Below are positions 1 to 64,000 of a stretch of DNA of 64,000 nt, one piece after another (the first letter of the stretch is position 1; each line of letters begins with the position of its first letter). The stretch spans positions 52,514,001-52,578,000 of the forward strand of contig NC_043003.1 in the NCBI RefSeq assembly GCF_006345805.1, read 5' to 3'. Position numbers and translations under genes: made by a program. Source of the DNA: Octopus sinensis (taxonomy: Eukaryota). The notes beneath the pieces are model-generated. The model was not told the origin of the DNA. It was given only the letters and a program-made list of their open reading frames with translations, and searched no databases.

Positions 1-1017
1 CGATAGAATAAGTACTAGGCTTACAAAGAATAAGTCCTGGGGTCGATTTGCTCGAATAAAGGCAGTGCTCCAGCATGGCCGCAGTCAAAATGACTGAAAC
101 AAGTAAGAGAGGGAGAAAGAAAGAGAGAGAGTAAGAGTATAGAAAGCTTCTTTCAGAGGGAAACTTATTAAATACAGTGATGCTTAATTTTACTGAACAG
201 ATTGGCTTTAATAGATTAATCCCTTTGACACTCAACCTGCTTGAGATTCCCTGATTTTATGATACAAAACTCCTTGTTTAATGTTCATATTTCAAAAAAA
301 ACTTTCCACTGTTCTTTTATGTAAGATCTGTTTCCCAAACATCAAATTAACAATGACAAAGTTATTTTACTACATCACTCAAATTTCTTGATTATTTTCA
401 AAATTAACTGAGATAGGTATAGGCATCAATGTGTGGTTAATAAGTTTCCTTCACAACCATGTGGTCGTGGGTTCAGACCCACTACATGGCACCTTGGGCA
501 AGTGATTCTACCACACCCCCAGATATGTGTATGTGTGTGTGAGCATACACATGTATTTGCATGTACCCTTGTCTTGACATCATGTGATGGCTGTAAATGA
601 GCAGGACTACCATACAAGCAATGTGGTTCATTTTCAGTCACACATGGAAAATATGTCACACCATGAGTAAAATATTATCTTAGTGGGTGACAGAAAGGGC
701 TGTAGAAAATCTGCCTCAACAAATTCTGCCTGACTTATTCAAATATAGTAAAGAGTATTTTAAATGATAATAATGATGATGACAACAACATCAACACAGA
801 ATTATTTGAAATACATAAGCGGGAATACAATTTAAGTTATTAGCACAATAATATCATTATGTTTCTAAATTACAGTGAACAATTTTGTATTGTACAAACC
901 AACAAGGGAGCAACAAAAGGTTTGCTTGATCTGCTAGAAATAGCAACCAAATTCCTCTCAAAACACAACTTACCTTGTTAAAAGATAAAAAAATGTACTT
1001 GGATATGTCCTGGATAC

Positions 1018-1890
1018 ATCATCAATCATTGTTTAATGTCCGTTTTCCATGCTGGCATGGGTTGGACGGTTTGACCAAGGTCTGGTAAAGCCAGCCGCTG
1101 CACCAGGCTCCAATCTGATCTGGCAATGTTTCTACAGTTGTATGCCCTTCCTAATGCCAACCACTCTGAGAGTGTAGTGGGTGCTTTTAACATGCCACCG
1201 CGGCACAGGGGCCAGTCAGGCAGCCCTGGCATCGATCATGTTCAGATGGTGCTTTTTATGTGCAACTGGCATCAATCACATTTGAATGGTGCTTTTTATG
1301 TGCCACCAATATGGGAGCCAGTCAAATGGCACTGACATCAACCATGTTTAGATGGTGTATTTTACATTCCACCAGCATGGGAGCCAGTTGGGGGCACTGG
1401 CATCGAAGTTGTTTAGATGGTGCATTTTAATTGCCACTGGTACAGAAGCCAGTCAGATGGCACTGACCACAGCTACGATTTTGGTTTTACTTGACTCAAC
1501 AAGTCTTCTCAAGCATATCATATCACATGGTACATTAAAGGTACTTTTGAAATGGGCCGGACATGCATCACTAGTATTGGCCATGGCTGCGATCTCTTTA
1601 GTTGCCGGGTCTTCTCAATCACAGCATATCTCCAAAGGTTTCGGTTTCCTGTCATTGCCTCCATGAGGCCCAACATTCAAAGGTCATGCTTCACTACCTC
1701 ATCCCATATCTTCCTGGGTCTACCTCTTGCACACCACATTTGATCCTTCTTATGTCCAACTTTTCTCTCAGATCGCTCACACTTTGTTCAGTATACACAC
1801 TGACATTACACATTCAGTGGATCATACTAGCTTTACTTCTTTCAAGCCTATACATGTCCTCAGCAGTCATGGCCCATATTTCACTGCCGT
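1018..1890 (-). mobile_element. RTE 3' fragment: ORF end, repeat-containing 3' UTR and (GAT)n tail
   Basis: Minus strand reads MLHGSEIWAMTAEDM...RPRKIWDEVVKHDL, then GC-rich ~60-bp subrepeats and the terminal ...GGAAAACGGACATTAAACAATGAT shared by many short copies. Confidence 0.85.
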
Positions 1891-1902
1891 GTAGCATATA
1901 TA

Positions 1903-2123
1903 CTCTTTTTTACTCTTTTACTTGTTTCAGTCATTTGACTGTGGCCATGCTGGAGCACCGCCTTTAATTGAGCAACTCGACCCCGGGACTTATTCTTTTG
2001 TAAGCCCAGTACTTATTCTATTGGTCTCTTTTGCCGAACCGCTAAGTAACGGGGACATAAACACACCAGCATCGGTTGTCAAGCAATGCTAGGGGGACAA
2101 ACACAGACACATAAACACACACA

Positions 2124-2161
<38 letters not shown>

Positions 2162-2326
2162 TACGACGGGCTTCTTTTAGTTTCTGTCTACCAAATCCAC
2201 TCACAAGGCTTTGGTCGGCCCGAGGCTATAGTAGAAGACACTTGCCCAAGGTGCCATGCAGTGGGACTGAACCCGGAACCATGTGGTTGGTTAGCAAGCT
2301 ACTTACCACACACCCACTCCTGCGCC
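1903..2326 (-). mobile_element. tRNA-derived SINE, family 1 (internal TA/CA microsatellite)
   Basis: Head GGCGCAGGAGTGG..GTGTGGTAAG (A box) and GGTTCAGTCCC (B box); tail ACTGAAACAAGTAAAAGAG. Other copies at 1-110, 11876-12240, 22817-23215, 48423-48812 and 53134-53529. Confidence 0.88.
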
Positions 2327-2342
2327 TATATATGTATATGTT

Positions 2343-2975
2343 ATCATCAGCATCAACATCACTCAACATCTGTTTTCCATACTGGCATGGGTTTGATGGT
2401 TTGGCTAGAGCTGGCAGGCTGGAGAGCTGCACCAGATTCCGGTTGTGCATTTTGGCATGGTTTCTATGGTTGATGCCTTTCTTAACACCAACCACTTTAC
2501 AAAATGTACTGAGTGCTTTTTATGTGGCATCAGCACAAGTGCTTTTTAGGTTTTTATGTGACAGGCACATTTTACATGGCAACAGTACCAACAAGGACAA
2601 CAAACAACTTGCAAGACAAAAACCCATTTAGTTGGGAGGGTAACATTAACCAAGGTGGTCCAAGATATCAATTCTTCTGTGGTGAACGGGTCTTCTTGAG
2701 TTTAGCAAGGTGATAGATGTCTTGATCGTTGTCATCTTCTTTGTAAGGCTCAGTGTTTTGAGATCAGCCTTCACAACTTCATCCCATGTCTTCCTGGGTC
2801 ACCCTCTATCATGAGTTCCATCCACTTTAAGTGATTGGTACTTCTTTCTGTAGCTTTCTACATCCATTTGTTTTACATGACCAAACCAGTGCAGTCTTCT
2901 CTCTTGCACACCGCATGTAATTCCTCTTATGTATGACCATTCTCTCAATACACTAGTGCTATGTTGCACACATGC
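2343..2975 (-). mobile_element. Decayed RTE 3' fragment
   Basis: Minus strand CGVQERRLHWFGHV...PRKTWDEVVK plus the shared 3' UTR end. Confidence 0.8.
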
Positions 2976-2999
2976 ATGTGTGTGTGTGTGTTAGTGTAA

Positions 3000-4260
3000 A
3001 CTTGCTGGGTCTTCTAGAGCTTATAGTCTTTGCAGTTGCTCTTTGACTAGTGAGATTGAAGCCATTAATGTTCCTTGCATGAAAGCTAAAATCAAGGAGG
3101 AAATTCCAGAGGATTGCCAATCTGTGAAGCAAGGAACAATCATAGTGGTTACTACAGGGCCTGGAGATTTGGACACATCAAAACTGATGAGAGAAAATGA
3201 GACAAGTAGAAGAAAGATGCCTGAATTGTGGTGGAATGAGCCCAAATGGATTCAAAGAGCAGAGGCCTTTCTAGCAAACTAGAAAATGCAGAGAGAAAAG
3301 AACAGTACATCTGTAGGTCAGAGGCTAGGTGAGCGTCTGTAAGCGACTTTATGCCAATCAATATAGGTTGCCATTTTTGGACACAGTCTAGGATGGCTAT
3401 GTGTGCAGCAAAATCGTCCTTAATGTGTGGACATCATCTGAGCCTTGTAAATATCACTAACTGTACAGGGGTGAACTATCTTCTGGCTCTGTTGTTGGGA
3501 AGTGGTCCCAGCAATTTTAAAGATGCGCTCTCAGGAGGAAAGATCCTTGGTGATAGTAGAACCTGTAAATTGGAGAAATTGTAAGGGCTTGAATTTAGTG
3601 ATGTTGAAGATAAAGAATGTGTGAGTGCAAATATTTCTCTTGCTATGAGTAACGTTTATGCTAAAGTGCTGTTGAAAGAGACAAAAAATGGTATATCTCC
3701 ATTTGAAGATGTTTTGTCTCTGTTTATGGAGTCAGTGTGAGTTTGGCACATGGAGTCTTATTTGCAAGTGGATGATGTATATTTGGGGAATATTAGAGAG
3801 AAATGAAGGATTTTGCCAGGTACTTGTGAGTGGTTGTTGTTTGATGTGGCAGTCAGTAATCATGATATATAGAAGGAAGAGAGTGATGGGAGAATATCAA
3901 AGCCTAGGGAAGACTGAGATGATAGAATGAGAGACAGAAGGAGCACCATCAATACATGCAGCTGTTAATCCAAAAGATGAAATCATTGGAGATCACAGGC
4001 AGGAGATTTTGACTGGAGATTCATTGATCAGACTTGGCTGAAAGCTTTGATGTCAAAGGTGAAACAATTACTTTCACTAAATTCCTCTGAGACCAGGGAC
4101 AACTGGCAAGTGATGGAGGAGAGTAGGTAATCAATGGCTTTATTAAACTGTAATGGTAGACATAAGACAGATGGAGAGAGATTGTTGTGAAAGGATGTCT
4201 CCGTTATTTAGGCATATTAGAAGGGAATACAATAGGGTTAGTCGGCAGGACCAAAACGGT
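3000..4260 (-). mobile_element. Ancient LINE ORF2 fragment (CR1/L2/Jockey-like), uncertain
   Basis: Minus-strand DVSKSPGP resembles the K(A/S)PGPD pre-RT motif; many stops and frameshifts. Confidence 0.4.
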
Positions 4261-6400
4261 TGCATTTCTTGAGAATGGTAATACATAAAATATAAACAAA
4301 AATTCATCACTAAAGATGAGATCTAATAGTCTGAAAACCTAAAATCATGTTTTTGTTGTATCACACAAAGGTCATTTTTCCAATAATAAATACACACACT
4401 GGTTCTATTTATAGGTCAATTCATAACATTTGTTCAATTAACTAATTGAATGTCTGTTTAATCATTCAGTCAATCAATCAATCAATCAGCTGAGTTTGCC
4501 AAAATCCTTTTGTTGCCATTCATGATGTTACCAATGACATACTCTCTCTACAGCCGCTTGAAGACCAGTGCTGGCAGGATTACGTCCCTGTAACATAGCA
4601 GTTCAACAAAAGAGACAGAAAGAATAAGTACCAGGCTTTAAAGAAATGTGCTAAGGTTGATTCATTCGACTGAAAGTTCTTCAAGGCAGTGCCCCAGCAT
4701 GGCCTCAGTTTAATAACCGAAACAAGTAAAAAAATAAAAGATTTTGGATGCAAAGGCCTCTACTTCTGCATCATAATGTTTCAAACGAACAACACTCTTA
4801 TTATCTTGCTGTTTTTTAATTTTAGTTTAACGTTTTACCAAATAATGAAAACAGGAGAACCTATCAGTTTACTTTATAATAACAAAAATCCACATTAGAC
4901 TAAACTATGCTGTTTGCTGTTGTGTAGTCAGGACATAAACATGTGTGAAGGAGTAAATCTTCTCTACTTCAATGTTTGGGTGTATGGAAGAAACAAACAA
5001 CATGCAATACCCACTCTCTCTCTTTCTTTTTATCTCTGCCTGTCTTCCTATGAAGAGTAAGCATCTTTCTTCTTACTTTTTCTTTTCATAGTCTTTCACT
5101 ATGATTAACTCTTTAGTATTCAAATTACTGTTAAAAGTATTGCGTATTTATTTACATTGTTTTGAATTAATCATGCATTATCAGAGATTTGAAATTTTGA
5201 TATGATTGTTTATTTTCAAGGAAACATAATCATCATCATCATTTTTCTTTTCATAGTCTTTCACTATGATTAACTCTTTAGTATTCAAATTACATTGTCT
5301 GAAAACATGGGATAGTCTGGAGTACTTTGATCATAGAACTGAAGTGTGGCTAAATAATGCAACACGTGTGTTATAATTTGTTTTTGTTAGAAATCATCAT
5401 CATTGAAATGTATATATATACATACATACACACACATATATATATATGATCATTATCGTTTAACATCTGTTTTTCATGCTAGCATAAGTTGGATAGTTTG
5501 ACTGAGGATTGGCAAGCCGGTAGGCTGCACCAGGCTCCAATCTGATCAGGCAAGGTTTCTACAGCTGGATGCTCTTCCTACCACCAACCACTCCAAGAAT
5601 GTAGTAGGTGCTTTTTACGTGCCACCTGCATGGGAGCCAGTCAAGTGGCACTGGTATCAACCACAGCCATAGTGAAAAACTAAGAAGTGAGAGAAAAAAT
5701 AACTAAGGCTTACAGGATGAAAATATTTTTGGGCTTCTTTCAATTTCCATCTACCAAGGCTTTAATCAGCCCAGGGTTACAGAAGAAGATACTTGTCCAA
5801 GGTGCTACACAGTGGGCCTAAACTTGAAAGCATATGATTGGGAAGCAACTGCTTAACCACACAGCCATACCTGCACTTATATGGTCACAAAGGTTTAAAT
5901 GCTAACAATCTTTCTCTCTAAGTTTCCAACTCTCCTCTCTTTTCCAACTGGAGTGTTCTTGCATTTCATCTACAGCAAGACAGCTATCTCTGTTTCTCTA
6001 TTGTTCTTTTAACATTTCATCAACAAGCACAAAATTACTTCCCTCAATACTACTCTCCCCAGTCGAGGTGACTTTGCATTGTCTTGCAAGTTACTGAGTG
6101 ACCCCACTGGTGTTGGTGCCATGAAAAAAAGCACACAGTAAAGTGGTTGGTATTAGGAAGGGCATCCAGCTATAAGAAATCATGCCAAAACAAGCAATAG
6201 AGCCTGGCACAACCCTCTGGCTTGTCAGTTCTTGTCAAACTGTCTAACCCATGTCAGCAAAGAGAATGGATGTTAAGTGATGATGATGATGATGAAGAAG
6301 AAGAAACACAAGTAATGAACAGTGCAAATGAGTGTTCAACACTGCATAAGTGGTTAAATATTCTTTATTATCAAGACTTTGTTAATTTATAAATTATATA

Positions 6401-7770
6401 TCTTTATATATAAATGGCAATTTCTGTCTGTCTGTTACGATCTTCCTGCCCAAACCAACAAACAAATCTTCACCTACATCATTCACAGACCTGCAAAGGT
6501 ATAATGGAGAGGTCTGTACGACCTACAGAGAAGCCTGTGCCAAACATGGACAACTGGAGAATGATGCCCACTTGTATCAGACACTGGAGGATCAGCAGTC
6601 AGAAGAGCACCAAATCAACTGTGCCAGTTATTTTCCATCATGCTGATGACATGTGGCTAGGGTGAGCCTCTCAAGGTTTGGGAGACCTACAAAGAAAGCT
6701 TGGCTGAGGACATCCTGCACAAGATTCAGAAACAGAGCTCAACTGAAAATATCAACATCATCATCATTGTGTAATGTCCGCTTTCCATGCTAGCATGGGT
6801 TAGACAATTTGACTGAGGTCTGGCGAACCAGATGGCTGCACCAGACTCCAATGTTGATCTGGCAGAGTTTCTACGGCTGGATGCCCTTCCTAACGCCAAC
6901 CACTCCGAGAGTGTAATGGGTGCTTTTATGTGCCACCAGCACGAGGGCCAGTCAGGCGGTACTGGTAGTGGCCACGCTCAAATGGTGCTTTTTATGTGCC
7001 ATCTGCACATGGGCAAGTCCAGCAGCAGTGGCAACAACCTCGCTCGAATGTTTTTTAGGCTGATATTTACAGGATGGGGTTAGCGAAATATATCGTCCCA
7101 AGCACTAGACTAGTATTTTATTTTATCAACCCTAGAAGGACTGAGGTCAAAGTTGACCTGAGTAGGATTTGAGTTGAGAATGTAAAGAACCAGAATTAAA
7201 TTCCACAAGGCAAATTTGTCCAATCTCTAAGGATTCTATCAATAATGCAATTTACAATGAGACACTATTTGACCTGGATACCTGAGTCCAAACTATGGGA
7301 GGGCAAGGAATCATCACTTCTGGCCTGCCTCAACCAGAACAGGCAACCAACATTCTAGCAATTGAGTACATGCGGGAGAGCAACTATGATACTGAAAAAA
7401 ATGACAGTGTATGTTACTGATAATGAGCACCGACTGATAGAGGAGCAAAGGGATGCTTATAACTCAACTATTTCAAGCACTGAAGGCAAAAGGGGAGATC
7501 TATTTTTTCCTGGATGACCCAGGTAGAACTGGCAAGATATTTGTCAACAACCATCTATTGGCTAAAATTTGACAAATGAAAGATTGCCCTTGAGGTGGCC
7601 TCAAGTGGAATAGCTACTACCCTGCTAAATGGTGGCTGCACAGCCCATTCGTCTTTCAAACTCCCTTTGGACCTGCCCAAGAAAGAGAAGGCAACCTGCA
7701 ACACCAGTCATGGCACAATAAAAGGTAAACTCTTGAGTGAGTGCAAGTTGATCACCTGGGATGAGGCACG
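6401..7770 (+). mobile_element. Helitron relic (5' TC end plus degenerate RepHel/PIF1 helicase coding sequence), interrupted at ~6757-7245
   Basis: 5' end A|TCTTTATATATAAA...TGTCTGTCTG. Broken frames read PTSFTDLQRYNGEVCTTYREACAKHGQLEND, FFLDDPGRTGK (Walker A), VASSGIATTLLNGGCTAHSSFKLP and CKLITWDEA (Walker B). Confidence 0.88.
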
Positions 7771-9603
7771 GCATAGGACTCATCTAGTTGTAGAAACCAA
7801 GCCAAAACAGATCGGAGCCTGGTGCAGGTCTCCAACTTATCAATTCCAGTCAAACTGTCTAACCTATGCCAGCATGGAAAATGGATGTTAAATGATGATG
7901 TATACATAAGTGTGTGTGTGTGTGCATGCGTGTGTGTGTGCATGCGTGTGTGTGTGTTGCTCACTTCTTGACAAATAGTGTTGGTTTATTTGCGGCTCCA
8001 GAAGTGAGCAATTCAGCAACAGAAACTGATAGAATAAACAACAAACTTAAAAAATAATTAATTGGTTTGATTTGGTTGACTAAAACCCTTAAAAATGGTA
8101 CTTTAGTATTGGGCACAGTCCAATGACTAAAATAAGTCAAAGACAAATATCCACACATCAGTTAGCTTCCCTTTATTTTTTATGCTACAATATCTGATAA
8201 TATAACAGCATATATATAAACAAACAATATATATTTTTCATTCAGTTTGCATCAAAAGGGTGACAATAAAGTGAATGAGATGAGCTTAATTTTTCACAAC
8301 ACATAAATTATCCTATCTACATTTATGTAGATAGGATAATGGTATTTACAATGATATTGTGTTCAGTAACAAATACTAACTATATTAAAAATGCATTGAA
8401 GTGTGTATATAAAACATTTTGCCAATGCGTTTTATTTCTGCATGCATTTTTAAATTTGAAAAAAAAAAAAAAATTGCTCATGAATTATTCATCAACCCAA
8501 AAGAAGTTTCAGCTTTGACCTGAAATTTTAGTATATGTTGTTGTTGTATTTGCTAAGTCTCAGGTTGACTTGTGATTAAAAGTATTTCATTCATAACAAT
8601 AAAGCAATTTTGTAAATCTAAGATTACACTGTTCAACGTATCCTTCCTATTTCTAAGATGTAAAAACTATTGATTGAAGGAGATTTTGCTGCTATTACAA
8701 GCAAGTAGAGGGACCTTGTAGAGACCTCCTTGTTATACTACTGGTATAAATTTTACTAAAACAATGGGGATGATAAACTGATTAAAAAAACAAAAAAAAA
8801 ACAAGCAAAAGGAAAAAAGAAACATGAACCAATCCTACTTAGTGTAGGTGGGTACAAACAGAAAATATATTTCCTTATATAGCAAGGAGAGGCTAATTTT
8901 AGAAGGATGTTAGAGAAGAAACAAAGAAGGAACAACGTCAATGAAAGATAAATCCTGTTTCGTTCATTAAAGACGGTGAGAAAAATGGAGTTTATGTGGT
9001 CAAGAAGCTCACTTGGCAACCATGTGGTTTTGGGTTCAATCCTACTGCACATCACATGTGTCTTCTTTTTTATGGCTCCAGGACAACCAATGTCTTGTGA
9101 ATGAATTTGGTAGAAGCAAACTGTATGGAAACCTATCATTTGTGTGTATGTCTTTGTGTATGTTTGTCCCCCACATCTTCATAACTAGCAGTTTGGCAAA
9201 AGAGACTGATAGAATAAGTACCAGACTTTAAAAGAAATATAAATACAGGGGTCAATGTGTTTGACTACAACCTTTCAAAGCAGTACTCCAGCATGGCCAG
9301 AGTCCAATGACTGAAACAAGTAAAAGATAAAAGATATATATATATATTTACTTTATAATGTAAATTATGAAGAATAGTGTTGTTAGTTATACCTTAGTAA
9401 TGAGTAAATCATTAGTTCACAGCATTTCTGAAAATGAAAGTGACAAAGAAGTATCACCAGTCTTCGGTTTCTTACCAATGTTTATATCCTTCAATGATAT
9501 ACATCAGCAAAATATATACACATGCATATACACATATGATGAGCCTCCAAAATTTCTGTCTTTCAAAACTCCACTCATAAGATATTGGTCATATGAGGTT
9601 TAA

Positions 9604-10691
9604 CCCTTTCGTTACTATATTTCTGACCAAAATACACCCTTTATGTGTTTCAATTAATTTCTAACATAATCATAAATTTAGTCTGGTTTCATTAAACAAC
9701 TATAACTTTTTTATTTATCAATATATTAATCTGATTTTTGGAAGATAATTTAATGAAATGTTCTCAACCAATTCTATACTATAATTTTTGTCACAAAGTG
9801 ACTCTAATTGCAGGCAGATACAGGTAAATTCAACAAAATATAAAATTATTAAAATTTTGTTCAAACATCGCTATAGAAAATGGGTTATTAGCTAATATTC
9901 AATTGGGTATACAACAAAATTTTACGATAGAATTTGTTATTCTAGGTAACTTTCTGACACCCATAATAATATTTATGGCAAAATAGTCTTAATTTCATTT
10001 AAGGTTGTGGGAAACCACTAACTATCCTTTCTTTCGCTTTGTTTACATTTAGTGTAACGGTTCGTTTCTGCCGTAATGATTTCAAATAGGCTCATTCGAA
10101 AAAGTAAAAAGAAATAGTCTAAGGCTTTACTCTCCTGGGAAAGTCTGTGGCTTGGTCCAGTTTCTTCAGAAAAATCACCGAAAGAAACAGTTTTTAAATT
10201 TTCACTCCATTCAGGTGCCAATTCATTTTCTTTATCACTGTCGGAGCTCTCGGATTCACTGTTTTCACTTTCGGAAAATGAAACATCAGATTCATTATCA
10301 AATACCACGTGCTTTTTTTTTTCAGTCATAGAGTTAGATTTATCAAGGTCTTCAGTAGAAAATCCTTCGAATTCTGACTCGCTGCTTGATATAATGAAAT
10401 TCGTATCTATTTTTTGTCAGAATTACAAATTTTGAAAACACAATAGGAACAAATTTCGGAAAAAAATCTCCCAAAATTCATGGAATTAAAATTACACTTC
10501 GATCGTTGTACAAAACTGTAGATGAACTGTTTACGAAGTATAATACGTGTTTTCACGAATGTACTAAAGAGATTTGCTCTGATATTCTCATTTAAATATG
10601 AATAGGTAAATTACGGGCGGGTTTGGGCAGTTTGGTCACATTAACCAAAATTTTTTTCGGGCGGCTTTGGGCAGTTTGGATAACGAAAGGA
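9604..10691 (-). mobile_element. Non-autonomous piggyBac element with transposase N-terminal remnant
   Basis: TTAA|CCCTTTCGTTAC...TAACGAAAGGA|TTAA. Acidic N-terminus followed by ALDYFFLLF...IITAETNRY, as in piggyBac/PGBD transposases. Near-identical to 39722-40806. Confidence 0.88.
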
Positions 10692-12480
10692 TTAAGCACA
10701 AATATTTTCCAGTATACAAATTGAATTTATCAGATGAAAACTTTCAGTCAAAAACAGTAAGTTGACTTATATACATTAAGATAACTTTGGAGAACCAAAA
10801 ATTCAATGTAAAATGCAGCAGGATTTGGAAGGATAGTGAAGGTGTTTGAATGTTTACATGATAAGTAAACTTGTAAGCCGGAAAATATTGTAGTACCATG
10901 CAGTAGAGTTGAACATGAAATCATCTAGTTGCAAATTCAACTTGTAACTATAGAATTATGCCCGTATGCATATTTTTCTCAACGGCATTAGTAGTAAAAG
11001 TGAAGTCAAGTAGGTACTGATATTGGATAGAAACTAAGCCATAGTTTGAATGCCTACTGTACAGAACTGGTTAGAAAGATATTTCTGCTTGTACAGAATA
11101 AAGATTTTCCCAGACAGACAAACACAGCTTCCGTAGCAGACCGGGAGAGAAGTCACTGTGAACCAAGAAAAATAAAAAAACCCAGATGATCGACTGTTTA
11201 ACCAAGTTATACAAATGATCGATTGGTTAGTTAGATAAATATTCAAGCAATTGATTAATAGTAAAGGAGTGGAATTGAATCAGTGCAGGTGTTATTAATA
11301 TTGGTGCAATGACTCTCCCAAGAAACAACATTAATTAGTTTAATATATAAATTGATGATGAGGATTCAGTTGTTTGGTCACCTGAACTACCTGCTTCTGA
11401 ATTAATAGGTAAGTGGCTGAGCATTTCGAAAACATATACCCTTCATATAATTCTCAGGTAGAATCAGAAGGTACCTTTAGTACTTTTTGAGGTAGAGGTA
11501 CAATGAACCCAACAAGCCTCTGTTGTTTCTGTCAACCCACTTTCACTCACAAATTATGGCTTGTATTGACGTTATAAAAAAATGACAATTTAATGAAGAT
11601 GCACATATTGAGACTGAACCCAATATCTAGTGGTTGCACAACACGTTTCTTAACCATTTGATTATACTGCAGCTATTCTAAATAGCAAATAATATTAAAA
11701 CTGCTACTTTTGAATTATAGACAGTCTACTTTGTGTATCTAGGGAGAGTCATTATAAATAATGTTATAAAATGTCTCAGTTGTAACATCAGCAACAAGTA
11801 GATATTGTTCTGTTTTGGAACAGTGGATCTTGAAGCATATAAAACAAAAAATGATAGCATGTAAATATCTGGATAGGTGCAGGTGTGGCTGTGTTGGTAA
11901 GAATCTTGCTTTCCATCCACATCATACCAGGTTCAGTTCCATTGTGTGGCACCTTGGGCAAGTGTTTTCCAATATAGCCTTGGGCCAACTGAAACCTTGT
12001 GAGTGGATTTGGTAGGCAGAAACTGAAAGAAGCCTGTCGTATATATATATATATCTATCTTTGTGTCTGTGTCTGTTCCTCATCACTGCTTGACAACTGG
12101 TGTTGGCATAAGGAGCCAATAGAATTAGTACCAGGGTTTAAAAAAAGGAATAAGTCCTGGGGTTGATTTGTTCAACTAAAACCCTTCAAGGCGGTACTCC
12201 AGCATGGCCACAGTCAACTGACTGAAACAAGTAACAGAATACAGGAAGTCAAGCCTCTTAAACCCAATATTTACACACAATCATTTATAACTTTATATGC
12301 TTCAAGATTCACCATTATAAAAAAAATATTTCATGCTTGAGAAATTTCTAAATTTTAATGATATCAGCAAGGTGATATTAGTTATTATACAACAATGATT
12401 CGGTGAATTTAACAGTCCATCTTTAATGACAATATATAGGGATGGAATATTTGTTGTTCTGAAACAAAGTAAAAGCTTAC

Positions 12481-12590
12481 TTGAACACTTTCAGGGTGTA
12501 AAGCTGACAATATTGCATCGTAAATATCTCTGCCACTGTCCAAAATAGCAATGTCCTTATGAGTAAATTGTTTTGGCTTCACGTTATTTC
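12481..12590 (-). CDS. BRCA2: BRCA2 internal coding exon (tower three-helix bundle)
   Basis: CTCTCAG|GA AAT ... CAA|GTAAGC, 110 nt; phase 1 fits the previous exon. Encodes (G)NNVKPKQFTHKDIAILDSGRDIYDAILSALHPESVQ versus human [31 protein letters not shown]. Confidence 0.88.
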
Positions 12591-12697
12591 CTGAGAGATG
12601 AAAGAAAAGAGTTACAGATATTATTGGCATATGGAAACTGATTACAAAGAAAGAACAAAGATGGCTAATCGATAGTAATAAAAGAATATAAATCTAG

Positions 12698-13165
12698 ATC
12701 ATCATCATCGTTTAATGTCTGCTTTTCATGCTGGCATGAGTTGGATGGTTTGACTAAGGTCTGGTAAGCTAGTGGACTGCACCAAGCTCCAATCTGATCT
12801 GGCAATGTTTCTACAGCTGGATGCCCTTCCTAATGCCAACCACTCCCAGAGTGTAGTGGATGCTTGTAACATGCTACTGGCATGAGAGCCAGTCAGGGGT
12901 CACTGGCATCAACCATGTTCAGATGGTCCTTTTTATGTGCCACTGGCATGGGAGCCAGTCAGGGGGCACTGGCATCGACCACATTTGGCTAGTGCTTCTT
13001 ATGTGCCACCAGCATGGGAGCCAGCCAGGGGGCACTGGCATCGACCACATTTGGCTAGTGCTTTTTATGTGCTACTTGTATGTGAGCCAGTTGGGGGTAC
13101 TGATATCCACCATGTTCGGAGGTTGTTTTTTATGTGCCACAGGCATGGGGGCCAGTCAGGGGAGA
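12698..13165 (-). mobile_element. RTE 3' UTR fragment with ~66-bp tandem subrepeats
   Basis: (CAT)n on the plus strand, then the shared UTR end. Unit starts at ~12937, 13003, 13069 and 13134. Similar short copies at ~5449, 6075, 6757, 16170, 19400, 36930, 37730, 54470 and 54955. Confidence 0.8.
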
Positions 13166-14623
13166 CTGAGAAATTATGAATTTTTTTCTGACAGCAATAA
13201 AAAGACAACTAATGCATTTTGTTAAAGGTTACAATTAATGCTCATGACAATTATCTATTTTCAAACATTCTATCTTCTTTAATAACTATCACATTATCAC
13301 TGTAGTGACCAAACTATTGGATGTTTTTGGACACACTGGGCATAGTGCACTTACTCATTTTGTTGTAATTTTTAAATGATACCACTCTGCTGGCTGGGTA
13401 GGCATGTGAACATTACTCTAGTACGGAATGCTAGTCTGTTGCAGGATTATTCATTTACAGTTGAGTGGACTGGAGCAATGTGAAATGAAGTGTTTTGCTC
13501 AAGAACACAATGCACCACTGGTCTGGGAATTGAAACTACAATCTTGAAATTGTGAGTGCAACACTAACTACTAGAACACACAACTTCACTTAGTGACTAT
13601 ACTTAGATAAGTTTTGGCCATTTGAATAGCCCATTTGAATAAAGAGTTATTATTTGCAGAGATATAACTGGGTATAGGTGGTTTATATGGAGTTTGCTGG
13701 AGATATTCATGCAGGAATCATTTGAAAGCTATAAGATCTTTTTTCTTCTGCTATGTATCTTGGCATGATGTTAAAGAGAGCAGGGCTAGTTGAGGCAAAA
13801 CAGTCCTGTCTTCATATTGTGATGTGATGCAAGCATGGTTTTTGTGGAGGACAGATGGCATGGGGACCAAGCCATGAGTGAATTTTAAAGTTGATGCTAA
13901 CATTTGCACAATGCTGTTGAAATATTTTCCAAATCATACAAATGATATCGCACACATTGGCACTGGTGGGAATAAAGTTTGAGCTTCTTAAGCTGATCCT
14001 AATAATCAAGACCTTTTATGTCATCTATTTTAGCTTTTGTGATTGATCTCCGGGGTGCTTCAATTTTTATATTTTGTTTTGTGTAAGAAGACCATGGCAG
14101 ACAACAGTATTCAAAGTGAAGATGGATGAAGGTGAAGAGGAAATTTACCTTTTGACTTACAGATTTAAAAAATAATTTTTTGTAACTAAACACTTTCAAA
14201 CTTTGGACACTGGTAGAATATGTCATATAAAACAACTTTTACTCTTAGCACTTTTGAGAAAGACTTATATTTACAAAGTTATTTCACGTAAAATTTCTCG
14301 TATTTCAGTAATTTCAACCAATTAATGACGTGTAATCAGCTGGATAAAATTACTGCTGTTGTTTGTCAACAAGAACTTCAGGCAGTATATTTCATTTGTC
14401 ACTGTTATTTATGACAACCCTAACCCTAACACCTTAAAACCAGTACAAATGCATGAATGATGTCACAACAAAGCAGACAACAGAGCTCAATGCTGTCCTC
14501 TAGCTCATTGGATCCTCTCAAACAATTCAATCCATGTCGTCATGAAAGACAGATGATGATGATGATGACATTAAGTTCCATGGTAACCACAAATTTAAAA
14601 TAAATTTTCTAATTATAAGATAC

Positions 14624-14774
14624 CTTTTGATACAATCTCTTTATAGTTTTGCTGCACCTTGTTATAAACTCTCTCAAGTGTTTCCTGTTGAATTCTTTTG
14701 TATTGTTCTTCTGCTTTACGCTCGTTATGACTTGACCGGAAAACAGCTCTTGATCCACTTACTTTTTCCATGTA
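14624..14774 (-). CDS. BRCA2: BRCA2 internal coding exon (tower domain)
   Basis: TTTTTAAG|TAC ... AAA G|GTATCT, 151 nt. Encodes YMEKVSGSRAVFRSSHNERKAEEQYKRIQQETLERVYNKVQQNYKEIVSK versus human [25 protein letters not shown]...QQKRLEALFTKIQEEF. Confidence 0.9.
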
Positions 14775-14999
14775 CTTAAAAAAAAAAAGAATTTCAAATG
14801 GATCATTTGCAATCTGGACAAAGATCTAAATAAATATATTGATACTTATGAACATATGTTTTAGTGTTTAACATACAATTTTTTTCTTTTCTCAATGTAT
14901 TTATCCTAGATCTTATAGAATGTGTTGGATAATATGTGTTTCCATATATATTTGACTGTATTATTCACAAGACCACTTTAGTTGCTTCATTGACATATA

Positions 15000-15915
15000 A
15001 CACCAAGGACAACTTAGTGAGGGCCACTGACCAAATTTATGATAGGTGCAAAGTCCCATCCAGACCTAAGGTGACATGGTGGTGGAACAGAATTGCAGAC
15101 AGAGCTATCAGAACAAAGAAACAGGCCTGGAAGGACTAGAAGAGTGGTGGTAGTAGAAAACAATATCAGGTCACTAGAAGGGAAGCTGAGAGATAGGTTT
15201 ATTTAGCTAGGGGAGAAACAGAAAGGAAGAAGTTTGCCAGTGTTCTGTGGTATGTGGACCAAAGGCTGGTGGTGTTTTGGCTTGCAAGACAGTGTGTCAG
15301 TGAAAATCATGATGCTGTAGGAGAGAGGCATGTTCACATTGATTCTGTATAGAAAGAGGCTTCAAAGTGCCACTATGAAAGGCTGTTAAATGAAGAGAAT
15401 GCATAGAAGGAAAGTCTCCAAAAGAGGGACCAGCTATCCAAATAGACGGTAGCTTGGTAGATAAAGCTATGAAGGATACAAAGACAAAAGACAAGGAAAT
15501 ACCCAACTCATCAGGAATCACTGCTGAGTTGCTTAAAATATCTGTCAAAGTGAGATATGGTCTAGTCACCCATATAATTAATCAAATTGTCCATGAGGGA
15601 GTCATACCAATGACTGGTGTAGCAGCATTATAGTCAACTGTTACAAAAGTAAAGTGACACCACAGGCAAAAATAATTATAGAGGTATCAAAGTGTTGGAC
15701 TAGATGATGAAAGTTACAGAGAGGGTCATAACCTAACTAATTAGGAAGAGAGTTAGCCTAGATGAGATGCAGTTTGGTTCTGTGGCAGGGAGAAGCACTA
15801 CTGATGCTATTTACCTGGTTAGGGAACTGTAGGAGCAGTATTTAACCAAAAATAAACCTCTGTACTTGGTTTTTATCAACATGGGGAAAGCTTTTGACAG
15901 GGTCCCCACTCCCTT
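15000..15915 (+). mobile_element. Degenerate internal fragment of the same RTE family as 60200-63180
   Basis: Nucleotide and broken-frame similarity: PKVTWWWN, GITAELLKIS, DWCSSIIVNCYK, QFG, KAFDRVP. Confidence 0.88.
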
Positions 15916-16606
15916 ATCTGGTGGAACATCTCTCTCCATCCTTTCAGTACTACTTATACACCCCACCATTGTTCCTACTGTTCCCCAATACATCTTCAAC
16001 ACCATCTATTTCTCTCTCTCCCACCTTCCTTGTCCTACTGGTGTAACTAAGTATCTTCTCTATAATAAGACAACTATCTCTGTCCCACCCCTGTCTATAA
16101 TACTTTAACCGCTCACCTGGTACACAACCACTTCTCTTGGTTCCACTAAATTTTTCAACTAAGAGGTCTGTCTTGAAAGTTACTTAGTGACTCTGCTGGT
16201 GGTAGTGCCATCTAAAATACATCTGTGACAGTGACATGTAAAAAGCACTTGTGCAGGTTCCACATAAAATGTACTTGTGCTGATGCCATGTAAAAAGCAC
16301 CCATGCTGGTACTATGTAAAGAGCAGCCAGCATACTCTGTAAAGTGGTTGGCATTAGGAAGGACAATCAGTCATAGAAGCCATGTCAAAACAGGCAACTG
16401 GAGCCTGTTGCAGCTCTCATGCTTGCCAGCACCTGTCAAACTATCCAACCCACGCCAACATGAAAAATGGACATTAAATGATGATGATAATGATGATAAT
16501 GGCAATATAAATGAGAAAAACAGGTAATGTATACCTTGCATAAATAGAATAACACACCATTACTTTCAATAAATTCCAAGACAGCACTGTGACAGATATA
16601 AACAAG

Positions 16607-16638
<32 letters not shown>

Positions 16639-16852
16639 TTAAATTTAATGAGAGGATATGTTAACCTCGCAAAGGGATGGTTGCATCCAAGGAAATTCTG
16701 GTTCAATACCTAATATTTTGGGGGAATGAAATTCACTTAAAACAATAGGTGCATATAAAGCATATAGTTTATATCCAGTTAAAAGAAGAAAAGAAAATGG
16801 AAATTAGGGAGTTAATAATTGTTTATTATTAACAAATTGGTCATCTTCGCTT

Positions 16853-16953
16853 CTTACAGGCATTTCAATTATTACTAAATAATTCAATTACAAATTTGTA
16901 CATTAAATTTACATTTATGTGACACGAGTATATATAATTTCATCAGAGGTAAG
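16853..16953 (-). ncRNA. Hammerhead relic in a (TA)n-flanked insert (~16633-17022)
   Basis: Minus strand CTTACCT-CTGATGA-AATTAT...ATAATT-GAAA-TGCCTG-TA-AG. Stem III is degenerate. Confidence 0.5.
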
Positions 16954-17014
16954 AAAGATGTACCTTTGGATGTTATATGTGGGCTTATCAGTTCAATTCA
17001 GCAGACTGGATATA

Positions 17015-17064
<50 letters not shown>

Positions 17065-17231
17065 CATATATTTCCATGAATAAGAAGACCTTTAGATAAG
17101 AGGAGGTCAAAATTTGTAAAAAAAATTTCATGAATTTATTTTATATCTGAAAAGAAGTAAATAGTTCGTGAACTGCAGTTTTAAGTTCATATTGCTTGTA
17201 TATAAAAATGAAAGGAAGGAAAATATTTTAC

Positions 17232-17411
17232 CATTATAGGATAGATTCGAGCTATAACAACATCAACCGAACCAATCAATCCACCATTTTGTTTTATATG
17301 GGAGATAGGGATGGCAAAAGGTCGAGGGTCACGCTGGTATCCCAATCTACTATTCCATTTAGCAGGGCGGCAGCAGTTCCCATTGACTTTCAGCTGAACT
17401 TGAGAATATGC
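17232..17411 (-). CDS. BRCA2: BRCA2 internal coding exon (OB1 end / OB2 start)
   Basis: TTTCATAG|GCA ... ATG|GTAAAA, 180 nt. Encodes AYSQVQLKVNGNCCRPAKWNSRLGYQRDPRPFAIPISHIKQNGGLIGSVDVVIARIYPIM versus human [54 protein letters not shown]. Confidence 0.95.
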
Positions 17412-18456
17412 CTATGAAATATATGTTAGTATAAGGAAACATTAAACATGATGGTTGAAGAAGTCTGGAATTCAGAGAAAAATAATGTAGATTAAATGTT
17501 TTAATGATAACTGTGATTCAGGTGGAAATGTTAATTAGGAACAATATATTTGTAGCTGCAGGCATGATTGTGTGGTAAGAAGCTTGCTTACCAACAACGT
17601 AGTTTTAGGTTCAATCCCACAATGTGGTACCTTCAGTGAATGTCTTCTTTTGTCAGTCCTGGGCTGTCCAAAGTCCACAGAAAGGATTTGGTACTCAGAA
17701 ACTGAAAGAAACCTATTATGGATCCCTAATTTACTATTTTGCTGTGTGGACCCCCAAAAATCTTATACTGATCCTAGTTGAGAACCACTGGGTTAGATGA
17801 ATACATATTGATGAAGTATTGCTTTACAGTTGGGTGCACTTCCTGTCACTAACCCTTGTTACTATCTCTTAGCCTTGACAACATATGAAGTCACGTGATG
17901 GGGAAATATTACCTTGCCTGGGAACAAGTGAGGGTTGGTGACAGGAAGGGCATCCAGAGTTGAAAATCAGCCTCAACAAAATTCTATCTGAACCATGTGA
18001 GCATGGAAAAATGGACATTTAATCAACGATAATAATAATAATAATAATAAAGGTTTCAAATTTTGCCACAAGGGCAGCATTTTAGAGGAGGGGATGAGTC
18101 AATTACATTGACCTCAATGTTTCACTGGTACATAATTTATCAACCCTGAAAGGATGAAAGGCAATAGTTGAACTTGGCAGAATTTGAACTCAGAACATAG
18201 TGACGGGTGAAATACCACTAAGCATGTCATCCAGCATGCTAATGATTTTTACCAGTTTACCACCTTAATGATAATAATAACGTGCAATATTTATGAAACA
18301 AGCAGAGGTAATTAAATAAAGGAATGTAACTCTGGGGTGTCAAATTATATCACAGAAGACTCAATCAATGACTGCAGTGAGTGATCATCCAAAAGATTAT
18401 TGGAAGTAAATTTGTTCCTTTTTATGTCCATTTTTCTAGGCTACTATGGGTTAAAA

Positions 18457-18772
18457 CAGGGGTTCTCAACCATTTTTTACCCATAGGCCCTTTAGATTAT
18501 TATTTTATTCCAGTGGACCCCATAACTATTCGATGTTAAAAAATTAGTTTTATAGAAACTTCTTTCAAAATTCCTATTTTATTTTAACACAAGTTGAACT
18601 GTGTGAAATGTTAGAGAAAGAAACTTATCTGTTTCTTGAAATATATTCCAATTCATACATCTAAAGCAAAATTTTTTCAGGAACCCTTAAAAAACTATTA
18701 TGGATCCCTAATTTACTATTTTGCTGTGTGGACCCCGCAAAATCTTATACTGACCCTAGTTGAGAACCACTG
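18457..18772. mobile_element. hAT (Charlie-like) MITE
   Basis: TIRs CAGGGGTTCTCAAC / GTTGAGAACCACTG; 8-bp flanks GGTTAAAA / GGTTAGAT. Confidence 0.75.
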
Positions 18773-20465
18773 GGTTAGATGAATACATATTGATGAAGTA
18801 TTGCTTTACAGTTGGGTGCACTTCCTGTCACTAACCCTTGCCTGTTTTTCAAGTAAGGGAGTTGTTGTTCATTCTATATATCTTTGCAAGTGCAGAGTCA
18901 TCAAGTGACTTACTGTTAGAGATGACAACGGCAGCACTGACTGTAATTCATCTAATCACAAATTGTACACATTCTCACAGACATGCAAATGCAGGCACAC
19001 CTACCCAACCAAAATGCATGCACACACATTTATTTACTGAGATTCATTGCAGTATTTATTCAAGTTGTAATTTCTGATTTGTTAAAATGTTTGTTTACAG
19101 TTTTTGTCCAGTTTTTAAATCATATAATTTTTAAGATGTTTATTTCAAAATTTAACTATAATATTTTAAAAGTAGATTTTGCTTTAAAACTATGAAGTTT
19201 GGCTGTATGGTTCAAAATTCCAGTACGTCTCCTTGGAGTATTAAGTCTGGTTGCTCTGCACAGCAACTTGAGCATCTTCTACTTATATTCTCAAGTTGAC
19301 AAATGCATTATGAGGGAAATTTGGTAGAAGGAACTTGTACAAAAACCTATGTGCATATGTATCTGCTCTTACATGTCTTCATATTGACATCTCTCAGCTG
19401 GCAGTAGTGATATTTATGTCTAACTTAAAGCACCTGTGCTGGTACCTCATTAACAGTACCTGTGCTGGTGCCATATTAAAAGCACCTGTACTGATGCCAT
19501 GTTAAAAGCATCCGTGCTAGTGCAACATAAAAACCACTCAGTACACTCTGTAAAGTGGCTGGTGTTATGAAGGGCATCCAACCGTAGAAACATGCCTAAA
19601 CAGACAACTGGAGCTAGATGTAGCTCTCAGTTTTGCCAGCTCTTAATGGACTGTCCAACACATGCCAGCAAGGAAAATGAATGTTAAATGATGATGATAT
19701 ATATACACAATAAGCTTTGTACAGCTTCCATTTACCAAATTCACTCACAGGGCATTGGAGAATAGTAAAAAAACAACAACAAAGAACAACAACAACAACA
19801 ATAAAAAAGAACTTGCTCAAAGTGCCATGTAGTGGGACTGAACCTGAAATCATATGGTTGCATGATGAACATCTTAACCACACAGTCATGCCTGTATCTA
19901 AATATGTTCTGTTATTGTATTGACTCAAAATAATGATGTGCTGGCTATGTTAATTCAAGAGATAGACAGTAGGTCAAGGAAACAAGAATTGAAAACATTA
20001 GATATTACTTGCAAGGTGTTTGGAAATGTATTATATTAAGAGATGTTAAGAAGTTCAGAAAAGACAACCAAATTCAATTTAGCTTTCTTTGTCTAAATCT
20101 AGCTCCATTCTCAGAAGATCAGATAAATGAAATATATAGTTAGCTCCTTGATTGCAGATCACTAGATCAGTTGTGACAACTAAAGCAAAAAAAAAAATAC
20201 TGTTATGTCTTGATAACAAGATAACTTGCGCTAAGAAAAGGTGTCCTTCTGTAAACTGTAACTTTCCTTACATAACATTTATATTATTGGTTTACATATT
20301 TAGTTAAAATTTCTTATACTGATGAGTCAAAAGACATTTTACAACTGCCATACAGGTGCAGGCGTGGTTGGGTGGCAAAGAGGTTTGCTCCTTCTAATAT
20401 AACACTGGGCTGATAAAAGCCTTGTTAAGCAGAAACTGAAAGAAGCATGTCATATCATATATATA

Positions 20466-21688
20466 CAGGGTGTGTAAGGTATTTGAGGACATACCTTTTT
20501 TGGGTCATTGCTGCATATTTTGCTAACTCTGTAATCTTTGTTTCAGAAAATAATAATGGCAGACCTTCAGCTTACTCAAGAAATGAAGAGGCATGCCGTT
20601 ATTGTGGTTACAAAAGCTGAGCATAGCGATTTAGAAATATTTCGATTTTTAAAAGTTGCCAGATCTTTCATATTTCATCAACAAAGTTTTCAAGGAACTA
20701 GAGACTGAAGATGGAAATGTATCACCAGCATCAAAGCATAAAAAAACATCCCAAATGCTCTGAAATCATCAAAACACTTGAATTTATCCAGCAAGTTCAA
20801 CAGACCATTGATTACAATCCCAGGAAGTCCATGGGGTCAATTGCAAAAGATCTCCATCTGCCAGAAGGAACAGCCCAGAAATGTTGTCCATGAAGACATA
20901 AGATATGAGTCTTATTTGATGAGGAAATGTCAATTTGTCAGAAAAAGTAAAAAATCAATCACTGTATCAGATCTAAAAGGTTCTTAAACAAACTGAAAAA
21001 TCCAGCAGATTTGATTTGGTTTTTCTTAAATGAGAAAAACTTCAACCAAGATCAAAAAGTTAACAGAAGAAATGAAAGATGGTTATGTGCCGACCCTTCT
21101 AAAGGTCCAAGTGTTATGCATATAAAATTTCCTGCAACTGTCTTGGTTTCAGGGGTTGTCAGCAATGATGGACATGTGATGCATCCTTACTTCTTTCCAC
21201 AAGGCCTTAGAGTTAACTCTGCCATCTACATTGAAGTCTGGGAAATAATTGTTAAGCTCTGGATAGACAATGTATGAATGAAATGTGTTTCACTAAGACT
21301 CTGCACTATCACACATGGCTCTAGTAACACAGGAATGGATGGCTGAAAATTTTCATGATCACATAACCCCAGATTTCAATCCAGTCGACTACTACATGTG
21401 GAGTGTTGTTGAGAGAGAGGCCAATGAATATGCCCATAACACCAAAGATTCTTTGAAAACTGCCATAGTCAGAGTTATGTCCAAAATGAACCAGGACCAC
21501 TTGATTCAAGCATGTAGATGATTTAGATCTCATATACTAGTTGAAGCTGAAGGTGGCTTTATTGAATAACATTATAGAAAAGAAGGTTTATTTTTATCCT
21601 CATAGCATTTTTTAATAAATAAAATTATGTTACTATATGTTTTTTTTTTATGAACATAAATCTGTCCTCAAATATCTTACACACCATG
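20466..21688 (+). mobile_element. Tc1/mariner-superfamily element (DD37D/maT-like), transposase pseudogene
   Basis: TIRs TA|CAGGGTGTGTAAGGTATTTGAGGACA and TGTCCTCAAATATCTTACACACCATG|TA. Broken frames read FFLNEKNF...NRRNERW, KFPATVLVSGVVSNDG...FFPQGLRVN and PDFNPVDYYMWS. Confidence 0.88.
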
Positions 21689-21698
21689 TATATATGAG

Positions 21699-22064
21699 GT
21701 AGTTTTTGTAAAGCCAGAACAAGGCAAGAAGGTACAAAGTTTACTAAAAAATGAAAAGAAAACAGAACGACTAAGTTGCAGCTTTACTTTGTATTTCTAT
21801 ATTTTGAAGTGAAGAATCCTTCTTCAGGACATTCCAAAAAGCAGTGGTTGGAAAAAGTTTGTTGCTCAAATGTGTTTTCCCTTCCCCTTACACACATTTA
21901 AGCAACAAACTTTTTCCAACCACCACTTTTCCAAATGTCCTGAAGAAGGGTTCTTCACCTCAAAATATAGAAATACAAAATAAAACTGCAATTTTGTTCT
22001 GTTTTCATCTCATTTTGTAGTTTACTTTGCACCTTCTCACATTGTTCTGACTTTACACAACTAC
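21699..22064. repeat. Fold-back inverted repeat (~175-bp arms) with a degenerate hammerhead-like motif in each arm
   Basis: 21699-21875 is the diverged reverse complement of 21892-22064. ATGTC-CTGAAGA-AGG...CAAAA-TATA-GAAAT occurs at 21940 (+) and 21827 (-). Confidence 0.8.
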
Positions 22065-22665
22065 ATCCTTTAATATATATATATATATATACATACGGAG
22101 AGTTTACGAAAAAAACAAAAGACGAAGACAGGTGGTGTACAAAACAAACAGATGTATTAGTATAATGCTCAGGAATAGAAAAAGTTTTTTACATTTCAAG
22201 CCTACGCTCTTCTACAGAAATGGACACAGAAAAAACAAGGAGAGAAAAAAAAATGTGTATAGTGGCTAATGATCTATCATGGCGACTAGTGCCGGACAGA
22301 AGGGTCAAACACAAGGAGGAAAGTAGGGGAGATAACAAGGTAAAGGTGCCCCCAACACAAAGGTGCATGTGTGTATAAGAGAGTATGTATGTGCGTGTGA
22401 AAGAGGGCTGGTGGATAAAACAATATGTAAATGTAAGATCCAAGAATCTAAGTGTAGCAAGTTAGTAAGCTTTGACCAGTCCGTAGAAGGTATAAAACCA
22501 ACTTTCAGGAACAACAGTAATTTATTGGTGAAAAGGTTGTAAATTTTTTCCATATTGACATTTGGTAAGCTGATAAAAGTTCTTTTATAGTTTAGAGTTG
22601 GCAACTAGGATCGCTATGTTTGTGAATAAAAATCCAAATTGAGGGAATGGAGCAGGTAAAATCCA

Positions 22666-22746
22666 GGCTACATGTTTCCTAGCTAGCAGAACTGCAGAAG
22701 TAATGATTATTCAACAAAGGGTACTCCACTAGCTGCTCATCAAGTT
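22666..22746 (-). ncRNA. Hammerhead relic (C3T)
   Basis: Minus strand TTGATGA-GC-AGCTAGTGGAG...TTCTGCTAGCT-AG-GAAA-CATG-TA. 11-bp stem II (with G-U pairs), palindromic ACATGT, GUA triplet; stem I is poor. Confidence 0.45.
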
Positions 22747-24849
22747 GAAGATACCTTAGTTAAATGAAGGTTACATTGTCACCAAGGGATCCTAAGTTAA
22801 CTCACAAATATACATAGGCATAGGAGTTGCTGTGTGGTAAGAAGCTTGCTTATGAACCACATGATTCGGGGTTCAGTCCCATTGTGTAGCACCTTGGGCA
22901 AGTGTTTTCTACTATAGCCTCAGACCGATCATAGCCTTGTGAATGGATTTGTTAGATGGAAACTGAAAGAAGCCCATCGTATATATGTTTATATATATAT
23001 ATGTATGTGTGTATATATGTGTGTCTGTGTTAGTCGCCCCAACATCACTTGACAACTGATGGTGGTGTGTTTACGTCCCCAGTTCGGCAAAAAAGACCGA
23101 TAGAATAAGTTCTAGGCTTACAAAGAATAAGTCCTAGGGTCAATTTGCTCCACTAAAGGTGGTGCTCCAGTATGGCCACAGTCAAATGACGGCAACAAGT
23201 AAAAAAGTAAAAGAAATTTGATCAAAAATGAGTGGAATGGACAGAGTGAGAGAACATATGTATGTATATATTTGTGTGTGTATGTGTGTGTGTCTTTGTT
23301 TTGTGTTTATCCCTTGCCCACCACTTGTCAACCAGTGTTGAGTTGTTTATGTCCCCATAACTTAGCGGTTCAGCGAAAGAGATGACAGAGATGGTACAAT
23401 ATGCTACGTAGACCAGTTGAAATTTTGTCATATCATGTGTGTCAATGTTCCACACATGCAGGGGTATTACTTCTGGAAAAATAACAGCTGAACTTACTCC
23501 ACAGCATAAATAGCAAGTTCCAAAGACAAATTTTAAGGGTTTCTCCATCAAAATATTCCAAATATTGAGAATAGTATTATTTCATTTTTATTACATATGA
23601 AACAAAACCAAACGATTGACATCATTTTGTAAAAATTAGATAACAATAAAACATTGGGGCCATTCTTGTATTTAGGTGATAGACTTAATCTATTATCTAG
23701 TATGACACTACTATCTTTGGCAGACTAGATCTCTAATCTGAGAGTATCCTACTCACTCTCTCATACTATTGTTGGAAACCATGAAAAAAGGTCAAGAGCA
23801 CTGCTCTTCCTCCTTTGACTAAGCCAAAAAAAAAAAAAAAATTAATAACTTCTTTAAAATATGCTTGTTTGCAGCATTCCCATGGTTATGACCTCAAAAG
23901 AAAAGTCTTCACTGTAGTTGCTAAAGCAGGGATGGATACATCTGTCATTCAGTGAAATTTAGAACAACACTGATGGTCATAATAACACCAATACATACAG
24001 AAATTATTAAAATAAGATTGAGTTATTAACTAACATTGTTTTTTGCAACTTCACAATTATTTCTATTTAACTTTTTGATGCTCCTTGTATTACACATGGT
24101 AACATTAACCATTTTGATACCAACCTGCCTAAAACTGCCCTTGGTCCTCTTCATCAAAATTTCCTGTTAATTTATGTTCATAATGCCAACTTAACAATGA
24201 CTATTTTTTTTATTAAATTATACATTACTTTAACAAAAGATGTGTATTTCAAAAGAAAGATGGGAACCAAAGGGTTAACTTAACTAAAACATATATATAT
24301 AATTTGCTTTCAACCCTATAACATGGTTAATTTATCAGATACTTGAGAAGTACATTTTTATTTATTTATTTTTTTTTTAATTATAATTTTGCTTCCTTGA
24401 TTGTTGTGCGTATTCATATTCTATATTATTTGTTTATTTATATGGAGCCCACAACCCACAATCAAGTCAATCTGTCAGGTAGAGCTATGAATAGATACTT
24501 ACACAGAAGAAATGAAAACTCCCTAAACATATCCATAAAAAGAAGTAACTCAAAATTAAAATTGACTTATTGTAGATAGGACACTTTAGTTTTACAGACA
24601 GCTTCTCAATTGCTGGTGGCATAATAAACACACTTAATCTTTGGCGTAAAGTGGTTTGTGATAGGAAAACTAACACTTATCATGCTGGTGTCCCATCTAA
24701 CCATCCTACAACACAGTAGTGGGATGGTTAGGTGGAAACATCTGAATAATATGCAAAAACTACTTGATTATCATCAAAAGGTCAGCTGCATCCTTCCAGG
24801 TACAAAAGAACACGCTCACTGTTGGATTCGTTTTTCTATCAGTTAAAAA

Positions 24850-27800
24850 AAAATTCTTCAGGGTTGTTACTATCAATGTTGGTACAATGACAGGCAGGTT
24901 TGGTGAGATTATAGAGGTGCTAAAACAGTCTGGAAGAAGAGTGCTGTATGCATGATGCGAAACTCCTCACAGACAAAGAATTAAGGTATAACTTCTTCTA
25001 GGTAGGTAACAATGCTGGGTTAGGTAGAGTAATGGGCAGCAAAAGTAATTGTAGAAGTTACAGTAAGTGAGAGAAAGATTAAACTTAAACTAGTTGTAGG
25101 CAATGCAACTGCAACTATTATCTCTGCTTATACAACACAATCAAGATTGACTAATGAACAAAAGAACTGTTTTTATGAGGTCCTCTTCAGGTAGAGGATG
25201 ACAAACGATAGCAACACATTGTCTTAGTTGGTGAATGGGCAGCAGTATAATAGCTTTGCTAGAGTACATGGTAGCTTCTTCAAGTAACGAGGAGAGGTCA
25301 AAGCTTCTGAGTTCTGTGATGCAAATGAACTAACTATCTGCAACATGAATTTTGGGAAACCAACCAAATATTTGATCACCCATCAATCAGGTGAACAAGC
25401 AAACCAGACAGGTTTCATTCTCACCAAGAAATGAGATAGACAGATATGGTTGCAAATACTAAGGTCTTCCTTTGAAGATGAATGCATCACTCAACACAGA
25501 TAATAATTAGTGACATCAGAATAAAAAGCTAGACAGACTCAACGACAAAAGATAGTTTGGAGAAAGAAAGTTTGTAAACTGAAATATCCTTCTGCTAAAA
25601 TGAAATTCAGTGGACTTCTCAGGGATGTGAAGACAAATCCCAGTTGTTCTCTATGTATTAGAGGATTACAATGATTTTCTTTGAGATAATCTGCAGAAAT
25701 GTCTAAAATATCTATAGTACTTTGCAACCACATGGTGGTTGAATAGTATTGTAGATAGTACATACAAGCTGACAGGCCTGGAAAGACTGAAAAAAAAAAG
25801 TGATGAGGGTGGACAATGAAGAACAAATTGAAACAGGTGAAGCAGGTAGGAGAAGTTAGATGGCAAATTTACAAAATATGGAGAGAAACTGAAAGCAATA
25901 GGTTTGCCAGTGTTTGTGACGAGAGTATCAAAGGAACTAGGTGCACAAGAATGCAAAGTAGTGAGTTAGGGTGGAACAAAACATTGTTAGAAAAAGGAGT
26001 GCTTGAAATGACAGCTGTAGATTCTCATCACCAATGCTGTATAAGGAAAATATGTGGGGAGGAAAAAAGGCTGACTTCAAGTATATCCAGCTGGAGGCTA
26101 GCTACTGATGTAAGTAATTAAATGGTCAAAATAACCATTAAGTATTTGAAGTGGGGAAACCTGGTCCATGAAAAAGTTGTTGAGATACTCTTTTCTCTTT
26201 TCTCTTTTACTTGTTTCAGTCATTTGACTGCGGCCATGCTGGAGCACCGCCTTTAGTCGAGCAAATCGACCCCGGGACTTATTCTTTGTAAGCCCAGTAC
26301 TTATTCTATCAGTCTCTTTTGCCGAACCGCTAAGTGACGGGGACGTAAACACACCAGCATCGGTTGTCAAGCAATGCTAGGGGGACAAACACAGACACAC
26401 AAACACACACACATACATATATATATATATACATATATACGACAGGCTTCTATCAGTTTCCGTCTACCAAATCCACTCACAAGGCATTGGTCGGCCCGGG
26501 GCTATAGCAGAAGACACTTGCCCAAGATGCCACGCAGTGGGACTGAACCCGGAACCATGTGGTTGGTTAGCAAGCTACTTACCACACAGCCACTCCTGCG
26601 CCTATTGATGTTGAAAATATTTGGAAAACAAAAGCTAAAATAAGTCACTTGCACAACTAACCATGTACAGTGGGGTGTCATACTCAAATGAGTCTGATGG
26701 ACCAAGTTCTCAGCACTACTAATTAGAATGAGAATCAACTTAGATGAAGCGCAGTTTTTCGGGGATTTGGGCCAGGATGCTTTTATCCTTTTGAATTAAT
26801 TACAAGTTTTTTGCTAAGAGTAAGCTTCTTTATCTAGTATTGAAATGAGTCTGATGGACAAAGTTCTCAGCACTACTAATTAACAGTAAGTTTTTTTTAC
26901 TAAGAGTAAGCTTCTTTATCTAACATACATTAATCTGGAAAAGGCCTTTGATAGGGTACTATGAAGAAAACTAAGGAAAAAAGAACAGCATGCGAAAGCA
27001 GTGGTTGTCATGTACAAAGATGTCATTAGCAAAACAAGAATTGGCAAAGAGTTCAGTGAGGAATTTAGCATGCAGAATAGGTGTTCTTGATCCTCAGCAC
27101 CTGCGTGTTTATTGTAATTCTCCAAACCATAAGAGAGGAGTTTAAGACTGACTGTCCATGGGAACTCCAATATGTTAATGGTTTATTACTTAAAGTAGAA
27201 TCTGTGGAAGATTTAGGAAAGTTCCAGTTTCAGGGGGAACCCCCCCCCCCAAAAAAAAATTGAGAGACCTCAGACTAAACTTGACAAAGGCTGAAGTTTG
27301 AATACGTAGGAAAGAAGACAGGGAAATAGCCATACACAATACAGGGAAAAGGAGAAGATAAAAATTCCAAACAGTACTTAACGTGAAGTACTGATGCACA
27401 GAAGTGTATTAGGATCATGGATAGACTGACAGAGAAAAAAGACTTTGTATGTGGTAGACCTACAGGAGAATTTAGCAGTCAGAGAACCGAGAAAATAAAT
27501 TCTTTCCAGTGTTCAGAAGGCTCCATTTAAGTAATTGATACCTTCTGTTACCTAAGTGACTTAACCTAGCTGAAACCGCCTCTTGCTCTGTAGTACAAAT
27601 GTTTTGTTTCCATAAGGTTTGAATTAAAATCTTTCACCAACACTTAGTCATAATTAAGTTCCTAACACTAGCTTAATGATAACTAAGTTGTTTTGCTAAA
27701 TTCTTTGTTATATTTAAAATAATTGAGAGAAAAACAAAGCATCTCAAAATAAATATAGTAATGAAAGGGTAACATGGAAGAAGAGTGTTTTGAAAGCTTA

Positions 27801-28280
27801 GTAGTCAGAATAAGAATAAACTTCTGGGAGCTATTACTCCTGCTGATAACAAAGGGATCCCTCTATGATACATGTATATGAAGTGCAAGGTTGCATGCTT
27901 GTGAATGCAGAGGATGTCTGAAAGTTGGAAAGAAATGAAGTGAGCTTGCTCTACTAGAGGTGTGATGTTCATGTGTAGGGTAAACGTAGAACAGATGAAC
28001 TGAGAGAAAAAAACTAGATATAAGAGGAATCAGATGCTGTGTACAAGGAGAAAGGCTGCATTGATATAGATACGTAATGTGTATGAATGATGACAGCTGA
28101 GTAAAGAAGTGTTAAGAAATCTAAGTTAAAAGAAAGTGTAAAAGAAGACTGAGGAAGACAGGAACATATGTAATGAAAGTTGATTGTAAGATGTTGAACC
28201 TTACAAAATAAAACGATAAAGGAATGTAACAAGTAGTGAGATACTATGATGGAAATGATGTTTTCAATGTAGGCAAGCAT
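24850..28280 (+). mobile_element. Highly decayed long RTE copy, interrupted by a SINE and a MITE
   Basis: Remnants in colinear order: FRVVTINVGTMTGRFGEIIEVL (endonuclease start), EFCDANELTICN, NLEKAFDRV, EEFKTDCPWEL and C-terminal traces. Confidence 0.75.
26188..26602 (-). mobile_element. tRNA-derived SINE, family 1
   Basis: Near-identical to 1903-2326. Confidence 0.9.
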
Positions 28281-28526
28281 GGAAAAGCTGAGACAAAAAT
28301 AATAATGGTTTATTGCTTGCTTGCATTACTATTTTTTCAAAATTACTGTATAAAATACTATTTATTATTTGACATCATAAGAATGTGTAAATTTCAAGAG
28401 AACATTAAATAATTGTTTTTAGGAATGGTGGATATTGAAGCACTTAAAGCTATAAATAACAGCATGCAGATATTAGGTTGAAAAAAAAAAAAGAAAAAAA
28501 AAAGACCTTTGCATAGAAAAGTCAAA

Positions 28527-28599
28527 GGTTGCCAGTTGGACTTGAATCCACATCTCCAGCAAACATGGTAGATGTTCTACCATTGAACTAAAGCAATCC
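28527..28599 (-). pseudogene. tRNA-like relic
   Basis: GGATTGCTTTAGTTCAATGGTAGAAC...GTGGATTCAAGTCCAACTGGCAACC. D arm and T arm are recognisable; the anticodon arm is broken. Confidence 0.55.
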
Positions 28600-29000
28600 T
28601 TTGAATCTCTCTATCCATTTTAGAAACTTTATTCTTACAAGCAAGAATTCTAAGTAGTTTGTCATAAGAATTTATAATCTCCTAGAAAATGTGAAATACT
28701 TCTTGTTTGGAATAATGGATACTGAATAAATAAAAGCTATAATTAATAGTGCAAATATCAGGTTAAAAAAATATTCCTTGGATAGAAAGAGTTTAAGGCA
28801 TACAAATTATTTGAACAATATTCTTGCAAAGTATTTATTCCCTATTTATTAATGAACATTAGATATTTTAATAAAATTGAAGCATGGGAAACATTCATTT
28901 ATGAAATGTGTTTATTAGTGAATGACTTTAAAATCTTTTTCAGGTGTAAGGACTTAATATATTCTATGAATTAGCTTTTAGTTGATGTAAGATGATAAAA

Positions 29001-29213
29001 GTGGAGGCACATGGCCTAGTGGTTAGAGCAGTGGATTCGCAGTTGAGGGATCATGGGTTCGAATATCAGACCGGGCGATGTGTGTGTTTATGAGCCACAA
29101 CTTTCTCTCACTCTTTCCTCCTGCATCTTGCAGCTCACCTGCGACAGACCGGTGTCCTGTCCAGGTGGGAAACCGGCCCTTATGAGCCAGGCGTGGCTTG
29201 AGAAGGAACAAAC
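29001..29213 (+). mobile_element. tRNA-derived SINE, family 2
   Basis: A box TGGCCTAGTGG, B box GGTTCGAAT; 12-bp TSD AAGATGATAAAA. A relative lies at ~33920-34219 (-). Confidence 0.85.
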
Positions 29214-29795
29214 AAGATGATAAAAAGCAATATCAAAAATCAATCCCTTTCAGGATAGAAGGGGTATAATAATCATGGGATGCAGGTATGGCCGTGTGGT
29301 TAAAAAAGCTTGCTTTGCAAACACATGCTCACAGGTTCAATCCCACAGCACAGAACCGTAGTTAAGAGTCTTGTACTATAGCCCTAGGCTAACCAATGCT
29401 TTCTAAGTAAATTTGGTAGATGGAAACTGTGTGGAAGCTCATAATATGTGTGCGCATGTGTCCGCGTTTGTCCTCCCTCCATCACTTGATAACTGATGCT
29501 GGTTTGTTTACATCCTCATAAACTTAGTGGTTCAGCAAAATAGACCAATAGAATAAGTGTCAGACTTAAAAATAAGTATTAGGGCAATTTATTCAACTAA
29601 AACTCTTCAAAGCATCATGTCCCAACATAGCTGCAGTCCAATGACTGAAAAAAGTAAATGATAAAAAAATGTCATCAATGTTTTAATGTCCATTTTTCAA
29701 TGCTGGATTAGCCCAGTCTGCAACACAAGGGATCTCCTTCACTTATCTCAGTGCTATGTATGTACCCAATAGAACCAGAAATGGAATCTTTAAAA

Positions 29796-30265
29796 CATGC
29801 ATGGGCAATCTGCAGCCTGCGGGCCGCATACCGTCCTCAACATGTTGTTGTGCAGCCCTTGATGAGTTTCTAGGTTACTAATTTGCAGCATAACCTAAGA
29901 GCAGCAGCATCTCAAATTCTACCTAATATTGAAAATATGGTAAAGAATGTCAATATGCAAAAGTCTCATTGATACAGATAATGAAATTTATTCGTTATAA
30001 AATATCAATGAATTTTTTTTTTTTTTTTTTTTACCTCAATATTTTAAGCTATAATTTATTTACACTTGAAATTATCATTATTATCATTAGGAAATAATGA
30101 AAGAGATGCCAGCTTAATGTAAACTTTCATACTAAGACAAATAAAATTAAGAAGAACTGCAAAAAATTCAAGGTAAAGTGGGCAAGTAATATTTCATGCA
30201 TATGTGTTTTGTCATGCGGCCCTTTCTCACTTGGAAATGGTATGACGCAAAGTTGCCCATCCCTG
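29796..30265. mobile_element. hAT (Charlie-like) MITE
   Basis: TIRs CATGCATGGGCAA / TTGCCCATCCCTG with a perfect 8-bp TSD CTTTAAAA on both sides. Confidence 0.85.
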
Positions 30266-30327
30266 CTTTAAAACATAAAAACATTTAGAAAGAAAATGTG
30301 AGAGAGAGAAATATTTTTACAACAAAC

Positions 30328-30486
30328 CTCAAGTGGGTTGAAGGCTTCTTCACTCCCAACAAGCTCAGCTTTACAGATACACAACTTTTGACCAACTCTG
30401 ATCTTCTTGTTGGCAACTAAGTTCATTAATTGATTATCAAGGATCATTTTCAAAGGGTACCAGCCATCAGTAACTTCAATACATTG
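30328..30486 (-). CDS. BRCA2: BRCA2 internal coding exon (OB1, TDGWY motif)
   Basis: TTGATAG|CAA ... GAG|GTTTGT, 159 nt. Encodes QCIEVTDGWYPLKMILDNQLMNLVANKKIRVGQKLCICKAELVGSEEAFNPLE versus human IELTDGWYAVKAQLD...[23 protein letters not shown]. Confidence 0.95.
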
Positions 30487-30843
30487 CTATCAACAATAGA
30501 AAATAAAAGTACAGAAACAGAATATTATAATTTAAAAGAAAATTAATTTTAAAGCTTTCACTTGTAGTTATAGAAAGATGAATAACATTTTCTTTACTTG
30601 CCAAAAATCAGTTAATCCTGTTGAAATTGACTTTTGAATTTCAATATCAGTTACTCTAATAAAATGAAGAGGAACAAAATGCCATTTAAGATATTTCATA
30701 AGCTATGCAGGCATGGCAGTGAGGTTAAGAAACTTGCTTAGCAATCATGTGGTCTTGGGTTCAATTCCACTGCATGACACCCCCAGTCTTGTGAGTTGAT
30801 TTGGTAGATGGAAAAATGTGTCGAGGCCCATTGTATATATATA

Positions 30844-31960
30844 TCAGGTTGAGTAAAAAGTAAGCACTGTTTTGAATCATGAAGAATTTGTACGGATTTT
30901 TGCAGAGTTTTGAATTTTTTCGACATTTTTTTGCAATTAATTGTCTGATGATACAGACATTAGACTTGCCCAAATGCATCAATAAATTAACATTGATATT
31001 TTTATCACCGTTGTTACAATCATCTGAAATGGAACTGCCAAAGCGCAATTTCGAGCAATTTTACTATTCAACTTCAAAAAAAGATGTAAAGCAGCTGAAA
31101 CTGCTTGCAATATCAACAAAAGATTTGGTGAGGAAATGACCAGAGTGTGGTCAGCTTGAAAATGGTTTAAATGATTTTTAGTGGAGACCTGAGCCTTAAA
31201 AATCATGAGCATAGTGGATGCCCATCTGTCATCGATGATGGTCAATTAAAGACTGTCAATGAGAAAGATCCATGTAAAACCACTCGAGAACTGGCTAAAG
31301 AACTTCAAGTTAGCCAGAAAACTGCCTGCAATCATTTGCATAAAAAACATTCTTCCCAGTCGTTGGACCAAAATGAAGCACCGAAAACTTTCCCTAAATT
31401 CGATCTCTTCAAAAAGGTCATGGTGACTGTGTGGTGGTGTACTGCTGGACTTATCCACTATAACTTCTTAAAACCCGGAAAACCCATTACTGCAGAAACA
31501 TATTGCCATGAAATTGCCAAAATGAATGAAAAACTGCAGCTCCTCTGTCCCAGACTGGTCAACAGAAGAGGGCTGATCATTCTTCATGACAATGCTTGAC
31601 CACACATATATCACTAACGAAGCTCAAGAAGTTGAGGGAATTTAGCTACAAAGTTCTTCCCTAGCCAGATTATTTTCCAGGCCTTTTTCCTACCGACTAT
31701 CACTGTCTCAAGCACCTTGATGGTTTCCTGTAAGAGAAAGAGTTCAAAAATTGAACTGATGCTGAAATTGCATTCAAAGAGTTCATCAGCTCCAGAACTC
31801 CAGATTTTAATGTTACTGGAATAAACAAACATGTAACTCGTTGGCAAAAATGTGCTGATTGTAATGGTACTTACTTTGATGAATAAAATTTCCACATTGT
31901 TGAAATATATTGTTATGAATTTCATGTTTCAAAACATTGCTTACTTTTTACTCAGCCTGA
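30844..31960 (+). mobile_element. mariner (DD34D-type) element, internally deleted transposase pseudogene
   Basis: TIRs TA|TCAGGTTGAGTAAAAAGTAAGCA and TGCTTACTTTTTACTCAGCCTGA|TA. Motifs SGDLSLKNHEHSGCP, TTRELAKEL, KKVMVTVWW, ILHDNA and PTDYH. Confidence 0.9.
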
Positions 31961-32018
31961 TATATATATATATATATATATAAAGAAGTGTATTCCCATA
32001 CAGGAAATATATATATAT

Positions 32019-32414
32019 CTTACTCTTTACTGTTTTACTTGTTTCAGTCATTTGACTGTGGCCATGCTGGAGCACTGCCTTTAGTCGAGCAAATCGACTC
32101 TGGGACTTATTCTTTGCAAGCCTAGTATTTATTCTATCAGTCTCTTTTGCTGAACCGCTAAGTGACGGGGACATAAACACACCAGCATCGGTTGTGAAGC
32201 AATGCCAGGGGGACAAACACAGACACACACACACATATATATACACATATACAACAGGCTTCTTTCAGTTTCCGTCTACCAAATCCACTTACAAGGCTTT
32301 GATTAGCCCAAGGCTATAGTAGAAGACACTTGCCCAAGGTATCATGCAGTGGGACTGAACCCGGAACCATGAGGTTGGTAAGCAAGTTACTTACCACACA
32401 GCCACTCCTGCACC
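32019..32414 (-). mobile_element. tRNA-derived SINE, family 1
   Basis: Same head, body and tail as 1903-2326. Confidence 0.88.
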
Positions 32415-32706
32415 TATATATATATATATATAGTAAAATAAGGATTCAGATAGAATGAGGTACTTGAAAAGTTTGGGTTGGATAAACTTGTGGTTCCAAC
32501 CTAAGGTTGGTAAGTATCAAACAGGATATTCTGGTTGTGTACACAGAGAAAAACCAACCCTATGAGTATTTAGCGCTTAGGGGTTGGTCCAAAGCACACA
32601 TTACATTGTATTGTACATTTTTGGTATACTTTAGTGTACCCAACAAGTTGTAAGTCCCCTTGGTGTATTATAATCAAATGAATAATAACAGACGGATAAT
32701 TGTCTG

Positions 32707-32796
32707 CTCATTACAGTTGTTTCTTATGCATTTTGTTTTTAATAGAAGAAAGAGAACATTACTTCATTATAAAAAAAACCATAATCATCAGATGAA
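32707..32796 (-). ncRNA. Type I hammerhead ribozyme motif with intact core
   Basis: Minus strand TCAT-CTGATGA-TTATG(~51 nt loop)CATAA-GAAA-CAACTG-TA-ATGA. Stem I TCAT/ATGA, stem II TTATG/CATAA, stem III AC/GT, GUA triplet. Confidence 0.65.
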
Positions 32797-35700
32797 ATGT
32801 AATTTTACAAACAAAAGAATATCCCAAGAATACAGCAGGAATGTGGCTGAAGCCTGTTGAAGCTAACTATGAAATGGGAGAATGACCAGCAAAGCTGACA
32901 ATTGTGGGCATTAGTGAGTGGGGTTAGGTTAAGAATATAGTTTGTGAAAGGGTGTAATATGATATTTAAGGTCAGCAACCCAGGTGAGACAGGAGTCTGC
33001 TAGACTGGTTCTTTGGTAGGCTAGGGTGGTGATATTATATTATACTAGGCTTAGAGAAGTAGGTAGCTGAGAGAGGCCCAAAGATAAAGTAAGGATAAAT
33101 AAAGAAAGCAAGAAGTAAAAGTGAAGAAATATAAATGTATAAAAAGCCAATTAGGCATAGAGTCAGGGTTTAGGATTCATTAGCTAAGGGTAAAGAACAA
33201 AGGGAAGAGGGCAGAGATACACAGAATTTAGGGGTATTCTGTGGATATAGGTTGAATGTTGGGGAGGAACTGTAGTGTTATGTGTGATTATCTGGGAAAG
33301 GTGAAAAAATGTAGGGTGTTGTTTCAGATACAAATATGCTATATGGGATAGTGGAGACTGCTTGTAATATTAGGAAATGCTTGCCTGGAGAGGAAATACC
33401 TGGTAGTAATAGTAGAGTACTACTTACCATTAAGGAGTTCAAAGAAAGAGAGGGTTGTATAATAAACTACACCTGGTACCGAATTAGAGGAAATACCAGA
33501 TTGGATATCAAAGAAAACCAGCAACAGGAAATAATCTACTGATTAACAATTTGGAATGTTATATAAGTGGTGTTGATATCATTTAATTAGATTGAATAAT
33601 CATCATTGTGTGAAACAGGTAATGCAACTCTGAAAAATAGCTGCAGGTAAAAGGTTTGATAATGTGTTCCATCTATTAGTTAACATGTGCTCACAAAAAA
33701 CTGTATCTTGGTTTAAGGATTACTTACTTAGTGGAATTGGAAAAGAACTGGCTAGGGTGTGCAGGCTGCTATTTTTAGGTTAGATATTTTCGCTATTGCT
33801 AATGCATAATACTGGGTACACCACAAATAGAATGGTTTGTTCCTTCAATATAGCATACCATGCAAGTATAGTATGAGTGGTACACACACACACAAACATA
33901 TATATGCATGTGTATGTTCTTTCCTTCTCGAGCCATCCCTGGCTCATAAGAGCCAGTTTCCTGGTTTCCTTGGCATATAGGTTCCCCACCTGGACAGGAC
34001 GCCAGTCTGTCACAGGTGAGCTGCAAGATGCAGGAAGAAAGAGTGAGAGAAAGTTGTGGCGAAAGAGTCAGCAGAAGTTTGCCACTACCTTCTGCTGGAG
34101 CAGCGTGGAGCTTAGGTAATTCGCTCATAAACACACACATCACCTGGTCTGAGATTCAAACCCGTGATCCCTCGACCGTGAGTCCGCTGCTCTAACCATA
34201 TTGGCCATGTGCCTCCACATGTATGTGTATCATTGTTCATGTCCTCCCACACCACTTGTCAACCATTGTTGGTTTGTTTACAGTCCCATAACTTAGCAGT
34301 TCAGTATAAGAGACTGACAGAATAAGTACTAGACTTTAAAAAATAAGTACAGGTGTCGATCTGTTTGACTAAACCCTTCAATGTGACGCCTCAGCAGAGC
34401 TGTAGTTCAACAAGTAACAAAAGATAAAGATATATTTTAGGAAATATGTTTATCACAGGCTAGAAAAAAAAAAATTGAAAACTACATGATAAAAATATGT
34501 ACTTTAAAATGTTCAAATAATGAAGGGAAACCTTTCTACATTTTTCTGAAAATATCATCAGCAAAGAAGGAGAAGGATGTGGATGACAAGCAAGATGAAC
34601 AGCTTGAAAGAAAAGAGGCATTAAACATCAGGAAGTGGAAGTGTTATAGAAAACAAAGAACAGAGTATTGTAAGAGGACATAATCGGCTGTGTTCTACAT
34701 TTTGGATATGGCTCTTAAAGTAGAAAGAAGATCAGCAAGTAGGCTAGTTAAAGAGTACTTCTGGAATGAAGGTTCTAAGAAATTCTAAGAAATTCATATG
34801 ATAGATGAAGAAAAGAATATAAATAGATTATGAAAAAATAAAAAATATTTGTGAGATACAATAAACAACTGTCACAAAAAATAAAAAAAAGTTAGAAAGA
34901 AGTACCAGAAGCCAGTGTGAAAGAAATCCTTATAATGGAAGAGAAAATGGTAATATGTAGTGGTGAATTTAAGAGGAAAAGAAAGTGTGACACAACAACA
35001 ATAATCCTTTCTACAAAAGGCACAAGGCCTGAAATTTGGGGAGAGGACTAGTTGATTATATCGACCCCAATGTTTCACTGGTACTTAATTTATCAATCCT
35101 GAAAGGATGAAAGGCAAAGTTGACCTTGGTGGAATTTGAACTCAGAATGTTGTGATGAGCGAAATACCACTAAGCATTTTGTTCGGTGAGCTTAACAGTT
35201 CTGCTAGCTCGCGGCCTTACTCCTTAACAATGAAAAGGTTAGTGAAGAGTTGTTAAAGGTTGTGAGAAAATGACAATTGGATAACAACAAGTGGCTAAGA
35301 CAAGCTTTTATCAATCTGATTCCTGTATTGATAAAATCAGAAATGCTGTTCAAAATGTTTTATATTAAGCTTTTCTTGACTTAGAATCTTTCTTGTTATA
35401 ATTTCTTTCATGGTGTACACAGTTAGATGGATAATGGGAAAAGTAAGCTCTACTGTCTGCTTTGGCATGGTTTCTAAGGCTGGATGCCCTTCCTAGTGCC
35501 ATCCAGTGTACAGAGTCTACTGAAAGCGTTTACATAGCACCCACACCAATATATAATTATGAGATTATTGTATATAAGAAACAGATGGCATGATCCAGGC
35601 TGGAATCAAAAGCATTCCAACTTGGATCAAGCCATCTATTTCTTAAGTAGAATAATCTCATGATCGTGTATCCTTCTTTCCTAAGATGTTAGGATGTGAA

Positions 35701-35918
35701 TTTTAGTGAGTTTGTCAGTTGCTATTTCTAGTAGACTGCAAATAAGCTTCCCTAGGCATATCTGTGTGGTTGTGAAAATAATTTTAAGTCAATGAGAAAT
35801 TAAATGCTCACTGAGTGAATGTCCTTTAAAACTAAATTTATCTGTGAAACTAAATTTTTTTTTTTTTTTTAACTTACATTAAAAATTTGTTGATTCAAAT
35901 AAACTATGATATTAATCT

Positions 35919-36208
35919 GGTGGCGCAATGGCCCAGTGGTTAGGGCAGCGGACTTGCGGTCGGAGGATTGCGGTTTCGATTTCCAGACCGGGCGTTGTGT
36001 CTGTTTATTGAGCGAAAAAACCTAAAGCTCCACGAGGCTCTGGCAGATGGTGGTGGCGACCCCAGTTGTACTCTTTCACTCTCTCTTCCTGTTTCTTGAG
36101 TAATGCTGCGATGGACTGGCATCCTGTCCAGCTGGGGGGAACACATACACCATAGAAACCGGGCCTATGAGCCTGGCTAGGCTTGAAAAGGGCTCATAAA
36201 AAAAAATA
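35919..36208 (+). mobile_element. tRNA-derived SINE, family 2-related
   Basis: A box TGGCCCAGTGG, B box GTTTCGATT; A-rich tail; TSD ATGA(T/C)ATTAATCT. Ends ~55 bp from a BRCA2 donor site. Confidence 0.85.
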
Positions 36209-36262
36209 ATGACATTAATCTAATAATAACCTCATCTGTTTTTGCTATTTAATCCAACTTAC

Positions 36263-36386
36263 CTCAGTATTCTGAATTTTTGAGGACATATCAGCTTTCA
36301 TTAAATCTTTATTAACATTTGACACACACAAAATCATCCTCTTTGCTGGTGTATCATCACGTTCAGTAATCTTCCTCAAAGCTGAC
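36263..36386 (-). CDS. BRCA2: BRCA2 internal coding exon (start of OB1)
   Basis: CATACAG|G TCA ... ACT GAG|GTAAGT, 124 nt, phase compatible with the previous exon. Encodes SALRKITERDDTPAKRMILCVSNVNKDLMKADMSSKIQNTE versus human [24 protein letters not shown]. Confidence 0.93.
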
Positions 36387-38096
36387 CTGTATGTAGTTTA
36401 AAAGAGATAACAATGTCAATTTCAAATAATTTTTCAGCATATACACTTTTAATGATTTAATTTTTAAATCTAGAATGTGTTAACAAATTAATTTTAAATA
36501 AGGCATATTCACATATTTTGTTTTTATTTTTATTTTTCTCCTTGTACATAATTTTTGTAGCTGAGTACACTAGCCTGTAAACAGTGTAGCTTTTCATAAA
36601 TGGACCATTCCCATGAAATTAAACCAAAAATGGTTTTAAAAAAATTTTTTAGAATGCTCAGAAAAATCACTATATACTTGAAAAGGTAGGTTGAAATGGT
36701 TCTTTGGAATCATTTCTTCCAGATCTACACTACTTGGAAGACAGAAAATATTTATTTTGGAAAATGTTACATCATTTTTTGTTATGCTCGTCATGCCAGA
36801 TGAATGAGGATTGTGACCACAGACCATTGTTGTCCAGTAAACTTTCTCTTCCAGCTGAGGTAATCACGACACCTATTTTTAATCTTCCTCACTGAGCACA
36901 AAGCCACCTCTCAATACTACTCCACACCAACTCAACTGAGCTTTCTTGCTTTGCAAGTTACTCAATGTCTTCACTAGTGGTGGCACCATGTAAAAAACAC
37001 TGAATACATTCTGTAAAGTGGAAGAGCATTCATCTGTAGAAACTATGCCAAAGCAGATGTTGGAGCTTGATGCAGCCCTCTAGCTCACCGGCTCCTGTCG
37101 AACCCTCCAACCCATGCCAGCATGGTAAATGAATGTTAAATGATGATAATGACAACTGGCCACCTCCTCACCATTCAGCAGAATCCAACATTTCTGTAGT
37201 AATACCTCAGTTTACCAATATTACTGTTAAAGTCTGGGGGCTTTTCTTTTACCATCACCTAGTTCTCAAAAACAGAAGGTACCTAGTATGTTTTGGTGTC
37301 CTTAGTATGTAACAGGGGCAATACAACCAAAGACTGTATTTCATGAGGGATTTCTATGCTTGTGCATCTGGATTTCTGATAGAGAAGAAACACACAGCAT
37401 GTTTATTTGCTACTCATAATTACACACAGAATACTAATGATGAAGATCATTTTGGTAGTTTAAATGTTATACTTGACTGATGTTGACAAGCAGAGTGATT
37501 TTTTTTCAGATCCTAGCTGTTTCTGGGTATATGTTTGTAGTATATTTTGGAAAATACTTTTTAAAGGCTACATGTATCATTTTTGGATGTCCCCCATTAT
37601 TCATAAATAGTTGTACTTACATCAATGCAGACTCCTAGACACTGGGTAGTGGGCTAAATTATAACCACCATACACAAAAAAAAAAAACCCGGAGGTGAAT
37701 TAGCATCAGATAACTCCATCACTCACCTACTCATCATCACCATCACCATTGTCATCATCATCATCATTTAATGTCCGTTTTTCATTGCATGGGTTGGACA
37801 GCTGACAGGAATTGGCAACACCAGGGGCTGCACCAGGCTCCAGAGCCTATTTTGGCTTGGTTTCTACAGATGGATGCCTTTCCTAACACCAACCACTTTA
37901 CAGAATGTACTGGGTGCTTTTTTATGTGGCACCATCACCAGCACTTTGTATGTGGCACCAACACCAAAGCTTTTTAGATGGCAGCTTGGTCTTATCATTA
38001 GACATTTTTAATATTCATAACCCACATATCTTAATCTGCAAATCACAATATAGGTTCAAACCTTACACTCAACCATTAAACTTGTAATGAACCTAT

Positions 38097-38764
38097 CTAT
38101 CTATCCTCTCAGTCGAAGTTGACTCTTGGTTGCTCGTTGGATCAGTGTCCTCCAGTCAGTTCTATCCTGGGTCGCTTCTTTCAGATTGGCTATGTCCATT
38201 CCAGTATCCCTCTTGATGGTGTCAAGCCAGCGGGTTCGTGGTCAGCCTATTTCTCTCTTGCCACTGACCATTCCGAGCATGATGTCCTTCTCCAGGGATT
38301 TTCTCCGCGTAACATGACTGAAATATGTCAATCTATGCTTGGTGATCCTAGCTTCTAGCGACATTTTCGGCCTGATCTGCTTAAGAACTTCTCCATTGGT
38401 GAGCCTAGCTGTCCATGGAATCTGTAAAAGTCTTCTCCAACACCAAAGCTCAAATGCATTAATTCTATTCTGGTCAACTTTCTTTAGTGTCCAGGTCTCA
38501 CATCCATATGTTGCTATTGGGAAGACAATTGCATTCACCAATCTGCATTTGATAGCGAGTCTGATGTCTCTACTCTTCCAGACCCTGCTCATGCTGACCA
38601 TTGCCTCTCTGCCTAGTACTATCCGCCGTCTTATTTCTGGAGTGCAGTCACCATCTTGATTTATTTTGGAGCCAAGGAAGATGAAATCATCAACCACTTT
38701 GATCTCTTCATTATCGGTCTTGATGCTGATGTTTGTTGTGGCTGCTGTAGACATGATCTTCGTT
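38097..38764 (-). mobile_element. 5'-truncated RTE/BovB-like LINE
   Basis: ORF 38242-38754 reads FIFLGSKI...EIRRRI...YGCETWTL...AFELWCWRRLLQIPW. (GATA)n tail and TSD TGAACCTAT at 38088 and 38765. Confidence 0.9.
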
Positions 38765-39721
38765 TGAACCTATGAACCTAACACAGAAAATACAAGATGG
38801 CTTTAATAAAAAGAAAAGAAAAGAAAAACAACACATATGCACTACTCCAACTACTATTGATATCATATCAGTATATATCTAAAACACCTATCACCTGTGA
38901 TTCACATATACACAAAATACTCAACACTTCTTGCAAATAACACACAAAACATTGTCTATCAAATTGCCAATCCTATAAAGTACAAAGATAAAAACCTCGG
39001 AAATGCAAAATGACTGGACAGCTGTAAAAGGATATGTTTTATCATTCACTGTTTTCAACTTATGACATTTTACATCTCTTCACATAAGATTTCATACACA
39101 GCTGACATCACACTCACACACTACTCCACCGTTTTCTAAGACACTCATGTACAAGTACTTAAAACTTATATGAATGACCTTAGTAACAGACTTTTAGTCG
39201 TTTGTATCAAAAACCATTGTATCCTGTTTATCAGAAACACCAGAGAGCATTAAATACAAATAACAATCACACTCAACAACAGAAACATGCTATGCGCAGA
39301 ATGTAAAAAAGTACAAGGAGTTACGTACAAATCATTGTCATCATCATCATCACTGCCACTGCTAACCCAACCACCATCACTATCATTTAACATCCATTTT
39401 CCCATGTTTGCATGGGTCAGATGGAATTTGTTGCAGGTTTTCTACAGCCAGATACCCTTTCTGTCTCCAACCCTCACCTGTTTCCAGGTGATGTAATATT
39501 CCTCTATGTCCAGACATACTTTTCATGGAGTACATATACCTTTTCTACTCTAGGCACAAGGCCCAAAATTTTTGGGGTAGGAGGGCCAGTCAATTAGATC
39601 AACACCAGCTGGTACTTAATTTATCAACCCCAAAAGGATGAAAGGCAAAGTCGACCTCGGCAGAATTTGAACTCAGAACATAAAGATAGATGCTGACGTT
39701 TCTGCCAGCTCGTCGCCTTAA

Positions 39722-40806
39722 CCCTTTCGTTACTATATTTCTGACCAAATTACACCCCTTATGTGTTTCAATTAATTTCTAACGTAATCATAAATTTAGT
39801 CTGGTTTCATTAAACAACTATAACTTTTTTATTTATCGATATATTAATCTGATTTTTGGAAGATAATTTAATGAAATATTCTCAACCAATTCTATACTAT
39901 AATTTTTGTCACAAACTGACTCTAATTGCAGGTAGATAGAGGTAAATTCCACAAAATATAAAATTATTAAAATTTTGTTCAAACATCGCTATAGAAAATG
40001 GGTTATTAGCTAATATTCAATTGGGTATACAACAAAATTTTACGATAGAATTTGTTATTCTAGGTAACTTTCTGATACCCATAATAATATTTATGGCAAA
40101 ATAGTCTTAATTTCATTTAAGGTTGTGGGAAATAACAAACTATCCTTTCTTTCGCTTTGTTTACTTTTAGCGTAATGGTTCGTTTCTGCCGTAATGATTT
40201 CAAATAGGCTCATTCGAAAAAGTAAATAGAAATAGTCTAAGGCTTTACCCTTCTGGGAAAGTCTGTGGCTTGGTCCAGTTTCTTCAGAAAAATCACCGAA
40301 AGAAACAGTTTTTAAATTTTCACTCCATTCAGGTGCCAATTCGTTTTCTTTATCGCTATCGGAGATCTCAGATTCACTGTTTTCACTTTCGGAAAATGAA
40401 ACATCAGATTCATTATCAAATACCACATGCTTTTTTTTTCAGTCATAGAGTTAGATTTATCAAGGTCTTCAGTAGAAAATCCTTCGAATTCTGACTCGCT
40501 GCTTGATATAATGAAATTCGTATCCATTTTTTGTCAGAATTACAAATTTTGAAAACACAATAGGAACAAATTTCGGAAAAAAATCTCCCAAAATTCACGG
40601 AATTAAAATTACACTTCGATTATCGTACAAAACTGTAGTTGAACTGTTTACGAAGTATAATACGTGTTTTCACGAATGTGCTGAAGAGATTTGCTCTGAT
40701 ATTCTCATTTAAATATGAATAGGTAAATTCGGGCAGCCTTGGGCGGTTTGGTCTCATAAACCAAAATTTTTTTCGGGCGGCTTTGGGCGGTTTGGTAACG
40801 AAAGGG
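39722..40806 (-). mobile_element. Non-autonomous piggyBac element (second copy)
   Basis: TTAA|CCCTTTCGTTAC...GTAACGAAAGGG|TTAA with perfect TIRs; same remnant ORF (40091-40527). Confidence 0.92.
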
Positions 40807-41423
40807 TTAATGGAGTACATATACACATACACTTTCAGTTTCCATCTACTAAATCTACTCACAAAAGCTTTTGGTCTGCCCAGGTGTTATAGAAGAAGTC
40901 ACTTGCCAATATGTAGCAGGACTGAACCCAAGACCACATGGTTGGAAAGCAACAGTCTCAACTACATAGTCATGCTCCCATTATATTTCCAGCACATATA
41001 AAGAAGCAGTAAAGAAAGCCAGACATCACACAAACATATTTGGAGTAATCACGGGTACCATGTTTGATTAACAGAAATAAATAGAAAGAATAGCATACAA
41101 ACAGTATATCAGTTCTATCATGGATTATGTCAACCTTATTTGGGTGCCCATTTATTGAACAACAAATCTTATAATAATTCTGCTTGTCACTTCGTTACTT
41201 AGCCCATTTGTAATGCTTCCATGTGACTAATTAAAGGGGGGGGGACAGGTGGTGGTGAGTGAAATGTGCAATTTGTTTTCCTTCTGCTACTTAGCCCATC
41301 TGTAACACTTTCACTTGATTAGTTGAAGGGAAAGGAGAGAGAAAAATAAGTTAAGGTGAAGAATGGGGGAGAGTGCTGCATATTATGTCTATAAAATTGT
41401 GCATAAACTATATAAAATGCATA

Positions 41424-43299
41424 CTGTAAAAACCTATGTAATTTACACAGGTGACTTTCAGGATAAAATTGTTAAAATAGCTTCTACTCGTGTAAAATTC
41501 GCACCCATAAGTTTTCAGAATTGCCGATATGGCCAAGGGAAAAAGGTTTCCAATTTAGTTATATTTAGCATAAATTCACTTACTTATGATTAGATTTTAT
41601 TAAATTTTCATTAAATAAAAATAATTTCTGTTTCTGTTTCATTTAAAGCTATCAAATTATGAAGTGTTTGTGTTGTTTATAATAAACTTTATTTTACATT
41701 TCTTGCCCACAAGAGATTATGTCTGATCTTTAGCATACTTCTGTATGTCTTCTCGAATCACGATCACAGGAAAAGTTGTTGATAATTCTTATCAACAAAA
41801 ATGAAAGCTGATAAATATGCACAAGTGTTGCAAAATAAGTTTGATTACCAATATACATCAGCTTGGATGACACTTTACTCAACCGACAGAGGAAGGTGAC
41901 CGATCAAACTGATTATGTAAACAGAATTTTGATTGGTTGGAAGTGTGTTCTTATCTCAAGCTCTGATTTTCACATGTTCTTGTCGGAACCTTTGATATGG
42001 AGTATAGAAATTTTAATCTCTTTCACACTTATGAAATGTCAAGCAAACTTTAAAATTTGTCATTACCGTTTTAGCTGGGAGACCAAACTAATAGTTTGGT
42101 AACCTGCATTAAAAATTGAAAGGAAAAAAATAAACAGTTTTGCAGGTTTAACTCAGTGTTTAGTGAACAAGAGAGGTGCGAAATTTAAGAAGCAATTTGT
42201 TGGAATCTATATGTCTGTAAGGAGACATAAACGAGAATAGCAAAAATATACCATACCAAAAGAACTGGTAATACATACATACATTACAAGTGTTCTATGA
42301 CGAGAATGTAAGATTGCTGAATAATTCAACATGAATGTGAAATGACATTAAACATCATATAAGCTAAATGAAGGTTTCTGTAGGAATGCTAAGTCATATT
42401 CACTTAGTGAGTTTACATGCACAAGGATGAATTATGATGTTGTCATCGGCATTAGATGCAGTAAGAGCTGGTAGTGGCGATGTTGGCAGTGATGAATTTC
42501 ATTGTCCTAATGCGGAGAAAGTGAGCAATAACTTCCAGGAGGCAGACGCAAGCTAGAATTCTTAAATGGAGAAAATCTGATCTAGTTAAGGAAATTATTG
42601 GGTTCCACTGGGATAGCTAGAAACTCCAAGCAATGGCCTGGACCCTGGTTACCAGCATGAATGTCAAACTTCAAAAAGTAGTTAACCATTTAAAGGTTTT
42701 AGTAAACAATTGCAGCATGGAAGGTGTTTATAAGCCATTTAAGAAACACACAAAAACCGTTAGATTCACTTCAACATTTAAATCTAATTTGCCAAAATAT
42801 TTTCATCGCTTTGAGAGCGCGACCTGTTCACTGACAAAATTCTGTGCTGCATCACAGAATGCAGCATAGAATTTTGTTAGTGAACAGGTTGTGGTCTCAA
42901 AGTGATGAAAATATTTTGGCAAATTAAATTTAAATGTTGAAGTGAATCTAACTGTTTTTGTGTGTTTCTTAAATGGCGTATAAACACCTCCCATGCTGCA
43001 ATTGTTTTTGTTCCAGCACACAATTTCAGGTTTTAGTAAATTTATACAGAAAAAGTAAGCATTATACCATCCAGCATAAATTAAAATTAACTTCATTATA
43101 TTTTTTTCTGTAAAAACCTATTCTGACATTAAATGAGTCAACTTCCCGTACAGATGTTTACATTTGTACATCATTTTTCAACAAAAAAAAATTCTTAAAA
43201 AAATTTTGGAAACTATCTACTCATGTAATCTATGCACCCACTAAAGTCTATTTTTGTTTTTGTGAAACAAAAGTGTGTAAATTACATAGGTTTTTTCGG
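41424..43299. mobile_element. pogo/Tigger-like non-autonomous DNA transposon
   Basis: TA|CTGTAAAAACCTATGTAATTTACACA ... TGTGTAAATTACATAGGTTTTTTCGG|TA terminal inverted repeats with TA flanks. The first ~690 bp recur at 55771-56465. Confidence 0.7.
42704..43027. mobile_element. Fold-back insertion (~149-bp arms, 6-nt loop, 20-nt tail) with 13-bp target-site duplication
   Basis: 42704-42852 is the reverse complement of 42859-43007. AGGTTTTAGTAAA occurs at 42694-42706 and 43028-43040. Confidence 0.85.
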
Positions 43300-44293
43300 T
43301 AAGGTGCATTAAGTAATCATTGTATTCCAATTTGCTTCACTTTTCAATGATTAGCAGATGAGTGACATCTTTTGATATAGACACAACACAGGCTATGCTT
43401 TCAGGTTTTTTAGGATAAAGTTTTCAGAAAGAATCCAATAAGTTTCTCATTAATTCTGTGAAGTATTCATGGGTCCCTGCTAATTAGTATAAATTTAAAA
43501 GAAAAAAAAAACCCAAAACAAAACACTTATGTCTGTGTGATAACAAATTTCTTTCTCAACCACATGGTTGTAGATTTTGCCCCAGTGTGTGACACCTTGA
43601 ACAAATGCTTTCTTCTATAACTCCAGGCTGACCTAAGCCTGACGTTATAGAAGGATTTAACAGATGGAAACTGAAAGAAGCCTCTCTCTATATATAATGT
43701 AGGAAGGTAGGATAAATTCCCAGCTGTTTCCTCTTGAAGCACATCTGCTTATTTCATTATTATAATCCAGTATGTAGTTGCTGTTGTCATTTTAGTATTG
43801 ATGCAAAGTACATATCAAAATAGAAAACTCTGAAAATATTGTTTATAGAGTTATTGTATAACAATCACGAATGGACCATTCTAACTTCTATCTCGATATT
43901 AGCATATTTAACAACCATTATTTTGCTCTCTCTTCTTTCCTCCACTACCAACACGACTCCTGATGACTAACTATATATAAATGCTTCATCCAAACGTAAA
44001 TGTTGTACCATTTGGTTCTCTGCCTGAAGAATTTCTAACAGGAAATCTCTTACATATTTATCTAACAAGTAAAACCTTGTAATTCCTATTCGCAAATGAA
44101 ATGTATGTAATGGTGAATAAATAATATCGAAAATATTTTCCAACTTCTTGTTTTGTTATATATGCATGTGTGTGTGTGTGCGTGCACGTGCGCATGTGTG
44201 TATGTTTGTGTTTGTCCCCTACCACAACTTGACAACTGGTGTTAGTTTGTTTCCTTCCTTATAATTTAGTGCTTCAGCAAAAAGAGACCGACA

Positions 44294-44456
44294 GGCACAG
44301 GAGTGGCTGTGTGGTAAGTAGCTTGCTTACCAACCACATGGCTCCAGGTTCAGTCCCACTGTGTGGCACCTCAGGCAAGTGTCTTCTGCTATAGCCTCGG
44401 GCCGACCAAAGACTTGTGAGTGGATTGGGTAGATGGAAACTAAAAGAAGCCCATCG

Positions 44457-44490
<34 letters not shown>

Positions 44491-44501
44491 ATACTATACT
44501 A

Positions 44502-44553
<52 letters not shown>

Positions 44554-44770
44554 GTATATGTTTGTGTGTCTGTGTTTGTTCCCCCCAACATTGCTTGACA
44601 ACCAATGCTGGTGTGTTTAAGTCCCCGTCACTTAGTGGTTCGGCAAGAGAGACCGATAGAATAAGTACTAGGCTTACAAAGAATAAGTCCTGGGGTCGAT
44701 TTGCTCGACTAAAGGCGGTGCCCCAGCATGGCCGCAGTCAAATGACTGAAACAAGTAAAAGAATAGAATA
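44294..44770 (+). mobile_element. tRNA-derived SINE, family 1 (nested in an older copy)
   Basis: Same family; long TA-rich central tract. Confidence 0.88.
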
Positions 44771-46001
44771 AGAACCAGGCTTAGAATGACTGAAACAAGT
44801 AAAATACAAATGACTTCTCACTTGACCTAAACAAGTATCAAAACAAATGCACATAGAAATAGTTGCAATACCAATAACTTTGCTGGCTCCAAACACTGAG
44901 CTGGGATACACACCACAAGTGATAAGTACAGGGGAGTAGCAACTGTTGTGCTTTGACTAAATCCATTTTGTCTGCCTCTGCAGAGACACCACCAGAAGCA
45001 AACAGATGGCGAGTCAAATAGGCAGTTACTCAAACTACTATAAACAGCAGCCAAATCTCCTTCAAAGTAGACCCTTACAAAAATGGGAGCCATATTGGAA
45101 AAATGAGGTCTAAGAGATTGAAACTTTTTAGAAAACAGCATGATAATGTTTGGAATATATAAAGGTGCATGGCTCAGTGGTTAGAACGTTGGGCTTACAA
45201 TCATGAGTTAGTAAGTTCAATTCCCAGACCAGACTGTGTGTTGTGTTCTTGAGCAAGACACTTTATTTTCAGGATGCTCCAGTTCACTCATCTGTAGAAA
45301 TGAGTTGCGATGTCATTGGTGCAAAGCTGTATTGGCCTTTGCCTTTCCCTTGGATAACATCGGTGGTGTGAAGAGGGGAGGCTGGTATGCATGGGCAACT
45401 GCTAGTCTTTCATATGCAACATTGCCCGGACTTGTGCCTTGGAGAGTAATTTTCTAGATGCAAACCCATGGTCATTCATGAATGAAGGGGAGGGGGTCTT
45501 TTTTAATGTTTGGGATGCTTTTGATTATAGGTGTGTTTGATCAGGGCTGACCTAGGGCAAAATAATAACTGGTGTACAGAAACAGAGTGGAGAGTAGAGA
45601 GAATACCTGATTAGACTGTCACACTGCTTTGATACCATTCATCACAGCATGCTGGAATGGACAGTATGGTGAGGTATGTTATACCTGAAACAATAGATCT
45701 GTAGGTTATTCTTAGTTTTTCAACCAATTGCCTTGCTTGTTTGATCAGAGATTACCCAAAGAGGTGAGGAATGGTAGCAACAATGGTAGTAAAACCGTCA
45801 CCATCACCTCCCGCCACCGCCACCACCACTGCCGCCACCACCACCACCACAAATGATGAACAACAACAATAGTTTAAAAAGTGGTTTCTCTATTTGCACA
45901 CAAATCTTTATAAAACATTTGAAGTGTATTCTTCAAACTTTATCTTAATGTAAGATGTTTAAATAACATCAAGGATATATAAAAGTTAAGATTTACTTTA
46001 C

Positions 46002-46073
46002 CTCTTACAGTTATCAATTTCAAGATCATATCTATACTTGAGCTGAAGAGCAACCATTTCAGGAGAGAGACAT
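46002..46073 (-). CDS. BRCA2: BRCA2 internal coding exon (end of helical domain)
   Basis: Minus strand TTTCAG|A TGT CTC ... AAG AG|GTAAAG, 72 nt. Encodes (R)[23 protein letters not shown](R), matching human BRCA2 [24 protein letters not shown]. Confidence 0.93.
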
Positions 46074-46120
46074 CTGAAATGTTTCATACAGAAAAGAAAT
46101 AAAAATCATTATATGGTTAA

Positions 46121-46340
46121 TCCTTTAGCATACAAACTGGCCATATCTAACCTTAATATTCTACCTGTTATATGTTCAAACCAACCAGATACAACCTCTC
46201 ACACCTACCCTATAATGTCCTTCTAAAAATAATCAATCACACCATGAAAATCTCAAAGCTATGAGATAATGCATGATTAATTGAAAGCAATGCAAATAAA
46301 CAAGCATTACATTAGACAGAATAATCTGAATGCTAAAGGG
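46121..46340. mobile_element. piggyBac-type MITE
   Basis: TTAA|TCCTTTAGCAT...ATGCTAAAGGG|TTAA; lies ~45 bp from a BRCA2 acceptor site. Confidence 0.75.
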
Positions 46341-46671
46341 TTAAACAATGTTTATTTATTTATTGTTTGATATTTCATGTATTGGACAAAAACATTGTAT
46401 TTGCAATTTTACAATTCAGCACTCAGATAGGCCAAAATAATTTCTTTTATAAATATGTGCTTGTTTAGACATGTTGCTTACTACCTGAAAAGTAAAAGAT
46501 TATACAATACAGAAAACCTGTTTTGATAGTTAAACATGATAAAATGTATTAAGCCATGCTGTACAATACTTTGTGTTAGGTATGGTATCCAGCTGTAAAA
46601 AAAAAAAACATGTTGAAAAGGCAAGAATGAATCAAGTCTTCATAGAGTAGAACGGACTCTTTAGTTTTACA

Positions 46672-47188
46672 GGAGGGTATGGCTTGGTCAGCCTGTAATG
46701 ACATGCATAAGATCTGGTCATCAAATCTAAGTAGAGACTTCAAACTTGAAATCTTCAAAGCCACAGTCAAACCAATTCTACTATATGGCTCAGAAACCTG
46801 GACGTTATCAAAGAAGCTTGAGAGGAGGTTGGATGGAACCTACACTCGCCTCCTTATGAGAGCTCAAAATCTCTCGTGGAAGCGCCATCCAACCAAAATG
46901 GAAATATATGGGAAACTACCACCTGTGTCATCTCTTGTGAAAGGTAGGAGAGTCCAGTTTGCTGGACATTGTTGCAGAGCTGAAAAAGAGGTAATTTCTA
47001 CTCTCCTCCTCTGGGAGCCATCTACTCGCAATGCCAGAGGGCGCACACTCTCCTACCCTGATGTAATCTCCAGGGATACAGGCATCCAGCAACAGGACCT
47101 CCGTAATGCCATGATGGACCGTGAAGTCTGGCGTAGCATGGTAAATTCCATTGTCTTGACCATGGTCGAACAATGATGATGATGATGA
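46672..47188 (+). mobile_element. 5'-truncated RTE-like LINE 3' end
   Basis: ORF reads ILLYGSETWTL...RRVQFAGHC...DREVWR, followed by a (TGA)n tail. Confidence 0.88.
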
Positions 47189-48209
47189 AGTCAGTGGTAT
47201 AATGAAATGATCCAGTCTGAACTGTAATGTGCTTGGTGTTAGGGAGAGCCCCTTTTTCTTTGGATATGTTTATGTTTGTTTGTATGTATGCATGCATCAC
47301 ACATATGTACATTTGTTCATTTTATTTATATATTAATTGGAATTCTTCCAAGAAAGAAGGGGTTCATTTCTGATAAGGAAACAGAAGCTTCATCACTGAA
47401 ATTTGGACAATAACAATGCCAACTGTCACACAATAAAACTTTAGGAAAGTCTTGTATATTTTTACTGTTCTGCTTACAAATGGTATCTGTAAAGTGAAAG
47501 TTAGTTGGTCCCTTTTTATACTTGAAAATTCTAGCGTTTCCAGATGGTCGATTAGTTACTTACTAACAGCCAAGTACACCGATAATAATTGGCATAATTA
47601 TGAATTAATAATTAGGTTAGAAGAGTTGTAGGTTTTGAAACAGTTTTTCATTAAAATTTCCTCTTCATACACTATGATTATCTTCCATTCTCCATCCCTG
47701 CCCTGCTCACTGTATTGCTACTTTCCCCATACCTCTCTTTATACCTAGGTTCTAGCCTGTCACTGCAATCCTAATTTCCACTCCCTACTTGCACCTTCTT
47801 GGCAATACCTGGCCACGTATATTATGGCCCCATACCTTGAGGGCATGCTCTGGCAATTGCCTCCATTTATCTTTCTCTTCCTTACTCTACTATCCCATCT
47901 ATGCCCTGAACCTCATTCCTTGTGAGTATACCCTGGTACTTCACCATCATCTCTCTCTCTGGCACACTTGCTGTCTTCCACTCTCTCTCTCTCTCTTTCC
48001 CTTGTGCTGGGTAACCACGTATCTTCTCTACAGCAGCACACCTGTTTATGCCCTCACTCTTGGTCACTCTCTCTCTCCCCTTTTCTTGTACTTCTGTCTG
48101 ACTAGGTAACCAAGTCTCTCCTTTACAGCAGCACACTTAATTGTCCTCTTTCTTGTTAGCTATCTCTTCCTCTCTCTCTCTCTCTCTCTTGGCTGGGTAA
48201 TTTCCCCAA

Positions 48210-48252
48210 GACACCTGAAGAAGGTTGGAGGGTATAGCAGCCGAAACGTGTT
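48210..48252 (+). ncRNA. Hammerhead relic at the end of a pyrimidine-rich Penelope-like fragment (~47690-48330)
   Basis: GACAC-CTGAAGA-A-GGTTG-GAGGGTATAG-CAGCC-GAAAC-GTGTT. Stems I and II are present, but there is no room for stem III or the cleavage triplet. Confidence 0.55.
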
Positions 48253-49449
48253 AACAACAAACAAGATGAGGACAAATATCCGTCAAATGTAAATAATGTA
48301 CATAGTTCCTCATCTCTTAAATATAGAACTCTATGAGATGTGATATGTTAAGCATGAGATGAACAGAGGCTACACTTTGTGTTAATATTATCAACATCCT
48401 CAAGTTTATGGAAACATACTCATGTGCAGGTGTGGCTGTGTGGTTAGAAGCTTGCTTCCCAACCACATGGATCCGGGTTCAGTCCCACTGCGTGATACCT
48501 TGGGCAAGTGTCTTCTACTATAGCCTTGGACTAACCAAAGCCTTGTGAGTGGATTTGGTAGATGGAAACTGGAAGGAGCCTGTTGTATATATATATGTAT
48601 ATATTTGTGTGTGTGTGTATGTGTGAGCGTTTGTGCTTGTGTTTGTCCCCCCATGCTATCACTTGACACCTGTTTAGCAAAAGAGCCCGACAGAATAAGT
48701 ACTAGGCTTACAAAGAATAAGTCTTGGGGGTCGATTTCTTCAACTAAAACTCTTTAAGGCGATGCTCCAGTATGGCCACCGTCAAATGACTGAATCAAGT
48801 AAAAGAATGAAAGAAAGCATAATGTTTTCATTATATGCAGTGTTTCTCTTCCAGGTCCTTGCTGAGATATAATAGTCTTGCATTACTGGAATCATAGGAA
48901 AAGTCATCAGGAAATGAGTTTTACTCAAGGAATTCATAGTAGATGTGTAGGATGTTACTCACTTTATGTCTTACCACTGACTCATGATCTAAGTTGGTCG
49001 ATAATATTTAGTAGGTGCTGAGTAATATCCTATGACACTTGGAGGGTGTCTGTACTAATCTTAAACCTTTTCCTCCCACTTCTCTTTTGATATAGTCTCT
49101 CAATATCACTCTTTTCTGCAGAAGTTTGCAGTTGATCTCAGAATCTTGCAGGTTTTAATGTCGGTATCTGGCGAATTTGTCAGCAACAATTCATCTACAG
49201 CAATCTACAATCACACACACAGACACACACACACACAACCACACACAGATAAATTATTATAGATGAATTGGCACATAAAAGCACCCATTACATTCTCAGA
49301 GTGGTTGGCGTTAGGAAAGGTATCCAGCCATAGAAAATCATGCCAAATCAGACTGGAGCCTGGTGCAGCCTTCCAGTGTGCCAGCCCAGTCAAACCATTC
49401 AATTTTAACCTGAGATATTAAAAGCCTTAAATAGACAAGGTATTCTCAG

Positions 49450-49488
49450 GCTGACTTGGCAATCCAGGGTGATAATTCCAATTTTTAA

Positions 49489-49554
<66 letters not shown>

Positions 49555-49880
49555 GGAAACTGATTATAGAAGAATCTCCGTTGAAACCCTTGGGCAAAGT
49601 CTACACTAAGTGTTTGGGAAAAAGATGCAGACAAATTGTAGAACCCAAGCTAACTGAAGAACAGTGTGGCTTTCATCCTGGATGCAGCATGATGAACCAA
49701 ATATTCACTCTACAGCAGGTCTTTGAGAAATCATGGGAATACTGCCAAGAGGCATACATTTGCTTTGTAGACCTTGCAAACACATATGATTGCGTGCCAC
49801 AAGACATGCATGTGTTGTATGAGTTTAGGATTAATGGGAAACTTCTGGCTGCTGCGAAGTCCTCTTATGGATACCTGGAA
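49450..49880 (+). mobile_element. LINE reverse-transcriptase fragment with an expanded (GA)n
   Basis: IIPIFK-(GA)n-...LGKVYTKCL...EEQCGFHPG...QIFTLQQVFEKSWEY...CFVDLANTYD. Confidence 0.8.
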
Positions 49881-50944
49881 ACAGATGATAGTTGGCAACA
49901 CAAAGGGCACACCACAGCAGAAATTCTGCTTCAGTAAACTCTGACCTATGCAAGCATTAAAAAGTAGATATTAAAACAATGATGGTGCATACATATACAC
50001 CATTATATCAACAAGCAAATGTACATATATGTATATAAATGTAAGTGTTAAGCTGACAACACTGAAATAAAGAATAACGTCCACTGTTTTATCAGATGGG
50101 TGTTCCTAGTTGGATAAGACTGAACAAAATATTAAAATTCAGAATAATAAACTTCATATAAAATAGAGATCTAAATGGTTAGAATAAGAAACTAGTCAAG
50201 AAAAAATCTATGTTATAGAAGAGAATGAAAACTAGAGGATGTAGATAAGTTAAGAACTGATAACCTTGAAGTGTGCGTATGAGCATGTGTGGTTTAACAG
50301 TTTGAAAGACAGTTTAATGAAAGCAGCACAAGAATGTAGACTATGTATGTCTATACGAGTGTTACAAATCACATACCCACAAGCAAATTAAATGGGCTAA
50401 CGGACATGGGTATTAGGAGGTTATACTTTGATGGAATACAAAGGAATTAGAGTATAGGAGTGATCACAGAAAAAACAAAGCATTAGAGAAAGTAGTTAAA
50501 AAGTAAGGAAAAAGTATTAGCAAGATAGATATGAGTCAGTAAATAAATGAATAACTACAAGTATGTGTAGATTCACATAAAGGTTAAAAGTAATTTGTAA
50601 TGTAACAGGAAAGATTAAGTAAGTATCAGAGCACTCAAGTGAAAATTTGTTTAAACATGTTATGCAGTATGTCATGCGAGTTATGGTGGTCTAGTAGTGG
50701 TAAGGTTAAGGAAAAGATAAATATCTAAATGCTTAGAATAATTTGTGTGAGCATGACAAATTCCTTTTAGTGTAAGTTACTAAAGAAATTATCTATATAT
50801 ATATAAAGGATCAGTAGGAAACAGATAAAGTATTGTGATATTATATAGGACAGTAATTTATCATCATCATCATCATCATCATCATCTAATGTCTGTTTTT
50901 CATGTGGTTTGATGGGAGCTGCCCCAGATCCCTGTCAGCTGTTT

Positions 50945-51630
50945 TGAGCTGGCAGAAACGTTAGCATGCCGGGCGAAATGCTTTAGCAGTATTTCGTCTG
51001 CCGTTACGTTCTGAGTTCAAATTCCGCCAAGGCCAACTTTGCCTTTCATCCTTTCGGGGTCGATTAAATAAGTACCAGTTATGCACTGGGGTTAATATAA
51101 TCGAATTAATCCATTTGTCTGTCCTTGTTTGTCCTTTCTGTGTTTAGCCCCTTGTGGGTTGTAAAGAAATAGGTATGGTTTCTACAGACGGGTAGTCTTC
51201 CTCACACCAATCACTTTACAGAGTGAACTGAGTGCTTTTTACATGGTACCAGCACAAGTGCTCTTTATGTGGCATCAGCATGGATGCTAATTACACGGTG
51301 CCAGCATGGGTACTTTTTATGTAAAATATGACAATGTTCAGAAATGTGCATTAGAGTAAAATATATGATGGCATAAAAGATGCATGGGAATATAAAATAC
51401 CTATTTCTTTACTACCCACAAGGGGCTAAACACAGAGGGGACGAACAAGGACAGACAAATGGATTAAGTCGATTATATGGACCCCATTTCGTAACTGGTA
51501 CTTATTTAATCGACCCCAAAAGGATGTAAGGTAAAGTCGATTTCGGCGGTATTTGAACTCGGAACGTAACGGCAGACAAAATACGGCTACGCATTTCGCC
51601 CGGCATGCTAACGTTTCTGCCAGCTCGCAT
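50945..51630. mobile_element. Inverted pair of SINE family 3 copies (50945-51172 +, 51401-51630 -)
   Basis: GAGCTGGCAGAAACGTTAGCA...GTTCTGAGTTCAAATTCCGCC...GTAAAGAAATAGGTAT and its reverse complement. More copies at ~18050, 35005, 39540, 56738 and 56965. Confidence 0.85.
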
Positions 51631-51809
51631 CACCAATTTGAGCAGTATAGGTGTAGGAGTGGCTGTGTGGTAAGTAGCTTGCTTACGAACTACATGGTTC
51701 TGGGTTCAGTCCCACTGCGTGGTACCTTGGGTAACTACTATAGCTTTGGGTCAACCAAAGCCTTGTGAGTAGATTTGGTAGACGGAAACTGAAAGAAGCC
51801 CGTCGTATG

Positions 51810-51848
<39 letters not shown>

Positions 51849-52132
51849 TCTCAACAATTGAGGGTAAAATTAATTAATTATTAATCAATTTCACCAAGTA
51901 TTCAGTATGTAAAGGGACCATTTAAGGCGAATTCAAATTATTACATTATATAAAAGGGCTTAGTAAAATAAATTACTTTGCCACATACTGAACTCATTAG
52001 AAATAGCAGCTAAAAAAATTTTTTTTTTAAACTATTTCTAATACTTAAAGAAAATCTCTCTCATATAGTGTTTGCTCAAGTCAACTCACGAAGATATGGG
52101 GGTAAAAACATTAAAAAATCACAAATGCAAAG

Positions 52133-52194
52133 GTTATTTGAGAACGTACGTTTCTAGATTAGTCAAATCGACATTTCTTTCGTCAGCTCAGAAC
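52133..52194 (-). ncRNA. Type I hammerhead ribozyme motif (identical inverted copy)
   Basis: Exact reverse complement of 52523-52584. Confidence 0.75.
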
Positions 52195-52522
52195 TCCTTG
52201 ATTCGGATTTGGGAACACTGAAAGCGGGGGCATACCCTTTTGGCTTCTTATCACTTCCGGAGATCTGCTCCAACTACCAGTGCTATCAAATTCAAAATAT
52301 GCAAGCGAAGAATTTCTGCTCTCCCCTTTCCACCAGCGTGGGTTAGAATTGGTAAACACTATGTTTTATCGGTAAAAACCGAAGCAATTAAATAGAGAGA
52401 AATGAATTATAATTTCAACAATTGAGGGTAAAATTAATTAATTATTAATCAATTTCACCAAGTATTCAGTATGTAAAGGGACCATTTAAGGCGAATTCAA
52501 ATTCCCAAATCCGAATCAAGGA

Positions 52523-52584
52523 GTTCTGAGCTGACGAAAGAAATGTCGATTTGACTAATCTAGAAACGTACGTTCTCAAATAAC
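52523..52584 (+). ncRNA. Type I hammerhead ribozyme motif
   Basis: Stem I TGAG/CTCA (plus GTT/AAC after a bulge); core CTGACGA 52531-37; stem II AGA..GTC-GATTT-GAC..TCT; GAAA 52563-66; palindromic stem III ACGTACGT; predicted GUU cleavage after 52574. Confidence 0.75.
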
Positions 52585-53336
52585 CTTTGCATTTGTGATT
52601 TTTTAATATTTTACCCCCATATCTTCGTGAGTTGACTTGAGCAAACACTATATGAGAGAGATTTTCTTTAAGTATTAGAAATAGTTTAAAAAAATTTTTT
52701 AGCTGCGATTTCTAATGAGTTCAGTATGTGGCAAAGTAATTTATTTTACTAAGCCCTTTTATATAATATATATATATATATATGTATGTGTGTATGTATA
52801 TGTTTGTGTGTCTGTGTTTGTCCCCCCAACATTGCTTGACAACCAGTGGTGGTGTGTTTACATCCCCGTAACTTAGCGGTTCAGGAAAAGAGACCGATAG
52901 AATAAGTACTAGGCTTACAAAGAATAAGTTATGGGGTTGATTGGGGTCGATCTGTTCAATTAAAGGCAGTGCTCCAGCATGGCCACAGTCAAATGACTGA
53001 AACAAGTAAAAGAGTAAAGAGTGTATATTCAAGAAAAAAGTTTCTAGTGTATTAAGTCATGTAATATCTAAAGCAATCCAGCAGTGTATTACAAAATATT
53101 ACTAAGATATCTTATTTATTACAGAAAACATTACTCTTTACTCTTTTATCTGTTTCAGTCATTTGACTGCGGCCATGGTGGAGCACCTCCTTTAGTCGAT
53201 ATGGAGTATCGAAATTTTAACTTATTCTTTGTAAGCTGAGTACTTATTCTATCAGTCTCTTTTGCTGAACTGCTATGTTATGGGGATGCAAACACACCAG
53301 CTTCGGTTGTCAAGCGATGTTGGGGGGCAAACACAG

Positions 53337-53373
<37 letters not shown>

Positions 53374-54021
53374 CAACAGGTTTCTTTCAGTTTCCATCTA
53401 CCAAATCCACTCACAAGGCTTTGGTCGGCCTGAGAGTATAGTAGAAGACACTTGCCCAAGGTACCATGCAGTGGGACTGAATCCAGAACCATGTGGTTGG
53501 TAAGCAAGCTACTTATCACACAGCCACTATAAAAAACTAACAGTACAGCTGAACAGGAAGCAAGAAATTACGATAGCGAAAATATTTTATATGATTACAG
53601 TAATAAAACATACAAGAAAATACAAAGAATACATATAAAAAGCAAGCTTCAACAACAATCAAAAACAAACCAAAACAAATTAACAAAAAACTTTAATCAT
53701 TTTCAGAGCCAGAAAAATCCTTATCATCAGATCTTAAAAACCCATTATCACTGTTGCTCGTATATGACTATTGATATTATTGCCTTTAAATAATGCACCA
53801 TCTGTTGTGCAATCTGGGATATAATCAGTACCACACTTCTTAAGAGTTTCACAATTGCTTCAGGTTTTTTTTTAGATAATCCCAAAACTGACCCACTTAC
53901 TTATGCACCTGTGCAATGGTGGACCACTTCATTCTCCTGTGAGTGTGAGGCCCTGATGTGGTTCTCCCAACCTTTTGTTCCAATGTTCTTGCATATTCTG
54001 CTTAAATGGTACATTCACATC

Positions 54022-54024
54022 ATA

Positions 54025-54086
<62 letters not shown>

Positions 54087-54142
54087 AATAATAATAATAA
54101 AAATAATAATAATAAAATAATAACAACAACAATAATAATAAT
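54022..54142. repeat. Compound microsatellite (TAAA)n(TAA)n(TGA)n(CAA)n
   Basis: Directly visible. Confidence 0.95.
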
Positions 54143-55192
54143 GGTAATGCTTAAGTAAATATTATTATTATGGAGTTAGGCTAGGTAGAAGATATTATTT
54201 AGACTATAATTAGCCTATAGTAATGAGTGTTAAGAACGAATTAGCTTATGGGAGGCCCAACTTTGCATATAGCACCTTGGGGGGTTTCTAAGAAAAAAAT
54301 ATACCTTATATGCCATAAAATAAAGTAATTAGTGTGGGGATGGTTGAACAAGGTATCACTAATGACTGAGCAGCTACAATTACCTATTAACTATTAGTGT
54401 AAGGTAAAATGCTTGTAATGTTCAAAAGTCTTAAAAGTTCTATGTAGGCACTATGAAATTTATGTAGCTATCATCATCGTCATCATTTAATATCCATTTT
54501 CCATGCTGGCATGGGTTGAATGGTTTGACAGGAGCTGGTCAACTGAAGAGCTGTCTGGACTCCATGTCTGTTTTGGCATGGTCTCTATGGCTGGATGCCC
54601 TTCCTAGAGGGTAGTATTTATTGAGTGTAGGGATTTTGGCAAACAAGGATTCCTATGCTTTCAGTTGTGCATAGGCTACAATGTCTAATATTTTCTCAGT
54701 ATGAATTTGTTTTTGATGAAATGTTCCATTTCAGGAGGTATTCCTTATCTCTAGTCTTTAAGTCCTAAATGTTGTTGAATAGTGAGGTATCATCGTTTTG
54801 GGTTAGGTCTTAGCATGAATGATAGGATGATTTAAGTGTTGGTTAAAAGGAATAGAAATGAGAAAAACTGGTGTGTACTGGTACTGTACATAAGTAGCAT
54901 TTTTCATTAAACAGTTTGAATTCAGTGGACAAGTATTAGGGTAAATATAAAAAACACCACTTGAGCATGGCCGTTGCCAGTACCGCCTGACTGGCCCTTG
55001 TGCTAGTGATACATAAAAGCACCCACTACACTCTCGGAGTGGTTGGTGTTAGGAAGGGCATCCAGCTGTAGATACTCTGCCAGATCAGATTGGAGCCTTG
55101 TGCAGCCATCTGGTTCGCTAGTCCTCAGTCAAATCGTCCAACCCATGCTGGCATGGAAAGCAGACGTTAAACGATGGTGATGATGATGATGA

Positions 55193-55233
<41 letters not shown>

Positions 55234-55245
55234 TATGCATATATA

Positions 55246-56734
55246 CTAGCTGATATACCCAGTAATTCCTGGAAAAGTGGGGCTTATCTCCTGGTTCCGT
55301 TCTCATAATTGTTTCACAAATCCAGTAGTAACAATACAAAGTATGTAACCCTTAAAATGGTTTTTGTGCATTTACAGAGAATACCGAACAATCATACATA
55401 GGATCTTGTTTTTAGAAAACCCCAATAAGTTATGAATACCAAAATCGTGAAGCCAATTATGTTATAACATACAGCTGAGTTACCCGATAGTAACAATTCA
55501 AAGAAAGTAGCTTTGAAAAGAGCTTTAATGCATGACGTAATAACAGGCAAATTGGATATGAGATAATAACAATTGAAAGTAAGTCTGGAAAGTTCTTCAG
55601 GTAGCACCTGTCAATTGGTCGAAGTGACATGAAAGGCATCGTCATTCATGATATATTGGTGAATAAGTTACTAACAGAAATAAGTGGATCTATTGTTAAA
55701 GAAAATACTATTTTTCCTGTTTAAGAGTTGTTCTGGGTAAAGTGCGAAAATAACTCTAACAGTTGAAATACCATAAAAAGCCTTGTAATTTGCACACCTG
55801 TTTAATTTACGCAGGTGATTTTCGGGATAAAATTTGTTAAAAAAAGCTTCTTTTCAGAATTTTCAGAATTGCCAATATGACCAGGGAAAAATGGTTTCCA
55901 ATTTAGTTGTATTTAGCATAAATTCACTTACTTATGATTAGATTTTATTAAATTTTCATTAAATAAAAGTAATTAATGTTTCACAGGTATCACATTGAAA
56001 GCTAATCAATTATGAAGTGTTTGTGTTGCTTATAATAAACTTTATTTTACATTTCTTGCCCATAAGAGATTATGTCCAATCTTTAGCATACTTCTGTATG
56101 TCTTCTCGAATTACGATCACAGGAAAAGTTGTTGATAATTCTTATCAACAAAAATCAAAGCTGGCTGATAAATATACACAAGTGTTGCAAAATAAGTTGA
56201 ATTACCAATTAACATCAGCTTGGATGACACTTTACTCAACCGACAGAGGAAGGTGACAGATTAAACTGATTATGTAAACAGAATTCTGATTGTTTGAAAG
56301 TGTCTTCTTGTCTCAGGCTCTGATTTTCCACCTGTTCTCGTTGGAACCTTTGATATGGAGTATAGAAATTTTAATCCCTTTCACACTTCTGAAATGTCAA
56401 GCAAACTTAAAAATTTGTCATTACCGTTTTAGCCAGGAGACCAAACTGATAGTTTGGTAATCTGCTAAAATAAACACAAATAAATTGAGGGAGAAATGAT
56501 CAATGTGCAAAAGAGAAAAATAAAGAAAAATGAATGCGTTATTTCTCCATGGTCATTAAAAGAACATAAATGGGTTATATGTGGACTCCAATTATAAATA
56601 TTTATTAAACTGCAATGAGCGCCTAGTAACAAGTTAGTTGTTGGTTTAACATGTATAAAAAGCTTCACAAAGATTCATTAATGGGTGAAGACAGCAACTT
56701 AACACAAACAGACTGCAGTTTATATATGTATAGA
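55246..56734 (-). mobile_element. Non-autonomous Helitron
   Basis: Minus strand begins A|TCTATACATATATAAAC and ends CCAG-GAATTA-CTGG (hairpin) ...GTATATCAG-CTAG|T: TC...CTAG termini, an A|T insertion site and a subterminal hairpin. Confidence 0.72.
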
Positions 56735-57193
56735 TTAAGGCAGCAAGCTGGTAGAGTTGTTAGCATGCTGGGTATAATGCTTAGCAGCATTTTGTCTGTC
56801 ACTATGTTCTGAGTTCAAATTCTACTGAAGTTGGCTTTGTCTTTCATTCTTTCAGGGTTGATAAAATAAGTATCAGCTGAGCACTGGGGTTGATGTAATC
56901 AACTTACCTCACCCCTAAAATTGCTGGCCTTGTGCCAAAATTTGAAATCATTATATATATATATTCTTTTCTACTCTAGGCACAAGGCCTGAAATTTTGT
57001 GGGAGGGGTCCAGTGTATTAGATCAACCCCAGTACATAACTGGTACTTAATTTATCGATTTTGAAAGGATGAAAGGCAAAGTCAATCTTGGCAGCATTTA
57101 AACTCATAACATAAAGACAGAAGAAAAACTGCTAAGCATTTCGCCCAGCACGCTAATGTTACTGCCAGCTTGCAACCTTCCTTATATTGAAAT

Positions 57194-57234
<41 letters not shown>

Positions 57235-57497
57235 GTTTTACTACATGCTTGCAATAGCATTAAGAATCTGTATGTATATAAATAATGTATAAAGTGTATA
57301 GTGTCTGTGTGCTCTCCTGCTAACTATAGACCAACATATCTTTTACCTTTTATTTGTTTCAGTCATTTGACTGTGGCCATGTTGGGGCACCACCTTGAAG
57401 GGTTTTAATCAAATGAATCGATACCAGTATTTAATTTTTTATGTCTGGTATTTATTCTATCAGTCTATTGTTGAACTACTATGTTATGGGGACTAAA

Positions 57498-57715
57498 CCC
57501 TTTTGTTACCATATTTGAGATGCTCTGTGTTTCTTTCAGTTAGTTTTAGATATTACAAAGAATTTAGTAAAAATGCTTAGTTATCATTAAACTTAGTGTT
57601 CAGAACATAAATTGCGACTAAGGTTTGGTGGAAGATTTTAATTCAAAACTTAGGAAAGCAAGACATTTGTACTACAGAGCCAGAGGCGGTTTCAGCCAGG
57701 TTGGTATTGAAGGGG
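57498..57715. mobile_element. piggyBac-type MITE inserted in a SINE
   Basis: CCCTTTTGTTACC...GGTATTGAAGGGG|TTAA; an inverted relative lies at ~27564-27772. Confidence 0.65.
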
Positions 57716-57768
57716 TTAAACAACACCAACACCAGTTGTCAAGTGGTGATGGTGGGGGACAAACACAG

Positions 57769-58028
57769 CAGGGCTGTGGAGTCAATCGGAAACAAAGGGT
57801 AGCTGAGTCAGAGTCGGTAAAACTATACTGACTCCGACTCACAATATCTTTATTCTTTGATATAAACCAGTTATAACATATAGGCCTACTCAAAGTATAA
57901 GCGTATGCATATGCTTTATGAGATATGTAGTCCACAATCACTTAATTACATAAAGAGGAGTCAGAGTTGGAGGTACCAATAGCAAAGGAGTCGGAGTCAA
58001 AGTTTTTAGTTTCAACCCCACAGCCCTG
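57769..58028. mobile_element. hAT-like MITE with GGAGTC subterminal repeats
   Basis: CAGGGCTGTGG...CCACAGCCCTG termini; 8-bp flanks AAACACAG / ATACAAAG. Confidence 0.7.
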
Positions 58029-58604
58029 ATACAAAGGCACACTTTCTGAATGTAATATGAAAGGCAAAATTTTTTAATTTTAATAATTTATGATAAAAAA
58101 ATCAAATGCAGACCCTATTATATGTCCGAGGTCAAATTATTCATGCATCAGAAGTATGGAAGTAATTAATAAAGCTGTTTTCGTATTGAAAGTGAATACG
58201 CACACATCTCTATTTTATATATTAGAAGATGGTATGGTATGGTATGGTGGACTCTCCCATCAAAGAATGACCTGCGCAAAGGATTTGATTATTGTGATCA
58301 AATGTTCATACCACATATTAGCTTACCCTCACCATCAAATTGACATTGTCTAAAGAGCTGCACAGTGTACCACATTTCAGATGTGAAAGGGATCGTAGAG
58401 CAACGTGAGATCACCTAGAATGTTAGTGCAACACCCTGACCACTAAACCACACACCTTTATATCTACACACACACACACACATGACAGGCTTCTTTCGGC
58501 TTCCATCTGCCATGTCCACCTTAGTCAGCCCAGGGCTTTCTGAAGATTATTTAATATATACCTAACATCAAAATTATAACAAGAAACAAAACATATGCAT
58601 ATAT

Positions 58605-59143
58605 GATGGCTGCCCCCTCGTTATCGAGTATGGCCATTGCACGAAGCTTAATCAAAGTTGTTATCGTGCAATGCCTGTGCAAGAAGATATTTTTAAAGTG
58701 AGGAAAGGCTGTGCACTGAGTCAATCCCGCTCACTAAGCAACATCAGCCATAATCCGAAAAGAAGAACAAGTCAACATCATCGGTAACCACTGAGCCACA
58801 GGTTTTATATCGGAGTTACCCGAGTTACCTTCTAGAAGGATGCCCTAACAAAGGCTAGGAGTCCTTCACTCCCAATGGTTTAACCACATGATCAGGTATT
58901 CAGTCCAATTATTTCTATGTTCCCGTGCATGATACAGCCTTAAGACATTTATTGGATGGCCGCTGACTCTCAAGAGTTCCTCCGCCCTTTGACGGGTTTT
59001 GTTTTTCATCCCACAGGGTGTCCAATAAACACCCTCCTCACCAAGCAAGCTTGGTGGGGTTGCCAGTTTAATCGCCGACGACCCAACCATGCAACAGGTT
59101 GTACTGGGTTACATGTTACCAGTAGCACTCGAAAGTGACCTGT
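58605..59143 (-). mobile_element. Structured non-coding retroposon, probably RTE-dependent
   Basis: Perfect 12-bp TSD ATATGCATATAT (58593-58604, 59144-59155); CpG-retaining and hairpin-rich; no credible ORF. Orientation is inferred from the CCATC(AT) end. Confidence 0.6.
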
Positions 59144-59189
59144 ATATGCATATATACGTACATGCATGCATACATACATTCATATATAT

Positions 59190-59369
59190 ATGATGACCCA
59201 GAAGTCACGCACCATTCTGGTTTTCATTAAAAATAATTGACACAATTTTTTTTTCTAATTTATTTTATTGCAGAGGGTGCTCAATTTGAGTATTTGTTAT
59301 GATTAATTTCAATAAAGGTGTATTTTTCTTTAAAAAACCAGGATGGTGTGCGACTTCTGAGATACCCTG
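59190..59369. mobile_element. Tc1/mariner-type MITE
   Basis: Inverted termini CAGAAGTCACGCACCATTCTGGTTTT / AAAACCAGGATGGTGTGCGACTTCTG in TA context. Confidence 0.6.
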
Positions 59370-60085
59370 TATATATGATAGTTGGGTTTAAAATTTTCTT
59401 CTTTTAGTCTGTTGGTTGCACGACATGTTGCCTGTTCTTTCCAGTTTATTTGTCTTTTACTTGTTTCAATCATTTAACGTCAGCCATGATGGGGCAACAC
59501 CTTGAAGGGTTTCTTGTTGAGCAGGTCGATCCCAGTACTTATTTTATCGGTTCTCTTTTGCCGAACCGCTAAATTGCAGGGATGTAAACAAACCAACACC
59601 ACTTGTCAAACGGTGATAGATGACAGATACATGCACATTTACACACACGATGGGCTTCTACACAGTTTCTGTCAAAAAATTCTGTCTGACCCATGCAAGC
59701 ACGGAAAAGAGGATATTAAGATGATGATGTCATGCCATCCTAAATATGTTGATGCACTTAACCGGTGGGAGACAAGGCGAATAGTTGAAGTTTGATTATC
59801 ATGTATTATGCGGACAACTATTACTCAGTTTTAAAAGGTGGGAGAAAATTATGGGGTGACATTATACACAAATAAATAAATAAATATGGAGATTGTTTTC
59901 CTCCTATGACTCACTGGACTATGGGATTAGTGATTACAATGCTTCAGTCATTTTCAACAAAATATTACACTGCAACTGATGCAACATTAGTCATGGCAAT
60001 ATTTTGAAATATTTGTGTGTGTGTGTGTATCCAACATATTTTTCTTATATTGAACTCTACTATTTCTTTCTATTTAGCTCATAAT

Positions 60086-60133
60086 GCCTCTGATAATGGG
60101 ATATTTTTTGTATCCCTGAAACAGCTGTAAGAC
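60086..60133 (+). ncRNA. Hammerhead relic (G8A core change)
   Basis: GCCT-CTGATAA-TGGGATA-TTTTTTG-TATCCCT-GAAA-CAGCTG-TA-AGAC. 6-bp stem II, palindromic ACAGCTGT stem III, GUA triplet. Confidence 0.6.
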
Positions 60134-60199
60134 CACCTTTCTATTTATAAATGCCCTAGAAATATCACATTGCCTTGGTATTGTTATCTTATTTTATTT

Positions 60200-63180
60200 A
60201 GGTAGATCTGGCGAGATAGTTGAGATGCTTGAACGGAGATGGGTTGATGTATGTTGCATGCAAGAAATAAGGTGGAGAGGAGGATCTGCTAGGTTCCTCA
60301 CAGGCAAGGAACACAGGTACAAGATTTTCTGGGCAGGGAACACTGACGGGGTCGGTGGCGTGGGTATACTTATCGCTGAGAAATGGGTAGATAGAGTACT
60401 GAGGTAATCAGAGTAAGTGACAGAATACTTAAGATTAGAATAGTGCTTCATAATAGATTAGCAACCATTATATCGGCCTATGCCCCTCAGCCAGGGCTAC
60501 CCGATGGACAGAAAGACAGTTTCTATGACACCCTACTGCAGACCACCTCATTGACGAACGACAGGGACCTTCTCTTTGTGGCTGGTGATTTCAATGGGCA
60601 TGTTGGACGACATGCTGGGGGCTTCCATGGCGTACATGGAGGCTACGGTTATGGTTCCCGCAACGAGGAGGGAACCAGGCTGCTGGAGTTCTGCGATGCA
60701 AATGACCTTATGGTCTGCAATACCAACTTCAGGAAACCCACCTCTCACCTAGTCACCTACCGTTCTGGCGGACACACCAGCCAGATTGACTACATCCTTG
60801 CCAGAAAAAGGGAAAGATGGCTGCTTATAAATGCCAAAACCTTCCCAGGCGAAGAATGCACCCCACAACATAGACTGGTAGTTAGTGACTTTAGGATCAG
60901 GACTAAGAGGGCGACTAGAAGACGACCAACATGGAGAAGAAGGGTCTGGAAGCTAAAAGACCCTGCGAATGGACAGAGATTTAGAGATATGTTACTTGAA
61001 GCCTTTGACGAAGTGGAAGGGGGTATAGCTACGCATGGGGTAGAAGACAACTGGACGTTTCTGAGGGACAACCTGCTGAAAGCCGCTGACCAGATCTGTG
61101 GCTGGTGCAAAGTCCCCTTAAGACCCAAAATAACGTGGTGGTGGAACAATATTGTTGACAGGGCTATTAGACAAAAGAAACAGGCTTGGAAGAACGGTGG
61201 TAGCAGGGAAGTGTATCAGACTGCCAGAAGGGAAGCTAGGAGACAGGTATATCTAGCCAGAGGGGAGGCAGATAAAGAAAAATTTGCCAATGTCCTGCGC
61301 CGTGAGGATGAAAGACTTGAGGTATTTCGTGTTGCAAGACAGTGTGTGAGAGAGAATCGTGACGTGGTAGGAGAGAAATGTGTTCGCAAGGATGACGGTT
61401 CACTTGCGCTAAATGAGGATGCAAAGAGAGAGGCTTGGAGATGCCACTATGAAAGGTTGCTGAATGAGGAAAATGAATGGGATAAAGAGAGTCTCCCGAA
61501 TGTCGACCCAACAGAGGGACCAGCAATCCGAGTTAACAGTTCCTTAGTAGATAAGGCAATTAGAAGCATGAAAACAGGGAAAGCCCCAGGCCCATCAGGA
61601 ATTACTGCAGAGATGCTCAAAATATCTGGTAGTGTCGGCTATAGCTTAGTCACCCGTATAGTAAACCAGGTGATACACGAAGGAGTCATACCCAATGACT
61701 GGTGTAGCAGCATAATAGTCAACTGCTACAAAGGTAAAGGCGACGCCCTAGATACAAATAACTACAGGGGCATCAAGCTGCTGGATCAGGTAATGAAGGT
61801 TACGGAGAGGGTTATAGCCCAATTAATTAGAGAGAGAGTTATCTTAGATGATATGCAGTTTGGGTTCGTGCCAGGGAAAAGTACTACTGATGCTATATTC
61901 CTGGTAAGACAGCTGCAGGAGAAATACCTAGCCAAAGATAAGCCCTTGTATCTGGCTTTTGTTGACTTGGAGAAAGCCTTTGACAGGGTCCCCCGATCCC
62001 TTATCTGGTGGTCAATGAGGAAACTAGGGATAGATGAATGGTTAGTGAGAGCTGTGCGAGCCATGTACAGAGACGCTGCTAGTAAGGTGAGGGTTGGCAA
62101 CGAGTACAGTGAAGAATTCCGGGTAGAGGTTGGGGTCCACCAAGGTTCAGTCCTCAGTCCCCTCCTATTTATCATAGTCCTCCAGGCAATAACGGAGGAA
62201 TTCAAGACAGGATGCCCCTGGGAGCTCCTCTATGCTGATGACCTTGCTCTAATTGCTGAGTCACTATCAGAACTGGAGGAGAAGTTTCAGGTGTGGAAAC
62301 AAGGATTAGAATCGAAGGGCCTTAGAATCAACCTAGCCAAAACCAAAGTCCTAATAAGTAGGAAGGTGGACCAATCACAAACGACTTCAGGTAGATGGCC
62401 CTGCTCGATCTGTAAAAAAGGTGTAGGTAGAAACTCTATAAGGTGCACCAAGTGTAAGCTATGGACACATAAGAGGTGCAGCAATGTCAAAGGAAGGCTA
62501 AGAAAATAGTTTTTGTCTGTGGCAGATGCTCAGGAGCAATAAACACTGGAAATGTGCAGAGACCAACTTCTACCACGTTCCAGGGAGACAAACTAGAAGT
62601 AGTTGATAGCTTCCGCTACCTAGGAGACCAAGTCAGTAGCGGGGGTGGGTGTGCTGAAAGTGTAACTGCTAGAGTAAGAATAGCCTGGGCAAAGTTTAGA
62701 GAGCTCTTACCCCTGCTGGTGACAAAAGGCCTCTCGCTAAGAGTAAAAGGCAGACTATATGATGCGTGTGTACGTACAGCCATGCTACATGGTAGTGAAA
62801 CATGGGCCATGACTGCTGAGGATATGCGTAAGCTTGCAAGAAATGAAGCCAGTATGCTCCGATGGATGTGTAATGTCAGTGTTCATAATCGTCAGAGTGT
62901 AAGTACTTTGAGAGAAAAGTTGAACCTAAGAAGTGTCAGTTGTGGTGTGCAAGAGAGACGGCTGCGCTGGTATGGTCATGTGACGAGAATGGCTGAAGAT
63001 AGTTGTGTGCCAAAGTGCTACACCCTAGCAGTTGAGGGAACCTGTGGAAGAGGTAGACCCAGGAAAACCTGGGACGAGGTGGTGAAGCACGACCTTCGAA
63101 CTTTAGGTCTCACCAAGGAAATGACTGAAGACCGAGTCCTATGGAAGTGTGCTGTGCATGAGAGGACCCGGCAGGACTAG
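60200..63180 (+). mobile_element. RTE-clade non-LTR retrotransposon ORF (APE endonuclease + RT + PHD-like finger), slightly 5'-truncated, two frameshifts
   Basis: ORFs 60225-60407, 60443-62509 and 62476-63180 join across frameshifts near 60398 and 62500. APE motifs CMQE, SAYAPQ, GDFNGHVG, SQIDYIL, QHRLV; RT motifs GKAPGPSG, YRGIKLL, QFGF, FVDLEKAFDRVP, GVHQGSVLSPLLF, YADD; C-terminal LRWYGHV and GRGRPRKTW typical of RTE. Confidence 0.95.
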
Positions 63181-64000
63181 TCAGGCCATATCCCGTGGCC
63201 CCTACCTGGGACGTAGTCGATCCACCTGGGCATACCTTCCTTCTTGTGACACTTGTGAAGACCTGCTGAGGCAAGTGAAAATCAATCAAAATAGATGAAC
63301 ATCAATGGAATTTGTATCTTTGTGGTACCAGTGCCTGTGGCACACAAGAAAACCATCCGAACGTGGCCGTAGCCAGTACCGCATCGACTGGCCTCCGTGC
63401 TGTGGGAACATGGTGGCACATAAAAACACCATCCGAAGACCCGGCAAGACTAGTCAGGTCATAACCCGTGGCCCCTACCTGGGACGTAGTCAGTCCACCT
63501 GTACATACCTTCCTTCTTGTGACACTTGTGAAGACCTGTTGAGGCAAGTGAAAATCAAAACAAATCAAAATAGATAAACATCAATGGAATTTGTATCTTT
63601 GTGGTACCAGTGCCGGTGGCACACAAGAATCCATCCGAACGTGGCCGTAGTCAGTACCGCATCACTGGCCATCGTGCTGTGGGCACATAACAAACACCAT
63701 CCGATCGTGGCCGTTCGCCAGCCTCATCTAGCACCTGTGTCGGTGGCACATAAAAACACCATCCGAAGACCCGGCAAGACTAGTCAGGCCATAACCCATG
63801 GCCCCTACCTGGGACGTAGTCAGTCCACCTGTGCATACCTTCCTCCTTGTGATACTTGTGAAGGCCTGTTGAGGCGAGTGAAAATCAAATCAAATCAAAA
63901 CAAATCAAAATAGATGAACATCAATGGAACTTGTATCTTTGTGGTACCAGTGCCGGTGGCACACAAGAGAAAACCATCCGAAAGTGGTCGTAGCCAGTAC
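63165..64000 (+). repeat. Tandem array of the LINE 3' end (units start 63165, 63438, 63768; 273 bp, 330 bp, third runs off the window)
   Basis: GACCCGGCA(A/G)GACTAGTCAGG(C/T)CATA...CCCCTACCTGGGACGTAGTC recurs three times. Each unit includes the last codons and stop of the LINE ORF. Confidence 0.92.

What the first reader, a model, noticed from the sequence alone, without database searches (positions are those of the whole stretch)
51851..52767. Young ORF-less mobile element carrying two identical inverted hammerhead ribozymes (candidate cephalopod retrozyme or non-autonomous Penelope partner)
Seen: architecture A-B-spacer-A-B'. A is an identical 89-bp direct repeat with a 564-bp period. B and B' are a ~270-bp inverted repeat joined to A through a TT microhomology. 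The whole insert sits in the (TA)n tract of a SINE. Each B arm has a complete type I hammerhead: TGAG/CTCA stem I, CUGACGA, interrupted stem II, GAAA, palindromic ACGTACGT stem III and a GUU site. Known: Penelope-like elements make partially tandem or inverted pseudo-LTR insertions and carry minimal type I hammerheads with palindromic stem III that cleave as dimers; retrozymes are non-coding, hammerhead-containing retroelements with circular RNA intermediates. Inference: the terminally redundant 564-nt unit may be a self-cleaving, possibly circular RNA mobilised in trans.
Basis: partly seen in the sequence, partly recalled or inferred. Interest (0 to 1): 0.88.

Follow-up and report, generated by a model that had tools for sequence, protein, structure and literature searches.

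The report
Penelope-mobilised hammerhead repeat, 564 bases
This is one recent copy of an abundant, protein-free 564-base jumping repeat in a probable octopus genome; it carries a predicted self-cutting RNA motif, and its mirror-image shape suggests it was likely pasted in by a borrowed Penelope-type retrotransposon enzyme, a kind of element already known from other animals.

Summary
The arms are 97% alike, though the ribozyme parts are identical. The hammerhead has an A·A mismatch where G10.1-C11.1 is usual.

Contigs of public runs show a multi-copy family whose natural order is A-B-spacer, with a period of about 560-564 bases and no ORF. The RNA sense is the minus strand. This copy is a 1.16-unit direct arm plus a 265-base inverted arm in the (TA)n of a SINE, the typical Penelope insertion layout.

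Both outer ends lie at TATA motifs 95-102 bases apart (published Penelope tails are 30-40). Other copies end there too: 4 contigs at one site, 1 at the other. Both arms run through the predicted cut site, so the template was an uncut tandem RNA or a religated circle; I could not tell which. The copy is probably a dead end, with one sense ribozyme per strand, masked by fold-back.

Verdict: a new member of the animal non-LTR retrozymes (non-autonomous Penelope partners). Cleavage, circles and the partner enzyme are untested. The scan noted similar octopus families on other DNA; look-ups by sequence found no note on this one.

The parts
51655..51812 (+).
   Evidence: 80-86% matches to other copies in the window, next to matches of the right flank
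51813..51847 (.). (TA)n target, left part; a target-site duplication cannot be resolved
51848..51850 (+). Three junction bases (CTC) that differ at 2 of 3 places from the template copy at 52412-52414 (ATT)
51851..52503 (-). Direct arm, 653 bases = 1.16 units (RNA order a-spacer-b-a); its 3' end at 51851 is end site 2
   Evidence: internal junctions covered by contigs of other copies
51851..51939 (-). A, first copy: the 'tail' between end site 1 and end site 2; it holds an AT-rich hairpin
51940..52215 (-). B: part of the unit copied in both arms; TATA motif of end site 1 at 51947-51952
52139..52190 (-). Type I hammerhead motif of the direct arm; predicted cut after 52143; A·A at the base of helix II; helix III of 2 bp with a palindromic tetraloop
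52216..52414 (-). Spacer, 199 bases, non-coding, part of the family unit; pairs with B in the predicted fold; TATA motif of end site 2 at 52408-52411
52415..52503 (-). A, second copy, identical to the first; the direct arm stops here
52502..52503 (.). Inversion junction with a 2-base (TT) microhomology
52502..52766 (+). Inverted arm B', 265 bases; starts 73 bases before the predicted cut and ends at the TATA motif of end site 1, which merges with the target (TA)n
52527..52578 (+). Type I hammerhead motif of the inverted arm, identical to the other; predicted cut after 52574
52767..53022 (+). Rest of the (TA)/(TG) tract and right part of the host repeat

Best explanation
The insert is one recent copy of a multi-copy, non-coding 564-base unit with a predicted hammerhead ribozyme (a non-LTR retrozyme), likely copied into the (TA)n of a SINE by the reverse transcriptase and endonuclease of an autonomous Penelope-like element. 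Shown: the unit, its repetition, its minus-strand polarity (by layout; weakly by variants), the two arms, the TA target, and both ends at TATA motifs. Inferred steps: (1) The enzyme cuts both strands in (TA)n. (2) Each free TA end primes on a UAUA motif of the RNA, one at site 2 and one about 95 bases upstream at site 1. (3) The first cDNA runs 653 bases, through the ribozyme cut site and past one full unit, and stops within about 10 bases of a site 1. The second cDNA runs 265 bases, also through the cut site. (4) The two cDNAs are joined head to head at a 2-base microhomology. The template was therefore longer than a cleaved linear monomer; I put an uncut tandem transcript slightly ahead of a religated circle (about 55:45). 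This copy is probably a dead end.
For: Family: 20 of 24 listed runs hold part of the unit, 8 of them at least half of its words, under 4 organism codes and 9 studies; 3,832 contigs of run X1 lie on a 566-base stretch. Unit order: A to B is bridged by 31 or more letters on both sides in X2 and X3, and B to spacer in X3, X5, X11, X14 and X19; one 630-base contig of X3 holds the same B position twice, 560 apart. No ATG ORF over 41 codons in the doubled unit; 0 of 7 frames scanned reach a Pfam cut-off. Layout: partial tandem plus an inverted 5'-truncated copy, a tail and a microsatellite target, as described for Penelope-like elements (PMC8557442, PMC3846280; passages). Ends: (TA)n loose ends at site 2 in 4 contigs of 3 runs from 3 studies, and at site 1 in 1 contig; TATA occurs at only 3 places in the unit. 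Six of the 15 joints shown lead from the direct arm into the inverted arm at other breakpoints. Two internal RT starts bounding the tail, cutting of both strands in AT-rich DNA, and uncut RNA as the main template were shown in vitro for a lizard element (PMC11167929). Fold: -136.8 against -105.4 +/- 6.7 kcal/mol in 40 shuffles; 9 of 11 transitions at Watson-Crick pairs leave a G·U pair on the minus strand (null 0.5, p=0.033), and one pair varies on both sides.
Against: No autonomous partner was found, and none could be sought (no genome held). Site 1 as a family end rests on this copy and one other contig. None of the 6 loose-end rows shown for DNA run X1 lies at either site (24 of 156 rows shown). 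Spacer to A is bridged by only 19-26 letters on the shorter side (five runs), under the tool's 31-letter rule, and the middle of the 630-base contig was not listed. Only 1 of the 6 inversion joints has 30 or more letters on its shorter side. The tail (95-102) is far longer than the published 30-40 bases, and the lizard enzyme started without homology to the cut DNA. The opposite strand also folds well (z -3.95). Variants are not depleted in paired positions (22 of 44 against 316 of 564, p=0.26), and 6 of the 22 break a pair. The ribozyme lacks G10.1-C11.1, its monomer fold (-1.6) is less stable than the alternative (-7.8), and Rfam does not recognise it.
Confidence: 0.75

Rival explanations
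1. Same element and same enzyme, but the template is a covalently closed 564-nt circle made by hammerhead cleavage (as a dimer through the palindromic helix III) and ligation. The reverse transcriptase rolls around it. This refines the best explanation and does not exclude its other steps.
For: Both arms read through the cut site, and the direct arm is 1.16 units with identical A copies. The circle folds with z -4.7 and 62% pairing. The helix III duplex between two copies is -9.8 kcal/mol. Circles are shown for coral, mussel and axolotl retrozymes, and one axolotl ribozyme also has a 2-bp helix III and a mismatch at the base of helix II yet cleaves (PMC7229834, passages).
Against: An uncut tandem transcript gives the same DNA. 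Cleavage was not needed for insertion in vitro (PMC11167929). Only 1 of 9 Xenopus retrozyme dimers cleaved in vitro (bioRxiv 10.64898/2026.07.22.740005). The arms differ by 2 substitutions and 5 gap bases, though later mutation or assembly error can explain that.
Confidence: 0.35
2. The inverted arm arose by self-priming or a template switch of the cDNA or of an antisense RNA, not by a second priming from the other target strand.
For: Proposed for rotifer Penelope inversions with palindromes at the junction (PMC3846280). One family joint (52071 to 52637) is close to a perfect fold-back.
Against: This junction has no palindrome, only TT. The inverted arm ends at a TATA motif in register with the target (TA)n, and the direct arm stops within about 10 bases of the equivalent site one unit on.
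Confidence: 0.2
3. The insert is only the truncated ends (pseudo-LTR stubs) of an ordinary autonomous Penelope-like element, and the 564 period belongs to this one insertion.
For: Close, opposite-strand hammerhead pairs 100-700 bp apart are described for truncated elements (PMC4209133). Some contigs leave the unit and run on unlike for up to 255 letters, and summed depth over A is several times higher than over the rest in X14 and X19, so A is probably shared with other families.
Against: The whole spacer is covered and linked to B in several runs, and (more weakly) to A. A contig of another organism code shows a 560 period. There is no room for an RT or GIY-YIG ORF.
Confidence: 0.07
4. The fold-back is an assembly or long-read artefact.
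For: No listed contig spans the junction at 52503, and both private substitutions lie in B'.
Against: The arms are not identical, both ends fall on family end sites, the host repeat is otherwise whole, and other inversion joints exist in the family.
Confidence: 0.04

Closest known systems
Metazoan non-LTR retrozymes (Cervera and de la Pena 2020, PMC7229834; Li, Clavereau and Pollet 2026, bioRxiv 10.64898/2026.07.22.740005)
   Same: Non-coding, low-GC (33%) repeat unit with one type I hammerhead, strongly self-paired, multi-copy; a Penelope partner is proposed in both papers.
   Different: The 564-nt unit is longer than the 150-450 nt of the first paper but within the 51-972 of the second. No cephalopod appears in the parts that I read. 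The word 'inverted' does not occur in PMC7229834, and the parts that I read of the preprint do not describe inverted arms or fixed ends. This copy has one sense ribozyme, so it fails the preprint's 'active' criterion. Circles and cleavage are untested here.
Insertions of endonuclease-bearing Penelope-like elements (Penelope/Poseidon, Neptune, Naiad; PMC8557442, PMC3846280, PMC11167929)
   Same: Partial tandem forming a pseudo-LTR, inverted 5'-truncated copy, a tail at one end only, AT-rich or microsatellite target, hammerhead in the repeat.
   Different: No RT-GIY-YIG ORF; tail of 95-102 bases instead of 30-40; both ends lie at TATA motifs that match the target, whereas the lizard enzyme starts without homology.
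Hammerheads of Penelope-like elements (PMC4209133)
   Same: Short helix I (4 bp), long interrupted helix II, unpaired base 5' of helix II, small palindromic helix III suited to a dimer.
   Different: G10.1-C11.1 is replaced by A·A (A-U in a variant seen in 2 contigs of X14).
L1 twin priming
   Same: A 5' inversion whose outer end is a second priming event with microhomology to the target.
   Different: No poly(A) tail, the template is longer than one unit, and both primings are internal.

Membership tests
Metazoan non-LTR retrozyme | Type I hammerhead motif in the unit | tested here: met
   Descriptor hit, 0.04 expected per shuffled window; no listed variant in the two catalytic boxes, though the tables were cut; Rfam gave no match
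Metazoan non-LTR retrozyme | Multi-copy unit of a few hundred bases that repeats head to tail | tested here: met
   1.16 units here; 560 period in one contig; two junctions bridged, spacer to A only by 19-26 letters
Metazoan non-LTR retrozyme | Non-coding and low GC | tested here: met
   33% GC, longest ATG ORF 41 codons; no Pfam family at cut-off in 7 frames
Metazoan non-LTR retrozyme | Highly self-paired monomer | tested here: met
   z -4.7 in 40 shuffles; variants lean to G·U on the sense strand, p=0.033
Metazoan non-LTR retrozyme | Two consecutive ribozyme-bearing units in one copy (the 'active' criterion of Li et al.; it marks active copies, not the family) | tested here: not met
   This copy has one sense ribozyme per strand; other copies could not be read at length
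Metazoan non-LTR retrozyme | Self-cleavage and circular RNA | not testable with these tools
   Only contigs were available, which cannot show ends, strand or circles
Metazoan non-LTR retrozyme | No primer-binding site or polypurine tract | not tested
   Not looked for
Penelope-like element insertion | Partial tandem with an inverted 5'-truncated copy | tested here: met
Penelope-like element insertion | AT-rich or microsatellite target | tested here: met
   (TA)n here and in 5 other contigs at the two end sites
Penelope-like element insertion | Tail of 30-40 bases between two start sites | tested here: inconclusive
   Two end sites are present but 95-102 bases apart; site 1 has one independent contig
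Autonomous Penelope-like element | ORF with RT and GIY-YIG endonuclease | tested here: not met
Non-autonomous Penelope partner | Shared terminal sequence with an autonomous element of the same genome | not testable with these tools
   No genome held; A seems shared with other repeats, which I could not read
Penelope-type minimal hammerhead | G10.1-C11.1 pair closing helix II | tested here: not met
   A·A here; A-U in a variant

The most novel reading that the evidence does not exclude
The family lives as a ligated 564-nt circular RNA, and each insertion is made by a Penelope-type enzyme that primes both ends of a cut (TA)n site at two fixed UAUA motifs about 95 bases apart on the same circle. 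It rolls through the religated ribozyme site and joins two head-to-head cDNAs. This would explain the Penelope 'tail' and inverted arms as one double-priming event, and A-to-I edits of the RNA could be written back into the genome.
Probability: 0.22. Interest if true: 0.7.

Novelty: new member of a known kind. Interest (0 to 1): 0.42.

Why it matters
How animal retrozymes are copied into DNA has been proposed but not shown in the papers that I read. An ORF-less hammerhead unit with the Penelope insertion footprint (inverted arm, tail, TA target) links the two directly. Read-through of the cut site limits the template to an uncut multimer or a circle. The long tail and TATA-matched ends give simple predictions that can be counted in any octopus assembly and tested with a purified enzyme. 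The single copy is probably inert, and the class itself is known.

Tried and rejected
Whole-genome search: no genome is held for this window, so there is no copy count, no alignment of whole copies and no partner search. Exact ribozyme patterns found 0 matches in metagenome contigs and 0 in viral contigs; these collections are not expected to hold this animal. Rfam found no hammerhead.

No RNA holder is listed. Runs X11, X14 and X19 are only guessed to be RNA and no silent control stretch was laid, so their cover of all 30 bins is not counted as evidence of expression. Their contigs run across the predicted cut site and do not stop there, which contigs cannot interpret.

The 'goes back 564' joint is rejected as evidence of a circle: I cut the stretch inside A, so it only shows that A is continuous. 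The X11 loose end at 51955 is rejected as an end: it is an internal variant. Summed depths were not used as copy numbers.

The motif count returned 0 through a faulty pattern and was redone. The first variant test used 37 positions that I picked (14 of 18 paired ones kept on the minus strand, 5 of 15 on the plus). It was redone with all 44 listed variants that reach 10% in a DNA run; RNA-only and rarer rows were left out, and 21 and 52 rows were not shown by the tool. The five G·U to Watson-Crick changes were not counted, because folding this copy favours them. A CCGGAAGT promoter-like word in the spacer was dropped because it varies in the family. A cooperating pair of inverted ribozymes was rejected. 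Look-ups of the scan's notes by sequence, relatives and nearness found nothing.

Full report
Observation. The insert lies between 51848 and about 52766. A is an exact 89-base direct repeat, 51851-51939 and 52415-52503, period 564. B (51942-52215) and B' (52502-52770) are 97.1% complementary over 274 columns. The arms differ by 2 substitutions and 5 gap bases but are identical over 52110-52215. The flanks belong to one abundant repeat: in five other copies in the window they lie 4-80 bases apart across a TA tract, and in a sixth, weaker pair 28 bases apart without one.

Ribozyme. A type I descriptor hits only 52527-52578 (+) and 52139-52190 (-) in the whole window; 200 shuffles gave 0.04 hits on average. 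Predicted cuts are after 52574 and 52143. Helix I has 4 bp and extends further in the wider fold. Helix II is 3+3 bp with an internal loop and an A·A mismatch at its base. Helix III is 2 bp with a palindromic tetraloop. The active monomer fold (-1.6 kcal/mol) loses to an alternative (-7.8), while two copies can pair through helix III (-9.8). This fits the dimer-type hammerheads of Penelope-like elements, except for the missing G10.1-C11.1 (PMC4209133, parts 1-2 of 4 read; PMC6765202, passages). Rfam gave no hammerhead match. Among listed family variants, only 52167 (loop II) and 52174 (internal loop) fall in the motif. There is also a 6-base insertion in loop II in one X19 contig, and a form in 2 contigs of X14 that makes an A-U pair at the base of helix II. 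The tables were cut (21 and 52 rows not shown), so conservation of the core is suggested, not proven.

It is a family, and its unit is the 564-mer. No genome is held, so I used public runs. 20 of 24 listed runs hold part of the unit, 8 of them half or more, under four organism codes; one may be the window's own source. Run X1 alone lays 3,832 contigs on 566 bases. A to B is bridged by at least 31 letters on both sides in X2 and X3, and B to spacer in X3, X5, X11, X14 and X19. Spacer to A is bridged by only 19-26 letters on the shorter side, in five runs. A 630-base X3 contig holds one B position twice, 560 apart, though its middle was not listed. No listed contig spans A to B' at 52503, so that is the private junction. 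The natural order is thus A-B-spacer repeated, and the ribozyme is in sense on the minus strand. The unit is 33% GC, has no ATG ORF over 41 codons, and none of 7 frames scanned (7 of the 13 listed; the other six mostly overlap the flanks) reaches a Pfam cut-off.

Fold. As a circle, the minus-strand unit folds at -136.8 kcal/mol against -105.4 +/- 6.7 in 40 shuffles (z -4.7); the other strand also folds well (z -3.95). Of 44 listed variants at 10% or more in a DNA run, 22 are at paired positions, which is no depletion (p=0.26). Nine of 11 transitions at Watson-Crick pairs leave a G·U pair on the minus strand (p=0.033), one pair (51910/51983) varies on both sides but could not be phased, and six changes break pairs. 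Six of the nine are A to G in sense, which editing written back to DNA would also give. This is modest support for selection on, or editing of, a minus-strand RNA.

How the copy was made. Read on the minus strand, it is an inverted 265-base arm followed by a direct arm of 653 bases (a-spacer-b-a). This is the layout described for Penelope-like elements: a partial tandem, an inverted 5'-truncated copy, a tail at one end and a microsatellite target (PMC8557442, passages; PMC3846280, passages). In vitro, a lizard element cuts both strands of AT-rich DNA, starts reverse transcription at two internal sites that bound the tail, and uses mostly uncut RNA (PMC11167929, parts 1-2 of 4). Here both outer ends lie at TATA motifs, of which the unit has only three places. 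Other copies end with (TA)n at site 2 (52408-52415: 4 contigs, 3 runs, 3 studies) and at site 1 (1 contig of X14) (24 of 156 rows shown, none of the six X1 rows at either site). Looking for two fixed ends was a lead from note e1-8807173. Six of the 15 joints shown pass from the direct into the inverted arm at other points; only one has 30 or more letters on its shorter side. The direct arm stops within about 10 bases of the site where the other arm was primed, one unit on, as double priming would predict; this is one case, and the comparison with L1 twin priming is recalled. Both arms pass the cut site, by 361 and 73 bases, so the template was not a cleaved linear monomer. An uncut tandem transcript and a religated circle both fit.

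This copy. Any transcript carries one sense ribozyme, and in a full transcript all 52 of its bases pair with the other arm. It is probably inactive, and it fails the two-unit 'active' criterion of Li et al.

RNA. No run is on record as RNA, and three guessed RNA runs cannot show expression. Two loose ends from two studies carry T to C at 8 of 9 and 7 of 9 T positions in 51956-51982, that is A to G in sense. This looks like ADAR hyper-editing, but genomic copies of edited RNA (note e1-8673030, untested by me) or a subfamily fit too; no DNA of the same animal was laid.

Comparison with what is known. Non-LTR retrozymes are tandem, low-GC, non-coding units with a type I hammerhead, expressed as circles in coral, mussel and axolotl, with Penelope-like elements proposed as helpers (PMC7229834, passages). 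A 2026 preprint derives them from Penelope pseudo-LTRs, with units of 51-972 bases, and found cleavage in 1 of 9 dimers (10.64898/2026.07.22.740005, parts 1-3 of 5; its supplements are closed). Non-autonomous partners with pseudo-LTRs are described in Chlamydomonas. Octopus vulgaris has recently active Penelope families, and that annotation paper does not use the words ribozyme or retrozyme in its main text (PMC13282606, passages). Seven searches (listings only for papers not named here) showed no paper on a cephalopod retrozyme. Repeat databases, supplements and most subscription journals were not searched, so the family may already be catalogued. The scan's own notes describe octopus families of 310-602 nt with the same footprint; they are unchecked leads, not support.

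Verdict. It works like a non-autonomous Penelope partner and meets the testable family-level features of a non-LTR retrozyme; it is not an autonomous element. New here are a 564-nt family, a tail of 95-102 bases and TATA-matched ends. Interest 0.42; new member of a known kind.

Noticed in passing
window 51956-51982 (runs X14 and X19): Loose ends with T to C at 8 of 9 and 7 of 9 T positions, i.e. A to G on the element's sense strand; looks like ADAR hyper-editing or a genomic copy of edited RNA.
   Followed up: partly
window 51895-51951 and 52408-52445: In X14 and X19 the summed depth over A is several times that of the rest of the unit, and some contigs run on unlike the unit at 52017 (up to 255 letters) and 52395 (98 letters). 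The tail region is probably shared with other families, perhaps with the autonomous partner.
   Followed up: no
window 50946-51626 and 52822-53528: The host repeat lies among nested and oppositely oriented copies of the same repeat, giving long inverted repeats (193 nt at 89%, 110 nt at 88%), so the region could form much double-stranded RNA.
   Followed up: no
window 60395-63180 (+): Two long overlapping frames (704 and 235 aa) that look like a nearly intact LINE with endonuclease and RT motifs (read by eye; no family search run).
   Followed up: no
window 10018-10416 and 40091-40438 (-): Two similar acidic frames that resemble the start of a piggyBac-like transposase (recalled resemblance).
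   Followed up: no
window 21827-21940: CTGAAGA...GAAA motifs on opposite strands, about 110 bases apart and similar to each other; they did not pass the strict type I descriptor.
   Followed up: no
window 1265-1467, 12872-13162, 16204-16329, 19427-19537, 37919-37983, 51231-51280: Dispersed 26-base and 66-base minisatellites with related units.
   Followed up: no
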